A stretch of 64,000 nt of DNA from Candidatus Bathyarchaeota archaeon. Its GTDB lineage: Archaea > Thermoproteota > Bathyarchaeia > TCS64. The stretch covers positions 1-64,000 of the forward strand of contig JBDRQD010000066.1 of NCBI GenBank assembly GCA_043826455.1. Reading direction: 5' to 3'. Shown here one piece after another: positions 1-64,000 of the stretch. Each line of letters starts with the position of its first letter. The stretch's first letter is position 1. Below the pieces are notes generated by a model, which saw only the letters and a list, made by a program, of their open reading frames with translations, was not told the origin of the DNA and did no database searches. The position numbers and the translations under genes are program-made.

Positions 1-115
1 AGCTTTCGGCTCCAAAAAAATCCCAAGAGATTTTATGTTCCTCCTCCATTTCCTTATTTTGTTTGACGAGATAATCGAACAAATAGAAGAACTGGATGAA
101 TAAGAAATAAGTTGT

Positions 116-313
116 TTACTCTACTTTATACAAGTTATATATGTCGGGAGGAAGAGTTTCAACAAGTTTCCTTTTTCCAGGTATGACGTTTCCATCATCA
201 TCCATTAAATATATTTTTTTATCTACTTTTTTCCAAAGAGAACTTGGTAGAATGAGTTCCTGTATATTTTTTGTTTCTAATAAAGATTTTAACGTTATTT
301 TTTCCTGCGCCAT
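116..313 (-). CDS. Small hypothetical protein in AT-rich segment
   Basis: ORF MAQEKITLKSLLE...; ATG at 313 chosen; no recognisable motif. Confidence 0.5.
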   Translation of the reverse strand: MAQEKITLKSLLETKNIQELILPSSLWKKVDKKIYLMDDDGNVIPGKRKLVETLPPDIYNLYKVE

Positions 314-701
314 TATAATCATATGATGATATGATAACAAACATATAAATTGAAGTCAAACTAATTTCATTCCTAAAATGCAATCATTTTTTAGTGTTAA
401 CTTATTGAGCGTTTAATGAAATTAATAATTTATATGATAAATTATTTAGCGGTTTATTGATTTTTGGTATAAAATTCGAAAGCCTGTTACTCAATTTATA
501 GCGATGCAGTAATACATGACAATTATATAACGCATATTAAATAAATTTACTGGATATAAATGTTAAAAAACATTAGATTTGCACTACACTGTTAATATTT
601 GTTACATAAATTTATAAATGAATATATATAAGGCATTATTGTCAGAACTTTTTGAAACAAAATAGGGGGGGAATGAAATATTCGTCTACAAGCGGAGAAC
701 A

Positions 702-962
702 TTGTTCGATCATGTTGCAGACATACTTAACTTAGCTCACCAACCCGCACAAAAAGCCGCATTAGCTAAATACACCCAATTAAGACGCGACGTATTAAAC
801 GAATATCTTGACTCACTGATTAAAATAGGTTTAATCAATAAATTCTATGACAGAGACATGAAGAAAATGTTCTACCAAATTACAGACCAAGGAGTAGAAT
901 ATTTGAATACATGGGATAGGCTAACAAACCTCGTTAATTACGAATTAGAGGCTCCCTATTAA
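702..962 (+). CDS. Winged-helix (HTH_45-like) transcriptional regulator; 5' end uncertain
   Basis: (KRRT)LFDHVADIL...YLDSLIKIGLI...YQITDQGVEYL pattern, same family as 41378-41665. Confidence 0.7.
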   Translation: MFDHVADILNLAHQPAQKAALAKYTQLRRDVLNEYLDSLIKIGLINKFYDRDMKKMFYQITDQGVEYLNTWDRLTNLVNYELEAPY

Positions 963-1063
963 CTAAGGCTTTCATTAAAATAACGCCGCGCCCCAAACAA
1001 TTAGATTTTACTCAACATAACCCCGCCCACACAATATAGAGCCATTCCCTGAGGAATCAAACT

Positions 1064-1112
1064 AAAAGCAACCCAGTTTTTCTCACACTCTTCCACGCAG
1101 CCATCAAGCCCC
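1064..1112 (-). repeat. Partial copy of dispersed intergenic repeat
   Basis: Reverse complement GGGGCTTGATGGCTGCGTGGAAGAGTGTGAGAAAAACTGGGTTGCTTTT resembles 14426-14476 and 37740-37792. Confidence 0.65.
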
Positions 1113-1274
1113 ACGAGTAAACACCCACCCCACGCGGCGACGACCACCACCACCCACCACCAAAAGAACCCCTAAAAAGCCTCCGAACAACAAAAAAACC
1201 TTAAAACAGGGGAAAAGCGGTGGCGGTGATGGGACCCCCCCTCCCCCCCTACGCACACACAGGAACAAACAAAG

Positions 1275-1361
1275 TGGCGCCGGGTGAGGGATTTGAACCC
1301 TCGTGCGGATAACCGCACTGACTTAGCAGGCCAGCTCCCTACCAGGCTAGGAGAACCCGGC
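1275..1361 (-). tRNA. tRNA-Ser(GCT)
   Basis: Cloverleaf GCCGGGT...CT-GCT-AA anticodon loop, long variable arm, GGTTCAAATCC T-arm, encoded CCA. Confidence 0.96.
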
Positions 1362-1405
1362 AGCCAAACACTATGCAACCAGTGACAGTTTTAAAGGTTA
1401 CCTTG

Positions 1406-2998
1406 TCACCCATAAACCCTCACCCCACCAACAAAAGTCATCAGACAACGCCAATCCTTCAACCCCTCGGCCCCAACCTCCAGAGGATTAAAGCTCCAGA
1501 CCGCCAGATCAGCGTACTTACCCACCTCCACGCTACCCACCTTATCCTCCATGAAGCAGTGAACCGCCGCGGACGAGGTGTAGAAGCCCAGCGCCGTGTA
1601 CGCGTCCACGGCCTCACCAGTACCCAACACACTCCCCATGATGGTTCGCCTGGCCACGCTGGCGTAGAGGCCGATGTTGGGCAGCGGAGGCGTCACCGTG
1701 GCGTCGTGGCTGATCCCCACGGGTACACCCAACTCGGACAGCGTCCTCACCGGCATACACACCTTGCACCGCTCCAGGCCCAGGGCCTCCACGAAGCTGT
1801 CCCCCAGAAAGTAGAAGAAGGGGGTCTGGGTGTTCACCACCACCCCCAGCTCCCTGATCTGCCTCAACGCCCTCTCCGTGGGGAAGTAGCAGTGAACGAT
1901 CTGGTGCCTGGGGTCGGGCCTCGGGCTCCTCCTCTGAGCGTACTCGTAGGCGTCCATGGTGATATCTATGGCCTTGTCACCGATGGCGTGGACGGCCACC
2001 TGGAACCCGTGGACATGCCCCAGGTGCACCATCTCCTTCAGGGTGTCCGCCTCCAGGCTCTGGACCCCGTGCACGTCCGGCCTATCCGCGTACCCCTCGT
2101 AGAAGAGGGCGGTCCTGGGGCCCACGCCGCCGTCTACGGCCATCTTCAGCCCTATGATCCGCAGGGTGTCGTCGCCACCCACCTGATAGCTCTCCACCGC
2201 CCACCTAGTCTGCTCGGGGCTCCTCAGGAACCCCACCTGGATGAGGGTCCTGATGGTGAGCTCGCCGCGGTCATGGCTCTCTCTGAGCGCCTCAATGTCC
2301 TCTGACAGCAGCCCTGGCTCGATGACTGTGGTGAAGCCCACGGCGTGGAAATCCCTGCATGCCTGCTTGATTGCTTGGAGCTTGTCGTCCCGGGTCCACC
2401 TGATGGCCGAGGCCACCAGCTCCGTTGCCCTGCCCCTGAGGAGGCCCGTGGGCTCGCCTCCTTCGTCCCTCTCAATGATCCCGAGCTCCGGGTCCCGGGT
2501 GTCCTTGCTTATTCCAACCTTCTCCAGGGCAACGGAGTTGGCCACCCCCATCTGGAACACCCTTTTGATGTAGACGGGGTTGTCGGGGCTCACGGGGTCC
2601 AGGTCGTACCTGGTGGGAAACCGCCTCTCCTCCAGCAGGGTCTCGTCCCAGACATTACCCAGCACCCACTGTCCAGGCCCAGCCTCCATGACCCTCTCCT
2701 CCAGGAGGCCCACGATCTCCTTGATGCTCCGAGCTCTGGGGTACCTTATGTCCACGTTGAAGGCCGAGGCCAGGCCGTGCTCCAGGAAGTGGTCGTGGGT
2801 GTTCACCAGGCCCGGGGTCACCGTCTTGCCCTCAAGGTCTATTATCTCTGTCCTGGGTCCTATGAGGCGCTGCACCTCAGGCTTGTACCCTGCTGCAGTG
2901 ATCCTTCCGTCCTTGACGGCGACGGCTTCAACGATCCTCTTGTTCCTGTCCATGGTGATTATGGGGCCGTTCCAGATAACCAAGTCAGCGTAATCCAT
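1406..2998 (-). CDS. Amidohydrolase 3 (YtcJ-like) metal-dependent hydrolase
   Basis: PGLVNTHDH, DGGVG, HAIGDKA and GSVEVGKYADL motifs. Confidence 0.9.
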   Translation of the reverse strand: MDYADLVIWNGPIITMDRNKRIVEAVAVKDGRITAAGYKPEVQRLIGPRTEIIDLEGKTVTPGLVNTHDHFLEHGLASAFNVDIRYPRARSIKEIVGLLEERVMEAGPGQWVLGNVWDETLLEERRFPTRYDLDPVSPDNPVYIKRVFQMGVANSVALEKVGISKDTRDPELGIIERDEGGEPTGLLRGRATELVASAIRWTRDDKLQAIKQACRDFHAVGFTTVIEPGLLSEDIEALRESHDRGELTIRTLIQVGFLRSPEQTRWAVESYQVGGDDTLRIIGLKMAVDGGVGPRTALFYEGYADRPDVHGVQSLEADTLKEMVHLGHVHGFQVAVHAIGDKAIDITMDAYEYAQRRSPRPDPRHQIVHCYFPTERALRQIRELGVVVNTQTPFFYFLGDSFVEALGLERCKVCMPVRTLSELGVPVGISHDATVTPPLPNIGLYASVARRTIMGSVLGTGEAVDAYTALGFYTSSAAVHCFMEDKVGSVEVGKYADLAVWSFNPLEVGAEGLKDWRCLMTFVGGVRVYG

Positions 2999-3030
2999 GG
3001 AACAGTATAAGGCTGCGACCATAAAAGAGG

Positions 3031-3723
3031 CTAACGGGTGATCTCGTAAACGGAGTCCCTGGTGCCTATGTAAGCCCTCTGAGCATACCCGACGAAGAGG
3101 CCCGTCTCCAGGACCCCCTGAACCTCGTGAAGCCTCCTGTTCAGCGCCTCCAGGTCGTCTATGGGGCCGAAGCTGGCGTCAATGAGGTTATTGCCGTTGT
3201 CCGTGACCACGGGCCCCACCTTGCCTGCCCCCATGCGCACCACGGCTTTCGCCCCCATCCTCTCCAGCTTCCTGGCGATGGGCACCACGGCGATGGGATG
3301 AACCTCAAGGTAGACCGGCTGATCCGTCCCCAGGACGTCCGTGAGTTTCTCGTCGTCCCCTATGAGGATATATTCCCTGCAGCAGCTGGCCACGATCTTC
3401 TCCCGCAGGAGGGCTCCTCCGCCGCCCTTTATTGCGTTGAGGCACCGGTCCATCTGGTCGGCCCCGTCAATGCCCAGGTCCAGATCGGGGTACTCGTCCA
3501 GAGTGGTGAGGGGTAGCATGGCGCGGACGGACTCCTGGACGGCCTGATAGCTGGTGGGGACACCCTTGACGTCTTTCAGCTCCCCTGCCTTGATCCTCTG
3601 GCCTATGATCCTTATGGCCTCGGCCGCTGTGGTTCCGCTGCCCAGGCCCATCACCATGCCGCTCTTAACGTGGTCCACGGCCAGGGAAGCTGCCCGAATC
3701 TTGGCCTCCGCCTTCCAGCTCAT
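3031..3723 (-). CDS. rpiA: Ribose-5-phosphate isomerase A
   Basis: GLGSGTT, DGAD, KGGGGALLREKI, PVVTDNGN motifs. Confidence 0.97.
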   Translation of the reverse strand: MSWKAEAKIRAASLAVDHVKSGMVMGLGSGTTAAEAIRIIGQRIKAGELKDVKGVPTSYQAVQESVRAMLPLTTLDEYPDLDLGIDGADQMDRCLNAIKGGGGALLREKIVASCCREYILIGDDEKLTDVLGTDQPVYLEVHPIAVVPIARKLERMGAKAVVRMGAGKVGPVVTDNGNNLIDASFGPIDDLEALNRRLHEVQGVLETGLFVGYAQRAYIGTRDSVYEITR

Positions 3724-4481
3724 TAGGACGCCTCGAGCTCCAGCTTGTCCAGCTCCTCAAGCTCCTTGAGGACGTTCTTCTTGAGGCGGTCTAGCCTATC
3801 CTCCACGGTGTCGGCTCTGCTGGGTGCCTCCTCTGCCTCCTCCTCAGCCTCCTCTTCCTCGGACTCCTCCTCAGGCTCGGGGGCAGGCGCCGGTCTCAGC
3901 CTGGACCTCCTAGACTTCCTCGGCGGGCTAGGCGTCTCAGCCTTAGGCTCCTCCGGCTTAGGCTGCTCGATCTTGAGCTCCCTGATAATGAGATCGATCT
4001 TGGTCTGAGTGTCAACCAGGGTCTCCTGGAACTGGACTATGAGGCTGGACCGGATCTCCTCCAGCTCGTTGAGGCTCACTATGAGCTCGGCCCTGTCCAG
4101 CTCCTCGGCGACGCCTCTCATCTCGCTCTCGTAGTTCTTACTGAGCCGCTCCCGCTCCTCGCGGCTGATCTCCCCGTTGTCCTCAGCCTCGAAGAGGCGC
4201 TTCATCACCAAGCTCAGTATCTCCTGCTGGAGGGTCAGGGTCCTTATCTTGCTGCGGGCCTCCTCCACCTGGGGCCTCTTGGTTACGGTGGGTATGGTGG
4301 GCACCTGGACCTTGCTGGAGGGGTCGAGGCTCACTCGCAGGGGCTCCTCATCGGTCTCCTGCTTCTTCTCCTGGGGCTTGGAGACTCCGCCGGTGGCCCT
4401 CATGAACATGAAGATGGCGGCGGCGGCCACAAGTAGGGCGGCGGCGCCTAGAATCAGGTCTGCGGATAACTCGAGAGCCAT
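3723..4481 (-). CDS. Membrane-anchored coiled-coil hypothetical protein with acidic linker
   Basis: Single N-terminal hydrophobic helix, heptad-rich core, E-rich stretch; stop overlaps rpiA start. Confidence 0.75.
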   Translation of the reverse strand: MALELSADLILGAAALLVAAAAIFMFMRATGGVSKPQEKKQETDEEPLRVSLDPSSKVQVPTIPTVTKRPQVEEARSKIRTLTLQQEILSLVMKRLFEAEDNGEISREERERLSKNYESEMRGVAEELDRAELIVSLNELEEIRSSLIVQFQETLVDTQTKIDLIIRELKIEQPKPEEPKAETPSPPRKSRRSRLRPAPAPEPEEESEEEEAEEEAEEAPSRADTVEDRLDRLKKNVLKELEELDKLELEAS

Positions 4482-4627
4482 GTGATCAATTCATTCTCAT
4501 CCCAAGAATATATAAGCCTAAACATTGTCGCTGGGATAATCACAAAAAAGTTGCATCATCTAATATAAAGTACATGGATAAGGGGCATGCCGTTATATCA
4601 CCGCGCCATTACTGTCTTGAGGATAAC

Positions 4628-5563
4628 ATGAGTGACGCTTTAGGGCTCGGCAAGGTAACCAAGGAGGTTTTCCGTAGAAGCGTCCTACCCTTCATACCAG
4701 TAGAGAGGGACCCTGAGCTTGACGGCGCCACCATAGGGCTCACAGGGCGCACCGTGATCGCCCACAGCCCCAGCATCGGGGTGCCCCTGGAGGCTCTGGG
4801 CTTCTTCGCCTTCCACTACTCCGCCAGCAACGTGGCGTGTAAGTTCGGGAGGCCCACCCACCTCATCACGGGCATATACCTGCCTCTGAGGACGAGGGAG
4901 GCCAACCTGATGACCATCGCCAGGAGCCTGGGGGACGAGGCAAGAAGATACGGGGTGGTGATCACAGCCGGCCAGACCGCCACCTACTACGGCCTAGAGA
5001 TACCCCTAGTAACCTCCACGTGCCTGGGGGAGGCCCTCAGGCACCCCATTAAGCCTGTTCCAGGCGATAAGGTGCTGCTCATCGGCGAGGTGGGCGACGA
5101 GGGGGTCTGGCTTAAAGGCCTCGAGAGGGGCGAGGAGTCCGAGGCGTGGAGGAGGTTCACGCCGCTGCCAGCCATCCTGGGGCTCCAAGGTGTCGACCAA
5201 GTGAAGGTGATGCATGACGTCTCCGAGGGCGGGGTTAAGGGTTCCCTTTACGAGGTGGCTGACAGCCTGGGCGTCGGCTTATCAGTGGACACGGAGGAAG
5301 TGGTTTACGCTGAGGGCGCGGAGAGGCTTGACGATGACCCGCTGAGGGCCCCCTCCTACGGCGCTCTGGTGGCCGTGGTGGACCCGGAGGGCATCAACCG
5401 TGTTAAAAGAGTGTGCGCCAGTATCGGCTGGCCCGCCACGTGCGTGGGGGACGTGGTTAAGGGCAAGGGGTTGAAAGTAGACGGCGTGGTGGTCACCGAT
5501 CAGAAAAGGATAGACCTTGACGAGATATACGGCTCATTCCAGGCTCCGCGGAGAGACCCCTGA
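4628..5563 (+). CDS. AIR synthase (PurM/ThiL/HypE) superfamily protein
   Basis: GKV N-terminus, MHDVSEGG motif, C-terminal D-E-I-Y. Confidence 0.8.
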   Translation: MSDALGLGKVTKEVFRRSVLPFIPVERDPELDGATIGLTGRTVIAHSPSIGVPLEALGFFAFHYSASNVACKFGRPTHLITGIYLPLRTREANLMTIARSLGDEARRYGVVITAGQTATYYGLEIPLVTSTCLGEALRHPIKPVPGDKVLLIGEVGDEGVWLKGLERGEESEAWRRFTPLPAILGLQGVDQVKVMHDVSEGGVKGSLYEVADSLGVGLSVDTEEVVYAEGAERLDDDPLRAPSYGALVAVVDPEGINRVKRVCASIGWPATCVGDVVKGKGLKVDGVVVTDQKRIDLDEIYGSFQAPRRDP

Positions 5564-5608
5564 AATCCTCAGATGAAGGCTTCTTCGCACAATCGTCGCG
5601 TCACACTG

Positions 5609-5623
5609 GAAAACGTTTTAACC
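5609..5623 (+). promoter_or_regulatory. BRE/TATA promoter for riboswitch 1 and thiW operon
   Basis: GAAAACG-TTTTAA; first T is 28 nt before the aptamer start. Confidence 0.6.
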
Positions 5624-5643
5624 CCAGACATTGTTGAGCACCT

Positions 5644-5729
5644 GAAGGGGAGCTGGGCAACAGCCCGGCTGAGAGGACGTTGAATCGTCGACCCTTGGAA
5701 CCTGATCCAGGTAATACTGGCGGAGGGAA
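5644..5729 (+). ncRNA. TPP riboswitch (THI element) 1
   Basis: GGGGAGC-P3-GCTGAGA...ACCCTTGGAACCTGATCCAGGTAATACTGGCGGAGGGA consensus, upstream of thiamine genes. Confidence 0.95.
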
Positions 5730-5733
5730 AGAA

Positions 5734-6327
5734 GTGAAAGAGAGGAAACCGATAACCGGATTCTGGTGCAGTACACCGAACATCCCACGTTTTTATTTAG
5801 CCAGCCTCAGCGAAGAGGCCAGAAGTATAACGAAGGCGCCCTCGACTAGAAGGATCGCCCTGGCGGCTGTCCTGTCCGCGTTGACCGTGGCGCTCTCACC
5901 CCTATACATACCCTTGGGGGCCACCAAGTGTTTCCCGGCGCAGCACATGATGAACGCGGTGGCCGGCGTGCTCCTCGGCCCATGGTACGCCGCTGCCATG
6001 GCTTTGGCCACGGGAACTATAAGGAACATGTTCAGTCTAGGCACTCTCTATGCTTATCCTGGTGGGATACCTGGGGCGCTGGTTGTCGGCGTCACCCACA
6101 GGTATCTGAAGAAGGTTGACGCGGCAGCACTAGTGGAGCCCCTCGGGACAGTGGTAGTAGGAGCCACTTTGAGCGCCTTACTCCTGGCCCCCGCCCTGGG
6201 CCACTCCATGACACTCTACTTCTTCTGGGTGGCCTTCGCAGCCAGCAGCGTACCTGGAAGCGTGCTAGGCTACCTGGTCATCAAAACAGTGAGGCGTCTA
6301 GGATTTGACCAGTACTTCAATGAGTGA
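5734..6327 (+). CDS. thiW: ECF transporter S-component, ThiW family
   Basis: KCFPAQHMMNAVAGVLLGPWY, GTLYAYPGG, EPLGT, SSVPG; GTG start at 5734 inferred from GGAGG spacing. Confidence 0.9.
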   Translation: MKERKPITGFWCSTPNIPRFYLASLSEEARSITKAPSTRRIALAAVLSALTVALSPLYIPLGATKCFPAQHMMNAVAGVLLGPWYAAAMALATGTIRNMFSLGTLYAYPGGIPGALVVGVTHRYLKKVDAAALVEPLGTVVVGATLSALLLAPALGHSMTLYFFWVAFAASSVPGSVLGYLVIKTVRRLGFDQYFNE

Positions 6328-6862
6328 ACTGGCCAGAAAAAGGACCCTCATCGTGGGGGACGTGGGCGCCGGTAAGACAATTCAGACCCGTAGGCTCCTA
6401 GAGGAGGCCCTCAGTCTAAGCCTCGGCCCTGTCACAGTGATGGACATGGCTCCAGAGGCGCGGATGATGAATGGGACGCGGGTGGGAGGCCCACTTCTCG
6501 AAGCAGATGTCCCCGGGGTCAGGGTCCTGAGGAACAGGTGCATAAAGACGCCTCGCCTATCAGCTGTGAACACCAAGGACCTCGTGGAGCAGGCCCTGCA
6601 CAACGCCGTGGTGGTCGAGGGCCTTCTGGAGCAGTTCAGAGCAAGTCCTTCACCGGTCCTATTCATCAACGACGTCTCCATTTACCTGCAGCTGGGCGAC
6701 CTGGAGACCCTGTGGGACACCATAGCCATGGCCGAGACTGTGGTGGCCAACGGCTACTTGGGGGAGAAGTTGAGGGGCGACCACGGCTCAGGAGTCTCTG
6801 AGATGGAGAGAAGGGCGATGGAGGAGCTGGCTGACCGGTTCCACGTGGTGGTGAGACTGTAG
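6320..6862 (+). CDS. Uncharacterised small P-loop NTPase
   Basis: Walker A GDVGAGKT and Walker B-like LFIND; start overlaps thiW end. Confidence 0.8.
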   Translation: MSELARKRTLIVGDVGAGKTIQTRRLLEEALSLSLGPVTVMDMAPEARMMNGTRVGGPLLEADVPGVRVLRNRCIKTPRLSAVNTKDLVEQALHNAVVVEGLLEQFRASPSPVLFINDVSIYLQLGDLETLWDTIAMAETVVANGYLGEKLRGDHGSGVSEMERRAMEELADRFHVVVRL

Positions 6863-6902
6863 CGTGCCCCAGGAGTCAAACATGAGAGGAGGTTGAGGTA
6901 AG

Positions 6903-8261
6903 TTGAGTAGAGTGTATAGAGCCCTGACCATAGCGGGCTCAGATAGCGGTGGAGGCGCCGGCATCCAGGCCGACCTGAAGACCTTCGCCGCCCTAGGCGT
7001 GCACGGCATGTCCGCCATCACAGCCATTACGGCCCAGAACACCCTTGAGGTCACGGCTGTCCAGGACGTTGACCCTGAGATCATCTCAGCGCAGATAGAC
7101 GCCGTCGTACGGGACATCGGTGTCGACGCCGCCAAGACAGGGATGCTCCACAAGGCGGAAGTCATAGAGCTGGTGTCCGAGAAGGTCGAGGAGTACGGGT
7201 TCCCCGTGGTTGTCGACCCTGTCATGGTGGCGAAGAGCGGCGCTGTGCTCCTGGACCCCACGGCCAAGGGCACACTTATAGACAGGCTTCTGCCCCTGGC
7301 CACGGTGGTTACCCCCAACGCCATGGAGGCCGAGGCCATATCAGGGATAAAGGTGTCCACCATCGAGGAAGGCAAGGATGCAGCAGAGGCAATATCCGGG
7401 ATGGGCGCTCAGACTGTCCTGGTGAAAGGGGGCCACATATTCCACGAGGAGAAGGCAGTGGACATCCTGTACCACGAAGGCGTGTTCACGCTCCTGGAGG
7501 GTAAGAGACACGAAACCAGGGACACTCACGGCACAGGGTGCACCCTGTCGTCGGCTATCGCAGCGGAGATCGCTAAGGGTAAGGACATCCCCGAGGCCGT
7601 GGAGAGAGCCAAGGCATACGTCAACATGGCCATCCGGCACGGCCTCAGGATCGGCGGAGGCCATGGCCCCCTGAACCACATGACCGAGCTTGTTAATCAG
7701 GCGGAGCGGTACAGGGTGCTTGAGGACCTAAGGAAGGCGGTCAAGGTCCTGGAGGCTGCCCCGGAGCTGGGGAGCCTGGTGGCCGAGGTGCAGATGAACA
7801 TAGGGGTTGCCCTCCCCTACGCGTCCACGGCCGAGGAAGTGGCAGCCGTGGAGGGCAGGCTGACCAGGAGGAGGGACGGCGTCAAGGCGTCAGGCTGCCC
7901 CTGGTTCGGGGCCTCAGGCCACATAGCCAGGACCATCCTGGCGGTGAAGAGGTTCGACCCGGAGGTGCGGGCGGCCGTGAACCTCAGGTACTCTGACGCG
8001 GCAGTGGAGGCGTGCAGGGGCCTCGACCTTGTGGTCAGCTTCTACGACAGGAGGGAGGAGCCTGAGGAGATGAAACATGTAGAAGGGGGTACAACCTTCT
8101 GGGGGGCAGAGCAGGCCGTCAAGAGGGCTGGCATGGTGCCCGACGTCATCTACCACCACGGGGACTGGGGCAAGGAGCCCATGATCGTGGTACTGGGGGC
8201 GTCCGCAGCCCAGGTGGCGGATAGGGCCGTGGCGGTGGCAAGGAGGCTGACCGGCGCATGA
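6903..8261 (+). CDS. thiDN: Bifunctional HMP/HMP-P kinase and ThiN thiamine-phosphate synthase
   Basis: TIAGSDSGGGAGIQADLKTF, HGTGCT; C-terminal AEVQMN, FGASGH, GDWGKEPM. Confidence 0.96.
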   Translation: MSRVYRALTIAGSDSGGGAGIQADLKTFAALGVHGMSAITAITAQNTLEVTAVQDVDPEIISAQIDAVVRDIGVDAAKTGMLHKAEVIELVSEKVEEYGFPVVVDPVMVAKSGAVLLDPTAKGTLIDRLLPLATVVTPNAMEAEAISGIKVSTIEEGKDAAEAISGMGAQTVLVKGGHIFHEEKAVDILYHEGVFTLLEGKRHETRDTHGTGCTLSSAIAAEIAKGKDIPEAVERAKAYVNMAIRHGLRIGGGHGPLNHMTELVNQAERYRVLEDLRKAVKVLEAAPELGSLVAEVQMNIGVALPYASTAEEVAAVEGRLTRRRDGVKASGCPWFGASGHIARTILAVKRFDPEVRAAVNLRYSDAAVEACRGLDLVVSFYDRREEPEEMKHVEGGTTFWGAEQAVKRAGMVPDVIYHHGDWGKEPMIVVLGASAAQVADRAVAVARRLTGA

Positions 8262-8926
8262 GGTTCTCGGATCATCTTCGGGAGCAGGCGAAGGGAATCT
8301 GGGAAGCCATATTCGTGCACTCTTTCGTGGGGGAGCTTGGGCAGGGGTCCCTGCCCACTGAGAAGTACCTGTACTACATCAAGCAGGACTACGTGTACCT
8401 CCTGGACTTCTCCAGGTGCCTGGGGATCGCGGCCGCGAAGGCGACGGCGCTAGACGACATGAGCACCCTGTCAGGGCTCATGAACGGGTGCCTGAGCTAC
8501 GAGATGAACATCCTGGGCGGCCACCTAGCAGAGCTCGGGCTGACCCGGAAGGATTTAAGCGGCATCGTGATGGCTCCAACTAACCACGCCTATACGCGCC
8601 ACATGCTCGCCGTTGCCTACTCCGGGTCGGTGGCCGAGAACCTGGCCAGCCTGCTGCCCTGCATGTGGACGTACCAGCTCGTCGGAGAGAAGCTGTGGGA
8701 GGAGATGCCTGAGACCCTCGGCGGCCACTACCTGGAGTGGGTGAAGGGGTACAGGTCAGCCGAGTACAGGGGTCTTGTGGACAAGTATAGAGCGTTGATC
8801 GACATCCTGGGGGAGGCTGCGGGCAGGGCTGAGCGCTCAGCCATGGTCGACCACTTCATGACTAGCAGCCGGTACGAGTACATGTTCTGGGACATGGCCT
8901 ACAGGATGGAGACGTGGCCGGTCTAG
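8258..8926 (+). CDS. tenA: Thiaminase II / aminopyrimidine aminohydrolase
   Basis: YIKQDYVYL, LLPCMW catalytic Cys, EYMFWDMAY. Confidence 0.95.
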   Translation: MRFSDHLREQAKGIWEAIFVHSFVGELGQGSLPTEKYLYYIKQDYVYLLDFSRCLGIAAAKATALDDMSTLSGLMNGCLSYEMNILGGHLAELGLTRKDLSGIVMAPTNHAYTRHMLAVAYSGSVAENLASLLPCMWTYQLVGEKLWEEMPETLGGHYLEWVKGYRSAEYRGLVDKYRALIDILGEAAGRAERSAMVDHFMTSSRYEYMFWDMAYRMETWPV

Positions 8927-8930
8927 CCCA

Positions 8931-8945
8931 GTTAAACTTATATCC
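8931..8945 (+). promoter_or_regulatory. TATA promoter for riboswitch 2 and thiT
   Basis: AAAC-TTATAT; first T is 29 nt before the aptamer start. Confidence 0.65.
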
Positions 8946-8966
8946 CCGCACCTAGCGAGTTGAAGC

Positions 8967-9052
8967 GAAGGGGAGCTGGGCAGCAGCCCGGCTGAGAGGA
9001 CGTTAACGCGTCGACCCTTTGAACCTGATCCAGGTAATACTGGCGGAGGGAA
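8967..9052 (+). ncRNA. TPP riboswitch (THI element) 2
   Basis: 81/86 identical to 5644-5729, differing only in loops and junctions; ends 6 nt before the thiT ATG. Confidence 0.96.
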
Positions 9053-9058
9053 CCAGAA

Positions 9059-9574
9059 ATGAGTAAAGAGATAAACACCCGGGTATTGGCTGAGGTGGCA
9101 GTGTCCGTCGCCCTAGCCTACGTTCTTAACCTGATCATCGTGTACCACCTCCCGCAGGGAGGCAGTATAACCCTTGGCAGCATGGTGCCCATACTGCTAC
9201 TGGGCCTCAGGAGGGGCCCCAGTACAGGCGTCTTCGCGGGGGCCGTCTTCGGCCTCGTGCAGCTGTTCCTGGGGGGCTACTGGTTCACCCTTGTGCAGGT
9301 GCTCCTTGACTACCCAGTGGCCTTCGCGTGCCTGGGGCTGGCCGGCTTCTTCAAGAACAACCCCAATGTGGGAGTCGTCGTGGCCGTCCTGGGCCGCTTC
9401 CTGTGCCATTTCGTGAGCGGCGTGGTCTTCTTCGGGGAGTACGCGCCCCCAGAGTTGGGCCCTGTGGTCTACAGCATTGTGTACAACGGCAGCTACATGC
9501 TTCCGGAGCTGGTGATCAGCGTGGCTGTGATCTACCTCCTCATCAAGAGGGGCGTCCTAGAGTACAGCCTATAA
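9059..9574 (+). CDS. thiT: ECF transporter S-component, ThiT thiamine transporter
   Basis: LPQGGSIT, QVLLDYPVAF, HFVSGVVFFGEYAP, YSIVYNGSY. Confidence 0.94.
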   Translation: MSKEINTRVLAEVAVSVALAYVLNLIIVYHLPQGGSITLGSMVPILLLGLRRGPSTGVFAGAVFGLVQLFLGGYWFTLVQVLLDYPVAFACLGLAGFFKNNPNVGVVVAVLGRFLCHFVSGVVFFGEYAPPELGPVVYSIVYNGSYMLPELVISVAVIYLLIKRGVLEYSL

Positions 9575-9680
9575 CCCCCTTTTTTATACGTAATAGGCGT
9601 TGCTCAAATCGCTTATAACCCGTGACGAGTCTGGTTTCTAAGCGTTCAGGGTGAATTATTTGAGTGACAGACAGTTCTAC

Positions 9681-11207
9681 ATGAGCACCTACAGGAAGGA
9701 CATCGAGTCCAGGCTCCCCAAGCGTGTCATCCTATACGACACGACCCTAAGGGACGGGGAGCAGCAACCCGGCGTCACCTACACCATCGACGAGAAGGTA
9801 ATGATCGCGAGGCAGCTGGACGAGCTCCGGGTGCCCAAGATCGAGGCCGGGTTCCCCATCACCAGCCCCGGGGAGACGGAGGCAGTGAAGCGGATAGCGG
9901 CTCTGGGCCTGGAGTCCACCATAACCGCCCTAGCCCGGCCCCTCAAACTTGACATCGACAGGGCCCTGGAGTGCGATGTGCCGTATATTCACATTTTCAT
10001 CAGCACCAGCGACATGCACATCCAGAACATGATGAAGACCACCAAGGAGGAGGTCACCAGGCAGACCGTGGAGAGCATAGAGTACGCCAAGGCCCACGGT
10101 GTGCGCGTTGAGTACAGCCCCCAGGACGCCACCCGAACTGACATAGGGTACCTCAAGGAGATATGCGTGGCGGCGTCTGACGCTGGCGCAAAGATGCTCA
10201 ACATCCCGGACACGGTGGGCGTCCTTACGCCCAGGCTCACCTACGAGTTCTTCAAGGAGCTCAAGGACGCGGTGAAGTCTCCGCTCAGCGCCCACGCCCA
10301 CGACGACATGGGCCAGGCCACCGCAACCAGCCTTGCGGCCGTGGAGGCGGGGGCCGAGCAGATCCACTGCACTGTGAACGGATTGGGGGAGCGGGCCGGC
10401 AACACCAGCCTGGAAGAGGTGGCCGTGGCCCTCATAGCCCAGTACGGCGTCGAGACTGGCCTGGATTACACTAAGATGGCGAAGACCAGCAGCCTAGTGG
10501 AGCGCCTGAGTGGCGTCTACATGACCCCCAACAAGGCGATAGTGGGGGACAACGCCTTCAGCCACGAGGCGGGCATCCATGTCCACGGCGTCCTCACCAA
10601 CAGGGGCAACTATGAGGTCATCAACGCCGAGTTTGTGGGCAAGAAGAGTAGGGTGATGGCGGGTAAGCATGCGGGCCGCCACGGAATCTTCAAGATGGTG
10701 ACCGACATGGGTTTGGAGCCCAGCGAGGATCAGCTCCGGCGGATAGCGGCCGAGGTGAAGGTTCTGGGGGACACGGGGAAGATAGTGACGGACAGCGACC
10801 TCTACGCCATAGCCAAGAACGTGATGGACATCAGGCTGGAGGACCGGGTGAAGCTGCAGCAGCTCCTGGTGGTAACCGGGAACACCATCACCCCCACAGC
10901 GTCTGTGACGCTCATGGTGGACGGCAAACCCATGACAGGCAGTGGGACCGGCAACGGGCCCATCGACTCGGCCATCGCCGCCATCAGGAACGTGGTGAAC
11001 GGGTTCGCCAACATCACCCTGGAGAAGTTCGCCATGAAAGCCATCACCGGCGGCACCGACGCCGTGGCCGACGTCACCGTCAACGTCCGGCAGGGCGACA
11101 AAACGGTGACCGCCAGCGGCGTCAACGGGGACACTGTCATGGCTAGCGTCGAAGCCATCCTCAAGGGCATGAACAGGCTCCTGGACAAGCAGGCTAACAG
11201 GCCATGA
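9681..11207 (+). CDS. leuA: 2-isopropylmalate/citramalate synthase family protein
   Basis: DTTLRDGEQ, HAHDD, NGLGERAGN, HEAGIH, C-terminal regulatory domain GNGPID; LeuA versus CimA not resolved. Confidence 0.88.
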   Translation: MSTYRKDIESRLPKRVILYDTTLRDGEQQPGVTYTIDEKVMIARQLDELRVPKIEAGFPITSPGETEAVKRIAALGLESTITALARPLKLDIDRALECDVPYIHIFISTSDMHIQNMMKTTKEEVTRQTVESIEYAKAHGVRVEYSPQDATRTDIGYLKEICVAASDAGAKMLNIPDTVGVLTPRLTYEFFKELKDAVKSPLSAHAHDDMGQATATSLAAVEAGAEQIHCTVNGLGERAGNTSLEEVAVALIAQYGVETGLDYTKMAKTSSLVERLSGVYMTPNKAIVGDNAFSHEAGIHVHGVLTNRGNYEVINAEFVGKKSRVMAGKHAGRHGIFKMVTDMGLEPSEDQLRRIAAEVKVLGDTGKIVTDSDLYAIAKNVMDIRLEDRVKLQQLLVVTGNTITPTASVTLMVDGKPMTGSGTGNGPIDSAIAAIRNVVNGFANITLEKFAMKAITGGTDAVADVTVNVRQGDKTVTASGVNGDTVMASVEAILKGMNRLLDKQANRP

Positions 11208-12460
11208 GCACCATCAGTGAGAAGATCCTGGCCAGCCACGCGGGCCTAGAAGAGGTGGCACCCGGGGAGATCGTGAAGGCCGGGATAGACTTCGCCTTCA
11301 TGCCGGACCTCACAGCGGCCCTGGCATTCTACGCCATGAGGGACATGGGGATAGACAGGGTCTGGGACCCACGGAAGGTGAGCATCCTCCTGGATCACAT
11401 AGCGCCGGCGACAAACATAACAAACGCCAGCCTCCAGAAGGAATGCAGGTGGATAGCCCGAGTTCAGGGCCTCCGCCACTTCTATGACATCAACGCCGGG
11501 GTATGCCACCAGGTTATCCCCGAGAAGGGCCACGTGTACCCTGGTATAGTCCTGGTGGGGGCCGACAGCCACACGTGCACCCACGGCGCCTTCGGGGCCT
11601 TCGCCACGGGCATCGGCAGCACCGACATGGGCGCAGCAATAGGCACCGGCAAGCTGTGGTTCAAGGTTCCTGAAACAATCAGGGTGAACGTAGGGGGGCC
11701 ACTGATGAGCCGTGTCATGTCCAAGGACATCATCCTGAGGACGGCCAAGGTCCTAGGGGCAGACGGGGCCACCTACTGCGCCCTGGAGTTCACCGGGTCA
11801 ACCATAGACGGATTAAGCGTCGGGGCCAGGATGACCATCTGCAATATGGCCATAGAGCTGGGGGGCAAGACGGGGATAGTGGCTCCGGACGAGAAGACAG
11901 ACAGATTCCTTGAGGGCAGGGTGAGGAGTCCCTACAAGCCGGTATACTCTGACCCCGACGCCGTCTACAGGCAGACCGTGGAGATCGACGGGGCCGGGCT
12001 TGAGCCCCAGGTGGCTTGCCCCCACTCCGTGGACAACGTGAGGCCCGTCACCGAGGTGGCGGGTAAGGCCGTGAACCAGGTCTTCATAGGGTCCTGCACC
12101 AACGGCAGGCTGGAGGACCTGGAGGCCGCCGCCGAGATCATGAAGGGCAAGAAAATTCACTCAGACACGAGGGTCATCGTGACCCCGGCCAGCTACGAGG
12201 TCTACCATGCCGCCAACAGAAGAGGGTTGATCAAGGCGTTTATGGACGCCGGAGCCGTGGTCTGTAACCCCAGCTGCAGCGTATGCTTCGGGGGTAACCA
12301 CGGCATCCTGGCGGCGGGTGAGGTGAGCCTCAGCACCAGCAACCGCAACTTCAGGGGCAGGCAGGGCAGCAAGGAGAGCCTCGTGTACCTTTGCAGCCCG
12401 GCTACAGCGGCTGCCAGCGCGTTGACTGGCGTGATAACTGACCCGAGGGAGGCGCAGTGA
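11204..12460 (+). CDS. leuC: 3-isopropylmalate dehydratase/homoaconitase large subunit
   Basis: GADSHTCT, GSCTNGR, CSVC, STSNRNFRGRQG. Confidence 0.93.
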   Translation: MSTISEKILASHAGLEEVAPGEIVKAGIDFAFMPDLTAALAFYAMRDMGIDRVWDPRKVSILLDHIAPATNITNASLQKECRWIARVQGLRHFYDINAGVCHQVIPEKGHVYPGIVLVGADSHTCTHGAFGAFATGIGSTDMGAAIGTGKLWFKVPETIRVNVGGPLMSRVMSKDIILRTAKVLGADGATYCALEFTGSTIDGLSVGARMTICNMAIELGGKTGIVAPDEKTDRFLEGRVRSPYKPVYSDPDAVYRQTVEIDGAGLEPQVACPHSVDNVRPVTEVAGKAVNQVFIGSCTNGRLEDLEAAAEIMKGKKIHSDTRVIVTPASYEVYHAANRRGLIKAFMDAGAVVCNPSCSVCFGGNHGILAAGEVSLSTSNRNFRGRQGSKESLVYLCSPATAAASALTGVITDPREAQ

Positions 12461-12951
12461 TGAGGATCAAGGGACGGGCCTGGAACTACGGTGACGACGT
12501 GAACACCGACTACATTCTCCCCGGCGTCTACCTGGAGCTCACCGACCCCGCAGAGATGGGGCGGCACGCCATGGAGGGGCTTGACCCGGAGTTCAGCAAG
12601 AAGGTAAAGGTGGGGGACGTGGTCATCGGTGGGCGCAACTTCGGGTTGGGAAGCAGCCGGGAGCACGCCCCCATCGCGCTGAAGGCCGCCGGTGTGGCCG
12701 CGGTGGTCGCTGAGAGCTTCGCCCGCATCTATTACAGGAACTCCTTCAACCTGGGGCTGCCCGCCCTGGAGTGCCCCGGCGTTAGTAAGGCGATTAAGAC
12801 GGGGGACGCCGTGGAGATCGATGTAGACGCGGGGATCATCACCGTCGGGTCGAGGAGGCTCCGGTTCAAGCCTGTGCCCGAGTTCATGCAGAGGATTCTG
12901 GACGCCGGTGGCCTCAGGGAGTACATCAAGCAGAACAGGGACAGCTGGTAA
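12457..12951 (+). CDS. leuD: 3-isopropylmalate dehydratase small subunit
   Basis: [28 protein letters not shown]. Confidence 0.93.
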
Positions 12952-13100
12952 CCGTTCCTTCTCCTATGCCTGAGTATCATATTTTATTTAATAGACGTTT
13001 TTTTCATATAGGTTTAATAACTGGTGTTGTAGCTTATTGCGCATACGAGGAGTATTGTGAGTAATATTCTGAGTATAGCAACGTAGAAGGAGTGAAAGAT

Positions 13101-13265
13101 ATGGGTTATAGAGAGAGGCGCAGTTTCGACCGCGGCCCCAGAGAGATGCACAAGGCAACTTGCGCAGATTGTGGCCAGGAGTGCGAGGTCCCGTTCAAGC
13201 CGACCGAGGGCCGACCAGTCTACTGTAGGGACTGCTACCAGAAGCACAGGCCAGCCAGGTACTAG
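13101..13265 (+). CDS. CxxC-x17-CxxC small zinc-binding protein (54 aa, not in ORF track)
   Basis: MGYRERRSFDRGPREMHKATCADCGQECEVPFKPTEGRPVYCRDCYQKHRPARY; GGAG upstream. Confidence 0.93.
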   Translation: MGYRERRSFDRGPREMHKATCADCGQECEVPFKPTEGRPVYCRDCYQKHRPARY

Positions 13266-13343
13266 GGTACCGAGATGCGCCTGAGGGCGTCGCCTCCATG
13301 AGGCGAGCCACGTAAACTTATTTTCATTAAATCTTTGCAGACG

Positions 13344-13565
13344 TTACTGTCGTTTTGCCTTGGTGATTCTTTCAAGCTGCTGCTTGACCTGCTCCAGGTC
13401 TCTGCCGCCTCCACCTCGCGGAAAGTAGCGTCTCCCTTTATCGGACTCGTAGAAGCTGTAGATGCTGTAGTAGGGTTGGCCGTTCAATGTGTACTTTACC
13501 AGTATGTGTTCGCCTACGCGATCTATCTCCTCTGAGCCCTCTGGTAGCGCTGTTTTTGGTTTCAT
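13344..13565 (-). CDS. Small hypothetical protein
   Basis: 73-aa ORF with plausible composition filling the intergenic gap. Confidence 0.65.
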   Translation of the reverse strand: MKPKTALPEGSEEIDRVGEHILVKYTLNGQPYYSIYSFYESDKGRRYFPRGGGGRDLEQVKQQLERITKAKRQ

Positions 13566-13656
13566 GTTTTATAATCCGCTAAGACTAGGATACGCGTCAC
13601 AGGGGATATCCTTTGCCATTGAAGCATGAAGATCATAGCTAGATTGGCCTTACTCT

Positions 13657-14202
13657 TCACCCTGAGCCCAGTTTAATGCCTAGCTGGTACGCCTGTTTAA
13701 GCTCCTTTTCGCGCTCCGAGATGGGCAGGTCTCTGCGGGTCTCTGGGTCGTAGGTGCGGCACGCCAGGCTGTGCAGTTTGATGTGGAAGTGGGGGGCTAT
13801 CCGTTCGAACATGGCTACGGCTGACTGGTAGTGATGCCGGTAGGTGATGAGCACTGCGAAGGTTTTGTCCTCGAACCCGGCCCAGGCCAGGGCCTCCATC
13901 CTGTCCTGTACGGTCTTGAGTTGGGCTGTGAGGTAGCCCCAGTACATGGGTGAGGCCCAGACTATGATGTCGGCTGCCTTGTATGCCCTGTAGATTTGTT
14001 GCATGTCGTCGTCTATGCGGCAGCTGTGGGGTGGTTTGGCGCAGTGGAGGCAGCCCTGGCAGTGGCTGATACTTAGCTCGTTTACGTAGAAGTGGGTTAC
14101 ATGGTGGAGTCCTGTCTCGTTTAGGCCCTTCAGGAGCGTGTCTGCGAGGGTGTCGGAGTTCATGCCTTTCCTGGGGCTGCCGTGGAGCACTACGATGTTC
14201 AT
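13657..14202 (-). CDS. Flavodoxin-fold / iron-sulfur flavoprotein (FMN reductase family)
   Basis: HGSPRKGMNS, CQGCLHC..C, DDM, ASPMYWG. Confidence 0.9.
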   Translation of the reverse strand: MNIVVLHGSPRKGMNSDTLADTLLKGLNETGLHHVTHFYVNELSISHCQGCLHCAKPPHSCRIDDDMQQIYRAYKAADIIVWASPMYWGYLTAQLKTVQDRMEALAWAGFEDKTFAVLITYRHHYQSAVAMFERIAPHFHIKLHSLACRTYDPETRRDLPISEREKELKQAYQLGIKLGSG

Positions 14203-14281
14203 GGCTTGGTAGGTGCGTCGTCTGGGGGATATATCTTCTTCATGATGTGTCTTGAGGGTTCAGTGTGTGTTATGTGGGTTA

Positions 14282-14476
14282 GTTTGTTACAAGTGGCTGG
14301 TAATTTCGTGGAGTTAAGGGGTGTCCGTGGGACGGGCTTCCAGGGTTTGTTCCTAGTGGCTGGGAATTGTCGAGTTTAGGGGGGTCCATGGTTTATCACT
14401 TGTAGCTTGTAATTTGGCTAATCTGGGGGGTTGATGTCAGCTGTGTGGAAGAATGTGATATTTTTGAGTTGCTTTT
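14282..14476. repeat. Three degenerate tandem units plus tail of a dispersed repeat
   Basis: GTTTGTTACAAGTGGCTGGTAATT-like units at 14282, 14345 and 14391; tail shared with 37740-37792 and 1064-1112. Confidence 0.75.
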
Positions 14477-14551
14477 AACTAAATCTCCATTATGGGGTCG
14501 AGGCGTACTCAGGTGAGTTCTGGTGAGAAGGTTTGAGCCGGCCAGAGTTTT

Positions 14552-15601
14552 CTAGGCGAGTCCTCTGTCTTTTATTCTTCTCTCCTCCCACACACCGTAG
14601 TCTATGGGGGGATCAATTCTTTCATGCTCTGGCTTCAGACATAGTTTAGCTGCGTCTACAGGGCAGCCTGTAACACAGAGACCGCAGCCGATGCACTTGT
14701 TTAGGTTCACCATCGCTTTATCGTTGACCAGTTCTACTGCGTCCACCTGGCACCGTTGTTCACATACGCCACAGCCGATGCACGCGTCACAGTCGATCTC
14801 AGCGTAGTAGTTGGCGACGGCGACAGAGTTCTCGTAGCCGAACTCGGCTAGGCCACGAAGAATGCCGCAGCAACACCCGCAGCAGTTGCAGACGTAGTTG
14901 ATTCCCTCCATTACGTTACTCACGGTGTGTACCAGTCCAACTCTCTCAGTCTCGTCTAGGAGGGCCAGCGCCTCTTCCTTCGTTATGTCTCCTGGTCTCG
15001 GAGGGCGCTCATAGGATAAGAAGCTTAGGCAGTTGTGGACGGGGAAATCGCATCTCCGCCCAACGTGGTCCTGCTGTGTTCTACAGATGCAGTCACTCAC
15101 GTGGAACACCTTGCTCTTCAGGAGTATGGCCTTGACGTCGTCGTAGGGTAGAACCCACTCCGACTTCACGGCCCCCTGCGCTGGCACTACTCTGTGTATG
15201 CTGGGGAGGGGTTTCATGAGCCCCTCCATTCCGCCTTCATGAAAGTAGTCTTCCACAAGGTGCGCGAAGCTGTGGTCCATTGAGTCGAGTTGCGCCTCGT
15301 AGATTCCCACTATCCATGGGGCCAGCCTGTAGTGGGGTTCACTGTTTTTTGTTGTGGTCCACAGCATACTTTTCTTGGACATGTCTTCTAGTTGTTCTTT
15401 CACTGTTCCTGGGTCCAGGTGGTTTCGTTCGGCTATTTCTTTGGCTGATTCGTATTCCCTTGTCAGTGTTGAGGCGAGCTTTGCCTCCGGCTCGCTGAAT
15501 ATTCGTTTTAGTATCTCCAGCTCTACTCCAGACTCTGTTCTGGGGAACCCGTTTGGGAGTTTGTTTAATGCTTCAGCCAACTTACTATAATCACTGGACA
15601 A
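14552..15601 (-). CDS. 4Fe-4S binding protein with N-terminal wHTH-like region and C-terminal ferredoxin
   Basis: CICR, CNCCGCCC, two CxxCxxCxxxC motifs. Confidence 0.88.
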   Translation of the reverse strand: MSSDYSKLAEALNKLPNGFPRTESGVELEILKRIFSEPEAKLASTLTREYESAKEIAERNHLDPGTVKEQLEDMSKKSMLWTTTKNSEPHYRLAPWIVGIYEAQLDSMDHSFAHLVEDYFHEGGMEGLMKPLPSIHRVVPAQGAVKSEWVLPYDDVKAILLKSKVFHVSDCICRTQQDHVGRRCDFPVHNCLSFLSYERPPRPGDITKEEALALLDETERVGLVHTVSNVMEGINYVCNCCGCCCGILRGLAEFGYENSVAVANYYAEIDCDACIGCGVCEQRCQVDAVELVNDKAMVNLNKCIGCGLCVTGCPVDAAKLCLKPEHERIDPPIDYGVWEERRIKDRGLA

Positions 15602-15801
15602 TCCTTCTCACCAATACGTTACGTATATTATGGATAAGATTTATATTAAAAGATGAGACGGCGACTTCACGACTCGCCGGTGGGTTCGACCCTCACCCTT
15701 TACATGAGATAATTTTACAGCCCATCAAGGAATTGACGATGGTTTGTGCTCTCGCACTCAGAAGATTATTTAATGTTTTCATCCGATCCGAGTGATGAGG
15801 C

Positions 15802-16257
15802 ATGTCTGCAAAAGCATTGATCCTTAGAGAGGAGTTCGAGTTTGCTTTCGCAAGCCTAGAAAGAGCCCTCGATGGAATAGATGATGTAGAGTTCGAATAC
15901 AGGCTCACCGAGGCTAGTAACAGTATCCAGATGATACTCAACCACCTGAGCAGGATAACGAACCTGAACATGCCGAGAATAATAAGCGGAGATTTCGATT
16001 ACGTCCCAGAAGACTGGCCAGGTGACTACGTTGAGCACAACTACGGGTTAGAAAAAATGATGGGCGACATCAATAGGGGTAAGAAGAAGGTACTAGAGGA
16101 TGTCGCGAGACTATCTGAGGAACAGTTAGAGGAGGTATTACCTCTTATGTCGGGCCCCTATCCGCGTAAGATAGGGTTATTCGCCTACGTGGGGGAACTT
16201 TTCCACCACAGGGGACAGATCGCCTTCATCAGGGGGACAGTGAAACGCCTAAGATAA
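15802..16257 (+). CDS. DinB family protein
   Basis: NSIQMILNHL and HHRGQI motifs. Confidence 0.82.
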   Translation: MSAKALILREEFEFAFASLERALDGIDDVEFEYRLTEASNSIQMILNHLSRITNLNMPRIISGDFDYVPEDWPGDYVEHNYGLEKMMGDINRGKKKVLEDVARLSEEQLEEVLPLMSGPYPRKIGLFAYVGELFHHRGQIAFIRGTVKRLR

Positions 16258-16386
16258 CGTGACTCCAGTTTCCTGAGATAATCTCTTTTGACGTTGAGTA
16301 ATTTGTGTGCATCATAACCTGATACGTCTGCACACAGTGAATTAAGGGATTAAATTATCGACTCACATGGAACAATGCGCGCACTG

Positions 16387-17238
16387 CTAGTATGTAACAC
16401 TCCCAGCCATTCTCCCGGCGACCCTGAGAAACCTATCCCTGTATCCTTCGTCGCCATGGAGAAGCTTGTGGAGTGAATCGTACTCTCTCACCAGTTCATC
16501 TATAGCCGGAATAATCTTCCTCGGCTCGTTGAGCCCCAGATCGTTCCTCAGGGCGTCGAAGACCGCAGGGTTGCAGAGAGCAGCCCTCCCGATCATGACA
16601 CCCGCCACGCCCATCCCCATGAGTGCCCTCACCTTCTCGGCGGAGTCGACGCCCCCGTTTGCGATGACTGGCACTCCGCCGGCTGCTTCGACGCACTCGG
16701 GGAACACCGAGTAGTCCTCGGGCTCACCCGACTCCTGGGCGGCCGTCTTGGCGTGGACTATGAATAGGTCTGCCTTGACACCGCTCAGGCTGTTCAGGTA
16801 GAGCCTGTTCCTCTTCTCAAACTCGTTGGTGCCGAGCCGCAGCTTCACGGACGCCGTGTATCCGTGACCCTGGATGATGGACACGAGCCTCTGGGTCTTA
16901 GCGGCCCGCTTGACCATGGCGGCACCCTTACCGTGCCTGATGACGTCCACGCTGGGGCAGCACAGGTTGAGGTTGAACCCCTTAAACCCCGGGAAGGGTT
17001 TGAAGCTCTCGATGAACCATTCAAGCTGGTCCTCGCGCCCCGTCAGTAGCTGTATCTGGACGGGAGTCAAGTCAGGGGCCTCTAACCTGGCGAGCGCCGG
17101 CTTGTTGCCCCTGAGGAGGCTTTCAACGTGAGCCATCTCCGTGAAGGTGAGGTCGGCTCCGTGGGTGTGGCAGAGGGTGCGGAGGACGCCGTCAGAGTAG
17201 CCCTCAAGGGGCGCGAGCATGAAGCTGAACAAGGCCAT
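16387..17238 (-). CDS. tRNA-dihydrouridine synthase family protein
   Basis: LAPLEG, TEM, NLCCP, SVKLR, IANGGV, GVMIGRAA. Confidence 0.9.
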   Translation of the reverse strand: MALFSFMLAPLEGYSDGVLRTLCHTHGADLTFTEMAHVESLLRGNKPALARLEAPDLTPVQIQLLTGREDQLEWFIESFKPFPGFKGFNLNLCCPSVDVIRHGKGAAMVKRAAKTQRLVSIIQGHGYTASVKLRLGTNEFEKRNRLYLNSLSGVKADLFIVHAKTAAQESGEPEDYSVFPECVEAAGGVPVIANGGVDSAEKVRALMGMGVAGVMIGRAALCNPAVFDALRNDLGLNEPRKIIPAIDELVREYDSLHKLLHGDEGYRDRFLRVAGRMAGSVTY

Positions 17239-17330
17239 GTAGATGTCTGGGCCGCGGAATATATATGCGTGGCAAAGGATGCTAGGTCTCTCTTTTACTG
17301 TAAAATATGATGATGAGACAGGTTAAGGGG

Positions 17331-18557
17331 CTAGACCCACACCTGCTCCAGCACCCTCAACGCGTTAAGCCCCACCACCTTCTGAATCTCTGCGTCACTG
17401 TACCCGTGGCCCACCATCCAGCGGGCGATATTCACGAACTCGCTGGGGTTCTCCAGCCCCTTGACGTACCCGGGGTCAACCACGCCTCCAGGAACAGCGG
17501 GCTCAGGCATCACCCGTCTACCCTCACGCCGATGGTGTCCCCGCCTAAGCGGAAACCAGACCCCGTAGAGCTCCTGGTGAGCCCCGTACAGGGTGTCTGG
17601 GCCGCAGCCCACGTGGTCGACCCCCATGAGGTCGATGCAGTACTCCACGCACTCCATGTAGCTCTCGATGCTGCCCACCGGGTTCTTTTCTGTCCTCAGG
17701 CCTCGGCCCGCGCCCCCAACTCCCAGGAGGCCGCCGCTCTCAGCCAGCGCGTGGAGTACTTCGTCCCCGTTGGTATGGCCCACCGCTATCGCAGCGGGAC
17801 CGCTGTGGCTGTTATAGATGGGCTCGTCACTGGCCTCTATCGTTTCCAGAGCCGTACGATCATTCGTGTGCCCCACATCGATGAACATCCCCAGCCTGTT
17901 CATACGCTTCACCGCGTCGTACCCAAAGTCCGTCAACCCCGAGTCTAGGCGAGTCTCACCCATACCCCCACCCAGCATGTTCGACTCGCTGTAACACATG
18001 CCCATGCTTCGCACCCCTAGCCCGTAAAGGACGTCGATCCTGTCCAGTTCGTTCTCAATGGGTGAAGCCGACTCCAGCGCCAACACTAGAGCGATCCTGC
18101 CATCCCTGTGGGCTTCCCTTATGTCCTTCACGGTCCTGCAGTGGGTGATCATCCCCTGGTGGGCGGTGTCGCTCAGCCTGATACCTATATCGTGGAGCAC
18201 GTCCCCCCACTTCCAGCCGCTGTAGCTGGTCACGTAGGCCATGCCGTCCATCAGGTTATCGAACACGCAGTCGATGTGGCTGGTGCTCAGCGCCTCGTAG
18301 GCCGTGAACTGGCGGCCCAGCCTGTGCATCTCCGGCACATCCCTCATGTCCTCAGGCCACAGCACCGGGTGCTCATGGAGGTCCACTAGGATGCTCTTCT
18401 CCACTAGGCCCAGGAACCTATCCTTCTCGCCCTCCGACAGGGGCACATAGTAGGGCTCCACCCTGGGGTGCCCGGCCAGCTTAAACTCCTTGTAGTCGAA
18501 CCCGGGCTCAAGGTAGCTGAAGGCCCGGTAACCGTCATAACGCTTCACGCCGCCCAA
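17331..18557 (-). CDS. Dipeptidase, M19 family
   Basis: DLHEH, SGLTDFG, IDVGH, SHS, GVDHVGCGPD. Confidence 0.9.
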   Translation of the reverse strand: MGGVKRYDGYRAFSYLEPGFDYKEFKLAGHPRVEPYYVPLSEGEKDRFLGLVEKSILVDLHEHPVLWPEDMRDVPEMHRLGRQFTAYEALSTSHIDCVFDNLMDGMAYVTSYSGWKWGDVLHDIGIRLSDTAHQGMITHCRTVKDIREAHRDGRIALVLALESASPIENELDRIDVLYGLGVRSMGMCYSESNMLGGGMGETRLDSGLTDFGYDAVKRMNRLGMFIDVGHTNDRTALETIEASDEPIYNSHSGPAAIAVGHTNGDEVLHALAESGGLLGVGGAGRGLRTEKNPVGSIESYMECVEYCIDLMGVDHVGCGPDTLYGAHQELYGVWFPLRRGHHRREGRRVMPEPAVPGGVVDPGYVKGLENPSEFVNIARWMVGHGYSDAEIQKVVGLNALRVLEQVWV

Positions 18558-18682
18558 CGCGCATCAAGGATACCTGCGCCCCGCACCCTTAAAACATGCC
18601 ACAGCAGAGCCCCAGTAATTCAGCGAAAAGTAATGCTTTATACAACACAAGACCCCCAAGAATACCATCAAGAGGTTAAACT

Positions 18683-18967
18683 ATGAACACGGTTAAGGTT
18701 GAAGGAAAAAAGAAGAAGAACAAGGTCTTCCTCTACACCCTCAGCACCTGCGGATGGTGCAAGATGACCAAACAGTACCTCAAAGACAACAACATAGCCT
18801 ACGAGTACCTGGACGTGGACAAGTGCAGCAAAGAGGAGCAGCAGGAGGCCGTCGAGGACCTTAAACGCAGAAACGCCCCCGTGACCTTCCCCGCCATCAT
18901 AATCAACGACGAGACCCTCATCTCCGGATTCAAGAAAGACGCAATAGCTGAGGCCCTGGGCCTATGA
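18683..18967 (+). CDS. Glutaredoxin/NrdH-like protein
   Basis: YTLSTCGWC, TFP, GF. Confidence 0.9.
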   Translation: MNTVKVEGKKKKNKVFLYTLSTCGWCKMTKQYLKDNNIAYEYLDVDKCSKEEQQEAVEDLKRRNAPVTFPAIIINDETLISGFKKDAIAEALGL

Positions 18968-19506
18968 CCACCCTCGACGAAGTGAAGAGGAGAGCCGAGC
19001 AAGACGCCAAGAGCAGGGGCATGTATCTGACCCCTGACGAAGGCCTCCTCAAGAACCTGCTGGAGGGTCTCAAGGAGAACGAGGACCGCTACGGCTACCA
19101 TTCATGCCCCTGCAGGATAGCCAGCGGAGTCTTCGACTTGGACCGGGACATCATCTGCCCCTGCGACTACCGGGACCCGGATGTGGCCGAGTACGGCACC
19201 TGCTACTGCTGCCTCTACGTGGACCAGGAGGCCCATGAGGGTAAGAAGGAGGCCAAACCCATCCCGGAGAGAAGGCCATTGGATAAGCAGATGAGAGGCC
19301 TCGGCATGGAGGAACCCGAGTCGAAGGAGACGACGCCCAAGGGCAGCATAAACGCCACTGACAGGATACTATTCTACTGTAAGCAGTGTGGCTACGTCGT
19401 GTTCAGGAACGAGCCCCCCTATGTGTGCCCCATCTGCAGAGCCAAACGAGAGATGTTCCAGGAGATAGTAACCACCCAGGGCTACTACACCAGGAAACTG
19501 ACCTAG
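18964..19506 (+). CDS. Ferredoxin:thioredoxin (disulfide) reductase catalytic subunit with C-terminal rubredoxin-like domain
   Basis: CPC, CPC, CYC motifs plus CKQCG...CPIC. Confidence 0.92.
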   Translation: MTTLDEVKRRAEQDAKSRGMYLTPDEGLLKNLLEGLKENEDRYGYHSCPCRIASGVFDLDRDIICPCDYRDPDVAEYGTCYCCLYVDQEAHEGKKEAKPIPERRPLDKQMRGLGMEEPESKETTPKGSINATDRILFYCKQCGYVVFRNEPPYVCPICRAKREMFQEIVTTQGYYTRKLT

Positions 19507-19923
19507 CTACTCCTTCTCCACCAGCACAGCCGTGCCCGTCGCAGATATGACGACGACGCCCAACTGCAGGCCTATGTCGCTGGACTCCATGTCCAAGCCC
19601 ACAATGGCATTGGCTCCCAGAGACCGAGCCTTATCCTTCACCCTCTGCATGGCGTCCACCCTGGCCTTCTCCAGCTCGCTGGTGAAGGCGGTGACCTCGC
19701 CGCCGAACATGGACTCGAACCCGGCCACGAACTTGCCCAGGAAGCCTCTTGTCCTAGGGGTGAGCCCCGTCACCACGCCGAATACCTTCTTGATCCGGTA
19801 CCCGGGGATCGTGGGGGTCGTCACTATGATGAAGTTATCAGCGTCGCTGCTGGTCTCTGACCCGCACTTGGGGCAGAACTGGGCGTCCTCAGGCAGGTCA
19901 GCTCCACATGTACCGCACTTCAT
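19507..19923 (-). CDS. Zinc-ribbon plus YbjQ (UPF0145) domain protein
   Basis: CGTCG...FCPKCG; TTPTIPGY, GGE, GANAIVG, ATGTAV. Confidence 0.9.
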   Translation of the reverse strand: MKCGTCGADLPEDAQFCPKCGSETSSDADNFIIVTTPTIPGYRIKKVFGVVTGLTPRTRGFLGKFVAGFESMFGGEVTAFTSELEKARVDAMQRVKDKARSLGANAIVGLDMESSDIGLQLGVVVISATGTAVLVEKE

Positions 19924-19978
19924 GCACTATCCAGTAGAATATGAGAGACGTGTACAATAAATGTAGTGAAAAAAGGGG

Positions 19979-22513
19979 CTAGCCCACCAGGGCGTTGAAG
20001 AACAGCTTGAAGGTGGCGTCCGTCAGGGCCCTCATCTGGGGCGCGAACCCGTACAGCACCACCTTGCCCTCCTTCACCTTAGCATCTATGAGGGCCGCCT
20101 TCCTAGCTAGGTGCTTCTCCCCTATCAGCCAGCCGCTCTGCATTATGTTCTCCTCGGGGTAGCTCACCACCACGCCGTAGTCCTCGTTGCGGTGAACGGC
20201 CTTCACGGCGTAGGCGTGGTTACCCCTAAGCAGAATCAGCCCCCTCTCAGGCATCCCGTAGCCCAGCGGGTGCATGCGGTCTATGTTCACCCAGAGGGTG
20301 GAGCCGGGGCAGTGGAACTCCTTGGGCTGAAGCTCCTTCACGGTGTTAAGCACCTGGACCCCCAGTTTCTCGGCGGCGAACTCGCAGCTCTCGTAAAGGC
20401 AGAGGAGGGTGCCCCCCTTCTCCACCCACTCCTTCAGCTTCTTCACCCCCTCCTCGCCGATGCCGGTCTTGTACTCGGGGGGCAGAACAGGGGCTGTGAC
20501 GGCGCCCTTATGCTTTTTCTCGTAGTACTCGTCCACTTTCTCGCCGGTGATGAGGGCCGGCGGGTCGCTTGGAAGTATCAGAACGTCGAAACCTTCCAGC
20601 CCCTCCTTAATCTCCTTGTCCATGACTGTGGCGTACTGGAAGCCGTACTGTTCAAGCAGCCACCTGGTCCACCCCTCATCCATGTTTCCACCCCAGTACC
20701 TCTGGTACATGGCGACCCGGAGAGGCTTAACCGGCGCATGCTTGAACCCGGGCTCCCCCTCAAGGCCGATGAGCCTGAGGTGGGTCTCCTCAGCCACCCT
20801 CTTCAGGGCCTTATCCTTGCCCTGCGCCGGGACGTAGAAGGCGCCGGCGGGCAACTTGACGCCCTTAACCTCCGCGTCCTCGGTTACCCTGTGAACCTGC
20901 ACCCCAGCCCCGTGGAGTAGGTTCAGCGCCTTGAAGCTGTCATTGATGCGCCCGTCGATGACATGCCCGTGCGAGGACTTGTCAACGGAGCCCTTAGGCG
21001 GCTTCACCGCGTCCACGGCCCTGAAGCTGCCCACGGGTATAGCCTCGGCCTCCACCACCCTGACCCCCTTGAACTCGGCCATGGTCTGGGTGGCGAAGTC
21101 GTAGTTCATCATGGGGACGCCCTCGGGGGTCCTAACCCACAGGTTGTCCCTGTACGCGGTCTTGCATAGGAGGCTGACAATGAAGGGCCGGGCGGTCTGG
21201 CATGAGAAGATCACATGCGAGCCCTTAGGGTAAGCGACGTCGCCCACCTTGAACTCGGCCTCCGCCACGTGAACCTCCACGCTCATGTCCTGAAGGGTCC
21301 TCAGCAGCCTGTAAACCGTGTTAGGGTCAGCCTGGCCAGGCGGAACAATGAAAGCGTAGGGGGCCTCGGCTCTACCCTTCTCTATGGACCTCGAAGCCTT
21401 AGCGTACATGTTCCGTAGAACCATCTCGCGGTTGTTGGCGGCCACCTCCAGGGTCGCCATGGCAGCGGCCATCTGCCCCCTCATGAGGTCGCCTAGGCGC
21501 CACCAGCCGCCCCTCCAGGGGTCGTTGAAGTTGACGGAGGCCCTGTACTCGGGTCTGCCCCTGGGGTGAGGCTGCAGCTGGTGGTAGTGCACGTAGACGG
21601 GCGTGGCCCCCTTGACGCTGGCCGACTCGGTGAACATGCCGCAGATGCCGAACCAGGGAAACACGAGGCTGAACCCGGGCATGAAGTCGGCAGGGAAAAC
21701 CGCGGCTTGCTCGACGCCGCTGATGCCCTCAGACGCCATCCTCACGGCCATCTGGGCCCCGTAGTGCTTCTGCTCGGTCCACACCAGGGGGTCAGCCACC
21801 TCGTTCACCGGGTTGCTGTTAGGCGGTATGAAGAACCTGGACCCGTAGAAGCCCATCTGGTGGTGATCCACGTAGGCCTGTGGGAACCACTCCTTAAGCA
21901 GAACCCTGTTCATTATCTGGGTCTCCACCTGGGTCAGGGTGAGGGCGTCCCTGTTGTTGTCGTGGCCCACGTACTTGTGGTAAAGCCATGGAAGGCCGCA
22001 GCCCTCGTACTCCGTGTCAAGGTACTTGTCGTACCAGTCCACGGTCATCACCTGTCCGTCAGGGTTGGCGCAGGGGAACAGGAGAAGCACCACGTTGTCC
22101 CTGATCCGACTGGTGAGCTCATCCTCTGAGGTCGCGAGCCTGTAGACGAGGTCGGAGGCGACCTGGGTGCCACCCACCTCACTGGCGTGAATGCTCATGG
22201 TCATGGCCACCACTGCCTTACCTTTCCTCACTATCTCCTCTATCTCAGCCTCGGTGGCCGAGCCCGGGTGACTTATCCTCCAACTCTCACTCCGGATATC
22301 GTCCAGCCTCTCCAGGTTCTCCTCGCTGCTGACGTAGGCGAGGATCATGGGGCGGCCCTCAGTGGACCTCCCCGCCTCCACCACCTTTACACGGCTCGAA
22401 GACTCGTCCAAGTGCCAGAAGTACTCCACGACCTTGTCCCAGCGGACCAGCTTCCTGTCCGTCCCAGGTTTGAAGCCGTAGAAACCTTCCGGAGCCATAA
22501 TTTTGCCACTCAA
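19979..22513 (-). CDS. M14 zinc carboxypeptidase-family protein with C-terminal GATase-like domain
   Basis: GRSTEGR, IHASE, NPDG, DNNRD, DHHQM; no signal peptide; start TTG 22513 or ATG 22498. Confidence 0.9.
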   Translation of the reverse strand: MSGKIMAPEGFYGFKPGTDRKLVRWDKVVEYFWHLDESSSRVKVVEAGRSTEGRPMILAYVSSEENLERLDDIRSESWRISHPGSATEAEIEEIVRKGKAVVAMTMSIHASEVGGTQVASDLVYRLATSEDELTSRIRDNVVLLLFPCANPDGQVMTVDWYDKYLDTEYEGCGLPWLYHKYVGHDNNRDALTLTQVETQIMNRVLLKEWFPQAYVDHHQMGFYGSRFFIPPNSNPVNEVADPLVWTEQKHYGAQMAVRMASEGISGVEQAAVFPADFMPGFSLVFPWFGICGMFTESASVKGATPVYVHYHQLQPHPRGRPEYRASVNFNDPWRGGWWRLGDLMRGQMAAAMATLEVAANNREMVLRNMYAKASRSIEKGRAEAPYAFIVPPGQADPNTVYRLLRTLQDMSVEVHVAEAEFKVGDVAYPKGSHVIFSCQTARPFIVSLLCKTAYRDNLWVRTPEGVPMMNYDFATQTMAEFKGVRVVEAEAIPVGSFRAVDAVKPPKGSVDKSSHGHVIDGRINDSFKALNLLHGAGVQVHRVTEDAEVKGVKLPAGAFYVPAQGKDKALKRVAEETHLRLIGLEGEPGFKHAPVKPLRVAMYQRYWGGNMDEGWTRWLLEQYGFQYATVMDKEIKEGLEGFDVLILPSDPPALITGEKVDEYYEKKHKGAVTAPVLPPEYKTGIGEEGVKKLKEWVEKGGTLLCLYESCEFAAEKLGVQVLNTVKELQPKEFHCPGSTLWVNIDRMHPLGYGMPERGLILLRGNHAYAVKAVHRNEDYGVVVSYPEENIMQSGWLIGEKHLARKAALIDAKVKEGKVVLYGFAPQMRALTDATFKLFFNALVG

Positions 22514-22655
22514 TGGGATCACACACATGGTGACCTTACATTATTTAAGCTACAGCGCCAACTCCGTTAATCTGGGTCACCCACGTTTAGCACGGCCCCG
22601 GCATCTCTGTTTATATAGTTTAAATACCTGAACCGCTTTAAATATAGGGACTACC

Positions 22656-22982
22656 ATGAAGTTTGTCCAGCTGAAGTCCATCAGAGACATTGTTATGCTC
22701 GTGGCTTCCTCTCCTGCCTCAAACGTGGTTCAGCACATGGAGAGCAATGGCGAGAGCCTGTATTTCGTCATCGGCGGGACTCTTAGCGAGGTCTTCCTAT
22801 ACTTCGTTAAAATCGAGAAGCCTCTGGAAGGCAGCTTCATCACGTACAACAGCTACACGGGTGAGATAGGGTACAGCGACAAGGTGTTGACCGAGCCCAA
22901 CGTGAGCACCTTCCCCGTCATAGAGATTCAGAGCCAGAACCTGCTGCCAGCCGATATACTCGAGAAAGTGAGCAAACTGTAA
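22656..22982 (+). CDS. Conserved archaeal hypothetical protein upstream of tbp
   Basis: 108-aa ORF with upstream TTTAAATA; operonic with tbp. Confidence 0.8.
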   Translation: MKFVQLKSIRDIVMLVASSPASNVVQHMESNGESLYFVIGGTLSEVFLYFVKIEKPLEGSFITYNSYTGEIGYSDKVLTEPNVSTFPVIEIQSQNLLPADILEKVSKL

Positions 22983-23005
22983 GCGGACAGCTTCACGGAG
23001 GGTGA

Positions 23006-23680
23006 ATGATCATGAGTCGCAGAGACGTTGAAGAATTTGATAACGAGTTTGATGAAGAGTTAGACGAGGAAGAAGACCTCGACGAAGAGGACATTGACAA
23101 AAAAGAGGACACCGGGCCAAAAGAGCCAAAAGACCTGGCCATCAGCATCGAGAACGTTGTAGCCTCGGCGAGCCTCGACCAGAAGATCGACCTCCTGGCC
23201 ATCGTGAAGGTCTTCCTCAACGTTGAGTACAGGCCTAAACAGTTCCCCGGCCTCGTCTTCAGGCTTAAGAGGCCGAAGACGGCTACCCTCATCTTCGGGT
23301 CCGGCAAGATGGTGTGCACCGGAGCCAAGTCTGAGAAGATGGCCCGGAGCGCCGTTAAGAAGGTGGTGCGGGAGCTCAAGAACAACGGAATAATCATACT
23401 GGGTAAACCCAAGATAGTCATCCAGAACATAGTGGCTTCGGCCAACCTCCATGGCAAGATAGACCTGGAGACAGCCGCGGACATCATGGAGAACGTGATG
23501 TACAAACCCGAACAGTTCCCCGGCCTCATCTACCGCATGGGTGAGCCCAAGGTGGTGATGCTTCTGTTCGCTTCAGGCAAGCTGGTGTGCACAGGGGCGA
23601 AGCACGAGGACATGGTCCGTGAGGCCGTGGAGAAGCTCCACGAGATACTGGAGGACTTTGACTTAATCTACTACGAGTAG
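23006..23680 (+). CDS. tbp: TATA-box binding protein with acidic N-terminal extension
   Basis: Two repeats NVVAS/NIVAS...QFPGL...FxSGKxVCTGAK. Confidence 0.98.
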   Translation: MIMSRRDVEEFDNEFDEELDEEEDLDEEDIDKKEDTGPKEPKDLAISIENVVASASLDQKIDLLAIVKVFLNVEYRPKQFPGLVFRLKRPKTATLIFGSGKMVCTGAKSEKMARSAVKKVVRELKNNGIIILGKPKIVIQNIVASANLHGKIDLETAADIMENVMYKPEQFPGLIYRMGEPKVVMLLFASGKLVCTGAKHEDMVREAVEKLHEILEDFDLIYYE

Positions 23681-23691
23681 CCGGTGCTGGT

Positions 23692-24060
23692 TTGCCTCAG
23701 AAGAACAACAACCTTGAGCAGAAGGCCCTCAAACTCGTCTTCGACGCCGGAGACAAGGGCATCCTACAGAGCGAGCTCTGGAAGGAGCTGGGGGTCAGCA
23801 GCCGCGAAGGCTCGAGGATGGCCAAGAAGTTCGAGGAAAAAGACAAGGTGATCAGAGATAAGGTCCTGAACGATGGCAGGTGGACCTACAAGCTCTACAG
23901 CAAGAAGGAGCTCGTCACCCTGGACTCCGTCAAGGGGTGCCCCTGCCTCATATGCGACGAGGTGGACAAGTGTTTCCGAGGAGGAACCCGGGACCCCGTG
24001 TACTGCATGGCCCTGACCGCTTGGGTCGACCCCAGGATCGAGATGGAAGTCAACCAGTGA
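23692..24060 (+). CDS. tfeB: TFE beta subunit (archaeal RPC34 homolog; wHTH plus FeS domain)
   Basis: GILQSELWKELG...SR winged helix and PCLICDEVDKC...PVYC cluster, next to tbp. Confidence 0.85.
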   Translation: MPQKNNNLEQKALKLVFDAGDKGILQSELWKELGVSSREGSRMAKKFEEKDKVIRDKVLNDGRWTYKLYSKKELVTLDSVKGCPCLICDEVDKCFRGGTRDPVYCMALTAWVDPRIEMEVNQ

Positions 24061-24070
24061 GCGCCACAAA

Positions 24071-25054
24071 ATGGATGACGGAACAAAGGAACTGCTGAAG
24101 TACGGAGCCACGTTCATCGCCCTAATCGCCCTCTTCTACGGCGGCACCTTCATCCTGAGGCATACCCTGGGCACAGAGAACCCCATGATGGTGGTGATTA
24201 GCCAGAGCATGGTGCCGACCCTGGGAGTAGGGGACTTCATCTTCATCGAGGCCGTCGACGACTTTGACCACGTCGTTGCCGCCCCAGCCCCGGTGGGGGA
24301 CATACTCGTGTTTCTCAGGCCCGGCTTCGAGGACGAGTACATCGTCCACAGGGCGATAAACGGCGTGGAGACCGATGACGGCTGGGTGTACACCACCAAA
24401 GGTGATAACAACCCATTCCCAGATGGAGTCCCGGTGAGGGAGGGCAGAGTCATCGGGCGAGTCATCAACAGGCTGCCGATAGTTGGCTACTTCAGCCTCT
24501 TCATCAAAACCATGAAGGGCTTCCTGCTAGTTGCCGCCTTCATGGCTACAGCCTTCTTCTACGAGTACCTGCTCCCCAAAAAGGATGAGGTAGATAAGGG
24601 TAAACTGAATGTGCTTGCTCTGGGACCCTACCTCGTAGCGCTTGTGATACTAGTGATCCTGTACTTCAGCCCCGTGAACGTACTCGCCATGGAGTACGTC
24701 GTCATCGTGGCGTGGTACCTAGGGTGCTTCATTCTACCTCTATCCGCTCATGACGACGACATGGGTTTGATGATATGGCTGTACCACTTGGTCCTTGTTA
24801 TGGTGCCCATCGCCTGCGACGTCGTCTGGTGGACACGCGGGATCACGCCCAGCATGTGGTGGAGCTTCCAAGGTAGCATCGTCCCCGTCTCGTGGCTGCT
24901 AATCGAGGAGACCCCCATCTTCAACACAGCATTCATAATGATCCTAGTAATCCTACTACCCGGGTGCGCTCTTTTCCTCTTCAACATGTATGCGAAGAGA
25001 AAAGGTTGGGAACCCCTCTACTCTCTCAGTAAAAAGTTCAGAGGCATAGAATAA
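24071..25054 (+). CDS. Signal peptidase I (Sec11 type) with multi-TM C-terminal extension
   Basis: VISQSMVPTL..GD, IVHR, TKGDNN. Confidence 0.9.
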   Translation: MDDGTKELLKYGATFIALIALFYGGTFILRHTLGTENPMMVVISQSMVPTLGVGDFIFIEAVDDFDHVVAAPAPVGDILVFLRPGFEDEYIVHRAINGVETDDGWVYTTKGDNNPFPDGVPVREGRVIGRVINRLPIVGYFSLFIKTMKGFLLVAAFMATAFFYEYLLPKKDEVDKGKLNVLALGPYLVALVILVILYFSPVNVLAMEYVVIVAWYLGCFILPLSAHDDDMGLMIWLYHLVLVMVPIACDVVWWTRGITPSMWWSFQGSIVPVSWLLIEETPIFNTAFIMILVILLPGCALFLFNMYAKRKGWEPLYSLSKKFRGIE

Positions 25055-25439
25055 TATTTAGAATACCTGGATACCTTCTGTTTCTGTTTTATGTCGCGTC
25101 GGGAGGCACGCCTGAGCATCAGCCACGTCTGGGGCCTCGTACGCTATGGAATTAAAAATATTCGCCAATATAGGGTACCCCCCTACCTTTTTTCTCATCA
25201 GTTTACCCACTCTGCGCCACGATTTATGCGTGGAATGGACGGCGTTTTTGCATAGAATGGGATCGCATCGGACTGGTGCTGTGGCTCCTTTTGGCGTGGG
25301 GCGTCTGATTCCGGTTCATCTGCTCTACCCCCCTCCCCCCTCACTGGGGTTCCGATGCTGGCGTGGTGGGTGTATCGTTCCGCCAGGTGGCTTATACCGT
25401 CCTACATGGTATAAGGCGGAAAAAAATCCATCTCTTGTT

Positions 25440-25498
25440 CCATGTTTTCCTCGGTAAGATGCTTCCTCGTTTTGGAGGGTGATCTCCGGAAAACATGG
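25440..25498. other. Long inverted repeat / hairpin downstream of archaellin
   Basis: CCATGTTTTCC...GGAAAACATGG perfect 11-bp arms with further inner pairing. Confidence 0.6.
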
Positions 25499-25552
25499 TT
25501 TACAGAAAACAACTTTATAATAAATTGAAAAGAAGGGGTAAATTGAGTAGGT

Positions 25553-26170
25553 TTACTCAATCACCATTACGGTGCTGTAGACTGCGGGTATCTGCCTCTC
25601 GATGGCTAGGACCGCGCCCGTCGCTGGACGGACCTCGATCCTGAACTCCTCGTAGGGCCTTGTGTAAATGTCGGCACCAGTCGGATCCACATCGGCACTG
25701 TCCAAAGATTTGAAGTCCACGGTCACCTTGAACTTCTCGCCTGTCTCAAGCAGCTGGTCGCCGTCGCTGTTCACGCCTTTGATGGTCATGATGGTCCCGT
25801 TGGCGACTGCTGACGAGTAGAGCGTGCCGTGGCACCTCGCGTTGGTGTAGGTGGCCACCAGTTTGTCGCTGCTGAGGTCCATCGGCTCGTGTCCCTGGCT
25901 TAGCTTGATGTAGAAGGTCAGCTTGATTAGGCCGATGCCGGACTGGGCCCCCGTGACGTTCTCGAACTGGCCGACCATGCCGCTGTCCAATAGGATGGAC
26001 GAGCTGGCCTCGGTCATGCCTGCGCTGATCACTGACTGGGCCTTCTCAGCCGTCAGGAAGCCCATGTTCAGCACGACGAAAGCGAAGGCAGCCGCCGTGA
26101 TCACGAATGCGACGAGTATGATTGCAGTCTCAAGACCTGTCATCCCGCGTCTCTTTCCGAGTATATTCAT
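25553..26170 (-). CDS. flaB: Archaellin (class III signal peptide)
   Basis: KRRG/MTGLETAIILVAFVITAAAFAFVVL; DQLLETGEK; EVRPATGA. Confidence 0.92.
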   Translation of the reverse strand: MNILGKRRGMTGLETAIILVAFVITAAAFAFVVLNMGFLTAEKAQSVISAGMTEASSSILLDSGMVGQFENVTGAQSGIGLIKLTFYIKLSQGHEPMDLSSDKLVATYTNARCHGTLYSSAVANGTIMTIKGVNSDGDQLLETGEKFKVTVDFKSLDSADVDPTGADIYTRPYEEFRIEVRPATGAVLAIERQIPAVYSTVMVIE

Positions 26171-26348
26171 GTTTCTTTTTTCCTCCTTCTCCCCTTTAGG
26201 GGTGACTGGCGGTGATTTGACAAACCACGTATATAGCAAAATGTCTGAATGGTTTTAGTACCTACAAACAATCCAAAGGAAACCACCCATGCAGGCGTCT
26301 ACGCAGTAAAGTATAAAATGCTAAGATATAGTTTAACCCTGAATCGAG

Positions 26349-27386
26349 TTGAAGAATGTCAGAGTAGTGTCCTACGGCATCGGTGTTATCGGCCGGAGAC
26401 TTGCAGAGCACCTTCTCACAAAGGAAGGGATCGAGATCGTCGGAGCCATCGATATCAACCCGGATATCGTTGGTAAAGACCTCGGAGAAGTCCTGGGTAA
26501 AAAGAAGATAGGAGTCAAGATCAGCAGCGACGCGGACAAGGTGCTAAAGGAGACCAAGCCCGACATCGTGTGCCACACGACCATGAGCTACATGAGGCAG
26601 ACATATGATCAGTTCGCCCAGATACTCAAGCACGGGTGTAACATCGTCAGCACATGCGAGGAGCTGGGCTACCCCTACGCTACCAAGGAGGGCACAGAGT
26701 ACGCTAAAAAGCTGGATGAGATCGCTAAGAAGTACAAGGCAACTCTTCTGGGCACAGGCATCAACCCCGGCTTCCTCATGGACACGTTGCCCATCTTCCT
26801 GACGGGCCCATGCGAGCAGGTCGAGTCCATCTATATCACTAGGCAGATGAACGCGGCCACCCGACGCATACCCTTCCAGAAGAAGATCGGTGCAGGGATG
26901 ACCGTGGCCGAGTTCAGGGACGCCATTGACAACGGCAAGATCACGGGCCACGTTGGCTTGGAGCAGAGCATACAGATGATCGCCGACACCCTGGGCTGGG
27001 TGCTGGAGGAGATCAAGGTGGATGCCCCTGAGCCTGTTGTCCTGGATCACGACGTCTCCAGCGACGCCATAAAGGTCCCTAAGGGCAGGAACGCTGGAAC
27101 CAAGCAGATGGCCTGCGGCGTGGTAGACGGAAAGACCGCTATAACCATGGACTTCAGGGCCTACATCGGCGCACCGGAGGAGTTCGACAGCGTGGACATA
27201 GAGGGTGTCCCCCCCATCCACCAGAAGATAAGCCCATGCGTGCATGGTGACCACGGTACCATCGCGATGACGACGAACATGATACCCCATGTCATCAACG
27301 CGGAGCCCGGTCTGAAGACCATGGCCGACCTACCTGTTCCCCACGCGACGCCGGTCCACTTCGGAAAATACGTCAAAGAGAAGTAG
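26349..27386 (+). CDS. 2,4-diaminopentanoate dehydrogenase-like NAD(P) oxidoreductase (DapB-like N-terminus)
   Basis: YGIGVIG, STCEEL, GTGINPGFLMD, QKKIGAG, GHVG. Confidence 0.82.
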   Translation: MKNVRVVSYGIGVIGRRLAEHLLTKEGIEIVGAIDINPDIVGKDLGEVLGKKKIGVKISSDADKVLKETKPDIVCHTTMSYMRQTYDQFAQILKHGCNIVSTCEELGYPYATKEGTEYAKKLDEIAKKYKATLLGTGINPGFLMDTLPIFLTGPCEQVESIYITRQMNAATRRIPFQKKIGAGMTVAEFRDAIDNGKITGHVGLEQSIQMIADTLGWVLEEIKVDAPEPVVLDHDVSSDAIKVPKGRNAGTKQMACGVVDGKTAITMDFRAYIGAPEEFDSVDIEGVPPIHQKISPCVHGDHGTIAMTTNMIPHVINAEPGLKTMADLPVPHATPVHFGKYVKEK

Positions 27387-27476
27387 GGGATAACACCCCT
27401 TTCTTTGAACGCGGTACTTTATTTTATTTTAATTAACGGAAAAGGTTCCCAAAAATTATTGAAAGAAGAAGAGGCT

Positions 27477-29093
27477 TTACCTCTTCCTCAGAGTTTTCCC
27501 GGCTAACGCGCTCGTATACCTGCCTTTCTCGATGGCTAGCTTGCCGTTGACGACGACGTACTCTATGCCCTGGGGGAACTGGTGGGGGTCACCGTACGTG
27601 GATTTCTCGGCCACCGTCTCCGGGTCGATGATTGTTATGTCCGCCCACATACCCGGCCTGAGAAGGCCCCTATCAAGTATCCCGAACCTCTGAGCCGGGA
27701 AGCTGGTCATCTTTCGGATGGCGTCCTCCAGTCTGAGCGTCTTCTCCTCGCGGACGTATCTTCCAAGTATCTTGGGGTACGTGCCGTAGTGTCTCGGGTG
27801 GGGCTTCCCTTTGCAGAAGGGGCCCTCTACGGTGCAGCAGCCTGCGTCGGTGCCCACCATGTGGAGGGGGCTCTGCATGATCCTCTTCACGTCGTCCTCG
27901 TCCCCGTAGAAGATCACCATCCCTGCGTTTCCTTCCTCCTCCAGCAGAAGCTGATAGAGCGCGGTGAACTCGTCGGGCGCCTTCCGGTGCTTCTTCACCT
28001 CCACCATGTTCATCCCCTCCACCGGCTTGTTGGCGTCCGTCTTCACAGAGGTGACGTATACGTTCTCCCATCCCAGCTCCCCGGCGAAGTTCTCCCACCC
28101 TGGGATTCCTTTCTCTATCTCACGCCTCATTCTCTCACGGAGATCAGGGTTCCTGAGCCGGTCAAGGGCTGCCTCGTTGCCGCCGTCGTGGGCCCATGGT
28201 GGCAGCAGGGTCATGAGGCTCGTTGACCCCGCCTTGTAGGGGTACTGGTCAACTGTTATGTCCACTCCTCGTCCTCTTGCTTCCTCGAACATCCTGAGGC
28301 TCTCCACGCTGTGCCCCCATATGGTCCTGCTGGCTATTTTGTGGTGGCTTATCTGCACGGGTATGCCCGCTTTCTCTCCTATCTCCAAGGCCTCCCTGAG
28401 GGCGTTCATGAGGGTCCGGCCCTCACCCCTTATGTGGCTGTCATAGACGCCGCCGTATCTCGCCGCTACCTTGGCTAGTTCAATGATCTCCGGTGTCTTA
28501 GCGTAGATGCCGGGAGGGTATATCAGGCCGGTGCTGAGACCGTATGCGCCTGCCTCCATGGCCTCGGCGGTCAACTCTTTCATGGTCTCCAGCTCTCCTG
28601 GCGTGGGGTCCCTTGCCTCGAAGCCCATCCCCGCGGATCTGATGGCTCCGTGCCCCACTAGGTGGGCGACGTTCGCCCCCAGGCCTTTCTTCTCCTCTTC
28701 CTTCAGGTAATCGTCGAAGGTGCTCCAGGTAAGCTCCAGAGTGTAGCCCTCAGGCAGCCAGGCGTCCACCTGTCTCTGGGCCTGGGCCCTGCTCTTGTCG
28801 CTGAGGGGCGCCGGGCTTGAGCCGCACTGGCCCGCGACCACGGTGGTGATACCCTGGTGGATCACGTTCTCCATCTGCCTGTAAACCAGGGAGTTATGGT
28901 CCCCGTGGCTGTGGGCGTCGATGAAGCCTGGGCAGACAGCCAGGCCGTCCGCGTCGACGGTCTTCCTCGCCTCGGCCTCTATACTTCTATTGATCTCAAT
29001 GATCTTTCCTCTTCTGATGGCCACGTCACCCATGTACCACGGGTTTCCGGCTCCGTCTATGATCTTCCCTTTCCTGATCAACAAGTCGAGCAT
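27477..29093 (-). CDS. N-acyl-D-amino-acid deacylase family amidohydrolase
   Basis: PGFIDAHSH, GQCG, STGLIYPP, SHIRGE, PHPRHYGT. Confidence 0.92.
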   Translation of the reverse strand: MLDLLIRKGKIIDGAGNPWYMGDVAIRRGKIIEINRSIEAEARKTVDADGLAVCPGFIDAHSHGDHNSLVYRQMENVIHQGITTVVAGQCGSSPAPLSDKSRAQAQRQVDAWLPEGYTLELTWSTFDDYLKEEEKKGLGANVAHLVGHGAIRSAGMGFEARDPTPGELETMKELTAEAMEAGAYGLSTGLIYPPGIYAKTPEIIELAKVAARYGGVYDSHIRGEGRTLMNALREALEIGEKAGIPVQISHHKIASRTIWGHSVESLRMFEEARGRGVDITVDQYPYKAGSTSLMTLLPPWAHDGGNEAALDRLRNPDLRERMRREIEKGIPGWENFAGELGWENVYVTSVKTDANKPVEGMNMVEVKKHRKAPDEFTALYQLLLEEEGNAGMVIFYGDEDDVKRIMQSPLHMVGTDAGCCTVEGPFCKGKPHPRHYGTYPKILGRYVREEKTLRLEDAIRKMTSFPAQRFGILDRGLLRPGMWADITIIDPETVAEKSTYGDPHQFPQGIEYVVVNGKLAIEKGRYTSALAGKTLRKR

Positions 29094-29151
29094 GTAGAAT
29101 GTGCCTCAGAGAATACTGAAGCAGGGATGTTATAATGTTTCTGAGGGGACG

Positions 29152-29961
29152 CTACTCGCTTCTTTCCCATCTGTGCTTGATGTTTATGCACTTGTTGGTG
29201 GCGGCCTGCACGGCGTTCATCAGGGCGGTCCTCAGCTTCCCGTCCTCGATCTCGTATATCCCCTCGATGGTGGTGCCGCCGGGGGTGGTCACCATCTCCT
29301 CGATCTCGGAGGGGGCTAGAACCCCCTCCACTACCAGTTTGGCTGTGCCCAATACAGACTGGGCCGCGGCCAGTTTAGAGAGTTCCCGAGGGAGGCCCAC
29401 CCTGAGGCCCGCATAGGTCAAGGCGTCGAGGACCACAGCGATGTATGCTGGACCGCTGCCGCTGAGGCCTGTCACGGCGTCCATGTAGCCCTCCTCGATC
29501 TCCATGCACGTGCCCATCGTCCCCAGGAGTTTCTCCACCAATGCCTTATCCTGAAGCGAGGTGGTTGAGCCCATGCTGTAGGCAGTGAAGCTCTCACCCA
29601 CCATGGCGGCTACGTTGGGCATGGTTCGGACGTACCTGGCCTCAGGCACGGTGGCCTCGAAGAACTCCAGGGGGATGATGGCGGCTGTTGATATGACTAG
29701 TTTTTCCTGGATCTCGTCTTTGATCTCTAGGAGAACCTTCTCGATGTCGCCGGGCTTGACGCATATGAACACAACTTCAGCTTCTCTGCACGCGGCGGGG
29801 TTGTTGTCAGATATGTTGATCCCCAGATCCGCGAGAGGTATGAGAGCCTCTATGTTCCTCCTCGTTGCGTATACTCTCTCAACCATACCAGACTTGACAA
29901 GACACTTAGCTATGGCGCCGCCTATGACGCCGGCGCCGATGACGGCCACGCCTCTAACCAT
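29152..29961 (-). CDS. proC: Pyrroline-5-carboxylate reductase
   Basis: GAGVIG, RTMPN, TGLSGSGPAY, VTTPGGTT. Confidence 0.96.
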   Translation of the reverse strand: MVRGVAVIGAGVIGGAIAKCLVKSGMVERVYATRRNIEALIPLADLGINISDNNPAACREAEVVFICVKPGDIEKVLLEIKDEIQEKLVISTAAIIPLEFFEATVPEARYVRTMPNVAAMVGESFTAYSMGSTTSLQDKALVEKLLGTMGTCMEIEEGYMDAVTGLSGSGPAYIAVVLDALTYAGLRVGLPRELSKLAAAQSVLGTAKLVVEGVLAPSEIEEMVTTPGGTTIEGIYEIEDGKLRTALMNAVQAATNKCINIKHRWERSE

Positions 29962-30108
29962 GTTTTCATTCGCCTAACCCTTTAAAAACCCGTTAATGTA
30001 ATTAAACATTTCACATCGAAGTAAAATATTGTTCAGCTTCAACTAACTTTTTAACACGTTTTAAGAGCCAGTTGGAAAGCTTTTATCAGAGATACCAGCC
30101 AAATTGGA

Positions 30109-31308
30109 ATGAGTAGAATGCCCGATCTCGACGTCAACGCCTTCATCGAAAACCAAGTTAAAGCGGTGAAGGACAGCCTGGGCGACGAGAAGGCCCTTGT
30201 GGCGGTCTCAGGAGGAGTAGACAGCGCCGTATCAGCCATCATAACGTACAGGGCCATCGGCGATAACCTGGTCTGCGTCTTCATAGACGACAACTTCATG
30301 CGCCTCGGGGAGGGGGAGCAGGTTAAAGCCATGTTCGTTAGGGACCCTGTGAACCTGCCCGTGAGGGTAGTCAATGAGAGGCAGAGGTTTATGAAGGCTC
30401 TGGAGGGCCTCTCGGACGCGGAGGAAAAGAGAAAAGCCTTCAGGAGAACCTTCTACGAGACCCTCAGAGACATAGCTAAGGAGGAGGGGCTTCGATACCT
30501 GGTCCAAGGCACGATCAAGGCTGACATCGATGAGACGGCTGCGGGCATCAAGACCCAGCACAACATCCTTGAGCAGATCGGGATTAACCCCGTTGAAAGG
30601 TACGGGTTCCAGGTCATTGAGCCCGTGAAGAGCCTCTACAAGTACCAGGTGAGGGAGGTAGCCAGGGCCTTAGGAGCGCCGCCGGAGATGGCTGAGAGGC
30701 AGCCCTTCCCGGGCCCTGGGCTGAGCATCAGGGTCGTCGGGGAGATAACGCCTGAGAAGCTGGAGGAGCTGAAGAAGGCTACGTTCATTGTGGAGCAGGC
30801 CTTTGAGCCCCACAACCCCAGCCAGTTCTTCGCGGCGATATTCAGCGGCCACTCTCCGAAGGACCTCAAAGTGCTGAAGAGGGACGCCGCCGTGATAACA
30901 GGGCTTGACCCGACCCAGATAAGGGCGGGGTTCCTGAACGAGAAGGCCACGGGAATGATCGACGGTAAGAGGTCTTACGGCTCCGTGATGACCCTCGCCT
31001 TCAGGGATAACAGCGACAACACCCTTGAGCCCAGCTATGATGCCTTGGCGAAAATATTGACCTACCTCAAGGACAACTACCCTGAGGCTACCAGGCTCCT
31101 ATACCTGGTGGATGACAAGAAGGGCTCCGGCTACGCCATGGCCACGAGGGCCGTGAAGACAAAAGACTTCCTCACAGCCGAGCTCATGCGGCTGCCCTGG
31201 GCCACCCTGAGGGAGGCGGCAGCCAAGATACTTGACTCCTGTGTGGGGGTGACGAAGGTGTACTATGATGTGACGCCTAAGCCACCCGCCACGGTGGAGT
31301 ACGAGTAA
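30109..31308 (+). CDS. guaAB: GMP synthase ATP-pyrophosphatase subunit B
   Basis: SGGVDS, QGTI, IKTQHN, RQPFPGPGL, YDVTPKPPATVEYE. Confidence 0.94.
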   Translation: MSRMPDLDVNAFIENQVKAVKDSLGDEKALVAVSGGVDSAVSAIITYRAIGDNLVCVFIDDNFMRLGEGEQVKAMFVRDPVNLPVRVVNERQRFMKALEGLSDAEEKRKAFRRTFYETLRDIAKEEGLRYLVQGTIKADIDETAAGIKTQHNILEQIGINPVERYGFQVIEPVKSLYKYQVREVARALGAPPEMAERQPFPGPGLSIRVVGEITPEKLEELKKATFIVEQAFEPHNPSQFFAAIFSGHSPKDLKVLKRDAAVITGLDPTQIRAGFLNEKATGMIDGKRSYGSVMTLAFRDNSDNTLEPSYDALAKILTYLKDNYPEATRLLYLVDDKKGSGYAMATRAVKTKDFLTAELMRLPWATLREAAAKILDSCVGVTKVYYDVTPKPPATVEYE

Positions 31309-31317
31309 AAAGAGGGT

Positions 31318-32085
31318 TTATTTTTTGATGCCCAGCTCCTTGAACTGGGCCTCAACGCCTTTCCTCATGTAGACCAGGTCGTTGCCCAGGGTCACCATGT
31401 TGTAACCCTTGTCCATCCTGGCCTTTATTGTGCTGCCTGAGGCCTCGTGGACTCCAGTGGCGAGCCCCGCCGCCTTGGTGGCGTCGTAGACCCTGTCAAT
31501 TGCCTTCTGCACATCAGGGTGACTCATGTTGCCCAGGTGGCCGTGGCTGGCTGAGAGGTCCGCTGGCCCTATGTAGGTTACGTCCACGCCCTCGACGCTG
31601 CAGATGTCCTCGATGTTCTTCACGGCCTCCTTGGTCTCTATCTGGACCACGACGAGGATCTCCTTGTCGGCTGTCTTCAGGTAGTCGGGGTCGAACATGG
31701 CTGCCCGCCTCGGGCCGCAGCCTCTGAGGCCCTCCGGGGCGTACCTGGTGGCCTTGACGGCCATCTCTGCCTCCTCCTTGTTGTTCACCCAGGGGACCAG
31801 GACTCCGTGGGCACCGATGTCCAGGGCTCTCTTAATTTGCACGAGGTCGTTCCACCAGACCCTGACTATGGGGGTGGTCTTGGTTCCCGGCCTCATGGCC
31901 TGCATGAGAGTCTGGGCCGTGAGCATGTCCAGGGGCGCGTGCTCAGTGTCGATGACGAAGTAGTCGAAGCCCATGTGGCTCATCATCTCTGAGGCCATGG
32001 GGCTTTCCACTGTTATCCATGTCCCGTAGACCTGTTCACCGGCTTTGAGTCTTCTCTTTAGCTCATTCTTCATCCTTGGGTTCAC
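31318..32085 (-). CDS. HpcH/HpaI class II aldolase
   Basis: IDTEH, IKRALDIGA, QIET, IGPADLS. Confidence 0.92.
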   Translation of the reverse strand: MNPRMKNELKRRLKAGEQVYGTWITVESPMASEMMSHMGFDYFVIDTEHAPLDMLTAQTLMQAMRPGTKTTPIVRVWWNDLVQIKRALDIGAHGVLVPWVNNKEEAEMAVKATRYAPEGLRGCGPRRAAMFDPDYLKTADKEILVVVQIETKEAVKNIEDICSVEGVDVTYIGPADLSASHGHLGNMSHPDVQKAIDRVYDATKAAGLATGVHEASGSTIKARMDKGYNMVTLGNDLVYMRKGVEAQFKELGIKK

Positions 32086-32138
32086 CTATCTTGGTTCACT
32101 TAAGACGGGTGAAGCCCGTATATAGGATTTCTCAGGGG

Positions 32139-32399
32139 TCACCTGATCTTATCGACCATGTCGATTATACCCTGGACCCAGTGCAGGTAGCTGTTGACGT
32201 TGGCTCTCAGCGCCGTGGTGTCGCTGGCTGAGACGCGGATGGTGACACTGTTGAAGCCTTTTTCGATGACGGTACTCGATCTGTCCGATGAAGGCGTGTC
32301 TGCTTCAGGCCTCAGAGCCCTAATTATTACGTCGGATGTTTCCTCGGCTATGTGAATAATGATCTCAGCATCAGCTCGTTCAACGTCTAGGGTTGACAT
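32139..32399 (-). CDS. pcc1: KEOPS complex subunit Pcc1
   Basis: ALRPE...ASDTTALRANVNSYL; position in exosome superoperon. Confidence 0.88.
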   Translation of the reverse strand: MSTLDVERADAEIIIHIAEETSDVIIRALRPEADTPSSDRSSTVIEKGFNSVTIRVSASDTTALRANVNSYLHWVQGIIDMVDKIR

Positions 32400-32430
32400 T
32401 GTTAATGTAAAAAGATGGGGTTAAAGGAAA

Positions 32431-32682
32431 TTAGTTTTTAACTCGGATGCGTTGAGATGCCTGGCCAAGCTTCGTCGACGGCGTGTAGGCACCGCCCGCG
32501 AACCTGTACCCGCATTTTCGGCAGTTCCAGAGGCCGACGCTCACGCGCTTCACCGAGGGGCTGGCGCAGCTTGGGCACTTGTGGGTGGCATTCACTGTCT
32601 GCATTATCCTCATGTAGCGTTTGCGGAGAGTTGCTCCGCCCCTGGTGCCTAGCCCTATGTCTTTCCTCTTTTTCCTAGCCAT
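32431..32682 (-). CDS. rpl37ae: 50S ribosomal protein L37Ae (eL43)
   Basis: GATLRK, CPSC, GLWNCRKC, AGGAY. Confidence 0.95.
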   Translation of the reverse strand: MARKKRKDIGLGTRGGATLRKRYMRIMQTVNATHKCPSCASPSVKRVSVGLWNCRKCGYRFAGGAYTPSTKLGQASQRIRVKN

Positions 32683-33481
32683 TAGTTACCGCCATTACCT
32701 TAGCCCTTATCTCAGCCGCCTTCTCTGACGCGATATTTATGCATTTCTTTATTTCGTCCACCGAGAAGCCTATGGCGCCCATCTTCTGCATGGCGTTGAC
32801 GTTGCCGTTCTCATCCAGTGTGACGGTTATGCGTCCGTCCATGACCTCCTCCTCGTCCACTGTGGCGTCGACGATGAACTCGTCACCGATCTTGACCACC
32901 GTGGCCGCGATGGGGTGAGCCCTGAGCTTCAGCTTCTTCTTCTTGTCTTTCTGCGTGATCTCGCCCTTGCTCACCTTGAAGTCAGGTATCTCGGCTGTGC
33001 TGAGAGCCGCAAGCGCTCCAGCGCTGCACGCGTCTATGAGGTTGCCGTCGAAGTTCAGGATGTACAGGTCCACGAAGACCATCTGCACCTTCTCCCCTGA
33101 GACTAGGCCCAGCTCATCCATGTTGAGGACCTCGGCCGCCCTGAGGCCCCTGTCCACGACGCGGGCCAGCTCTATGGCCTCGTTCGGCGGTGGGCCAGGC
33201 TCCCAGGTGGGGTGGGCTATGGGGGTGAATTCAGCGTTCACCATCATTACGCCCTCGTCGGGGGAGTCCTCGAAGGGTGTGCCTATTCCGGCTTTCACGC
33301 CCACCACGACGTGGGTCTTCCCGAGCCTGACCTCGGCTGAGCCCTCGGATTTCTCCAGGAACCCTGTCTTAATCTGCCAGTCCCTGTACTGGAGGAGGTC
33401 GCGTCCATCCATCCGTTTGCCTGTCTTGATGACTTCCTCGATCTTCTTTCGCTTCAGCTTTGACACTATGTTGTTGCTCAT
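32675..33481 (-). CDS. rrp42: Exosome complex component Rrp42
   Basis: [28 protein letters not shown]. Confidence 0.96.
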
Positions 33482-34296
33482 TGCTCTTCCTCCTCAGCGG
33501 GCTTGTCGTCCTCAGTCGGCTCCTCGGAACTCTCCGGCTGTTCTTCAGGTAGGTCCTCGGCAGCGGCTGCCTCTCCCTGAACCATTCCGTACTTCTTCTT
33601 CAGGGTCTCTTTCTGGATCTCGTAGATCTTCTTGCAGCCTTCCACGGCCATCTTGACGGCTTCCTCGGTCTCCTCCTGGGTCATTATACCCTCCATCTGG
33701 AGGAGCGTGACCTTATCGAACTTGGGCATGTACGCTACGGGCATATCTGACTGGCCCTTCTTGTCCTCGTAGTCTCCCAGGTCGATTATGAGTTTGTCCT
33801 CGTACTTACCCACCGCGACGGATGCCACGAGGTCCTTCATGGGTATGCCCGCGTCCGCGAGGGCCACGGCGGCTGCGTTGATGCTGGCGCACCTTGTGCC
33901 TCCGTCGGCCTGTATTATCTCAACGAAGACGTCTATCACGCTCCGGGGGTACCTCTCAAGGAACAGGGCCGGCTCTAGGGCGTCCCTCATGACCATGCTG
34001 ATCTCCATGTCTCTCCTGGAGGGGGCTGGGGACCTTCTCGGGTCCACGCTGAAGGGCGCCATGTGGTACCGGCACCTGAGGACACCCTGGTTGGGCTTGC
34101 TCAGCCTCTTGGGGTGCATCTCCCGGGGGCCGTACACTCCGGCCATGATCTTGTTTCGGCCCATCTCTATGTAGGCGGAGCCGTCTGCGTTGGGCAGGAC
34201 GCCGCTCTCGATGTGGATGGGTCTAAGCTCGTCCGGCTTTCTACCGTCTACTCTCTCCCATTTCTTGCTGGTTTTCTTTTTTCTAGTTTTACTCAT
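33478..34296 (-). CDS. rrp41: Exosome complex exonuclease Rrp41 with acidic C-tail
   Basis: [23 protein letters not shown]. Confidence 0.97.
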
Positions 34297-34985
34297 TTCT
34301 TTTCCTCCTTGATTGTTTTCAAATACTCTTGGATCCTGTTGGTGAGGCCTGAGGTGTGTGCCTCGGCCTCGATCTTGCGGACTACTTTCTCAACTATCTC
34401 CTCGTCAGTCCGGGTGCGGCCGTTTATCAGTATCCTTCCGTTCTGGCCTATGGATACGTTGCACCGGGTCTCCCGGAGGATCATGTTGATCATGCTCCCC
34501 TTCTTACCGATTAGCCTCGGTATCTTGGAGGGGGTTATTCTGATGATGAAGCCTTCGTTGACTCTGCCCAAGTCTCTTCCGAGTATAGACAGTATGGGGG
34601 TCCTGTTCCGGTCTAGGTCGACTATCTTGGCGACGATGAGGTCACCCACGTCCAGTATCCTGGTCATGTCCAGGTTGGTCCTGAAGGGCTTGTCGATGGC
34701 CTCGTTCACCGTGAGTATGGCGTCCATGGGGCCGTCAATGTTGACGAGCCACTGGCCCAGCTCTATGTCGGTGACGGTGCCCACCACAAGGTCGCCTACT
34801 AGGGGGTTGTACCCTCCCTCCAGGGCTATAACTGACACCCTGTCCTTGCTGTAGTTGACCAGGCCCACCTTGGTGGCGTACACGTTGCCGCCGTCCCTGT
34901 AGGTGTTGTCCCCTGTCCTGATCCTGCCCTCGTATATGAGGTCGCCTGGGACCACTATGCTTCTTTCCTCTAGTGTAGTGCTCAC
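34293..34985 (-). CDS. rrp4: Exosome RNA-binding protein Rrp4
   Basis: VVPGD, S1 and KH domains ([10 protein letters not shown]), AHTSGLT; GTG start at 34985. Confidence 0.95.
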
Positions 34986-34999
34986 TCTTCTTCTCTTCC

Positions 35000-35689
35000 C
35001 TATTTGACTATTTTCGACTGGACGTTTCCCTGAGTCGCCTTGCCCAGGGCCTCCAGCATCTCGACTTGCATGGCGGCGGGTATCTCTATGACGGCTATCC
35101 ATGAGCCGTCGCTCTGCCACTCGTCCCGTTTTATCTCCCCGTAGTCCTTGGCCACGCCGTAGCTCTTCCCTGTGTACTCTGCGGGGATCTTTATGGCTAT
35201 CTGGACGTTCTCGCTGCTCATGGGCAGCACCCTCCTGAGGGCGTCCACCACGTCCTTCACCTGCTCCTCGGCATCCTTGAAGGGGTCTATCTGTATCCTG
35301 ATGTCCTGGAGGGCGTTCTCTATCCTGACGGCTGGGTGGGGGAGCTTGGTCTTGGGGTCAACGTAGGTCCTGCTTATTATGTGGATGATCTGCCTGAGCT
35401 TCTGGTCCAGCATCTCATTCCTCTGGGCCGCCGTTAGCTGGAAGACGCCCTTCTCGAACATTATCTTGGCGACTTCTATTGGGTCGCTCGTTTCGAAGGT
35501 CTCCTCAAGTTTGGTAGCTGAGGCCTTCTCACCCTTGTTGGAGTCCGTGAACACTGTGTCTATTATCAGGACGTTGGAGATATCGTCGAGCTCGCCTCGC
35601 TTGTAGGCGAGGCCCTTGTCGGGGTCCACGAGTATCTCGAACTTTTCTCCGCCATGCTGGTAGCGCACGAGGGTGTATTTGGTGCTCAA
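35000..35689 (-). CDS. sbdS: Ribosome maturation factor SBDS/Sdo1
   Basis: FEILVDP, QLTAAQR, DPKTKLPHP..RIE; TTG start at 35689. Confidence 0.95.
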   Translation of the reverse strand: MSTKYTLVRYQHGGEKFEILVDPDKGLAYKRGELDDISNVLIIDTVFTDSNKGEKASATKLEETFETSDPIEVAKIMFEKGVFQLTAAQRNEMLDQKLRQIIHIISRTYVDPKTKLPHPAVRIENALQDIRIQIDPFKDAEEQVKDVVDALRRVLPMSSENVQIAIKIPAEYTGKSYGVAKDYGEIKRDEWQSDGSWIAVIEIPAAMQVEMLEALGKATQGNVQSKIVK

Positions 35690-35702
35690 GCCTGAGCCTC
35701 CT

Positions 35703-36407
35703 TCACCCCAGGAGCTGCCCCACTTCTTCTTCGCTGAGCCTTCGGAAAGCCAGGGTGTCGGAGTATATGGCCGCCACTTTGACGTTCTTGGCGGTGACCT
35801 CCATGTCTGAGGCAACCTTGACGGCGTCCACGGCCAGCTTCGCGGCCTCGTCCAGGCTCATGCCATCGACGTACTTGTCCTCCAGGAGCTTGTTTGCTTC
35901 CTCGCTCTTCCGGCCAACGGCTGTGGCCTTGAAGCCTCTGTAGGCTCCGCTGGGGTCCGTTGTGAGTACCTTGCTGCCTGTGGCGTCGACTCCGGCTAGG
36001 ATCATGCTTACCCCGAAGGGGCGTACGCCGGCGTGCTGGGTGTACACCTGGGCTAGGTCTCCCAGTCTCCTGGCGAGGACCTCTATGTCCAGGGGCTCGT
36101 CGTAGAGGAGCTTGTTGCTCTGGCAGTAGACTCTGGCCTGCTCTATGAGTACGCGGGCGTCGCTGCTGAGGCCGGCTATGGCTGAGGCCACGTGGTCGTC
36201 GAGCTGGTATATTTTTCTGAAGTACTCTGGGTCCTCCAGGTCACTCTCAGGGGTCTCGTTGGCCGCTATGATGGCTCCTTGTGGGCACGAGACTCCTACT
36301 ATGGGGGCTCCCCTTTTCACCAGCTCGAGGGCGTACTCTACCTGATATAGTCTTCCTTCCGGCGAAAAAATGGTTATGGCCCTGTCGTAGGCCCTAGGCA
36401 TGAACAA
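35703..36407 (-). CDS. psmA: Proteasome alpha subunit
   Basis: YDRAITIFSPEGRLYQVEYA, RPFGVS, DPSG. Confidence 0.97.
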   Translation of the reverse strand: MFMPRAYDRAITIFSPEGRLYQVEYALELVKRGAPIVGVSCPQGAIIAANETPESDLEDPEYFRKIYQLDDHVASAIAGLSSDARVLIEQARVYCQSNKLLYDEPLDIEVLARRLGDLAQVYTQHAGVRPFGVSMILAGVDATGSKVLTTDPSGAYRGFKATAVGRKSEEANKLLEDKYVDGMSLDEAAKLAVDAVKVASDMEVTAKNVKVAAIYSDTLAFRRLSEEEVGQLLG

Positions 36408-36523
36408 ATCCTTTCAATCCCTCTTGCGCTGCTTTTCTCATACCTGTGTATTTATACTAACTAAAAAAGATACTTGAAGTTCACGTGGCTTATGTGACGC
36501 CTAGGAGCCAATTTTCTTGGTGG

Positions 36524-36560
36524 TGGTGCCCTGGCTGGGGCTTGAACCCGGGATCGCTCG
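36524..36560 (-). repeat. Degenerate direct copy of tRNA-Asp 3' half (att-like)
   Basis: 32/37 identity to 36726-36762. Confidence 0.8.
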
Positions 36561-36725
36561 CTGGACTGGAACATGCCGAGTTGGTGGTTCATGTCTTTTC
36601 CTCGATTCTATGTTTCTCTGTGCGTGTGTGGGGGGGAGAGGAGTGTAGTCGCCGCCGCGGTGGGGGCTTCAACATGTGATTAGAAGGTTCATTGACGTGA
36701 CGAACATTCATGCATATAATTTGAA

Positions 36726-36804
36726 TGGCGCCCTGGCCGGGATTCGAACCCGGGATCGCTCGGGTGACAGCCGAGCATACTGGACCGAACTATACTACCA
36801 GGGC
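36726..36804 (-). tRNA. tRNA-Asp(GTC)
   Basis: GCCCTGG acceptor, CTCGG-CTGTCAC-CCGAG anticodon arm, GGTTCGAATCC, encoded CCA. Confidence 0.97.
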
Positions 36805-36858
36805 AAACGTGAAATGGCTTAACACGGGGATGGATAATAAAGTTTGCGCCTTTGGCGC

Positions 36859-37101
36859 CTACTTGTACTGTTTGGCTATGAGCATCGTGGCTGTGAGGAA
36901 GATGTTGGGGATGCTCCTGAGCTTCTGGATTATGAAGCCGTCCAGGGCCTTCATGTCCTCTGTCTTCACCTTTATTATGGCGTCGTACTCGCCGTATATG
37001 GTGGATATCTCTTCTACCTCCTTGTAGTTTTTGAGCTTGTCGCACACCTCGTCCTCTGCTCCGGACTTGATGTTCATCATTATGTAGGCTTCTATGCTCA
37101 T
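36859..37101 (-). CDS. Stand-alone Lrp/AsnC ligand-binding domain protein
   Basis: AYIMMN...IYGEYDAIIKV...LRSIPNI..T.T. Confidence 0.9.
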   Translation of the reverse strand: MSIEAYIMMNIKSGAEDEVCDKLKNYKEVEEISTIYGEYDAIIKVKTEDMKALDGFIIQKLRSIPNIFLTATMLIAKQYK

Positions 37102-37146
37102 GTTGCCTCACACTCACCTTTCGTCAGCGGGTTATAATTGTTGCTC

Positions 37147-37629
37147 CTAGTCCATGGGGGCCGTCGCGTAGCCCGCCATGATGCGGCCCATGGCTGTCAG
37201 GCTGACGGGGACGCCCTTGTTGTGTTTGGTGCCGGCGTTTATGAGCTCGGCCTCACGTAGTCCTTTGAGGTTCCAGCGTATTGTGGACTCGGGTATGTCG
37301 AGCTCCTGGGACAGCTGCTGGATGAGGACCGTGTACACGGTCTGTTCATCGTAGTGGGTTATGAGCCATCGTAGGATGGTGCGCTGCTTCTCTGTGAGGT
37401 TGGTGCAGGCGGCCGTCATGAGGGCCTGCTCTAGGTGGCTGAGCTGCCTCATGTGGCGTCTGACTGACTGTTCTAGGGCGTCGAGTCGCCTGGTTATATA
37501 GCTGTACTCGGTGCTGGGGTTGGTGTTGCCGATCCTAGTGACCTCTCGTTTGAGGTTTTTTATGTTTTGTATTATTTCTCTAGGGTCGGATGTCGGTTTG
37601 ACCTGTTTAGGCCTGGAGGAAATATTCAC
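37147..37629 (-). CDS. Coiled-coil plus winged-helix putative regulator
   Basis: LTEKQRTIL...LDIPESTIRWNLKGLREAELI...LTAMG. Confidence 0.78.
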   Translation of the reverse strand: MNISSRPKQVKPTSDPREIIQNIKNLKREVTRIGNTNPSTEYSYITRRLDALEQSVRRHMRQLSHLEQALMTAACTNLTEKQRTILRWLITHYDEQTVYTVLIQQLSQELDIPESTIRWNLKGLREAELINAGTKHNKGVPVSLTAMGRIMAGYATAPMD

Positions 37630-37706
37630 CTGTCATGTTTTTCACTCCGACAGGGATTCATACGATTGCCTGGGTTTAAAAGGGTTTCCTCTCAGGAGTT
37701 TTCTAC

Positions 37707-37792
37707 GTTTGTTACAGGTGGCTTGTAATTCTGTGTTTTGGGCGTTGATGACGGTGGCTGGGTAGAATGTGATATTTTTCTGGGTTGCTTTT
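37707..37792. repeat. Single copy of dispersed intergenic repeat
   Basis: GTTTGTTACAGGTGGCTTGTAATT...GTTGATG...AGAATGTGATATTTTTCTGGGTTGCTTTT matches 14391-14476. Confidence 0.78.
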
Positions 37793-37794
37793 GG

Positions 37795-38049
37795 CTAGTT
37801 TCTCTGTTTTTTTAGTAGACTGGCGATAACTACGAGCCAGTAGCTGTAGTTGGGGAGGGTGAGGAGGATACTGAGCCAGTACCCCATCTGGGCGTAGAAG
37901 ATGAGGGCGAAGGTGATGCCTGTGGCTAGGAGAAGGCTGCCGGTGAGGTCGTAGCCTTGGAGGACCTGGCGGTCACGGTAGGCGGTTCGGATCATTAGGA
38001 AACCGCTTATGAAGAGGAAGAGGTTACCGATGTCCAGGGTAGTAGGCAT
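37795..38049 (-). CDS. Small membrane protein, about 3 TM
   Basis: Three hydrophobic segments in 84 aa. Confidence 0.65.
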   Translation of the reverse strand: MPTTLDIGNLFLFISGFLMIRTAYRDRQVLQGYDLTGSLLLATGITFALIFYAQMGYWLSILLTLPNYSYWLVVIASLLKKQRN

Positions 38050-38072
38050 GGGGTACTTGTGGAGGCCTCTGT

Positions 38073-38537
38073 TTATGAATGTGAGCCCGGCCTCAGGACA
38101 TGGAAGCTGACTCTACGGCTGTCCACCGCCTCCTTTATTCGCCTCTGGACGTGGCTGAGGCCTGCCCTGCCTGTCTTCACGTCTATCAACAGTATCTCTA
38201 TGGGTTTCTCGTCTCCCTGGTCGCATGTCATGTCCTTGAAGACCACGTAGTCGATGGGGTTGCCCAGGAACCTGGCGTCGGCGGGGTTGCACAGGTCTGT
38301 GAACTCGGGGAGGAGGGGGGCGAGCTGCTCGCTGATGAGGCCCTTAACGGTGGCTCTCTGTCTGCTCAGGGCATCCTCTGTCGCTTTTTTTAATGCCTCA
38401 GCTAGTGTGGTGGCTTTCCAGTTTTCCAGCTTGGCTTCGTAGCGTGCCTGCATGTTACGCTCGATGAAACTGGAGAGGAGGATGGCCGCGATGATGGCGC
38501 CGATCACTATGCCTATGAGGAGGGTTACCTGGTCCAT
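38073..38537 (-). CDS. Membrane-anchored Holliday-junction-resolvase-like endonuclease
   Basis: N-terminal TM; EQLAP, RFLGNPIDYVVF, IDVKTG, Q..IK (PD-D/ExK). Confidence 0.88.
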   Translation of the reverse strand: MDQVTLLIGIVIGAIIAAILLSSFIERNMQARYEAKLENWKATTLAEALKKATEDALSRQRATVKGLISEQLAPLLPEFTDLCNPADARFLGNPIDYVVFKDMTCDQGDEKPIEILLIDVKTGRAGLSHVQRRIKEAVDSRRVSFHVLRPGSHS

Positions 38538-38613
38538 GTGTTGGTCAATATTTTCTGAACATGTAATGGTATGGGTGGTAACATTGATTACCCGGGGTTC
38601 CGCAGGGACAACC

Positions 38614-38883
38614 ATGATGGCTGATAGGGCGACGTTGTCCAGGGTCGCGCTGGGTGTTTTGTTGATGGCGGCTTTGACCTACGGGTGGACGACGAGCTAC
38701 CCTGACAACGTGAACGTTTCCTACGGGTTGCCGTTGAGGTGGGGGACTCACCAGCTGATTACAATCGCCGGGCCGGTGGACGTGTGGAGGGTGGATGTCA
38801 CTGCGTTGTTCATCGACCTCGTGGTGTGGGGGGCTCTAATGATAGTAATCCCTATTTTCATGGAGAGACGCAAAGCTGCATAG
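38614..38883 (+). CDS. Small membrane protein
   Basis: Two hydrophobic segments, YGLP...LFIDLVVW. Confidence 0.65.
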   Translation: MMADRATLSRVALGVLLMAALTYGWTTSYPDNVNVSYGLPLRWGTHQLITIAGPVDVWRVDVTALFIDLVVWGALMIVIPIFMERRKAA

Positions 38884-38908
38884 CGTTTATCACACTAGGT
38901 TGTATACG

Positions 38909-39013
38909 CTACTTCTTCTGGAAGAACTTGTCGAGACGCTTTCTCTGCTCCTCGTATGCTAGCGACGGAAACAGCCGGTACAGCAACTGCTTATAGACTT
39001 CTTTAATGTTCAA
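38909..39013 (-). CDS. Candidate 34-aa small protein (not in ORF track)
   Basis: MNIKEVYKQLLYRLFPSLAYEEQRKRLDKFFQKK; TTG start with TTATAT about 28 nt upstream. Confidence 0.5.
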   Translation of the reverse strand: MNIKEVYKQLLYRLFPSLAYEEQRKRLDKFFQKK

Positions 39014-39110
39014 ATATAATTTAATAACCGGAACCGGCGGATATAATACTTTACCTCAACCACCGTTTCGATGACTTTATTTTGTCAACGGCTCACCCTT
39101 CCCTTAACAG

Positions 39111-40838
39111 GTGAACAAAGTGAACGCTTCCAAGGCCCTGCTGGAGATGCTGAAAGGATACCAGGTTGAGTATGTGTTCGGGCTACCCGGTGAGACCACC
39201 CTGCCATGGTACAAGGAGTGGCTCGACTACCCCGAGATCAGGCACGTCATGGCACGGGACGAGCGCTCAGCGGCCTTCATGGCCGACGGCTACGCCAGGT
39301 TCAGCGGCAAGCCCGGCGTGTGCGAGGCCCCCAGTGTTGGTGCCACCCACGTGCTGCCGGGGGTGGCCGAGGCCTACAAGAGCAGCCTACCCATGATCAT
39401 GTTCACCAGCGACATCCCCCTTCACCTGGAGAAGCGCAGCATGCTCACGGGCCTGGACCAGACCAGCATGTTCACCGGCATCACAAAGGAGACCTTCACC
39501 GTCACAGACCCGTCGTCAATCCCCGATGTGGTGCGCCGCGCCTTCCGCGTGGCCACCACAGGCAGACCCGGCCCCGTCCACATCCGCCTCCCCAGCGACG
39601 TACTCGCAGCCGACGCCGAGTACCCCAGGATGCACGTACAGCCTGACTTCGCCGTCTACCCCGGTCACCGGCCCGTAGCCCAGACCGACAAGATCATCGA
39701 GGCGTTGAAGCTCCTGGGCTCTACGGAGCGCCCCGTCATCGTCTGCGGTCAGGGCGTCCTATATAGTCAGGCCTGGGACGAGGTTATACAGCTAGCTGAG
39801 CTGTTCGCCGCCCCCGTGGGCACCACCATCAACGGCAAGGGCAGCATGCCCGAGAGACACCTCCTCAGCATAGGTGTCATCGGGGCGCGGGGTGGAACCA
39901 GCCACAGCAACAAGGTGCTCAGTGAGGCCGACCTAGTGTTCTTCGTGGGCAGCAGCACCGACAGCGCAGGCACCGACAAGTGGACCGTGCCCCCGGAGGA
40001 TGGCGACGCCAAGTTCATCCACCTCAACATAGGCGAGCAGGAGGCCGCCAACAACTACCGCTCCGACGTAATCCTCATCGGCGACGCCAAGGCCACACTG
40101 GGCTGGATGCTGGAGCTGGCGGACACCGAGCCTAGAGACCTCAGCAAGCTTCCCCGGATCAGGGCCATCCAGGACGAGAAGAAACGGCACGCCGAGTACG
40201 TGGCCGACCTCATGAAGTCCAATGAGACCCCCGTCCACCCCCTCAGGTTCATCAAGGAACTGGACAAGGCCCTGCCCAGGGACAGGTGCCTGGTAATGGA
40301 CGTGGGCACGGCCGCCATCTACACATCTACCTACTACAAGGTGCCCGAGGCCGGCCGCACCATGGCCTACAACTTCGCCATGGGCAGCCTCGGCTACGCC
40401 ATACCCGCCAGCATCGGCGCAGCCCACGCCCGGCCTGACAGCTGCGTAGCCACCCTCGTGGGTGACGGCAGCTTCGGCCTGGCCGCAGCCGAGCTGGAGA
40501 CCATGGCCCGCACAGGCCACAACAACAACATTATCCTCATCGACAACCGCAGCTACGGCTGGATAAGGGCCGAGTGGCTTCTCAACTACGGGCCAAGGTA
40601 CGTGGACTTCGCCACTAACTTCCGGGAAGTGGACTACCTTAAGATCGCGGAAGGCTTCGGCCTCAAAGCCACAAGAGTGGAGAAGCCCCAAGAGCTGGGT
40701 CCAGTCCTCAAAGAATGTTTCAGCGACCCCGAGCCCACCTTCATCGACCTCGTCATGCGGCCCGAGGACCAGCTGGTCCCTCCCGTCCCCGACTGGATCA
40801 GGCGAGCCCAGGAGAAGGGCCTCCGCCATATAGAGTAG
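39111..40838 (+). CDS. TPP-dependent enzyme, acetolactate synthase large subunit family
   Basis: VFGLPG, RDERSAAFMADGYAR, GRPGPV, GDGSF...N. Confidence 0.92.
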   Translation: MNKVNASKALLEMLKGYQVEYVFGLPGETTLPWYKEWLDYPEIRHVMARDERSAAFMADGYARFSGKPGVCEAPSVGATHVLPGVAEAYKSSLPMIMFTSDIPLHLEKRSMLTGLDQTSMFTGITKETFTVTDPSSIPDVVRRAFRVATTGRPGPVHIRLPSDVLAADAEYPRMHVQPDFAVYPGHRPVAQTDKIIEALKLLGSTERPVIVCGQGVLYSQAWDEVIQLAELFAAPVGTTINGKGSMPERHLLSIGVIGARGGTSHSNKVLSEADLVFFVGSSTDSAGTDKWTVPPEDGDAKFIHLNIGEQEAANNYRSDVILIGDAKATLGWMLELADTEPRDLSKLPRIRAIQDEKKRHAEYVADLMKSNETPVHPLRFIKELDKALPRDRCLVMDVGTAAIYTSTYYKVPEAGRTMAYNFAMGSLGYAIPASIGAAHARPDSCVATLVGDGSFGLAAAELETMARTGHNNNIILIDNRSYGWIRAEWLLNYGPRYVDFATNFREVDYLKIAEGFGLKATRVEKPQELGPVLKECFSDPEPTFIDLVMRPEDQLVPPVPDWIRRAQEKGLRHIE

Positions 40839-40847
40839 CTGAAACCC

Positions 40848-41318
40848 ATGAAGCACCCAGTCACCCCAGCGACTCAGCTCCTCGACGAGAGGGGCGCCGA
40901 GTACACCAAGCACCAGTACGACTACAGGAAGAAGGGCGCCACAGTCGCCGCACAGCTCATGGGGGTGGACCCCCACGCCGTCATCAAGACCCTGGTGATG
41001 ATGGACGACCAGGGCAACCCCATGATAGTGCTCATGCACGCCGAGATGGAGGTGAGTCTCAAGGAGCTGGCCCGCCAGACGGGAGCCAAGAACGTGTCCA
41101 CCGCCCCCGTCAAGGACGCCCAGCGCCTCACCGGCTACAGCGTCGGAGGCATAAGCCCCTTCGCCACCAGGCGGGTCATACCCGTCTACGCCCAGAGGAC
41201 CATCCTGGAGCTACCCTACCTGTACATCAATGGAGGCCGCAGGGGCTTCATCCTGGGGATGACGCCCGACACGCTGATCGTGGTTCTCAACGCCACGCCT
41301 GTAGACGTGGCCCGATGA
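40848..41318 (+). CDS. ybaK: YbaK/EbsC aminoacyl-tRNA deacylase
   Basis: IKTLV, TGYSVGGISPF, INGGRRG. Confidence 0.92.
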   Translation: MKHPVTPATQLLDERGAEYTKHQYDYRKKGATVAAQLMGVDPHAVIKTLVMMDDQGNPMIVLMHAEMEVSLKELARQTGAKNVSTAPVKDAQRLTGYSVGGISPFATRRVIPVYAQRTILELPYLYINGGRRGFILGMTPDTLIVVLNATPVDVAR

Positions 41319-41377
41319 GTGAAAAAGGCTCTAAATTCCGGTGTGGGCCCATGAAGGGCCAATAAAACTGGGGCCTG

Positions 41378-41665
41378 CTACGATGTACTCGGCTCTATCT
41401 CTATGAGGCCGCTGACCACGCTGTAGTACTCAAGGACGTTCTCGCCCTTAGCCGTGATCTCGTACCGCTTCTTGGCGCGCTTGCTGCTTCGTCCAACGAG
41501 CTCCTCCTCGATGAGGCCCTGTGATACCAGGCTGTCCAGTATCTCCTTCAGGCTCTTCCAGGAGAGGTTGGCGCTGTACATTATGCGCGTCGGCTTGCGT
41601 TCGCCCTGCTTGATCTGGCTCAGGACCTCCACGGATAGCTGGAACTTGGATCTTCTGGCGCTCAA
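41378..41665 (-). CDS. Winged-helix (HTH_45-like) regulator
   Basis: RRSK...PTRIMYSANLSW...YEITAKG. Confidence 0.88.
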   Translation of the reverse strand: MSARRSKFQLSVEVLSQIKQGERKPTRIMYSANLSWKSLKEILDSLVSQGLIEEELVGRSSKRAKKRYEITAKGENVLEYYSVVSGLIEIEPSTS

Positions 41666-41818
41666 GGTTGAGGTACCATTCTCAATAGTATATTAATGGA
41701 TTATCCAACTTAGATAGAGAGGCTTAAACAGCATCAATGTACCAGTTCTTACTCACATAGCAATGATCAAAAAGCAGGGTATAGAACACTAATCGCATAT
41801 TTCCATAGATGCGTGGCC

Positions 41819-43744
41819 CTAGACGGCTGTCCTGGTGGCGGCACCATGGTGGGTGAGCCTCGGCCTCACGTTGATTATTAGAACCCTGTCGGGGCCCAGG
41901 TTGCTCTTATCGGCCCGTATTATGGCCTCGCCTGTGTTCAGCAGGTGGGGCGGAGTCGGGGTGCCCTCCACCACCTGCCTTAGCAGGTTGCTGCTCACCA
42001 CGTCCGACTTGTGGAAAATCTTTATGTCGCTGCCCTTGATGACCTTGGGGTCCACGTCCTCCGGGAAGTGGGTGTCCAGCATCAGCCAGGTCCCGGCGTG
42101 CCTCTTCTTCCTTATCAGGTAGTTAATGTAGTCGGTGAAGTCCTTGCTCAGCCCCTTCCTCAGATAATCGTGGGCCTCGTTGATGACGAACACGAACTGC
42201 TCCCGCTCGGTGCGCTCGTTGTTGATGAGGGCGCTTATCACCAGCATCATGACGCTGAAGATGTCGTCCGGCTCCATCATTATCTTCCGCAGGTCGAAGA
42301 CGTTGACGCCCCCCAGGATGAGGTCCCCGATGAAGTCGCCCCCCTCCAGGTAGTCCTCCAGGGTCTCCAGCCTCATCATGGCGAACCCCTTCTGGTTGGG
42401 GTTCAGGTCGCTGGCCTCCACCTCCCGGCGGATGGTCCCGAGACCGAAGCCCTCCTCGTACTGGGTCTTCTTGATTATCTGGAAGACCTTCTTCACGTAC
42501 ATGCTGCCGCTCTTCTTCCCCAGGCTCAGCACATGAGGCCAGTCCTCCGCCGTAAGCCTGTTGGGCTTGATGCCTATGGGGTACACCTTTGTCCCGTACT
42601 CTTCCTCGAACTTCTCGCGCTCGTTCAGGTACACGTAGGGGTCCACGAATATTCTGAAGCTACGCTCGGTGATGACTCGCCTGGGATTGACGCCGTACTG
42701 CTCCCTGAGGGCCTCCACCTCGGCGGCGTTGGTGTTCTCCTCCACGATGCTCCAGAACTCGCTGCGCATGTCCTCCCGGGGCTTGTGGAACACGATGAGG
42801 GTCGCGGGCTTCCTCACCTGGCTGATGCCCGGCACTGTCTTGGATAGCAGCATCTCGCTCACCACCCCGATGGTGTAGCCCTTGCCGCTGCCCTGCTTGC
42901 CACAAACAAACACAATGTGGGGCTCGTTGAGGTCCACCGCGACCAGCTTTTCACCTGCACGCCCCACTATCCCCCACTGGCGGGGGACCCTCTCAGTCCC
43001 CAAGTATACGTCAGGCGTCACCTCGCTCTCCGCGAGGGGCGGCTCCACAGCCGGCTCTGCCTCCACAACTGCAGGGGCTAGGGGCTCATGGGTGGGCTCA
43101 GGGGCGGAGGGCAGCTCTGGCGGCTGCTCCAGGGCGGGTTCATGGATGACTGGCGGCTCCGACTGCTCGTCCTCCTCCTCGTCTGATGGTTCCTCAAGCT
43201 CCTCTTCCTCAGGTTCATGGGCTTTCTGCTCGGTTTCCACGTTCGCTCTCCGGCTCATCCATCCCATGAGGGTTATCCTCAACAGGTAGACGATGATGGC
43301 CAGTGGGTACGAGACGAGACCCACGTTGGACACCGTACTCGGGCTTAGGAGCCCGAGAAAAGGGTTCACATGGTAGGGGTAGAGGAGGCTGAGGTCACTG
43401 TACATGAAGGCGTCTATAGCCACATGCATCCACACCCCCAGGACCGCTGAGACCACGAAAACCCTGATGTCCATGGTCTGGCCCAACCTCAACCTCACCA
43501 TGTAGGGCTCCGTGTGCCGTCTCAGGAGGTGCATCCCCAGGGCGACAGCGAGGGCGATGAGGGTGCCCAGAGTGAGGCTGTGATACTGGCCGTGGAGGGG
43601 CTGGGGGAGGTTGAGGAGGATGATTATAAGGGGCTCCAGGTCCAGCACCGCGGTGGCCACCAGCAGGGTGGGCACGTCTAGCAGCGGGTACGCTATTAGG
43701 GCTACCAGGAGTGCGGGCCCCAGGTGGAGGGGTGTGAAAGGCAT
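41819..43744 (-). CDS. Fusion of membrane metal-dependent hydrolase-like domain and HerA/DUF87-like P-loop ATPase
   Basis: N-term PFTPLH, DLEP, HGQYHS, HVAID; Pro/Glu linker; Walker A GKQGSGKG, Walker B FVINEAH. Confidence 0.82.
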   Translation of the reverse strand: MPFTPLHLGPALLVALIAYPLLDVPTLLVATAVLDLEPLIIILLNLPQPLHGQYHSLTLGTLIALAVALGMHLLRRHTEPYMVRLRLGQTMDIRVFVVSAVLGVWMHVAIDAFMYSDLSLLYPYHVNPFLGLLSPSTVSNVGLVSYPLAIIVYLLRITLMGWMSRRANVETEQKAHEPEEEELEEPSDEEEDEQSEPPVIHEPALEQPPELPSAPEPTHEPLAPAVVEAEPAVEPPLAESEVTPDVYLGTERVPRQWGIVGRAGEKLVAVDLNEPHIVFVCGKQGSGKGYTIGVVSEMLLSKTVPGISQVRKPATLIVFHKPREDMRSEFWSIVEENTNAAEVEALREQYGVNPRRVITERSFRIFVDPYVYLNEREKFEEEYGTKVYPIGIKPNRLTAEDWPHVLSLGKKSGSMYVKKVFQIIKKTQYEEGFGLGTIRREVEASDLNPNQKGFAMMRLETLEDYLEGGDFIGDLILGGVNVFDLRKIMMEPDDIFSVMMLVISALINNERTEREQFVFVINEAHDYLRKGLSKDFTDYINYLIRKKRHAGTWLMLDTHFPEDVDPKVIKGSDIKIFHKSDVVSSNLLRQVVEGTPTPPHLLNTGEAIIRADKSNLGPDRVLIINVRPRLTHHGAATRTAV

Positions 43745-43816
43745 CTAACGCACTGTAGGGGCGCTGCGAATATAAAATAATGGAATGCTCTCAAGTGTTG
43801 AGAGCAAGCGGCTGAG

Positions 43817-45214
43817 CTACTTGCCGTTGATGTACTCGTGGATGCTGGCCGCAGCCGTCTTCCCTGCACCCATGGCGCTGATGACAGTCGCGGCGCCCGT
43901 CGCCACGTCTCCCCCGGCGTACACGCCCTCCAGCTTGGTGGCAGCCGTGGCCTCATCGGTGATAATGGTGCCGTGCCTGGTCACCTCCAGGCCCTCCGTG
44001 GTCTGCTGTATTATGGGGTTGGGGCTCTGACCGATGGCCACGACAACCGTGTCCACGGGAAGCTTCCACTCGCTGCCCGGGACTGCCTGGGGCCTCCTTC
44101 GCCCGGAGTCGTCGGGCTCACCCAGCTCCATGCGGACAAGCTCCACCGCCTTAACGTTTCCTTTGCCGTCCCCGATGAACCGGGTAGGGTTGTTCAGCAG
44201 AGTGAATATGACTCCCTCCTCCTCGGCGTTCTCCACCTCCTCGTGGCGGGCCGGCAGCTCGCTCATGCCGCGCCGGTAGATGATGTACACCTTCTCGGCG
44301 CCCAGCCTCAGGGAGCACCTGGCCGAGTCCATTGCCACGTTGCCGCCGCCTATGACGGCCACATTCTTGCCTATGTTGAGGGGTGTGTCGTACTCGGGGA
44401 ACCTGTAGGCCTTCATGAGGTTTGTCCTTATGAGGAACTCGTTGGCGCTGTATATGCCGCTCAGGTTCTCCCCTGGCAGCCGGAGGAAGTTGGGCAGCCC
44501 TGCCCCGCTGCCGATGAAGATGGCCTTGAAGCCTTCGTCGAAGAGCTCCTGGACCGTGTAGAGCTTCCCCACCATGCTGTCCAGGTGGATGTCCACGCCC
44601 AGCTTCTCGATGTACTGGACCTCGGCCTGCACTATGGCCTTGGGGAGCCTGAACTCAGGGATACCGTACATGAGGACGCCCCCTGCCACATGAAGGGCCT
44701 CGAAGACCTCAACGTGGTGGCCCTTCTTCCTGAGCTCGGCGGCCACCGTGAGGCCGGCGGGGCCCGCGCCCACCACGGCCACCTTGTGCCCGGTGTCCGG
44801 GGATATCTCGGGGATGTCCACGCCGTGGTCCCTCTCGTAGTCAGCCACGAACCTCTCCAGGCGTCCTATTGATATGGGGTCGCCTCTGATGCCCAGGATG
44901 CAGAACTTTTGGCACTGGTTCTCCTGGGGGCAGACTCGGCCGCAGATGGCCGGCAAAGCGTTGGTCTCCTTGACCTTCCAGGCGGCCTCCACGTACTTGC
45001 CCTCCTTGATGAGCTTGATGAAGGCGGGGATGTCGATGCCCACGGGGCAGCCCTTAACGCACTGAGGGTTCTTGCACTGGAGGCACCTCTCGGCCTCCGC
45101 GGCAGCCATCTCGCTGTCGTAGCCCTTGGCCACCTCGAAGAAGTTGTGTATACGCTCCTCAGGAGTCTGCTTGGGCATATCCACCACGGGCTTCTTGAAG
45201 GCGTCGGCCGCCAA
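43817..45214 (-). CDS. nfnB: NfnB/SudA (GltD-like) large subunit
   Basis: RCLQC..CP, CGRVCPQE.QC, GAGPAG, GGGNVAMD. Confidence 0.93.
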   Translation of the reverse strand: MAADAFKKPVVDMPKQTPEERIHNFFEVAKGYDSEMAAAEAERCLQCKNPQCVKGCPVGIDIPAFIKLIKEGKYVEAAWKVKETNALPAICGRVCPQENQCQKFCILGIRGDPISIGRLERFVADYERDHGVDIPEISPDTGHKVAVVGAGPAGLTVAAELRKKGHHVEVFEALHVAGGVLMYGIPEFRLPKAIVQAEVQYIEKLGVDIHLDSMVGKLYTVQELFDEGFKAIFIGSGAGLPNFLRLPGENLSGIYSANEFLIRTNLMKAYRFPEYDTPLNIGKNVAVIGGGNVAMDSARCSLRLGAEKVYIIYRRGMSELPARHEEVENAEEEGVIFTLLNNPTRFIGDGKGNVKAVELVRMELGEPDDSGRRRPQAVPGSEWKLPVDTVVVAIGQSPNPIIQQTTEGLEVTRHGTIITDEATAATKLEGVYAGGDVATGAATVISAMGAGKTAAASIHEYINGK

Positions 45215-46033
45215 CTAGGCCACCTCCCTCCCGTGGACCACCATGGCTATCTTCTCCTGGGGGTTATAGACCCGCATCCTCATGATGAGCTCCTCGAAGT
45301 CCACCTGGTGGCCGTCGAACTCGGGGCCGTCCACACAGCTGAACCTAGTGTCGCCGCCCACGGTCACCCTGCAGGCGCCGCACATGCCCATGCCGTCCAC
45401 CATGACGGGGAACAGGTTCACTCTTGTGGGTATCCCGTAGGGCCTGGTCTTATCGGACAGGTTCATCTGGAGGCTGGTGGGCCCCATGGCGAAGACCTGG
45501 TCGAAGCCCTGCTCCAAGAGCTCGTCCACCACGTCCATACCCTTGAGGCCGTAGCTGCCGTTGTCGGTGCAGACATAGGCATCGTCAGCCACCTTCTTCA
45601 ACTCCTTCTCAAGGAGCACGTGGTCCTTGTTCCTGTAACCGAAGACCGCAACTATCTCGTTCCCAGCCTCCTTGAGGGCCCGCATCATGTAGAGCAGGGC
45701 CCCCACGAAGACGCCGCCCCCCACGCACAGGACCCTGCCATACTTCTTGATCTCCGTGGCGTTGCCCAAGGGCCCCGCGAAGTTCAAAATGTGCTCACCC
45801 TCTTCCAGGCTTCCCAGCATGGTGGACGACTTGCCCACCTCGGCGAAGTAGATGGTCACTGTACCCGCTCGGGGGTCTGTGTCTGCTATGGTCATGGGTA
45901 TCCGCTCCCCGGCCTCGCTGGCCCTGACTATGACGAACTGTCCGGGCTTGGCCTTATGGGCCACGGCGGGGGCGTGGACCTGGAACATCTTGACGTTGGG
46001 AGTGAGCTCCTCCTTCTTCACTATCCTGTACAT
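45215..46033 (-). CDS. nfnA: NfnA/SudB small subunit
   Basis: PGQF, GERIPMT, MVDGMGMCGACR, CVDGPEF. Confidence 0.93.
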   Translation of the reverse strand: MYRIVKKEELTPNVKMFQVHAPAVAHKAKPGQFVIVRASEAGERIPMTIADTDPRAGTVTIYFAEVGKSSTMLGSLEEGEHILNFAGPLGNATEIKKYGRVLCVGGGVFVGALLYMMRALKEAGNEIVAVFGYRNKDHVLLEKELKKVADDAYVCTDNGSYGLKGMDVVDELLEQGFDQVFAMGPTSLQMNLSDKTRPYGIPTRVNLFPVMVDGMGMCGACRVTVGGDTRFSCVDGPEFDGHQVDFEELIMRMRVYNPQEKIAMVVHGREVA

Positions 46034-46185
46034 GAGTCCACCACAGTGAAACGAATCTCATTAAGGAAGCCTTTGTGCTTAATAAAATTGAGGTTTTGAG
46101 GAGGCTCTGGACAGGCAACCCTGGGAGCCGGCCTGGTTCCGAATGCCGAGAGTTTACAAAAAGGGTGCGAGGTTTTAGCGTGGGG

Positions 46186-46650
46186 CTAGGTCCACAGGCC
46201 CGGCACGTCGCCCCATATGGCTTCCCACCAGTCACCCTCGGTGACGGCCTCGCCGCGGACCAGAATCTCCAGCAGCGTCTTCAGCAGTTTGTGGTGGCGC
46301 CTCTCGTCTACCAGTATGGCCTTGAGGAGGAGCTCCACCTTCTCGTTCTCCACGGCTGGAAGCTTCTTCTCCAGCTCCTTTATGACAGCGGCCTCCATGC
46401 TTATGTGCTTCTCAATGGTCTCCTTCTGGAGGTCCAGCTGCTCCTCGTTGAGGGGGGCCGAGGTGCGGGTGAGGAGTGCCACCGCGGACCGGTACATCTC
46501 GGCGTGCTTGGAGCTATCCAAGCTTATGCCCCGAAGGGCCGTGGACACGGCCTCGTTCTCTATCTTCTCCAGGGCGCCTGAGACGCTGCGAACGATCCTG
46601 TTCTCCAGTTTAATCTGGCTCTCAAGAAACTTGATCATGTCCTCTGACAT
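46186..46650 (-). CDS. Ferritin-like / rubrerythrin-like diiron protein
   Basis: DSSKH and DERRHH four-helix motifs; ATG at 46650. Confidence 0.82.
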   Translation of the reverse strand: MSEDMIKFLESQIKLENRIVRSVSGALEKIENEAVSTALRGISLDSSKHAEMYRSAVALLTRTSAPLNEEQLDLQKETIEKHISMEAAVIKELEKKLPAVENEKVELLLKAILVDERRHHKLLKTLLEILVRGEAVTEGDWWEAIWGDVPGLWT

Positions 46651-46696
46651 AAATAACACCTTGAAAGAATGTGGGGAACGACTCATTATAAAGCTT

Positions 46697-47434
46697 CTAA
46701 CGCTTCTTACCCACCGCGGCGACGTAGACGGCGAACTGGTCCACGCCGTCCAAGCCCAGGGCCTGGTTGAGGGCGTCGTCGTCGAAGGCCGCGATGGCGC
46801 AGACCCCGGAGCCCAGAGCCTCCGCAGAGAGGTACAGGTTCTGGCACACGTGGCCTGCGTCCAGGTGCATGTACCTGTAACCCCGTTCACCGTACCTCCA
46901 CATCATCCTGTAGGCGACGGCGGCCCAGATGAAGGTCGCTGCACTGCTCATGACGAACCTCTGGTTGAGGCACGCTCTGGTGACCCGTTCGGCCACTTCC
47001 AGCCCAAGGTCCACCTCCTGGAGCTTGTGGCCGATGGCCAAGAACCTGTAGAGGCCAGGTCTCAACCCCTTCACCCTGTTCACTAGCACGTAGGTCTCGA
47101 AGCAGTGGCGGGCCCCGGCGCTGGGGACGGTCCTCAGGGTAGCGGATCCGGGTAACACCTGTCTCACGCCCTGGGTACACCAGAGGAGGTGGCTGAGCTC
47201 TTCAAGGCTCAGAGGCTCTTCTCTGTACTCCCTGACGCTTACCCTGTTCTTGATTGCCTCCCTGATGCCCAGAGGCTCGGTTATGGGTGTCTCGGGTTCA
47301 GGTAGATCGTGGACGGCTTTACCTTTCTGGGCTAGCAGCTCCAGAGGTGGCTGCGGTAGCCCCCTGTTCTGGTCAGATGTCTCAAGGTGCTTGTACTTGG
47401 TCTTCTCCATGAACTCTTTACCGGCTCCCTTCAT
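46697..47434 (-). CDS. SagB/ThcOx-family nitroreductase-like FMN protein
   Basis: RVSVR, RTVPSAGA, YGERGYRY..LDAGH..QN. Confidence 0.9.
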   Translation of the reverse strand: MKGAGKEFMEKTKYKHLETSDQNRGLPQPPLELLAQKGKAVHDLPEPETPITEPLGIREAIKNRVSVREYREEPLSLEELSHLLWCTQGVRQVLPGSATLRTVPSAGARHCFETYVLVNRVKGLRPGLYRFLAIGHKLQEVDLGLEVAERVTRACLNQRFVMSSAATFIWAAVAYRMMWRYGERGYRYMHLDAGHVCQNLYLSAEALGSGVCAIAAFDDDALNQALGLDGVDQFAVYVAAVGKKR

Positions 47435-47499
47435 GAAACCTGCCTCTCTGAACAAGAATAGGAGCGAACCTGCTCTATATAAACGTCCGCTGACGCACA

Positions 47500-48561
47500 T
47501 TACAGCCATTTCTTTCTTCTAAAGAACATGATCATGGTTACCGTCACCATTATCATGACCACCCAGATCAGGGGGTAGGCTAGCTGCCACTCCAGCTCCG
47601 GCATAAACTTGAAGTTCATCCCGTAGACGCCGGCGATGAAGGTGAGAGGAATGAAGATGGTGCCTATGATGGTGAGCACCTTCATTATCTCGTTCATCCT
47701 GTTGCTGATGCTGCTAAGGTAGATGTCCAACATGCCCGAGAGGAGGTCACGGTAAGTCTCCACGGCGTCTATCGCCTGTATGGTGTGGTCGTAGACATCC
47801 CTCAGGTAGATGCGTGTAGTGTCCTTGATGAACCCCGTGCCGCCCCTCTCCAGTTTGCTGATTACCTCCCTGAGAGGCCAGATCGATTTGCGGAGAGTGA
47901 TCATCTGCCTTTTCATTCTATGAAGTTTCTCTATGGTATCGGAGCTGGGATTCTCAAGTAGCTCATCTTCTAGGGCCTCGATGTGGTCGCCCAGCTTCTC
48001 AAGAATAGTGAAGTAGTAGTCCACGATGGTGTCAACGAGGCTGTAGGCCAGATAGTCGGCGCCGTTCTTCCTGACGATGCCCTTGTTTGTGCGAAGCCTC
48101 TCCCTCAGCGGGTCAAAGATGTCCCCCTCCACCTCCTGAAAGCTGATGACCACGTCATCGTTCAGTATGATGCTGACCTGCTCAGTCTCAACTTCTTCCT
48201 TCTCGTCATCGTAGGTGAGCATCTTCAGGATGAAAAAGGCGTACCCGTCGTAATCGTCCATCTTGGGCCGCTGCTCCGTGTTCAAGATGTCCTCCAGAAG
48301 AAGGGGGTGAAAGTGGAAGCTTTCACCGATGTCCGCAATGATCTCCTCGTTCAAGCCTGAGATGTTTATCCAGGTCACCGTGGGTTTCCCTATGTAGCTG
48401 ACGACGTCGCTGATGTCCTCAACTCTTCGCTCGCTGTAATTTTCCTCGTCGTAATCTATGACGTCTATTACAGGAATAAGAGCCTCCTGATCTCCTACAT
48501 ATACCAGGGAGCCCGGGGGCTTTCCAGCCTTCACCGATCTACTGGTAGGTGACCTGCTCAT
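47500..48561 (-). CDS. corA: Magnesium/cobalt transporter CorA
   Basis: QRPK, PLTFIAGVYGMNF, MPEL. Confidence 0.97.
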   Translation of the reverse strand: MSRSPTSRSVKAGKPPGSLVYVGDQEALIPVIDVIDYDEENYSERRVEDISDVVSYIGKPTVTWINISGLNEEIIADIGESFHFHPLLLEDILNTEQRPKMDDYDGYAFFILKMLTYDDEKEEVETEQVSIILNDDVVISFQEVEGDIFDPLRERLRTNKGIVRKNGADYLAYSLVDTIVDYYFTILEKLGDHIEALEDELLENPSSDTIEKLHRMKRQMITLRKSIWPLREVISKLERGGTGFIKDTTRIYLRDVYDHTIQAIDAVETYRDLLSGMLDIYLSSISNRMNEIMKVLTIIGTIFIPLTFIAGVYGMNFKFMPELEWQLAYPLIWVVMIMVTVTMIMFFRRKKWL

Positions 48562-48632
48562 GGGTCACAATAGATTCGGGGAGGTTATAGGGACTTTGGT
48601 ATAGTAATAAAGAAAAAGGAAAAATTGGAGGT

Positions 48633-49979
48633 TTATGCTAGGTAGCCCTGGGCCACCATCGCGTTGGCGACCTTGAGGAAGCCCGCGATGTTTGCGCCCA
48701 GTACGTAGTTCCCTGGCTGCCCGAAGAGCTTGGCTGTCTCGTGGGCGTTCTGGTGGATGTTCACCATGATGCCGTGGAGCTTCTCGTCAACCTCCTCGCG
48801 GCTCCAGAAGAGCCTCTGGCTGTTCTGAGCCATCTCCAGACCTGAGGTGGCCACGCCTCCCGCGTTAGAGGCCTTGCCGGGTGCGAACAGCACGCCAGCC
48901 TCCTGGAAGGCTATCACGCCCTCGGGTGTGGTGGGCATGTTGGCGCCCTCGCTGACAGCCTTCACGCCGCCGTCGATGAGCTTCTTGGCGTCCTTGCCGT
49001 CCAGCTCGTTCTGGGTGGCGCAGGGCATGGCGATGTCGACCTTGTACTCCCAGGGCTTGCCGCCGTCCTTGTACTCCAGTTTGTATTTCTCGGCGAGCTC
49101 GCTGATCCTGCCCCTCTTGACGTTCTTCAGGTCCATGACGTAGTCCCACTGGGCCTTGGTTAGGCCGTCGGGCATGTACACTGTGCCGTCAGAATCACTG
49201 AGAGTGACAACCTTGGCGCCTAGCTGCATGCACTTCTCGGCCGCGTACTGGGCCACGTTGCCGCTTCCGCTGATGGCGATCTTCTTTCCCTTGAAGCTCT
49301 CCTTCTTGGTCTTCAGCATCTCCTCAGCGAAGTAGGTGGCTCCGTAGCCGGTGGCCTCGGGCCTGACGAGGCTTCCGCCCCAGCCCCAGCCCTTGCCGGT
49401 GAGCACACATGTGCCGTGGTCGTTAGTGATCTTCCTATAGGCCGCGTACATGTACCCGATCTCTCGGGCGCCGACACCGATGTCACCCGCGGGGACGTCG
49501 GTGAACTGGCCGATGTGCCTGTACATCTCACCCATGAAGCTGTGGCAGAAGTTCTCGACCTCGCTGTCGTTCTTGCCCTTAGGGTCGAAGTCGCTTCCGC
49601 CCTTGCCACCTCCCATGGGGAGAGTGGTCAGGCTGTTCTTGAAGGTCTGCTCGAAGCCGAGGAACTTGAGTACACCTAGGTCGACAGTCGGGTGGAACCT
49701 GAAGCCGCCCTTGTAGGGACCGATGGCGCTGTTGTACTGGATCCTGTAGCCCCTGTTGACGTGGATCTCGCCATCCTTGTCCTTCCAGGGTACACGGAAC
49801 TGGATGATCCTCTCAGGCTCGACGATGCGCTCCAGGATCTTGTGCTCCTTGTACTTGGGGAACTTCTTGATGGCGGGCTCCAGAGTCTCCAGGACCTCCA
49901 GAGCTGCCTGGTGGAAGGTCTTCTGTAGAGGATCCTTCTGAACCAGGCCCTCATAAATGCTCTCAATATACTTGTCCAT
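48633..49979 (-). CDS. gdhA: NADP-specific glutamate dehydrogenase
   Basis: GPYKGG, GGGKGGSDF, PAGDIGVG, RPEATGYG, SGSGNVA. Confidence 0.96.
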   Translation of the reverse strand: MDKYIESIYEGLVQKDPLQKTFHQAALEVLETLEPAIKKFPKYKEHKILERIVEPERIIQFRVPWKDKDGEIHVNRGYRIQYNSAIGPYKGGFRFHPTVDLGVLKFLGFEQTFKNSLTTLPMGGGKGGSDFDPKGKNDSEVENFCHSFMGEMYRHIGQFTDVPAGDIGVGAREIGYMYAAYRKITNDHGTCVLTGKGWGWGGSLVRPEATGYGATYFAEEMLKTKKESFKGKKIAISGSGNVAQYAAEKCMQLGAKVVTLSDSDGTVYMPDGLTKAQWDYVMDLKNVKRGRISELAEKYKLEYKDGGKPWEYKVDIAMPCATQNELDGKDAKKLIDGGVKAVSEGANMPTTPEGVIAFQEAGVLFAPGKASNAGGVATSGLEMAQNSQRLFWSREEVDEKLHGIMVNIHQNAHETAKLFGQPGNYVLGANIAGFLKVANAMVAQGYLA

Positions 49980-50132
49980 AGGACTTCACCTAGTAAGTCG
50001 CGTAAACGGAACTCATATAGGGTATATATAAGTTTGGAGAATATTTGATGAAAAGTAAATACTGTAATTAGATTTGTATGGCAGTAAGTTCAGAAATGTA
50101 CACAGTCGATATAAGTAATGATAAAAAATGGT

Positions 50133-52505
50133 TTAGTTGCCCACGGAGGGCTGCCCAGCTGCAGCAGATCTAACCCTTATCCGTGAGGCGAACTCCGTGG
50201 CTAGGGCCACGAGGCGGTCCGGCTCGCAGCTGTTCACATTGTATATCTCCAGCCGGTCTCCGCCCACGCCCAGCACCTCCAGGCTCTTCTTCATGTAGGC
50301 CACCCTGTCCTTGGCCTTCCTGCTGCCGTCTATGTAGTGGCACTGGGACTCGGGGCAGGCGAAGACCATGACGCCGTCGGCGCCGTGGTCGAAGGCCTTC
50401 AGCAGGTGGAGGGCGTCCAGTCGGCCGCTGCAGGGGACCTTGAGTATCCTGACATTGTCAGGTATCTTCATCCCCATCTGGCTGGCCAGTTCCGAGGCGT
50501 ACCCGGCGGCGCCCTCGCAGGCGAAGGCGACAACCACGGGCTCGTCCCGGTCCTCCAGCCACTTGGTGGGCTTCAGCAGCCCCTCTATGGCCGGTAGGAC
50601 CTGCTCGTCCCTGAAGAGGCGGAGCTGCATGGCGGCCACGGGGCACGTCGCCGCGCAGATGCCGCAGCCCGTGCAGGCCTCCACGTTTACCACTGGTAGC
50701 CCGAAGTCGCCCCAGTCGATGGCCTCGAAGGGGCACGCGCTGGCGCAGGCGCCGCAGCCCACACACTTGTCCTCGTCCACCACGGCCTTGGTTAGCTCCA
50801 CCTCTATCCACTTCTTGGACAGTAGGCTGGAGGCCTTGCCCGTGGCGTAGAGGACCTGGTTGAGGCTGTGCTGTATGTCCATGGGGCCCTGACAGGCTCC
50901 GGCTATGTAGACGCCGGCGATGTTGGTCTCCACGGGGCTCAGCTTGGGGTTCCTCTCGTTGATGAAGCCCTCCTGGCCCACGTCGAGGCCTATGGCCTTG
51001 GCCAGAACCTCGTTGCCTGGAGATGCCTCCATGCCGTTGCTGAGGACCACCATGTCGGCTTCCAGTTCGGCGTCTTCACCGGCCTCGTCCTTGTATGTGA
51101 AGGTGAAGCCCTCCGCTTCCTCGGCCAGCTTCACGGCCTCACCTCTAACCAGCCTGACTCCCCTCTCCTCCGCCTCGTAATACATCCGCTCATAGTCCTT
51201 GCCGTTGAGCCTGATGTCCTTGTGGAGGATGGTGACCTCTGTGTCGGGCCAACGCTTCTTGATGTCCAGGGCGTGCTTCACGGCGATGCCGCAACATATC
51301 CTGCTACAGTACTCGTGGATGCGGGGGTCCCTGCTGCCCACGCATTGAACCATGAGCACCCTGTCCGGCGCCTGGCCGTCGCTGAGCCTTCTGAGGCTTC
51401 CGCCCGAGGGTCCGCTCATGTCCAGGAGCCTGGCCAGGTGGAGCTGGGTCAACACATCCGGGTACTCCCCGTACCCGTACATGCCCTTGGGGTCGAACAT
51501 CTCGAAGCCTGTGGCCACGATGACTGTCCCCGCCTTCAGCGTCTTCTCCTCTGGCTGCATCTCCAGGTCGATGGCGCCTACCGGGCAAGCCTCGGCCAGC
51601 TCCTCAGGGTTCTCGCAGTGCTCCAGGTCCATGTATGGGATTCTGGGCAGGCTCTGGTTGTTGGGTATGTATACTGCCTTGCGTTTGCTTAGGCCTAGGT
51701 CAAATTCGTTGGGGGCTTCACCCTTGCACAGATCTACGCACTTGTCGCAGCCTATGCATTTGTCGGGGTCTATGTACCTGGGCCTGGTCTCGATGATGGC
51801 CCTGAAGTTACCTACTACGCCAGCCAGCTTCTTGAGGCTGCTGAGGGCGTGGAGCTCAACGTTGGGGCTCACCGCCACAGGGCTCCTGTACATGCAGCGC
51901 CTGTGAAGCTCGCCCTCGAAGGGGGCTATGCAGTTACCGCAGTCCATGGATGGGAAGCATGTGCCCAGTTGGGGGGTCTTGCCGCCCAGGAAGGGGCCAC
52001 GCTCCACCAGGTGGACCTTGTATCCCTGGTCCGCTAGCCTGGTAGCCGCCTCTATTCCCACGAGGCCGCCGCCTATCACCAGGGCTGCCTGCTCCACGGG
52101 CATCCTCTGGGACTTTACCTCCTCCAGGCTGCCTACCCGGCTGACCGCCGCCCTTAGCAGTATCTTGGCCTTCTCGGCCACTACCTTGTCCTCGGCCTCG
52201 GCCGCGCAGAGCTCGCTGATGTCTATGACCTCTATCAGGTACTTGTTGACGCCCACGTCGACGGCGGCGTGCATGTAGGCCTCCTTGAACAGCCGTGGCC
52301 TGCATGAGGCGAAGACGACGCGGTCCACCTTGTTCTCCTGGACCCACTCCTTGAACCTTTGGAGGTCCTTCTCCGTGGGCCCGTAGTGGCCGCTGTCCAC
52401 GGCCGTGACGTCGGGTAGGGTCTTGGCGTACACGGCCAGGCCGCCTACCTTGGCTGTGGTGTCGGGGCTGGTGCCCCATGGGCTGACTACTATTCCGATC
52501 CTCAT
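50133..52505 (-). CDS. hdrA: HdrA-like flavoprotein fused to MvhD (copy 2)
   Basis: GGGLVG, DCGNC, QCVGSR..CSRICC, ferredoxin motifs, VPCSGR...CHY. Confidence 0.9.
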   Translation of the reverse strand: MRIGIVVSPWGTSPDTTAKVGGLAVYAKTLPDVTAVDSGHYGPTEKDLQRFKEWVQENKVDRVVFASCRPRLFKEAYMHAAVDVGVNKYLIEVIDISELCAAEAEDKVVAEKAKILLRAAVSRVGSLEEVKSQRMPVEQAALVIGGGLVGIEAATRLADQGYKVHLVERGPFLGGKTPQLGTCFPSMDCGNCIAPFEGELHRRCMYRSPVAVSPNVELHALSSLKKLAGVVGNFRAIIETRPRYIDPDKCIGCDKCVDLCKGEAPNEFDLGLSKRKAVYIPNNQSLPRIPYMDLEHCENPEELAEACPVGAIDLEMQPEEKTLKAGTVIVATGFEMFDPKGMYGYGEYPDVLTQLHLARLLDMSGPSGGSLRRLSDGQAPDRVLMVQCVGSRDPRIHEYCSRICCGIAVKHALDIKKRWPDTEVTILHKDIRLNGKDYERMYYEAEERGVRLVRGEAVKLAEEAEGFTFTYKDEAGEDAELEADMVVLSNGMEASPGNEVLAKAIGLDVGQEGFINERNPKLSPVETNIAGVYIAGACQGPMDIQHSLNQVLYATGKASSLLSKKWIEVELTKAVVDEDKCVGCGACASACPFEAIDWGDFGLPVVNVEACTGCGICAATCPVAAMQLRLFRDEQVLPAIEGLLKPTKWLEDRDEPVVVAFACEGAAGYASELASQMGMKIPDNVRILKVPCSGRLDALHLLKAFDHGADGVMVFACPESQCHYIDGSRKAKDRVAYMKKSLEVLGVGGDRLEIYNVNSCEPDRLVALATEFASRIRVRSAAAGQPSVGN

Positions 52506-54775
52506 CTCTCCGCCTCCTTGAGCTTCTCCTCCAGGCTAGCCAAGGCCTCTGTGAACTGGGCGACCATGGTGCCGCTGGACTCCAGTATCCTGATGGGCGT
52601 CTCTATGCCCATGGTCTCGAAGAACTCGCCTATGATGTCCATCTGGCTCCTGCTCCTCTGGGTGCCCTTCAGGAAGTGGCACCTGTCCTTGACGCAGCCG
52701 ACGAGGAGCACGGCGTCCGCGCCCCACCTGACGGCGTTGAGCACGTTCCTGAGGCTGAGGTTGCTCATGCAGTTGACGTACACGGGCATGAAGCTGGCAC
52801 TGTACTCCGTCTTGTTGAACCCGGCCGTGTCCAGGAGGTTGTACCCGCAGTCGTCGCACAGGAAGCCCACGACCAGTGGACCAGTCTTGTCCTCCGCGAT
52901 GGCCTTCACCTGGGCGTCTATGAGGTCGAACCCGTAGTTAGGTGTCTCAAGGGCCCTGGTTGGGCAGCTGCTGACGCAGAGTCCGCAGCTCTGGCATAGC
53001 TCCACGTTGAACTGGGGGTACTCTTCATCGGGGATGGTTATGGCCTCGTATGGGCACACGCTGCGGCATATTCCGCACTTTCCGCAGTTCTCCTCGTCCA
53101 CTATTGGGTGGTTGGCCTTCTTCTCCACGTAGGCTTTGAGGTGTGAGCCGCCCATGAAGGCGGCTGCCCCGGCCTGGGCTATGCTGTCGGGGATGTTCTT
53201 GGCGCCCGTGCACGCGCCGGCTATGTAGACGCCGGGGACTCGGGTGACCGTGTTGGCCACCTTCTCGTCCACCTCCTTCATGAAGCCGCTCTGGGTAGTC
53301 TCCACGTTGAAGAGCTCAGCCACCTTGCCTGCTCCATTGGCGGGAACCATGCCAGTGGACAGGACTACCAGGTCTGCTTCTAGGTGCCCCGGCTCGCTCA
53401 TGCCGTTCACGTAGTCCACGCCCAGGCCGTCTCCCTGGGTCTCCACGTTGAGGATGTCCCCGTGGACGAAGTTCACCTCAAGGTCCTTGGCCTCGTTGTA
53501 CAGGGTCTCGAACCCGTAGCCGCTGGCCCTGATGTCCCTGAAGAGGACCGTGATGTCGGCGTCGGGGTTCTTGAACTTCTTGATGATGGTGCTGTTCTTG
53601 ATGGCGGCCATGCAGCAGTACTTGCTGCAGTCGGGGCTGTACTCCGGGTCCCTGCTCCCGACGCACTGAACCATGACGATCTTGGAGGGCTTCTTCAAGT
53701 CGCTTGGGCGAACCAGTCTGCCTCCGGTTGGGCCCAGGGGGTCCAGGAGCCGGGCAAGCTGGTACTGGGTGATGACGTTGGGTAGCCCGTACCCCCACTT
53801 GGGTATCCCCGTGGGGTCGAAGTCCTGGAAGCCCGTGGCCAGCACCACGGAGCCTACCTCTAGGGTCTGCTCTCCGGGCGCCTCGTCGAAGCTCATGAGG
53901 GCTGCCGGGAAGACGCTGACGCAGCTACCGCACCTGGACTCGGCCACGGCCTTCACGGCCTCCTTGGAGGGGGCCGTGCTGTAGACCAGCTTGTACCCCA
54001 TCCCCTTCTCGGACGGGGCTGGCGCGGCCTCCACCGGCTGCCCCTTCCCGGCCTTGGGCTCCACGTCCAGCTTCACTGGCTTCCGCTCAATGGTGACCTT
54101 GAACCCATGGGGGGTCCTCTCCACGTGCTTCACCTCGGTGCTCACGTGGTAGGTGATGCCCCTCTTGGTGAGGAACTCTATCATCTGGGGTCCCCTTAAG
54201 CACTTGGTGCAGTCCTCCTCGGGGTACGTCTTGCTGATGAGGGGCATGGCTCCGCCTATTGCGGGCTTCCGCTCCACCACGTGCACCCTGAAGCCCTGGT
54301 CGGCCAGCTCACTGGCCGCTGTGAGCCCGGCGATGCCTGCGCCGACCACGAGGGCCTCCTGGCTTCTCTGGTACTGGACCAGGTCCATGGGCCGGATGGA
54401 CCGGGCCTTGGCCACGGCCGCCGCCATGAGCCTCTTGGCCTTCTCAGTCGCCTGAGCCTCGTCCGGGTGAACCCAGGCGATCTGCTCCTTGGTGTTGAGG
54501 ATGACCAGATTCTGGGGGTCAAAGCCGGACGCCTCCATCACGGCCTCCAAGGGCCTGGCGCACACCGACCTAGTGCACGCGAAGGCGACCACCTTGTCGC
54601 CGCCCCCCGTCATAGCCTCCACCAGCTCGTCCTTCACGGACCTGGTGCAGGCGGCGTCCACTGTGAGTATCTCGGTTACGCCCTCGAGGCCCCGGACAAA
54701 CGCTTTGAGCTCGTTGAAGTCCAGGCTCTCCCTGAGGACGTCGCCGCACGTGCAGAATAGTACCTGTACGCTCAT
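52502..54775 (-). CDS. hdrA: HdrA-like flavoprotein fused to MvhD (copy 1)
   Basis: CTCG, GAGIAG, DCTKC, QCVGSR..CSKYCC, C-terminal ferredoxin, FLCDDC...CHF. Confidence 0.9.
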   Translation of the reverse strand: MSVQVLFCTCGDVLRESLDFNELKAFVRGLEGVTEILTVDAACTRSVKDELVEAMTGGGDKVVAFACTRSVCARPLEAVMEASGFDPQNLVILNTKEQIAWVHPDEAQATEKAKRLMAAAVAKARSIRPMDLVQYQRSQEALVVGAGIAGLTAASELADQGFRVHVVERKPAIGGAMPLISKTYPEEDCTKCLRGPQMIEFLTKRGITYHVSTEVKHVERTPHGFKVTIERKPVKLDVEPKAGKGQPVEAAPAPSEKGMGYKLVYSTAPSKEAVKAVAESRCGSCVSVFPAALMSFDEAPGEQTLEVGSVVLATGFQDFDPTGIPKWGYGLPNVITQYQLARLLDPLGPTGGRLVRPSDLKKPSKIVMVQCVGSRDPEYSPDCSKYCCMAAIKNSTIIKKFKNPDADITVLFRDIRASGYGFETLYNEAKDLEVNFVHGDILNVETQGDGLGVDYVNGMSEPGHLEADLVVLSTGMVPANGAGKVAELFNVETTQSGFMKEVDEKVANTVTRVPGVYIAGACTGAKNIPDSIAQAGAAAFMGGSHLKAYVEKKANHPIVDEENCGKCGICRSVCPYEAITIPDEEYPQFNVELCQSCGLCVSSCPTRALETPNYGFDLIDAQVKAIAEDKTGPLVVGFLCDDCGYNLLDTAGFNKTEYSASFMPVYVNCMSNLSLRNVLNAVRWGADAVLLVGCVKDRCHFLKGTQRSRSQMDIIGEFFETMGIETPIRILESSGTMVAQFTEALASLEEKLKEAER

Positions 54776-54777
54776 GG

Positions 54778-56178
54778 CTATACCTCCTTGACCTCCACCA
54801 TGCTGCCATCCACGCTGATGTCGAAGTCCACCATGTGGACGCTACAGCTGGTGCAGGGGTCGTAGCACCTGACTATCTTCTCCAGCCTCCAGCAGGCCTC
54901 GGCCCTCTTCGCCGGGTCGGCCAGCTCGGGGGCGTATATCTTGGCGTTCTCGTAGAGGTCCTGCTGTATGAGGGGGTGGTTGTAGGTGGTGGGCGCCATG
55001 ATGTTGGCGTACCTTATGAGGCCCTTGTCATCGATCACATAATGATGGGTCAGGATGCCCCTGGGTGCCTCTATGAAGGCCGCACCCTCGCCGCCTCGGC
55101 TCTTCACTGGGACCCTGATGTCGTCCCTGGTGATGCCCGGGTCCTCCAGCATCTGAAGCACCTCCTCCTGTCCCGCTATCAGCTCCGGTATCCTGGCCAA
55201 GTTGAAGCCCTGCACCTGTATGCAGGTACGCGGAAACAGCTTCAGATACCTTTCCTCGTACTCCCGGGCCACGGGGAAGGGAATCCTGCTGGCCACGTTG
55301 AGCCTGGCCAGAGGCCCGACCCTCAGGTTGCCGCTGGCGCCCTCAGGCTTGTAGTATGGAACCTTGGTGCTGCTGTGGCTCCAAACGGCTTCCTGTATGT
55401 AGTTATAGTACTTGGAGGGGTTGAACTTGGCCAGCTCCTTCCCGTTGCCCGAGATAATCCTGGCGTCGCCGTCGTATACGTCGTAGTGGCCGTCGGGGCT
55501 GTTGACCAGGGCCATGAAGTTGGTGTCCACGTCGGGGAACTGGCTGCATGACAGTGCGTCCGTCTCGTAGATGTCGAAAACGAAGTCGGCGTAGGCCTTG
55601 ATGAGCTCCAGGACCTCCTTGCCCTCCTCCAGGAGCTCGTCCCGGCGCTGCTCCTTCAGTTGCAGCGTCTGGCCTCCGGGCACGCTGGTGACCACCTGCA
55701 CTATCCTTCCGCCCGTGGCCTGAACCACCTTGTTACCGTAGGCGTGTATCTTTAGCGCTGCCTTGCCAATATCCGGGTACTTGCCCATGAGGGCTATGAA
55801 GTTCCTGCCCTCGGCGGGCAGCCCCGCCATGTCCGGGATGGCCAGGAAGGCGCTGTGGAGGCTGTGGCTGGTGACGAAGCCGCCTGCGTTCATGAGGCGC
55901 CTCAGCTTGACAGCCGTCTCCGTGGGCTTGACGCCCCACGCGTCCTCTATGGTCTTTACTGATACCAGGTGGTGGCTCACGTAGCAGATGCCGCATATGC
56001 GCTGCGTCAGCCGGGGCGCCTCCTCAGCTCTCTTACCGGTGAGCAGGTACTCGAAGAACCTGGGGGCCACGGTGATCTGGAACTTTAGGTCGTGGAGCTG
56101 GTTGTCCTTGATCTCTACCTTGATCTTGCCCATGCCCTCGATCCTGGTGAGGGGGTCCACTTCAACTATCTTTGACAT
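54778..56178 (-). CDS. mvhA: Group 3 [NiFe]-hydrogenase large subunit (MvhA-like)
   Basis: TRIEG, RICGIC, EAPRG, YDPCTSCSVH plus C-terminal extension. Confidence 0.92.
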   Translation of the reverse strand: MSKIVEVDPLTRIEGMGKIKVEIKDNQLHDLKFQITVAPRFFEYLLTGKRAEEAPRLTQRICGICYVSHHLVSVKTIEDAWGVKPTETAVKLRRLMNAGGFVTSHSLHSAFLAIPDMAGLPAEGRNFIALMGKYPDIGKAALKIHAYGNKVVQATGGRIVQVVTSVPGGQTLQLKEQRRDELLEEGKEVLELIKAYADFVFDIYETDALSCSQFPDVDTNFMALVNSPDGHYDVYDGDARIISGNGKELAKFNPSKYYNYIQEAVWSHSSTKVPYYKPEGASGNLRVGPLARLNVASRIPFPVAREYEERYLKLFPRTCIQVQGFNLARIPELIAGQEEVLQMLEDPGITRDDIRVPVKSRGGEGAAFIEAPRGILTHHYVIDDKGLIRYANIMAPTTYNHPLIQQDLYENAKIYAPELADPAKRAEACWRLEKIVRCYDPCTSCSVHMVDFDISVDGSMVEVKEV

Positions 56179-56179
56179 G

Positions 56180-57043
56180 TCATCTCCTCCGGGCCAGCTC
56201 ACTAAGCACGGACTCCGCGTACGTGAACCTGTAGAGCATGGCGCTGTACTTGTTGGCGTCGAAGCCGTCACTGAGCTGGGTCAGGAGCCCCGTCATGGCA
56301 TCGATCATGGCTAGGCCCTGGTCGTCCACCTCCAGGCACTTGCCTCGGCACCCCTCGCAGGTGTTGCCTGACTGGGGGCAGGGGGCCCCGCAGCCGCCCA
56401 TGGTGGCGGGCCCCATGCAGAAGTACCCCTGCTCCAGCAGGCACCTGTCGGGGTCGGGAAGGCTCTCGTGGATGCGTTTCAGGCTCTTGTCGTACTCCCC
56501 CAGCCTCTCCTTGGGACAGTCGTCGCATACCTGGGTCCTGTTGACCTCGGGCTCCTCTCCGCCGAGCAGCGACACCAGGGTGCCGGCGATGTCTGTGACC
56601 TCGGGCGGGCACCCGGGTATGGTGTAGTCTACTTTGACGAAGTGCTTGATGGGATGCTGCTCCGGTAGGCTCTCTAGGTGCGTGGGCACCGTGCCCTTGT
56701 CTGTGCCCCTGTGGTTGCTGTAGATCATCTCCATGAGCTGCCTACCGTCCTTGAGGTTGGCGAGGCCCGGGATGCCGCCGAAGGCCGCGCATGCCCCCAG
56801 GGCTATGACGACCTTGGACTTTTCCCGTATCTCCTTGATTATCTCCTCCTCGTGGGTGTTCCTGATGCCGCCCTCCACAAGAGCCACGTCGATGCCGTCG
56901 GGTATCTCCTTGGCGTCCAAGAGGGTGGGCGCGTACACAGGCTCGTTCGCCGCGAGGATATCTACCAGGGCCTCGTGGAGACCCAGGGCGGCGACTTGAC
57001 ACCCGCTATCCCCCGCCAAACCGATCAATAATATTCTTGCCAT
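56180..57043 (-). CDS. mvhG: [NiFe]-hydrogenase small subunit (MvhG-like)
   Basis: DSGC, GACA..GG, PGCPP, CLLEQG..CMGP, CEGC. Confidence 0.9.
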   Translation of the reverse strand: MARILLIGLAGDSGCQVAALGLHEALVDILAANEPVYAPTLLDAKEIPDGIDVALVEGGIRNTHEEEIIKEIREKSKVVIALGACAAFGGIPGLANLKDGRQLMEMIYSNHRGTDKGTVPTHLESLPEQHPIKHFVKVDYTIPGCPPEVTDIAGTLVSLLGGEEPEVNRTQVCDDCPKERLGEYDKSLKRIHESLPDPDRCLLEQGYFCMGPATMGGCGAPCPQSGNTCEGCRGKCLEVDDQGLAMIDAMTGLLTQLSDGFDANKYSAMLYRFTYAESVLSELARRR

Positions 57044-57208
57044 GTCATCTCCTGCCTAAACTCTGACAGTTAGGCCCAGGCGCTGGGCATCACCGCGGAC
57101 GGGTATAGTAGGACCTTCCGGTTTAATGCAATCTTTGGGCATCCTGGGAATCTTATAGTCGTTAAAATGCAATCATATATTGTTTTCGTAAACAGGTTTT
57201 GTCAAAAA

Positions 57209-57619
57209 TTACACGGCCCCTTCTGTATATACTGGACCGCGTAACTTCTCGGTGAGGAACGCTATGTAGCCGGCTATGTCGCCCTTCACGTTGACCTGTA
57301 TGGGGCCCATGGGGTCATCCCCCTCCAGGTTCAGGGACACGTGGCCCGCATAGGCGGACTGCTTGTTGAGGCCGAAGCTCAGTTCGTCCTCCCGGGTCCA
57401 CCGGGTGAGCACCGTCCTTATGGTGTCCCTTATCTTGTCCTGGGCTATCCTGCCCCTGAGCTCCTTCACTGCCTCGACGCCCTCCAGCTTGGCCGTGATG
57501 ACCTCGTTCTCGTGGTCCACCTGGAGCTCGATCTCGCCGAAGAGGTTCTTCACAGCCTTGGCCACCTTTAGGGGGTCCTCTGTGGGCTGCACCCTGGCTC
57601 TAATCCATGTGGTCGTCAA
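57209..57619 (-). CDS. UPF0201/DUF54 putative RNA-binding protein
   Basis: PTEDPLKV..AV.N, LNKQSAYAG, PMGPI. Confidence 0.88.
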   Translation of the reverse strand: MTTTWIRARVQPTEDPLKVAKAVKNLFGEIELQVDHENEVITAKLEGVEAVKELRGRIAQDKIRDTIRTVLTRWTREDELSFGLNKQSAYAGHVSLNLEGDDPMGPIQVNVKGDIAGYIAFLTEKLRGPVYTEGAV

Positions 57620-58166
57620 GTTCCTTCAGCCTCGTAAGTACCCTGTCGAGGCGCCGTTCAAGCTCATCGATGCCGTTCTCGTTGGTGATTATGTAGTTGC
57701 TCATGGCTATGGCTTCTCCCATGCCGAAGCTCAGCTCCCTGTGGTCCCTCTCTCTGAACACCTGCCTGTTAGGGGGGTCGTCGCTGCGGCCCCTGCTCCT
57801 CAGTCTCCTGTACCTGGTCTCGGGGGACGCGTGGACGGCCACCATGTATATCCTGAAGGCTTCCTCGAAGGCGTAGACCTCGTCCAGGCTCCTCACCCCG
57901 TCCAGGGCCACATTGTCGTTGGGCTCACCTATGATGAGGGGGATGCACTTCTTGGCCACCGCCTCGTCTCCCCCCGTCTCCCTTATCTCCTGGGCCATCC
58001 TGCCCAGGTTCTCGGGGGTGGGCGGGAGGTTCCTCATGCGGACCTCGTGCCTGATGACGTCCCCCATGGTGAGCACAGTGTACCCCTTGTCCCGGAGAAG
58101 GTTGGCGAGGGTGGTCTTGCCCGAGCCGGCCATCCCTGTGATGAGGAGAAGCTTCCTCTTAGCCAT
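57600..58166 (-). CDS. UPF0200 nucleotide kinase (archaeal dephospho-CoA kinase-like)
   Basis: GMAGSGKT, MGDVIR, DGVRS, RGRSDD, ERDHREL. Confidence 0.85.
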   Translation of the reverse strand: MAKRKLLLITGMAGSGKTTLANLLRDKGYTVLTMGDVIRHEVRMRNLPPTPENLGRMAQEIRETGGDEAVAKKCIPLIIGEPNDNVALDGVRSLDEVYAFEEAFRIYMVAVHASPETRYRRLRSRGRSDDPPNRQVFRERDHRELSFGMGEAIAMSNYIITNENGIDELERRLDRVLTRLKELDDHMD

Positions 58167-58924
58167 CAGGCAACCCGCTCCAGGCCCTCAAACCGTGTCT
58201 TTATGTAGACGGGGCTGAGGCCTGCTTTGTGTGCTGCCTGCGCCAGGGTCAACATGTGGTCCTTTGTGGGTCGGTCCCTGTTTTTAAACTCTGGGGATAG
58301 GATGTCCCCCTCGTTGTCGAACTGCTGGAGGTAGTAGACGGTTACGCGGCCCACGATGTCCTCGGCTAGACGGGTTATGAACCCCGCGTCGTCGCTCAGG
58401 GCGGGGGCGACGGTGGTCCTGGCCTCCACCTCTATACCCAGCTCCAGGCAAAGGTCTAGGACGGCGTCCACTGAGGCCGCCAGGCTTGCGCCGGCCTCAG
58501 GCACCCCAGACACCCTGCCGTATTCTTCCGCTTCCAGGGGGGCCTTCACATCCAGGGCCACCCGGTCCACCAGTCCGGACTCCAGGACCTTCCTGGCCGA
58601 GTCGAACAGCGTGCCGTTGGTGTCCAGCATGACCTTCAGGCCGTGCCTCTTCACAAGCCTTGCGGCCTCGATGACTGCATCGGGCTGCAGCAGGGGCTCT
58701 CCCCCCGTGAACACCACTGCGTCAAGCTGGGGCACCGGCTCTTGGCCCATCCTGAGCCTCTCCTCCAAGTAGCTCATGAGCACCATCTGACCCGAGTCCA
58801 TGGGCAGCAGTGAAGCGTTCTGGCAGTAGGGGCACCTGATGTTGCAGCCGGCGAAGAAGACCACCAGGCTCACGTTGCCGTACCAATCCACGGTGCTCAT
58901 ATCCGTGATCCCACCTATCCTCAT
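58166..58924 (-). CDS. Radical SAM activase, NrdG/PflA-like
   Basis: GCNIRCPYCQN, TGGEP, DTNG, DVKAP. Confidence 0.88.
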   Translation of the reverse strand: MRIGGITDMSTVDWYGNVSLVVFFAGCNIRCPYCQNASLLPMDSGQMVLMSYLEERLRMGQEPVPQLDAVVFTGGEPLLQPDAVIEAARLVKRHGLKVMLDTNGTLFDSARKVLESGLVDRVALDVKAPLEAEEYGRVSGVPEAGASLAASVDAVLDLCLELGIEVEARTTVAPALSDDAGFITRLAEDIVGRVTVYYLQQFDNEGDILSPEFKNRDRPTKDHMLTLAQAAHKAGLSPVYIKTRFEGLERVA

Positions 58925-58982
58925 GGCCCCAGCACCGGTCAAGATCAGTCACCCTTTCAACGCGGCAGACTAATTTTAGGGT

Positions 58983-59864
58983 TTAGGCTAGAGCCCCCAG
59001 GATGTACACGCCCACGAATATGATGAAGCTGCTGGCCACACGTATCCTACCGTACCTCTCCCCCAGAAGGGCTACCCCCATGAGGGCCCCTAGGACGACG
59101 CTCACCTGCCTCAGCGCCAGGATGTAGCTCACCTGGGCCAGGCTCAGGGCTACCAGCACCAGGATGTAGCCACCCTTCATGAGGAAACCTGCAGTGGACA
59201 CCCTCACCAGTCTCCCCTCCGACTCAGCCAATACCGCCTTGAGGCCCCGCCGGTACAGAGTTACAGCCGCCAGGCTGCCGGTGATGAAGAAGCCAAGCCA
59301 GAAGGAGTATCTGATGGGGTCAACAGCCGTCACCCCCAGCTTGTCCGATATGGAGTAAATCGTGGTCCCCAGCGCGGCCACCAGGGCGTACACAGAGGAG
59401 GGCTCACGGAGGCCTCTGATGGGCTGAGCCAGGTCGCGGACGCTCAGACCCTTCAAGTGGAGGGTGTAGACGCCCAGGAAGATCACCAGGATGCCCACCA
59501 GGCCCCACGCTGTGATCTCCTCGCCGAGGAAGACGGCGGCCACCAGAGCCACGAAGACGGGGCTGCTCCTCGCCACAGGGTAGACGACGCTGAGGTCCCC
59601 CTCCTCGTAGGCCTTACCCAGGCCTAGGAAGTAGGCGGTCTCCGCCACAGCGCTAACAGCCAGGAAGGGTACGGCCTCTAGGGGCAGGCTCCAGTCGGGG
59701 AGGATGAAGGCGAACACCGGGATGAACATTATCAAGGCCGCCACGTTGAGGAGCAGCATGAAGGACTCCTTGTCCCCGCCCTCCTTGGCCAAGTAGTTCC
59801 AGAGGGCGTGGCTCACAGCCGAGACCATCACCAGGGTGAAGGGGAGGACATCCATGAGGGGCAC
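58983..59864 (-). CDS. EamA/DMT transporter
   Basis: HALWN, GDLSVVYPVAR, ALRQVSV; about 10 TM. Confidence 0.92.
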   Translation of the reverse strand: MPLMDVLPFTLVMVSAVSHALWNYLAKEGGDKESFMLLLNVAALIMFIPVFAFILPDWSLPLEAVPFLAVSAVAETAYFLGLGKAYEEGDLSVVYPVARSSPVFVALVAAVFLGEEITAWGLVGILVIFLGVYTLHLKGLSVRDLAQPIRGLREPSSVYALVAALGTTIYSISDKLGVTAVDPIRYSFWLGFFITGSLAAVTLYRRGLKAVLAESEGRLVRVSTAGFLMKGGYILVLVALSLAQVSYILALRQVSVVLGALMGVALLGERYGRIRVASSFIIFVGVYILGALA

Positions 59865-60779
59865 CTATTGTTCAACGTACACGGGGTTTGTCCAAGCCCT
59901 GCCCCCGTACTCGTCCGTCACCTGGACCCTGACGTAGTGCTCACCAGGCCCCGGCGTATACGAGGCCTCAGTGAGGCCGCCATCCTCCGCCTTATAGCAG
60001 ACGCCTAGGCACGGCACGGTGACGAAGGCTATCTTCCTTGAGGGGCTGCAGCGGACCCGTATCTCGCCTCCGGCTACTTCGACGCTGTGGATGGTTGGGC
60101 CGCTGCTGCTGTAGTAGCTGCCTCGCCTCAACGCGTCCAGGATGCTCTTCTCTGAGTTGTCGGCCGCCTTCACATTCACCCAGCCCCCGAAGGAGTCGTC
60201 CGGAAGGTTCTCGCGCTCCCTACTATGGGCGTCGTCCACGGCCACACCGTTCACAGTGCGCCTCAGGGTTAGCAGGTGATCCCAGTGGGTGAGGCCGTCT
60301 CCCCTGTCGTTCAGGAGCTCGCATACGTGGTTGTAGGCCTCGACAGCCGTAAGGCCGCTAAGGGACGCCGCCTCACCGTGGGTCAGCCCCGACCAGTAAG
60401 GGTGAGCCAGTATGGCTGCGCCTCCAACACTGTTCACGTAGTCCACTACCCGCTGGGGGCTCAGGGTAGGGTCAGCCTCCTTGAAGGGCAGCTGGCCGCT
60501 GATGCCTAGGGCCACTATGTGGTAGAAGGTGCTGGCCCCGCTTTGGCCCACGCTCAGCTCCTCCCCCTGGACCATGGTGAAGCCCCCGCCGCTCAGGTCT
60601 CTGGTGTCCACGTACCTGCCGTGATCGGTGACGGCCAGGAACCCGTACCCGGCGCCCCTGTACCGATCCGCGTGCTCCTCGGGCGTCAGCCTGCCATCGC
60701 TGTGGACGGTGTGGGTGTGGAGGTTGCCTTTGAGCCAGACGCCCGGCCCATGGAAGGGGTCAGCGTACCTGAGATTCAT
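59865..60779 (-). CDS. PHP-domain metallohydrolase (CehA/McbA-like)
   Basis: KGNLHTHT..SDG, TDH, AHP, DDAH. Confidence 0.88.
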   Translation of the reverse strand: MNLRYADPFHGPGVWLKGNLHTHTVHSDGRLTPEEHADRYRGAGYGFLAVTDHGRYVDTRDLSGGGFTMVQGEELSVGQSGASTFYHIVALGISGQLPFKEADPTLSPQRVVDYVNSVGGAAILAHPYWSGLTHGEAASLSGLTAVEAYNHVCELLNDRGDGLTHWDHLLTLRRTVNGVAVDDAHSRERENLPDDSFGGWVNVKAADNSEKSILDALRRGSYYSSSGPTIHSVEVAGGEIRVRCSPSRKIAFVTVPCLGVCYKAEDGGLTEASYTPGPGEHYVRVQVTDEYGGRAWTNPVYVEQ

Positions 60780-60861
60780 GGTATCATGGTGTACCCTTCA
60801 ACCGTTTATCGGTTGCCTTCATGGTAACATTAAATGGTGGCGAGCCCCATTCCATACGGCA

Positions 60862-61422
60862 ATGAGTGTCAGATGCTTCGTGGCTGTGGACTGCGACGAC
60901 GAGCAGGTGCTCAAAGGCTTCAGGGAGGGGGGGGCCCGCCTGAATGCCACCGGCGCCGACCTGAAGCTCGTGGATACCGAGAACGTGCACCTCACCCTCA
61001 AGTTCCTTGGGGAGATACCTGAGGCCAGAGCCAGGGAGGTGGTGGAGGCGGTCAAGGAGATACACTTCCAGCCCTTCAGCTTCAAGGTAGAGGAGGTGGG
61101 CGTCTTCCCCAGCACCAGCCGCCCCAACGTGGTGTGGGCAGGGATAACGGACGGGGTCACGGAGCTGGCCGATGTCTTCGAGGGCCTGGACACGAGGCTG
61201 AGCCGGCTGGGCTTCGAGCGCGAGCGGAGGCGGTTCAGCCCCCACCTCACCATATGCAGGGTGCGGAGCAGCAGGAACAGGGCTCAGCTAGTGGCTGAGC
61301 TCGCGGAGCTCCAGGACATGGTTTTCGGCTCCGTAAAGGTAGATAGGATTACATTGAAGAAGAGTGTGCTGACGCGGCAGGGACCCATATACTCTACCCT
61401 GGCCGAGTCAAGGGTGGAGTAG
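60862..61422 (+). CDS. thpR: RNA 2',3'-cyclic phosphodiesterase (2H family)
   Basis: HLTLKFLG and FSPHLTI motifs. Confidence 0.94.
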   Translation: MSVRCFVAVDCDDEQVLKGFREGGARLNATGADLKLVDTENVHLTLKFLGEIPEARAREVVEAVKEIHFQPFSFKVEEVGVFPSTSRPNVVWAGITDGVTELADVFEGLDTRLSRLGFERERRRFSPHLTICRVRSSRNRAQLVAELAELQDMVFGSVKVDRITLKKSVLTRQGPIYSTLAESRVE

Positions 61423-62826
61423 GTGCGCGCGTTGGATTGGGTTAAGCTCAGAGAGAAAGTACTCGGCATGGTCAAGCCAGGTAAAGGCGAGGAGGAGAGC
61501 ATCAGAGTCTTCTCTGAAGGGCTCATAAGTAGAGTCAACGTCCTCCTCTTGGAGTCCGGGTTAGAGGCAGTGGCAGAGCTCCACGGCAGCGTGGCCCACG
61601 GCACCTGGGTCAGCGGCGACACGGACCTCGACATCTTCATCGTGATGAGCCCCAAGTATGGCAGAGGCGACCTGGAGAAGATACTGGGCGTACTCAAGGG
61701 GGGCCTGGACGGCGACTACGTAGAGGCCTACGCCGAGCACCCGTACCTGAGGGCCAGGCTGGACGGCTACAACGTGGACTTTGTGCCATGCTTCAGGGTG
61801 GACCCGACCGTTGGGATACTGTCCAGCACAGACCGCACCCCCCACCACACAAGATACCTGGAGGGTGTACTGGACGACGGGCTCAGGGACGAGATCAGGC
61901 TCCTCAAACAGTTCACCCGGGGCGTGGGAGTCTACGGGGCAGAGATCAGGGTCGGCGGCTTCAGCGGCTACCTCTGCGAGCTCCTAGTACTGGGGCACGG
62001 CTCCTTTACTGGGCTCCTGAAGACCGCAGCAGGTTGGAACAAGGGGACAGTCGTACAGGTGATCACAGGGCTCGACGACCACGAGCTCCGCGGAAGGTTC
62101 ACCGAGCCACTCATAGTAGTGGACCCCGTGGACCCGGGCCGCAACGTGGCGTCTGCCGTTACACCAGACACCTTCTGGAGATTCGTGGCGGCGGCGAAGG
62201 CGTTCACCGAGAAGCCATGTGAGAGGTTCTTCTGGGGCCCGGACGTGAAGCCGACGAAGATGGATATGCTTGGGCTGCTTGACGGCTCATCGGACGTCGT
62301 CTTCCTCGTGGTGGACGAGAGCCAGGCCGAGGTGGCTGACAGCCTCTGGGGGCAGATCCACAAGTCCAGGGAGGCCCTGGCAAGGCAGCTAGAAGCCAGT
62401 GACTTCAAGGTTCTGGGGTCCACTGCGTGGAGCGACGAGGAGTGGCGCCATGTCTTCGTGTTCAGGCTGGAGTCTGAGAACATTCCGCCGGTAGCTAAGC
62501 ACTGGGGGCCCCCTGTGAGCTTGGGTAAGGACTCGGAGAGGTTCATCCAGGCTCACAAGGATGTGCCTGGGACGGTCTCAGGCCCAGGCACCGAGGCCGG
62601 CAGGTGGTACGTGCTCTCCAGGAGGGAGTATACCTCCGCTACTGCACTCTTGTCCCGTTTGCTGGAGGACGGCGGCAGAAACGTCGGCGTGAGCCGCAAC
62701 CTGTCCATAAGGGTGCTTCAACACCACAGGCTGCTGGTCAACGGGGAGATAGAGCCCTACCTGGAGGGGGGCCTCGTGGACCACCTCTACTGGTTCCTCA
62801 AGGGAAGGCCGCACTGGCTTGACTGA
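61423..62826 (+). CDS. cca: Archaeal CCA-adding enzyme
   Basis: GS...DTDLD, YAEHPY, DRTPHH, GGFSGYLCELL, DPVD..RN. Confidence 0.96.
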   Translation: MRALDWVKLREKVLGMVKPGKGEEESIRVFSEGLISRVNVLLLESGLEAVAELHGSVAHGTWVSGDTDLDIFIVMSPKYGRGDLEKILGVLKGGLDGDYVEAYAEHPYLRARLDGYNVDFVPCFRVDPTVGILSSTDRTPHHTRYLEGVLDDGLRDEIRLLKQFTRGVGVYGAEIRVGGFSGYLCELLVLGHGSFTGLLKTAAGWNKGTVVQVITGLDDHELRGRFTEPLIVVDPVDPGRNVASAVTPDTFWRFVAAAKAFTEKPCERFFWGPDVKPTKMDMLGLLDGSSDVVFLVVDESQAEVADSLWGQIHKSREALARQLEASDFKVLGSTAWSDEEWRHVFVFRLESENIPPVAKHWGPPVSLGKDSERFIQAHKDVPGTVSGPGTEAGRWYVLSRREYTSATALLSRLLEDGGRNVGVSRNLSIRVLQHHRLLVNGEIEPYLEGGLVDHLYWFLKGRPHWLD

Positions 62827-63571
62827 GTACGTTTCCCTCGACGAGCTCACCGGCACCAAGGCTGGGACGTTCATCTGCTGGCCCGTGTACAGCGAGGAGG
62901 GGGCCGAGGACAGGCTCAGGCAGCTCCGGGGGCTCGGGGTAGAAGCCGTGGCCTTGGGTGGCCGCCACGGTATTCTAGGCCACATGGTTCTGGGTAAGGG
63001 CCATGTGGGGGTAGTGCTGAGGGCGCTTTGGAGGGGCCTTGAGGTGGCGCTCAAGACCCGGAGAACAGACGCGGATAGGCCGTCCATGATGGAGGAGGCC
63101 GAGCACCTCAGGCAGGCTAACGAAGCTGGAGTCGGGCCCAGGCTGTACTGCTTCTCCAGAGACTTTATCGTCATGGAGCTGGTGGAGGGTCCGTACTTCG
63201 GGGAGTGGGCTAAGGCCTATGACGGCGAGGCTGAGAGGTTCATATCCGTGGTCTTGGATATACTGCGCCAGGTGAGGAACCTGGACGAGGCTGGCCTGGA
63301 CCACGGCGAGCTCACAAGGGTCCGACGCCACTTCATAGTATCGGGGCGGGGTCCCGTAATCATCGATTTCGAGTCCGCTAGCACGGGGCGGCGGGTGCAG
63401 AACGTCACCGCCACCGTCCAGAGCATGTTTATAAACAGGAGGTTCAGCCCCGTGATTCACGGGTGGTTCCCCGGAGTGAACAGGGACCAGCTTCTAGTGG
63501 CACTGAGGCAGTACAAGGCTGAGCTCAGCGATGAGAGTTATGGATTTGTGTTGGACGCTCTCGGCCTCTGA
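62819..63571 (+). CDS. RIO/Bud32-like Ser/Thr kinase
   Basis: LGKG, ALK, DHGEL, IIDFESA. Confidence 0.85.
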   Translation: MTEYVSLDELTGTKAGTFICWPVYSEEGAEDRLRQLRGLGVEAVALGGRHGILGHMVLGKGHVGVVLRALWRGLEVALKTRRTDADRPSMMEEAEHLRQANEAGVGPRLYCFSRDFIVMELVEGPYFGEWAKAYDGEAERFISVVLDILRQVRNLDEAGLDHGELTRVRRHFIVSGRGPVIIDFESASTGRRVQNVTATVQSMFINRRFSPVIHGWFPGVNRDQLLVALRQYKAELSDESYGFVLDALGL

Positions 63572-63632
63572 TCTCACCCGCGGGAGAGGACAAGGTTTAA
63601 ACTGTGGATGCCCTTTTTATGGTACTCGCGCT

Positions 63633-63709
63633 GGGACCGTGGTCTAGCTTGGTAAGATTCGCGCCTGGGGCGTGCGAGTTCGTGAGTTCAATTCTCACCG
63701 GTCCCACCA
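63633..63709 (+). tRNA. tRNA-Pro(GGG)
   Basis: GGGACCG/CGGTCCC acceptor, CGCGC-CTGGGGC-GTGCG anticodon arm, encoded CCA; TTTAA upstream. Confidence 0.92.
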
Positions 63710-63758
63710 ATCAATCCACTTATCCACTAAGATAAGGAAGCTTCAAGCAGCACATGAA

Positions 63759-64000
63759 TCATGAGCCGTACGGCTTCTTGAGCCACTGGAGTATCTCAAG
63801 AAGGTAACCCTCAGGGTCTCTGAAGAGCATGGTCCTCATCTCAAGATACGGCTGCCTCATGGGCGGCTGCTCCACCTCGACACCATTCTCCAACAGGCGC
63901 CTGTACCATCCATCTATGTCGTCACTGAACCAACTCAGCATAACCGGTTTATCATCAGCGTGTCTCAGGTACCCGGCGTGCCCATCCACGAGACCGACGT
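63759..64000 (-). CDS. VOC/glyoxalase family protein (5' end beyond window)
   Basis: DDID...FRDPEGYLLEI. Confidence 0.8.
   Translation of the reverse strand, partial: VGLVDGHAGYLRHADDKPVMLSWFSDDIDGWYRRLLENGVEVEQPPMRQPYLEMRTMLFRDPEGYLLEILQWLKKPYGS

Follow-up and report, generated by a model that had tools for sequence, protein, structure and literature searches.

TPP riboswitch aptamers ahead of thiamine salvage and transport genes in a Bathyarchaeia archaeon, with a proposed direct control of translation

The locus described here raises the question of whether thiamine salvage and uptake in an archaeon of the class Bathyarchaeia are controlled by RNA, and by what mechanism. The window, meaning the whole stretch of 64,000 nt that was analysed (contig JBDRQD010000066.1 of assembly GCA_043826455.1, positions 1 to 64,000), was run through Rfam cmscan. 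Five matches reached at least the gathering score, three of them tRNAs and two TPP riboswitches (RF00059), both above the 54.3 bits set for that family (Table 1). In a preliminary description of the locus, two 86-nt elements had been said to carry the THI-box core (GGGG, CTGAGA, ACCC..GAACCTGATC, a TAAT loop and GCGGAGGGA), and this core was recovered in both. The two blocks (5644–5729 and 8967–9052) are, as reported there, identical at 81 of 86 positions, with all five differences in loops or junctions: one in the P3 loop (5660/8983), three in the P3a loop (5682, 5684 and 5685/9005, 9007 and 9008) and one in the J2-4 junction (5697/9020). Outside the blocks, identity drops to 9/30 upstream and 13/30 downstream. 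A third copy elsewhere in the genome scores 64.1 bits against RF00059, and the mutual differences among the three genomic copies are confined to loops. The ligand-contact core, comprising CUGAGA in J3/2, ACCUGAUC..UAAU in P4/P5 and GCG-N-AGGGA, is present in both window copies and invariant in 56 aligned archaeal copies, across which 38 columns are invariant overall. Both elements are TPP riboswitch aptamers of the known family.

Table 1. Features of the thiamine locus in the window. Promoters are predictions, and the transcription starts given with them follow from these.
Feature	Coordinates	Strand	Evidence or remark
Predicted promoter of switch 1	5609..5621	+	BRE-like GAAAA and TATA-like CGTTTTAA; predicted start ~G5644
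TPP aptamer 1	5644..5728	+	RF00059 match 5636-5746, 62.5 bits, E 6.9e-10, full model 1-105
Aptamer 1 P2	5645-5649/5692-5696	+	
Aptamer 1 P3	5651-5658/5663-5670	+	
Aptamer 1 CUGAGA	5669-5674	+	
Aptamer 1 P3a	5676-5679/5686-5689	+	
Aptamer 1 P4	5701-5703/5724-5726	+	
Aptamer 1 P5	5707-5710/5717-5720	+	
Shine-Dalgarno (SD) 1, GGAGG	5722..5726	+	Last bulge G and P4 3' strand; 7 nt before start codon
thiW, ECF-type S component, thiazole-precursor importer	5734..6327	+	PF09512 155 bits, TIGR02359 160 bits; GTG start
P-loop NTPase, 180 aa	6320..6862	+	ATG overlaps thiW stop (ATGAGTGA); candidate hydroxyethylthiazole kinase
thiDN, HMP/HMP-P kinase and ThiN thiamine-phosphate synthase fusion	6903..8261	+	PF08543 331 bits, PF10120 199 bits, NF006346 571 bits
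tenA, thiaminase II, pyrimidine salvage	8258..8926	+	PF03070 151 bits, TIGR04306 174 bits; ATG overlaps thiDN stop
Predicted promoter of switch 2	8934..8943	+	AAACTTATAT, right after tenA stop; predicted start ~G8967
TPP aptamer 2	8967..9051	+	RF00059 match 8959-9068, 63.9 bits, E 3.2e-10, full model 1-105; architecture as in aptamer 1, likewise without P1
Shine-Dalgarno (SD) 2, GGAGG	9045..9049	+	Within aptamer 2 P4; 9 nt before ATG 9059
thiT, ECF-type thiamine S component	9059..9574	+	PF09515 170 bits, TIGR02357 157 bits

The helices were compared with shuffled alignments over the same 56 archaeal copies. Across 23 pairs, paired cells make up 97.6 % of the total, as opposed to 89.6 % after shuffling, and covariation scores 0.278 where shuffles score 0.122, with 0/500 shuffles as high in either case. 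Double-sided changes are found in 10 of the 23 pairs and compensatory cells number 111 versus 30 in shuffles, while pairing falls to 28–60 % once the register is slid. Covariation support was found for P2, P3, P3a and P5; P4 is invariant among the copies and is therefore uninformative in this respect. Switch 1 takes the aptamer fold as its minimum-energy structure, at −41.3 kcal/mol (z −2.84), and the P4/P5 fold is ambiguous in switch 2 and the third copy (z −2.06 and −1.14). In the fold of switch 2, a P5 strand pairs with the thiT coding region, inside a conserved protein motif, a possible alternative structure.

The gene order previously assigned to the locus, thiW-NTPase-thiDN-tenA followed by the second aptamer and thiT, was borne out by Pfam and NCBIfam matches. 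Both aptamers are on the coding strand, the first immediately before the thiW operon and the second immediately before thiT. The GTG at 5734 is the sole in-frame start before the ThiW domain besides a TTG within the aptamer, and the paralog L001 has a GTG at equal distance. The first gene after the 56 archaeal aptamers encodes ThiW (16 cases), ThiT (17), ThiC (3), an NCS1 permease (2) or an ABC binding protein (6), and in the relatives 45 of 56 first downstream genes belong to a thiamine-related or transporter Pfam family. ThiM, Thi4 and ThiG were absent from the genome, which is 97.7 % complete, and two ThiW importers are present. The three missing genes together with the two importers outline a thiazole-auxotroph lifestyle.

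The known protein counterpart is ThiR, a ThiN-domain repressor which, in work of 2017 attributed to Rodionov et al. and to Hwang et al., is said to repress archaeal thiamine genes in a similar regulon. No ThiR-like gene was detected in the same 97.7 % complete genome: PF10120 matches twice, in ThiD-ThiN fusions of 454 and 477 aa, so that ThiN domains are confined to two ThiDN proteins. ThiN-domain frames of ~300–340 aa, the kind expected for ThiR, are found in further families of the phylum, among them one (f38) that also has the riboswitch. The window regulators would perform the same regulatory task as ThiR, with RNA in place of a protein. The RF00059 scores, the covariation, the coding-strand position and the absence of ThiR all support the suggestion of the preliminary description that salvage enzymes and transporters alike would be under RNA control.

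Promoter geometry was compared over 40 P1-less archaeal leaders, in which A/T content peaks at 0.85–0.93 between positions −31 and −26, counted from the base where P2 begins; TATA boxes of archaea are placed at a median of 23 bp upstream of start sites in PMC4247193. From the positioned TATA box, both mRNAs are predicted to start 1–3 nt before P2. Among the listed sequencing runs that contain this DNA, none is an RNA run, and two metatranscriptome runs from the same study contained next to none of the sequence words of the locus. For translation, the 3' end of the genome's 16S rRNA, GGAUCACCUCCU (...CACCUCCU), is complementary to GGAGG, and SD-like 5-mers were found near the starts of 31/84 long ORFs in the window versus 9/84 internal control sites. 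A G at the N of GCG-N-AGGGA disrupts the consensus P4 G-U pair. A start codon lies no more than 12 nt away in 29 of 48 aptamers with G versus 10 of the 38 that carry A or U instead, a tally made from related sequences and from automatic, crude start calls of which some are clearly wrong (L043, L047, L058, L059). As these 10 G-less aptamers still have a close start, GGAGG would not be obligatory.

The analysis establishes that the elements belong to the family and that their structure is conserved, along with their gene context, the complementarity of the SD, the lack of P1 pairing and the geometry of the promoters; the transcription start, the binding of TPP and a translational mechanism we infer. 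The reading that we consider probable, with some reserve, is a translational OFF switch acting directly via the pyrophosphate-sensor arm, with no separate expression platform. Two mRNAs, thiW-NTPase-thiDN-tenA and thiT, would each have a 5' leader of ~90 nt taken up almost wholly by the aptamer. GGAGG, which forms the 3' strand of P4 within the pyrophosphate-sensor arm, would serve as the ribosome-binding site, with the start codon 7–9 nt on. At low TPP, the P4/P5 arm would be mobile, allowing the 30S subunit to pair with GGAGG and the importers and salvage enzymes to be made. At high TPP, the P2/P3 and P4/P5 arms would be tethered, GGAGG would be locked in the aptamer by the start codon and initiation would be blocked. 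P4 of switch 1 forms without ligand in the thermodynamic fold, so that switching would rest on tertiary locking. In section 2.5 of a review of TPP aptamer structures (PMC11477058), TPP is described as tethering P2/P3 to P4/P5, far from P1, with large P4/P5 changes in the apo state.

An effect at the transcript level, with TPP altering 5'-end-dependent decay or promoting premature termination at a run of T within the gene, appears rather improbable. Its appeal lies in the predicted 5' end, which falls within the structured aptamer, and in a T-run (TTTTTATTT) at 5790–5798, 56 nt into thiW, since archaeal polymerases stop at oligo-T; this run is, however, absent from the paralogous leader L001 and from thiT. 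The start codon also abuts the aptamer in the 29 G-type copies counted above, which indicates the initiation region as the target. As a riboswitch-controlled terminator, the T-run at 5790–5798 was rejected because it is not conserved.

With the direct translational switch, the mRNA is predicted to begin so close to P2 that P1, the helix closing the three-way junction, would be missing, and it was not found in either window copy. The P1 pairs of both were flagged as non-canonical by cmscan, and the canonical-register P1 runs of L001, L002 and L003 are 2, 1 and 3 bp, compared with shuffle means of 1.9, 2.2 and 3.0. A P1-like duplex with the 60 nt upstream was no better than in shuffles (107 and 233 of 300 as good). 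As the RF00059 cut-off is passed despite the absent P1, the window copies were filed as a P1-less variant; since many other copies in the class retain a P1 of 5–6 bp (e.g. L032-L035, L039, L059-L065), this form is a sub-type and not the rule. PMC11477058 counts TPP aptamers among the P1-regulating switches, with P1 as their normal output helix. A conventional P1-dependent switch would thus be conceivable if transcripts came from further upstream or by read-through and the 5' segment paired with the spacer and start codon upon TPP binding. Each window aptamer does lie directly behind a same-strand gene, making read-through possible, and the longer P1 of the other class copies adjoins the leader. 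Such a switch is nonetheless unlikely at this locus, given that complementarity is lacking in the canonical register and does not exceed chance within 60 nt upstream, that identity between the two copies ends exactly at GAAGGGG and that a TATA-like element stands at a fixed distance from P2. That the aptamers are relics without regulation is highly improbable in view of the 38 invariant columns, the excess of compensatory cells, the differences restricted to loops among the three genomic copies and the fact that 22 of 24 other genomes of the genus keep the element in front of genes from the same families.

Compared with known regulators, the proposed switches have in common with the E. coli thiM OFF switch its ligand logic, in which thiamine transport and synthesis genes are repressed, and its translation-level output, as well as the aptamer core of RF00059 (P2, P3, CUGAGA, P4/P5 and GCG-N-AGGGA). 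The E. coli platform has separate anti-SD and anti-anti-SD strands, whereas the window copies have neither a separate platform nor P1, their putative SD coincides with the P4 3' strand and their leader is predicted to start at P2. In bacterial relatives with the same gene family context, hairpin and U-run terminators follow the aptamer. In the SAM-III/SMK box and preQ1-II riboswitches, the SD is part of the aptamer and is hidden by ligand-stabilised folding without a second hairpin. Type III preQ1-I riboswitches likewise reportedly have the SD within the aptamer and hide it directly (PMC10622847). All three show the direct SD hiding proposed here, with folds and ligands unrelated to the TPP class. 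A non-exhaustive literature search gave no account of a P4-embedded SD in the TPP class, and none is known to us.

The P-loop NTPase of the thiW operon has no sequence match in Pfam, NCBIfam or PDB (PDB matches were at chance level, E at least 0.066) and does not belong to the ThiM family by PF02110 or TIGR00694. The genome's top PF02110 match is partial (32.5 bits, in a 506-aa frame), and of the 151 genomes of the class only 2 were found to have a true ThiM. For the NTPase, 98 homologues were found. The AF2 model (pLDDT 93.5) has weak RecA/ASCE-type matches as its nearest folds, with Foldseek TM values of at most 0.54 (best, FlaH 4yds, 0.54; thymidine kinase 2qq0, 0.45/0.48), so that no function is assigned by fold. 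In bacterial salvage operons, ThiM occupies a ThiW-linked position. Gene context and co-occurrence make the NTPase coupled to thiW a candidate thiazole kinase, which would share its role with ThiM (PF02110) and differ from it in an unrelated fold.

The host had been described as a TACK-like archaeon, and this agrees with its archaeal SSU rRNA (1491.8 bits) and with two locus proteins whose closest named relatives are from Bathyarchaeia/Bathyarchaeota, in the Thermoproteota ('TACK'). The two-aptamer layout recurs in other genomes (L068, L072, L077; G071:C46, G008:C5, G016:C6 and others), which makes a chimeric contig unlikely. In surveys of 151 genomes each, the TPP element was found in 92 from the class and in 29 from the phylum, so that the window copies are one case of many; the earlier statement that riboswitches are rare in archaea does not hold for this lineage. 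Previously recognized archaeal TPP riboswitches are from the Thermoplasmatales, with a few from Crenarchaeota, Korarchaeota and Thaumarchaeota. Like the window copies, they have an archaeal host and thiamine transporter or salvage genes downstream, while earlier archaeal counts contrast with the frequency seen here in Bathyarchaeia. To our knowledge, there has been no experimental test of an archaeal TPP riboswitch to date. Wide prior documentation in the lineage did not emerge: literature searches gave no printed account of a TPP riboswitch for Bathyarchaeia, nothing relevant for Bathyarchaeia and riboswitch together (one paper merely cites a glycine riboswitch), no treatment of TPP in archaea among the matches listed for Thermoproteota riboswitches and no paper for 'THI element' together with Thermoplasma. 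The riboswitch count of McCown et al. 2017 (PMC5473149) gives 79 for Euryarchaeota, 6 for Crenarchaeota and 1 each for Korarchaeota and Thaumarchaeota, and Bathyarchaeia are not named among the hosts in that part of the paper. As of 2021, the sole experimentally determined natural archaeal riboswitch was the fluoride switch of T. kodakarensis, according to a passage in PMC8241225.

More tentatively, and with a chance of being correct that we place somewhat short of even, these leaders may represent a TPP sub-class without P1 or platform, in which the mRNA begins at P2 and P4 is the SD; RNA and not ThiR may be the main regulator in much of the Bathyarchaeia and several other Thermoproteota lineages; and this RNA may govern a P-loop kinase replacing ThiM. 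Archaea lack bacterial-type terminators. The compact leaders, consisting of a promoter, an ~85-nt aptamer and a start codon, provide a minimal testable model: an RNA of ~100 nt could show whether TPP binding alone gates an archaeal ribosome-binding site, and the same leaders could show whether a TPP aptamer works without P1, the helix thought to carry the signal of the class. For a salvage enzyme that is missing, the co-regulated P-loop protein offers a concrete candidate. The survey revises the view that riboswitches are rare in archaea for one large, uncultured and environmentally abundant class.

An Rfam cmscan search of the 64-kb window returned five matches above the curated thresholds, three to tRNAs and two full-length matches to the TPP riboswitch family RF00059, both exceeding its gathering score of 54.3. 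This bore out the two TPP riboswitches proposed in the preliminary description. The 81/86 identity claimed for the 86-nt blocks 5644-5729 and 8967-9052 was recomputed with the same value, and the five differences did fall in loops or junctions (one in the P3 loop, three in the P3a loop and one in the J2-4 junction). Beyond these blocks, identity of the two copies was only 9/30 upstream and 13/30 downstream. A third aptamer was found elsewhere in the genome (64.1 bits; G000:C32:2295-2405, equivalent to 1501-1611 of survey locus L001), followed by a paralogous thiW and NTPase gene, then thiC and a second thiDN; its GGAGG and GTG are as far apart as those of switch 1. The window elements are very probably genuine TPP-responsive regulators.

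Features of the thiamine locus, with window positions (SD, Shine-Dalgarno sequence)
Feature	Position	Strand	Remarks
AIR-synthase-family gene	4574-5563	+	weakly ThiL/HypE-like, below NCBIfam cut-offs
TPP aptamer 1	5636-5746	+	RF00059, 62.5 bits, E 6.9e-10
SD GGAGG, switch 1	5722-5726	+	last bulge G and P4 3' strand; 7 nt before GTG 5734
thiW	5734-6327	+	directly after switch 1
P-loop protein (NTPase) gene, 180 aa	6320-6862	+	ATG overlaps thiW stop
thiDN	6903-8261	+	
tenA	8258-8926	+	overlaps thiDN stop; switch 2 next
TPP aptamer 2	8959-9068	+	RF00059, 63.9 bits, E 3.2e-10
SD GGAGG, switch 2	9045-9049	+	last bulge G and P4 3' strand; 9 nt before ATG 9059
thiT	9059-9574	+	after switch 2; then leuA, leuCD

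The gene order first described, thiW-NTPase-thiDN-tenA behind switch 1 and thiT behind switch 2, was recovered on the forward strand. Before the ThiW domain is reached, aptamer 1 is followed by a single in-frame start, GTG 5734, if a TTG within the aptamer is disregarded. A T-run, TTTTTATTT, lies at 5790-5798, 56 nt into thiW itself; an archaeal polymerase could stop at this run, but the paralogous leader lacks it. Positions 1-2000 of the window have a G+C content of 0.44, compared with about 0.6 elsewhere in the window, and contain a tRNA on the reverse strand (1278-1361).

Aptamer structure was assessed on 56 distinct archaeal copies, picked by a core-motif regular expression that missed 11 of the 67 survey loci. 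RNAalifold gave back helices P2, P3, P3a, P4 and P5. Pairing cells amounted to 97.6% versus 89.6% in shuffles (0/500 as high), changes on both sides were present in 10 of the 23 pairs, and double-change cells numbered 111 versus 30 in shuffles; when the 3' partners were offset by 1-3 columns, pairing was down to 28-60%. P4 never varied across the 56 copies and so gives no evidence either way on the structure.

The 3' end of the 16S rRNA is GGAUCACCUCCU, and the SD of both switches lies within the aptamer. There, the first G on the 3' side of P4 stands in place of the consensus U, so that a G-U pair of P4 is broken. Among 86 distinct aptamers, which are related in sequence and carry automatic start calls that are in some cases visibly wrong, the start codon of a long ORF lay no more than 12 nt away in 29/48 with this G versus 10/38 with A or U. 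SD-like 5-mers were present 4-17 nt before the start in 31 of 84 long window ORFs, versus 9 of 84 internal control sites. At minimum energy, leader 1 folds into the aptamer and leaves the start codon unpaired (-41.3 kcal/mol, z -2.84); the folds of leaders 2 and 3 are ambiguous near P4/P5. In the minimum-energy fold of leader 2, the 3' strand and the loop of P5 (9033-9042) are taken up by pairing with the thiT coding sequence CCGGGUAUU (9080-9095), which encodes a conserved protein motif.

According to a review on the structure of TPP aptamers (PMC11477058), the ligand is bound at a distance from P1 and ties arm P2/P3 to arm P4/P5, and in the ligand-free aptamer P5 unravels and P4/P5 changes greatly. 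On this basis, the apo ensemble would leave the SD in the P4 3' strand exposed, and the holo state would lock it and keep the start codon up against the folded RNA. Translational OFF switching through the SD in P4 is therefore the reading that we consider probable, if not strongly so. Control of the mRNA level by decay or early termination is unlikely by comparison. Where bacteria have this gene neighbourhood, hairpin plus U-run terminators are used instead (L107, L118, L131, L140 and L145).

In both window copies, cmscan marked the pairs of P1 as non-canonical. In the canonical register the longest P1 runs were 2, 1 and 3 bp for L001, L002 and L003, the same as the shuffle means (1.9, 2.2 and 3.0), and a duplex of the 60 nt upstream with the 22-nt 3' tail was no better than chance, 107 and 233 of 300 shuffles being equal or better. 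Since other copies in the class keep a P1 of 5-6 bp (e.g. L032-L035, L039, L059-L065), the P1-less form is a sub-type. Upstream of the aptamer, BRE/TATA-like elements keep a constant spacing to it. In the 40 leaders whose P1 run was at most 3 bp, A/T content peaked at 0.85-0.93 between -31 and -26, counted from the first base of P2; in the 21 leaders with a P1 of at least 5 bp, the A/T signal was broader and extended further upstream. Archaeal TATA boxes are given a median position 23 bp upstream of start sites in a passage of PMC4247193. From this spacing, the window mRNAs are predicted to begin at about G5644 and G8967, the same points at which the identity of the two copies starts. A P1 that is hidden, and supplied by longer transcripts, is a distinctly improbable alternative alongside these predicted starts and shuffle results. 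That the aptamers are relics without remaining regulation is barely credible.

The genome comprises 2.95 Mb in 81 contigs (97.7% complete, 7.2% contamination) and contains an archaeal SSU rRNA (1491.8 bits). Among the close homologues of ThiDN, every named one belongs to 'Candidatus Bathyarchaeota', and contigs with the NTPase at 39-58% identity carry the label Bathyarchaeia or Bathyarchaeota. A contig with the NTPase at 90% identity (L068, DATKWY010000012.1) bears the name of a bacterial genus, 'Candidatus Desulfaltia sp.'; this label is probably wrong, as the contig carries the same archaeal locus of two aptamers, thiW, NTPase and thiDN. The paired arrangement was seen again in L068, L072 and L077, and two aptamers on one contig also in genomes G071, G008, G016, G024, G006, G018 and others. 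Taken together with the even G+C over the thiamine locus, the SSU rRNA, homologue labels and recurring paired aptamers make a chimeric join at the locus, a concern raised in the preliminary description, unlikely.

Within the genus, 22 of 24 other genomes had RF00059 above the cut-off; in the order, none of eight genomes belonging to three further families did. These and the following counts are from samples in which related genomes are not independent. In the class sample, 92/151 genomes were positive (63/94 high-quality genomes; 48/79 genera), with some families full or nearly so (f11 15/15, f26 10/11, f17 6/6) and no match in f9 (0/14), at least one genome of which has a 303-aa ThiN frame, or f12 (0/7). 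In the phylum sample 29/151 genomes were positive, with matches outside the class mostly in four families (f36 8/13, f38 8/15, f43 2/5, f50 2/3) and none in f32 (0/19) or f41 (0/13). Passages of McCown et al. 2017 (PMC5473149) count 79 riboswitches for the Euryarchaeota, 6 for the Crenarchaeota and 1 each for the Korarchaeota and the Thaumarchaeota. In the literature searched, with incomplete coverage, no description of Bathyarchaeia TPP riboswitches was found; a GTDB-wide Rfam scan exists, in passages of which archaeal TPP switches are not discussed (PMC11621547).

Pfam, NCBIfam and PDB sequence searches with the P-loop protein, whose gene is translationally coupled to thiW, gave no match, and its 98 homologues are named 'hypothetical' or, automatically, 'GTPase SAR1 family'. 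In their alignment GKT is invariant and D42, P45, P78-R79, N95, T140, N144, Y146, G148, G156, S160 and E163 are conserved. The nearest solved folds to its AF2 model (pLDDT 93.5) are weak RecA/ASCE matches, namely FlaH (TM 0.54), KaiC, Rho, RadA and thymidine kinase. The aptamer model found 36 aptamers on 80 named loci of the NTPase (L068-L147), all upstream and on the same strand, bacteria (Thermodesulfobacteriota) included. The upstream neighbour (74 ORFs) was ThiW in 34, MFS in 9, EcfT in 7, ThiDN/ThiN in 6, Nramp-like in 6, DUF2284 in 3, an ABC ATPase in 1, other in 2 and none in 6. In the class sample of 151 genomes the NTPase was present in 41, ThiW in 39 and both in 37 (overlap counted by hand), and true ThiM in 2; L001 carries a paralogous NTPase gene at 2196-2720. 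The constant presence of the NTPase after importers that are not homologous to one another, in genomes lacking ThiM, makes it a candidate thiazole kinase that would trap imported thiazole, a role that seems to fit better than that of a transport ATPase.

The first gene after the 56 archaeal aptamers encoded ThiT (17), ThiW (16), an ABC binding protein (6), ThiC (3), an NCS1 permease (2) or an ECF-like protein (1), and had no Pfam family in 11 cases, 7 of which were membrane proteins of 177-181 aa behind a different leader type. This second type, seen in the genus (L004, L005, L007, L009, L010, L012, L013, L020), has A or U for G in GCG-N-AGGGA and a stretch, UUCUCAGC, complementary to the aptamer GCUGAGA, then a hairpin with the SD GGUGA and start codon; the membrane protein behind it may be a new S component. 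The ThiN domain was missing altogether from 14 of the 29 riboswitch-positive genomes of the phylum sample, which are likely thiamine auxotrophs with only an importer regulated; family f38 combines the riboswitch with a second, ThiR-like ThiN frame of about 328 aa.

The riboswitch pair belongs to a known family and is ordinary in ligand and regulon, with an unusual leader that lacks P1 and holds the SD inside P4; in the host lineage the TPP riboswitch is common, yet undescribed in the literature searched. No gene resembling that for ThiR, the protein regulator with which the preliminary description had contrasted RNA control, was found in the genome. Searches of the genome also found no true ThiM (best match partial, 32.5 bits), no Thi4 (short FAD-motif matches only) and no ThiG (partial matches only), while thiC, two thiDN, tenA, two thiW, thiT and one EcfT are present. 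From this combination of missing ThiM, Thi4 and ThiG with retained thiW, thiT, thiC, thiDN and tenA, the organism reads as a thiazole auxotroph that would import thiazole and thiamine under RNA control.

Follow-up and report, generated by a model that had tools for sequence, protein, structure and literature searches.

TPP-family aptamers without a P1 helix and with an internal Shine-Dalgarno sequence precede thiW and thiT in a Candidatus Bathyarchaeota genome: a predicted translational switch

The thiW–thiT locus and its two aptamers

The window, that is the whole 64,000-nucleotide stretch of the Candidatus Bathyarchaeota archaeon contig that was analysed, contains two closely similar RNA elements (Table 1). 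The first of these (copy 1) is followed by thiW, an ORF of 185 codons, thiDN and tenA, and the second (copy 2) lies just past the tenA stop codon and is followed by thiT, with its BRE/TATA element beginning 4 nt after that stop. This thiamine gene context fits a TPP riboswitch, and both elements match the Rfam family RF00059 above its gathering cut-off of 54.3, with 63.9 bits for the match at 8959–9068 and 62.5 bits for that at 5636–5746. When 8967–9052 is aligned with 5644–5729, 81 of 86 nt are identical by alignment count. The pyrimidine-sensor arm (P2, P3 and J3/2) and the pyrophosphate-sensor arm (P4, J4/5, P5 and L5) are both present in the two window copies, and in silico the 86-nt RNA folds into exactly P2 to P5 with a z score of -3.75 (-3.61 for the 87 nt of copy 1).

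Table 1. Coordinates of genes, promoter elements and aptamer features at the locus.
Feature	Position	Strand	Remarks
PurM/ThiL/HypE-fold gene upstream of copy 1	4574..5563	+	Context; under every NCBIfam family cut-off
BRE and TATA box, thiW operon promoter (AAAACG TTTTAACC)	5610..5623	+	PWM score 12.2; first TATA base 5616
P1-less TPP aptamer, copy 1 (thiW)	5644..5729	+	Predicted start 5644–5646
Shine-Dalgarno GGAGG inside aptamer, copy 1	5722..5726	+	Read directly
thiW, ECF S-component	5734..6327	+	GTG start; TIGR02359 above cut-off; N-terminal extension of ~40 aa
185-aa ORF	6305..6862	+	Walker-A-like motif GDVGAGKT (read from translation); likely co-transcribed
thiDN, HMP-P kinase fused to ThiN thiamine-phosphate synthase	6903..8261	+	Family matches
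tenA, thiaminase II	8258..8926	+	Family matches
BRE and TATA box, thiT promoter (GTTAAA CTTATATC)	8931..8944	+	PWM score 8.0; first TATA base 8937
Predicted transcription start, thiT copy	8967	+	G after C; 2–4 nt earlier possible; from leaderless-gene calibration
P1-less TPP aptamer, copy 2 (thiT)	8967..9052	+	P2 8969–8972 with 9015–9018, extendable to 8967/9020
Further parts of copy 2: P3, J3/2 GCUGAGA, P3a, J2/4, J4/5, P5, L5 UAAU	within 8967..9052	+	
P4 and invariant A of copy 2	9024–9026 with 9047–9049; 9051	+	
Shine-Dalgarno GGAGG in J4/5–P4 of copy 2	9045..9049	+	G at thiM position 79 instead of U/A
thiT, ECF S-component thiamine transporter, 171 aa	9059..9574	+	PF09515; TIGR02357 above cut-off

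A third TPP riboswitch is found on another contig of the same assembly, where it precedes a thiW paralogue within a second cluster of the order thiW-orf-thiC...thiDN (L001, at G000:C32:795-3905, and L322) that is either paralogous or contamination of the bin, which is estimated at 7.2%. The 185-aa ORF, for which there was no Pfam or NCBIfam match, is conserved behind thiW in L001 and immediately follows the riboswitch in L067 and L087, and is a candidate for an unrecognised thiamine-pathway protein. In relatives, homologues of the PurM/ThiL/HypE-fold gene follow riboswitches at distances of up to about 600 nt. The ThiW N-terminal extension (5734–5850 in the window) comprises 18–41 residues in relatives and often contains a G-F-W-like motif.

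Relatives were collected by an RF00059 covariance-model search, which detected the riboswitch in 65 of the 71 genomes of the family, in 107 of 151 genomes of the class and in 32 of 151 genomes of the phylum. From 122 family matches, 102 were analysed; the 20 omitted were the weakest or lay at contig ends, and because the RF00059 model rewards P1, the omission of weak matches biases against a reading without P1. In the other families of the class 78 copies were parsed (77 after removal of one with masked bases) and two loci were not, and the combined archaeal class set comprised 179 aptamers, 44 of them without an identified downstream gene. Parsing failed for six of 20 loci from other classes. 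The covariation alignment contained 71 of the 102 family copies, with near-duplicates and the four P1-bearing copies of genus g11 excluded, and the bacterial comparison set of 64 titled loci yielded 59 copies with G at the position equivalent to thiM residue 79 (G79 copies) after five unparsed or truncated ones were dropped. Since the genomes are kin and hence non-independent, all of the counts given here overstate independence.

In the 71-sequence alignment P2, P3, P3a, P4 and P5 are 97–100% paired (98.2% for P2, 97.0% for P3 and 100% for both P4 and P5) and all but P4 show compensatory changes, including a pair in P5 that is AU in 37 sequences and GC in 33. Most core positions are 97–100% conserved in the 102 family copies, whereas the flanks vary (29–72%). 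Across these copies, from 11 genera, the J4/5 strands UGA and GCG and the L5 loop UAAU are invariant, as is the J3/2 motif CUGAGA, for which the count is circular in that the parser demanded CTGAGA, a motif that both window copies show directly. Wherever the downstream gene was identified, the aptamers precede thiamine-related or ECF genes. The feature is thus real and conserved, and judged by sequence and comparison both elements are TPP-family aptamers in which P2 to P5 are intact and the P1 helix is missing, for which reason they are classed as a variant rather than as canonical five-helix aptamers.

Promoter spacing and the missing P1 helix

The initial annotation placed a TATA-like box 28–29 nt before the G of GAAGGGG in both copies, and this is correct (29 nt from TTATAT at 8938 to G 8967, and 28 nt from TTTTAA at 5616 to G 5644), as is its statement that continuous identity between the copies starts at that G, upstream of which identity is scattered over the BRE/TATA element and a CCC. 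The two boxes had been quoted in different registers, however, and with a single position weight matrix their first bases are 8937 and 5616 and the predicted starts are 8967 for copy 2 and 5646 for copy 1. In this register the thiT box lies at -33 from the first G of GGGG. With the matrix softened so as to take in TTATTAA-type boxes, the best TATA box falls between -34 and -31 in 72 of the 102 family copies, with the mode at -33, and a count of TTWWWA that makes no use of the matrix gave 67 starts in the same interval and 0–4 at each of the remaining positions between -60 and -11. In family f36, which belongs to another class, seven of eight parsed copies have the same spacing.

The spacing was calibrated on leaderless genes of this genome, using 1684 long ORFs with free upstream DNA, in which the first base of the TATA box peaks 30 nt before the ATG (33, 62, 30 and 20 genes at -31, -30, -29 and -28, respectively, over a background near 10). 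This peak agrees with the median distance of 23 bp between TATA box and transcription start reported for T. kodakarensis (PMC4247193). Leaderless mRNAs of Haloferax start on the AUG in about 80% of cases and up to 5 nt earlier in the rest (PMC4983044). Comparison of the family mode at -33 with the leaderless peak at -30 would place the modal start at the G of GAAGGGG, a prediction good to a few nucleotides (about 4 nt). The G at -5 from GGGG (64%) and the A at -7 (52%) are conserved in the family and are not mirrored in leaderless genes, so that a start 2–4 nt before the named G is also conceivable; copy 1 has C at -5. The proposal that the transcript begins on the P2 strand is accordingly retained in part, in that the promoter spacing fits a start on or just before P2, and left loose as to the exact nucleotide. 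In the P2 strand, given as AAGGG/CCCTT in the initial annotation, the 14:52 extension can pair in 59 of 71 sequences, although neither 14:52 nor 13:53 shows covariation beyond that of shuffles in the 71 aligned sequences. Genome-wide, the peak at -30 is accompanied by a second TATA peak between -38 and -35 from the ATG, which would correspond to many leaders of 5–8 nt.

That the flanks offer no convincing P1 was confirmed by a helix search, which finds 1 bp in the thiT copy and 2 bp in the thiW copy, and cmscan reports non-standard pairs at four of five and three of five consensus P1 positions, respectively. The covariation alignment of homologues that had been suggested as a check gives the same answer, with the six P1 columns 28.9% paired as against 29.4% after shuffling (71 aligned); pairing as high as observed was reached by 345 of 500 shuffles, and sliding the register changed the value only within 24–36%. 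A register-tolerant search over all 102 copies gave a mean longest flank helix of 2.00 bp, compared with 1.67 bp for shuffled partners and with 0 of 300 shuffles as high. Genus g11 accounts for this small excess only in part (1.89 and 1.64 bp without it), and since the flank helix is slightly longer than with shuffled partners, a weak remnant of P1 may persist in the family flanks. The longest flank helix is 2 bp or less in 68 copies and at least 4 bp in 21 of the 102. When only the nucleotides predicted to be transcribed are allowed, with the start at TATA+30, a P1 of at most 2 bp is possible in 82 of 84 copies, and with 3 nt of slack in the start it is at most 3 bp in 77 and at least 4 bp in seven. 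In the window copies the values of 1 and 2 bp were obtained even with the upstream bases included as if by read-through, and the absence of P1 from them is thus independent of the start prediction.

Genus g11 (L006, L008, L013 and L028) provides a natural control with P1, as its copies have a GC-rich helix of 4–5 bp together with a TATA box at -38/-39, about 6 nt further upstream, and precede thiDN with a distal start. A strong P1, defined as at least 5 bp and -6 kcal/mol or lower, is present in one of 94 archaeal copies whose TATA box is proximal and in 11 of 59 whose box is distal. The idea that the start site caused the loss of P1 is only partly upheld, since 48 of those 59 distal-TATA copies also have no strong P1 and a short 5' end cannot be the sole route to its loss. 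By the same kind of comparison the loss is not tied to the placement of the Shine-Dalgarno sequence in the core, as 26 sister copies with a separate platform are nearly all P1-poor, and a purely archaeal loss is ruled out by P1-poor bacterial copies. In bacterial G79 copies with a near start codon the length of the flank helix is near that expected by chance (2.75 bp, against 2.39 bp; n = 32; 2 bp or less in 14 of the 32), whereas those without a near start keep P1 (3.96 versus 2.50 bp; n = 27). The -10 boxes of the bacterial G79 copies are scattered, and a start on P2 was not seen among them. Bacterial TPP aptamers in which GGAGG and a near start codon are combined with a P1 of 0–1 bp include L180, L196, L198, L226, L233, L241 and others.

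The internal Shine-Dalgarno sequence and the predicted switch

In both copies GGAGG lies where the initial annotation had it, 9 nt before the ATG of thiT and 7 nt before the GTG of thiW, but its assignment to the 3' strand of P4 applies only to AGG, the first GG forming the 3' side of the pyrophosphate loop J4/5. The motif results from a G at thiM position 79, where relatives carry U or A, and is complementary to the 16S rRNA tail of this genome (G000:C36), GGATCACCTCCT; the duplex with the anti-Shine-Dalgarno sequence amounts to -10.6 kcal/mol with G79 and to -4.0 kcal/mol with U or A. Across the genes of this genome, GAGG and GGTGA likewise peak at Shine-Dalgarno spacing. An in-frame start codon follows the Shine-Dalgarno position at 6–12 nt in 67 of the 74 family copies whose gene could be identified (49 ATG, eight ACG, seven GTG, two TTG and one ATA). 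Over all archaeal copies with an identified gene, a near start accompanies GGAGG in 84 of 98 cases and U or A at position 79 in 16 of 37; this comparison draws on copies from outside the family, because the family itself has no far-start U/A copy with an identified gene, and eight near-start copies have no GGAGG. ACG occupies the start position in frame with thiT or thiW in L039, L045, L046, L061, L070, L071 and L088, and ATA does so in L035, L164 and L168, which suggests that initiation at near-cognate codons may be driven by the Shine-Dalgarno sequence within the aptamer.

The view that there is no separate expression platform also stands, as the window copies leave no room for one between aptamer and start codon. 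A terminator-like hairpin followed by a U-tract after copy 1 (~5759–5810) was considered as a platform and rejected, because it sits within the extended N terminus of thiW, which forms an uninterrupted in-frame stretch downstream of the near start in 25 of the 26 thiW copies of the family (18–41 codons), and because the paralogue L001 has no U-tract at this place. The same reading frame led us to discard the idea that thiW begins only at its ThiW domain.

An argument that aptamers of this kind may switch comes from relatives of a different layout. A strand TCTCAG that could pair with J3/2 is present within 45 nt of 31 of the 179 aptamers, compared with 13 of 1196 background windows, and 26 of the 31 have no near start; of these 26, A or U is found at position 79 in 23, a flank helix of at most 3 bp in 23 and a proximal TATA box in 21. 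A competing anti-aptamer strand is hard to explain otherwise, and we infer from it that P1-less aptamers still switch. Two-state folds of 15 such examples were mixed, with the ligand-free Shine-Dalgarno sequence freer in about half and the reverse or no change in the rest, so that the argument rests on enrichment of the strand and not on the folds. In its fuller form this platform consists of a UUCUCAG(C) strand complementary to J3/2 and then a hairpin over a second Shine-Dalgarno sequence, as in L007:1590-1640, L009, L027, L036 and L081 (family f1) and in L126, L147, L149, L163 and L169 (f22 and f25); the f1 copies precede proteins of ~180 aa, and two of five tested matched an ECF S-component. 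Genus g12 has another type of platform (L033, L040, L041, L053, L056, L057, L059 and L073), in which a hairpin TTATCGTCAAC...GTTGACG is followed by GCATCC...GGATGC, with alternative pairing to P3a or P2 in some folds.

These features are probably best accounted for by a translational OFF switch at the predicted 5' end of the mRNA, in which the ribosome would lose access to the GGAGG of the aptamer once TPP is bound. Transcription would begin within a few nucleotides of the G of GAAGGGG, leaving the two sensor arms joined only by J2/4. Without TPP the arms would be undocked, the 3-bp P4 marginal, and the 30S subunit able to load; folding of 57 copies gave a median cost of 3.3 kcal/mol for opening GGAGG, which set against the -10.6 kcal/mol of the Shine-Dalgarno duplex suggests that the 30S subunit outcompetes P4, and a median P4 probability of 0.75 without ligand. 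In the thiT copy the Shine-Dalgarno sequence pairs with the P2 3' strand with a probability of up to 0.64 at one tested length, so that by these folds the Shine-Dalgarno sequence is not fully exposed in the ON state. This pairing was dismissed as a conserved state because its probability exceeded 0.5 in none of the 57 copies at one fixed length. Once TPP binds in the presence of Mg2+, it would bridge J3/2 and J4/5 and L5 would dock on P3, and if individual positions play the roles that we presume from the thiM structure, G78, A80–G82, G83 and A84 would be fixed in the pocket, P4 and the junction. The Shine-Dalgarno sequence would thereby become unavailable and synthesis of the transporter would drop. 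The lost P1 is probably offset by the GC-rich P2/P3/P3a arm, by an extension of P2 by 1–2 bp into J2/4 and by the invariant A84, and affinity may be below that of thiM. Taken as a whole, the interpretation offered in the initial annotation is mostly in keeping with the comparison, and we regard it as partly supported.

An alternative that we consider unlikely is that the fold is closed in a cryptic manner, with transcription starting 2–4 nt earlier and the purine-rich 5' end (A/G-G-N-G-A-A) stacking on the purine-rich 3' tail, or forming A.A or G.A pairs with it, in place of P1; the switch would still be translational. The conserved G at -5 and A at -7 would find a role in such a structure, pyrimidine-purine steps occur as often at -7 (29 of 66) and -5 (24) as at -3 (28), both flanks are purine-rich and pair slightly more than shuffles do, and thiM requires P1. 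Conservation in the flanks nevertheless remains at 29–72%, against mostly 97–100% in the core, there is no covariation, the C at -5 of copy 1 replaces the very G that would be involved, and the A-richness of the 3' tail is explained by its second use as the spacer between Shine-Dalgarno sequence and start codon. It is rather unlikely that the fold without P1 depends on stabilisation by a protein or by the ribosome, or that the main output is loss of the mRNA, through polar termination or through decay once ribosomes are excluded, with control thereby extended to thiDN and tenA. Copy 1 does head four closely spaced genes of which only thiW has its Shine-Dalgarno sequence in the aptamer, archaea possess factor-dependent termination on untranslated RNA, and naked thiM without P1 hardly binds; yet the alignment shows no additional conserved motif for a protein to recognise, a search of genome G000 for a stand-alone ThiR-like ThiN protein returned only two matches, both long ThiDN-sized frames, and occlusion of the Shine-Dalgarno sequence would still be required as the first step. 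Least probable, and in our estimate improbable altogether, is an element that binds TPP too poorly in the cell to switch and acts as a fixed structure damping translation of the transporter. The behaviour of thiM 72 and the P4 predicted to be partly formed without ligand are in line with this, but the ligand-contact loops are invariant in 102 copies from 11 genera, thiamine-related or ECF genes follow wherever a gene was identified, and sister copies retain an anti-aptamer strand.

Beyond the window, a translational OFF switch of this kind may represent a natural two-arm TPP riboswitch without a closing helix, in which the ligand is the sole clamp between arms that start at +1. Such an RNA would be the standard TPP switch of the whole archaeal family, with either an internal Shine-Dalgarno sequence or a separate anti-aptamer platform, and would recur unrecognised in bacterial copies with the Shine-Dalgarno sequence in the core, overturning the requirement for P1. 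We give this wider proposal an even chance. In TPP riboswitches P1 is regarded as the helix that does the switching, and a widespread natural form without it would show another way of closing the fold. If true, these RNAs would also be candidates for a metabolite-sensing translational riboswitch in archaea and would offer a compact OFF switch for archaeal genetics that is controlled by vitamin B1. The lineage provides sets for comparison with P1 (g11, f15, f17 and f6), without P1 and with an internal Shine-Dalgarno sequence, and without P1 and with an anti-aptamer strand. Experimental evidence for regulatory 5' UTRs in archaea was called very limited in 2014 (PMC4247193).

Comparison with known TPP riboswitches

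The placement of the Shine-Dalgarno sequence in the core is ordinary and known; the surprising part is the absence of P1 from an aptamer predicted to form the 5' end of its mRNA, which is at odds with a published requirement. Compared with E. coli thiM (RF00059), the window copies have the same P2, P3, P3a, P4 and P5, J3/2 CUGAGA, J4/5, L5 UAAU and A84, target genes for thiamine transport or salvage, and a predicted OFF logic at translation. They differ in the absence of P1, which thiM needs for binding, in the absence of an anti-Shine-Dalgarno/anti-anti-Shine-Dalgarno platform, in their predicted position at the opening of the mRNA behind an archaeal BRE-TATA promoter, and in the replacement of U by G79 that creates GGAGG. 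For the E. coli RNA thiM 72, from which P1 was removed save for its first potential pair, no response to a 10-fold and hardly any to a 100-fold amount of TPP was reported, and in the available part of that paper P1 is termed "a strict requirement" and the contacts A53-A84 and A85:U14 are given (PMC2018614). Work on the Arabidopsis TPP riboswitch indicates that TPP and Mg2+ act on the sensor helices far more quickly than P1 closes (PMC8208051), which makes a bound state independent of P1 conceivable without showing one.

A Shine-Dalgarno sequence inside the TPP aptamer core has already been described as "direct translation attenuation" (PMC2258182). As far as the available part of that description goes, the likeness is close, with the purine-rich 3' core serving as ribosome-binding site and the start codon following directly; in the window copies, too, the sequence in the core matches the 16S tail and in-frame start codons follow 9 and 7 nt on. 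The scheme in the same part of that work differs in that OFF states are drawn with P1 as the switching helix, and loss of P1 or a start on P2 does not appear there. Because the bacterial copies with the Shine-Dalgarno sequence in the core are often P1-poor (14 of 32 at 2 bp or less, as above), this contrast may lie in how the two have been described rather than in their biology. In a search of titles and the beginnings of abstracts, which covered few subscription papers and left aside supplementary alignments that may hold such sequences, neither a natural P1-less TPP aptamer nor a riboswitch from Bathyarchaeia was found described. TPP riboswitches of archaea are known from Thermoplasmatales, where their presence before putative transporters and their expression have been reported, and in the portions of these sources available archaeal riboswitches number 79 in Euryarchaeota, six in Crenarchaeota and one each in Korarchaeota and Thaumarchaeota (bioRxiv 10.1101/538918; PMC5473149). 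The copies described here resemble those of Thermoplasmatales in their archaeal host and transporter target, and in contrast to the rarity implied by those counts, 107 of 151 sampled genomes of a single class carry a TPP riboswitch.
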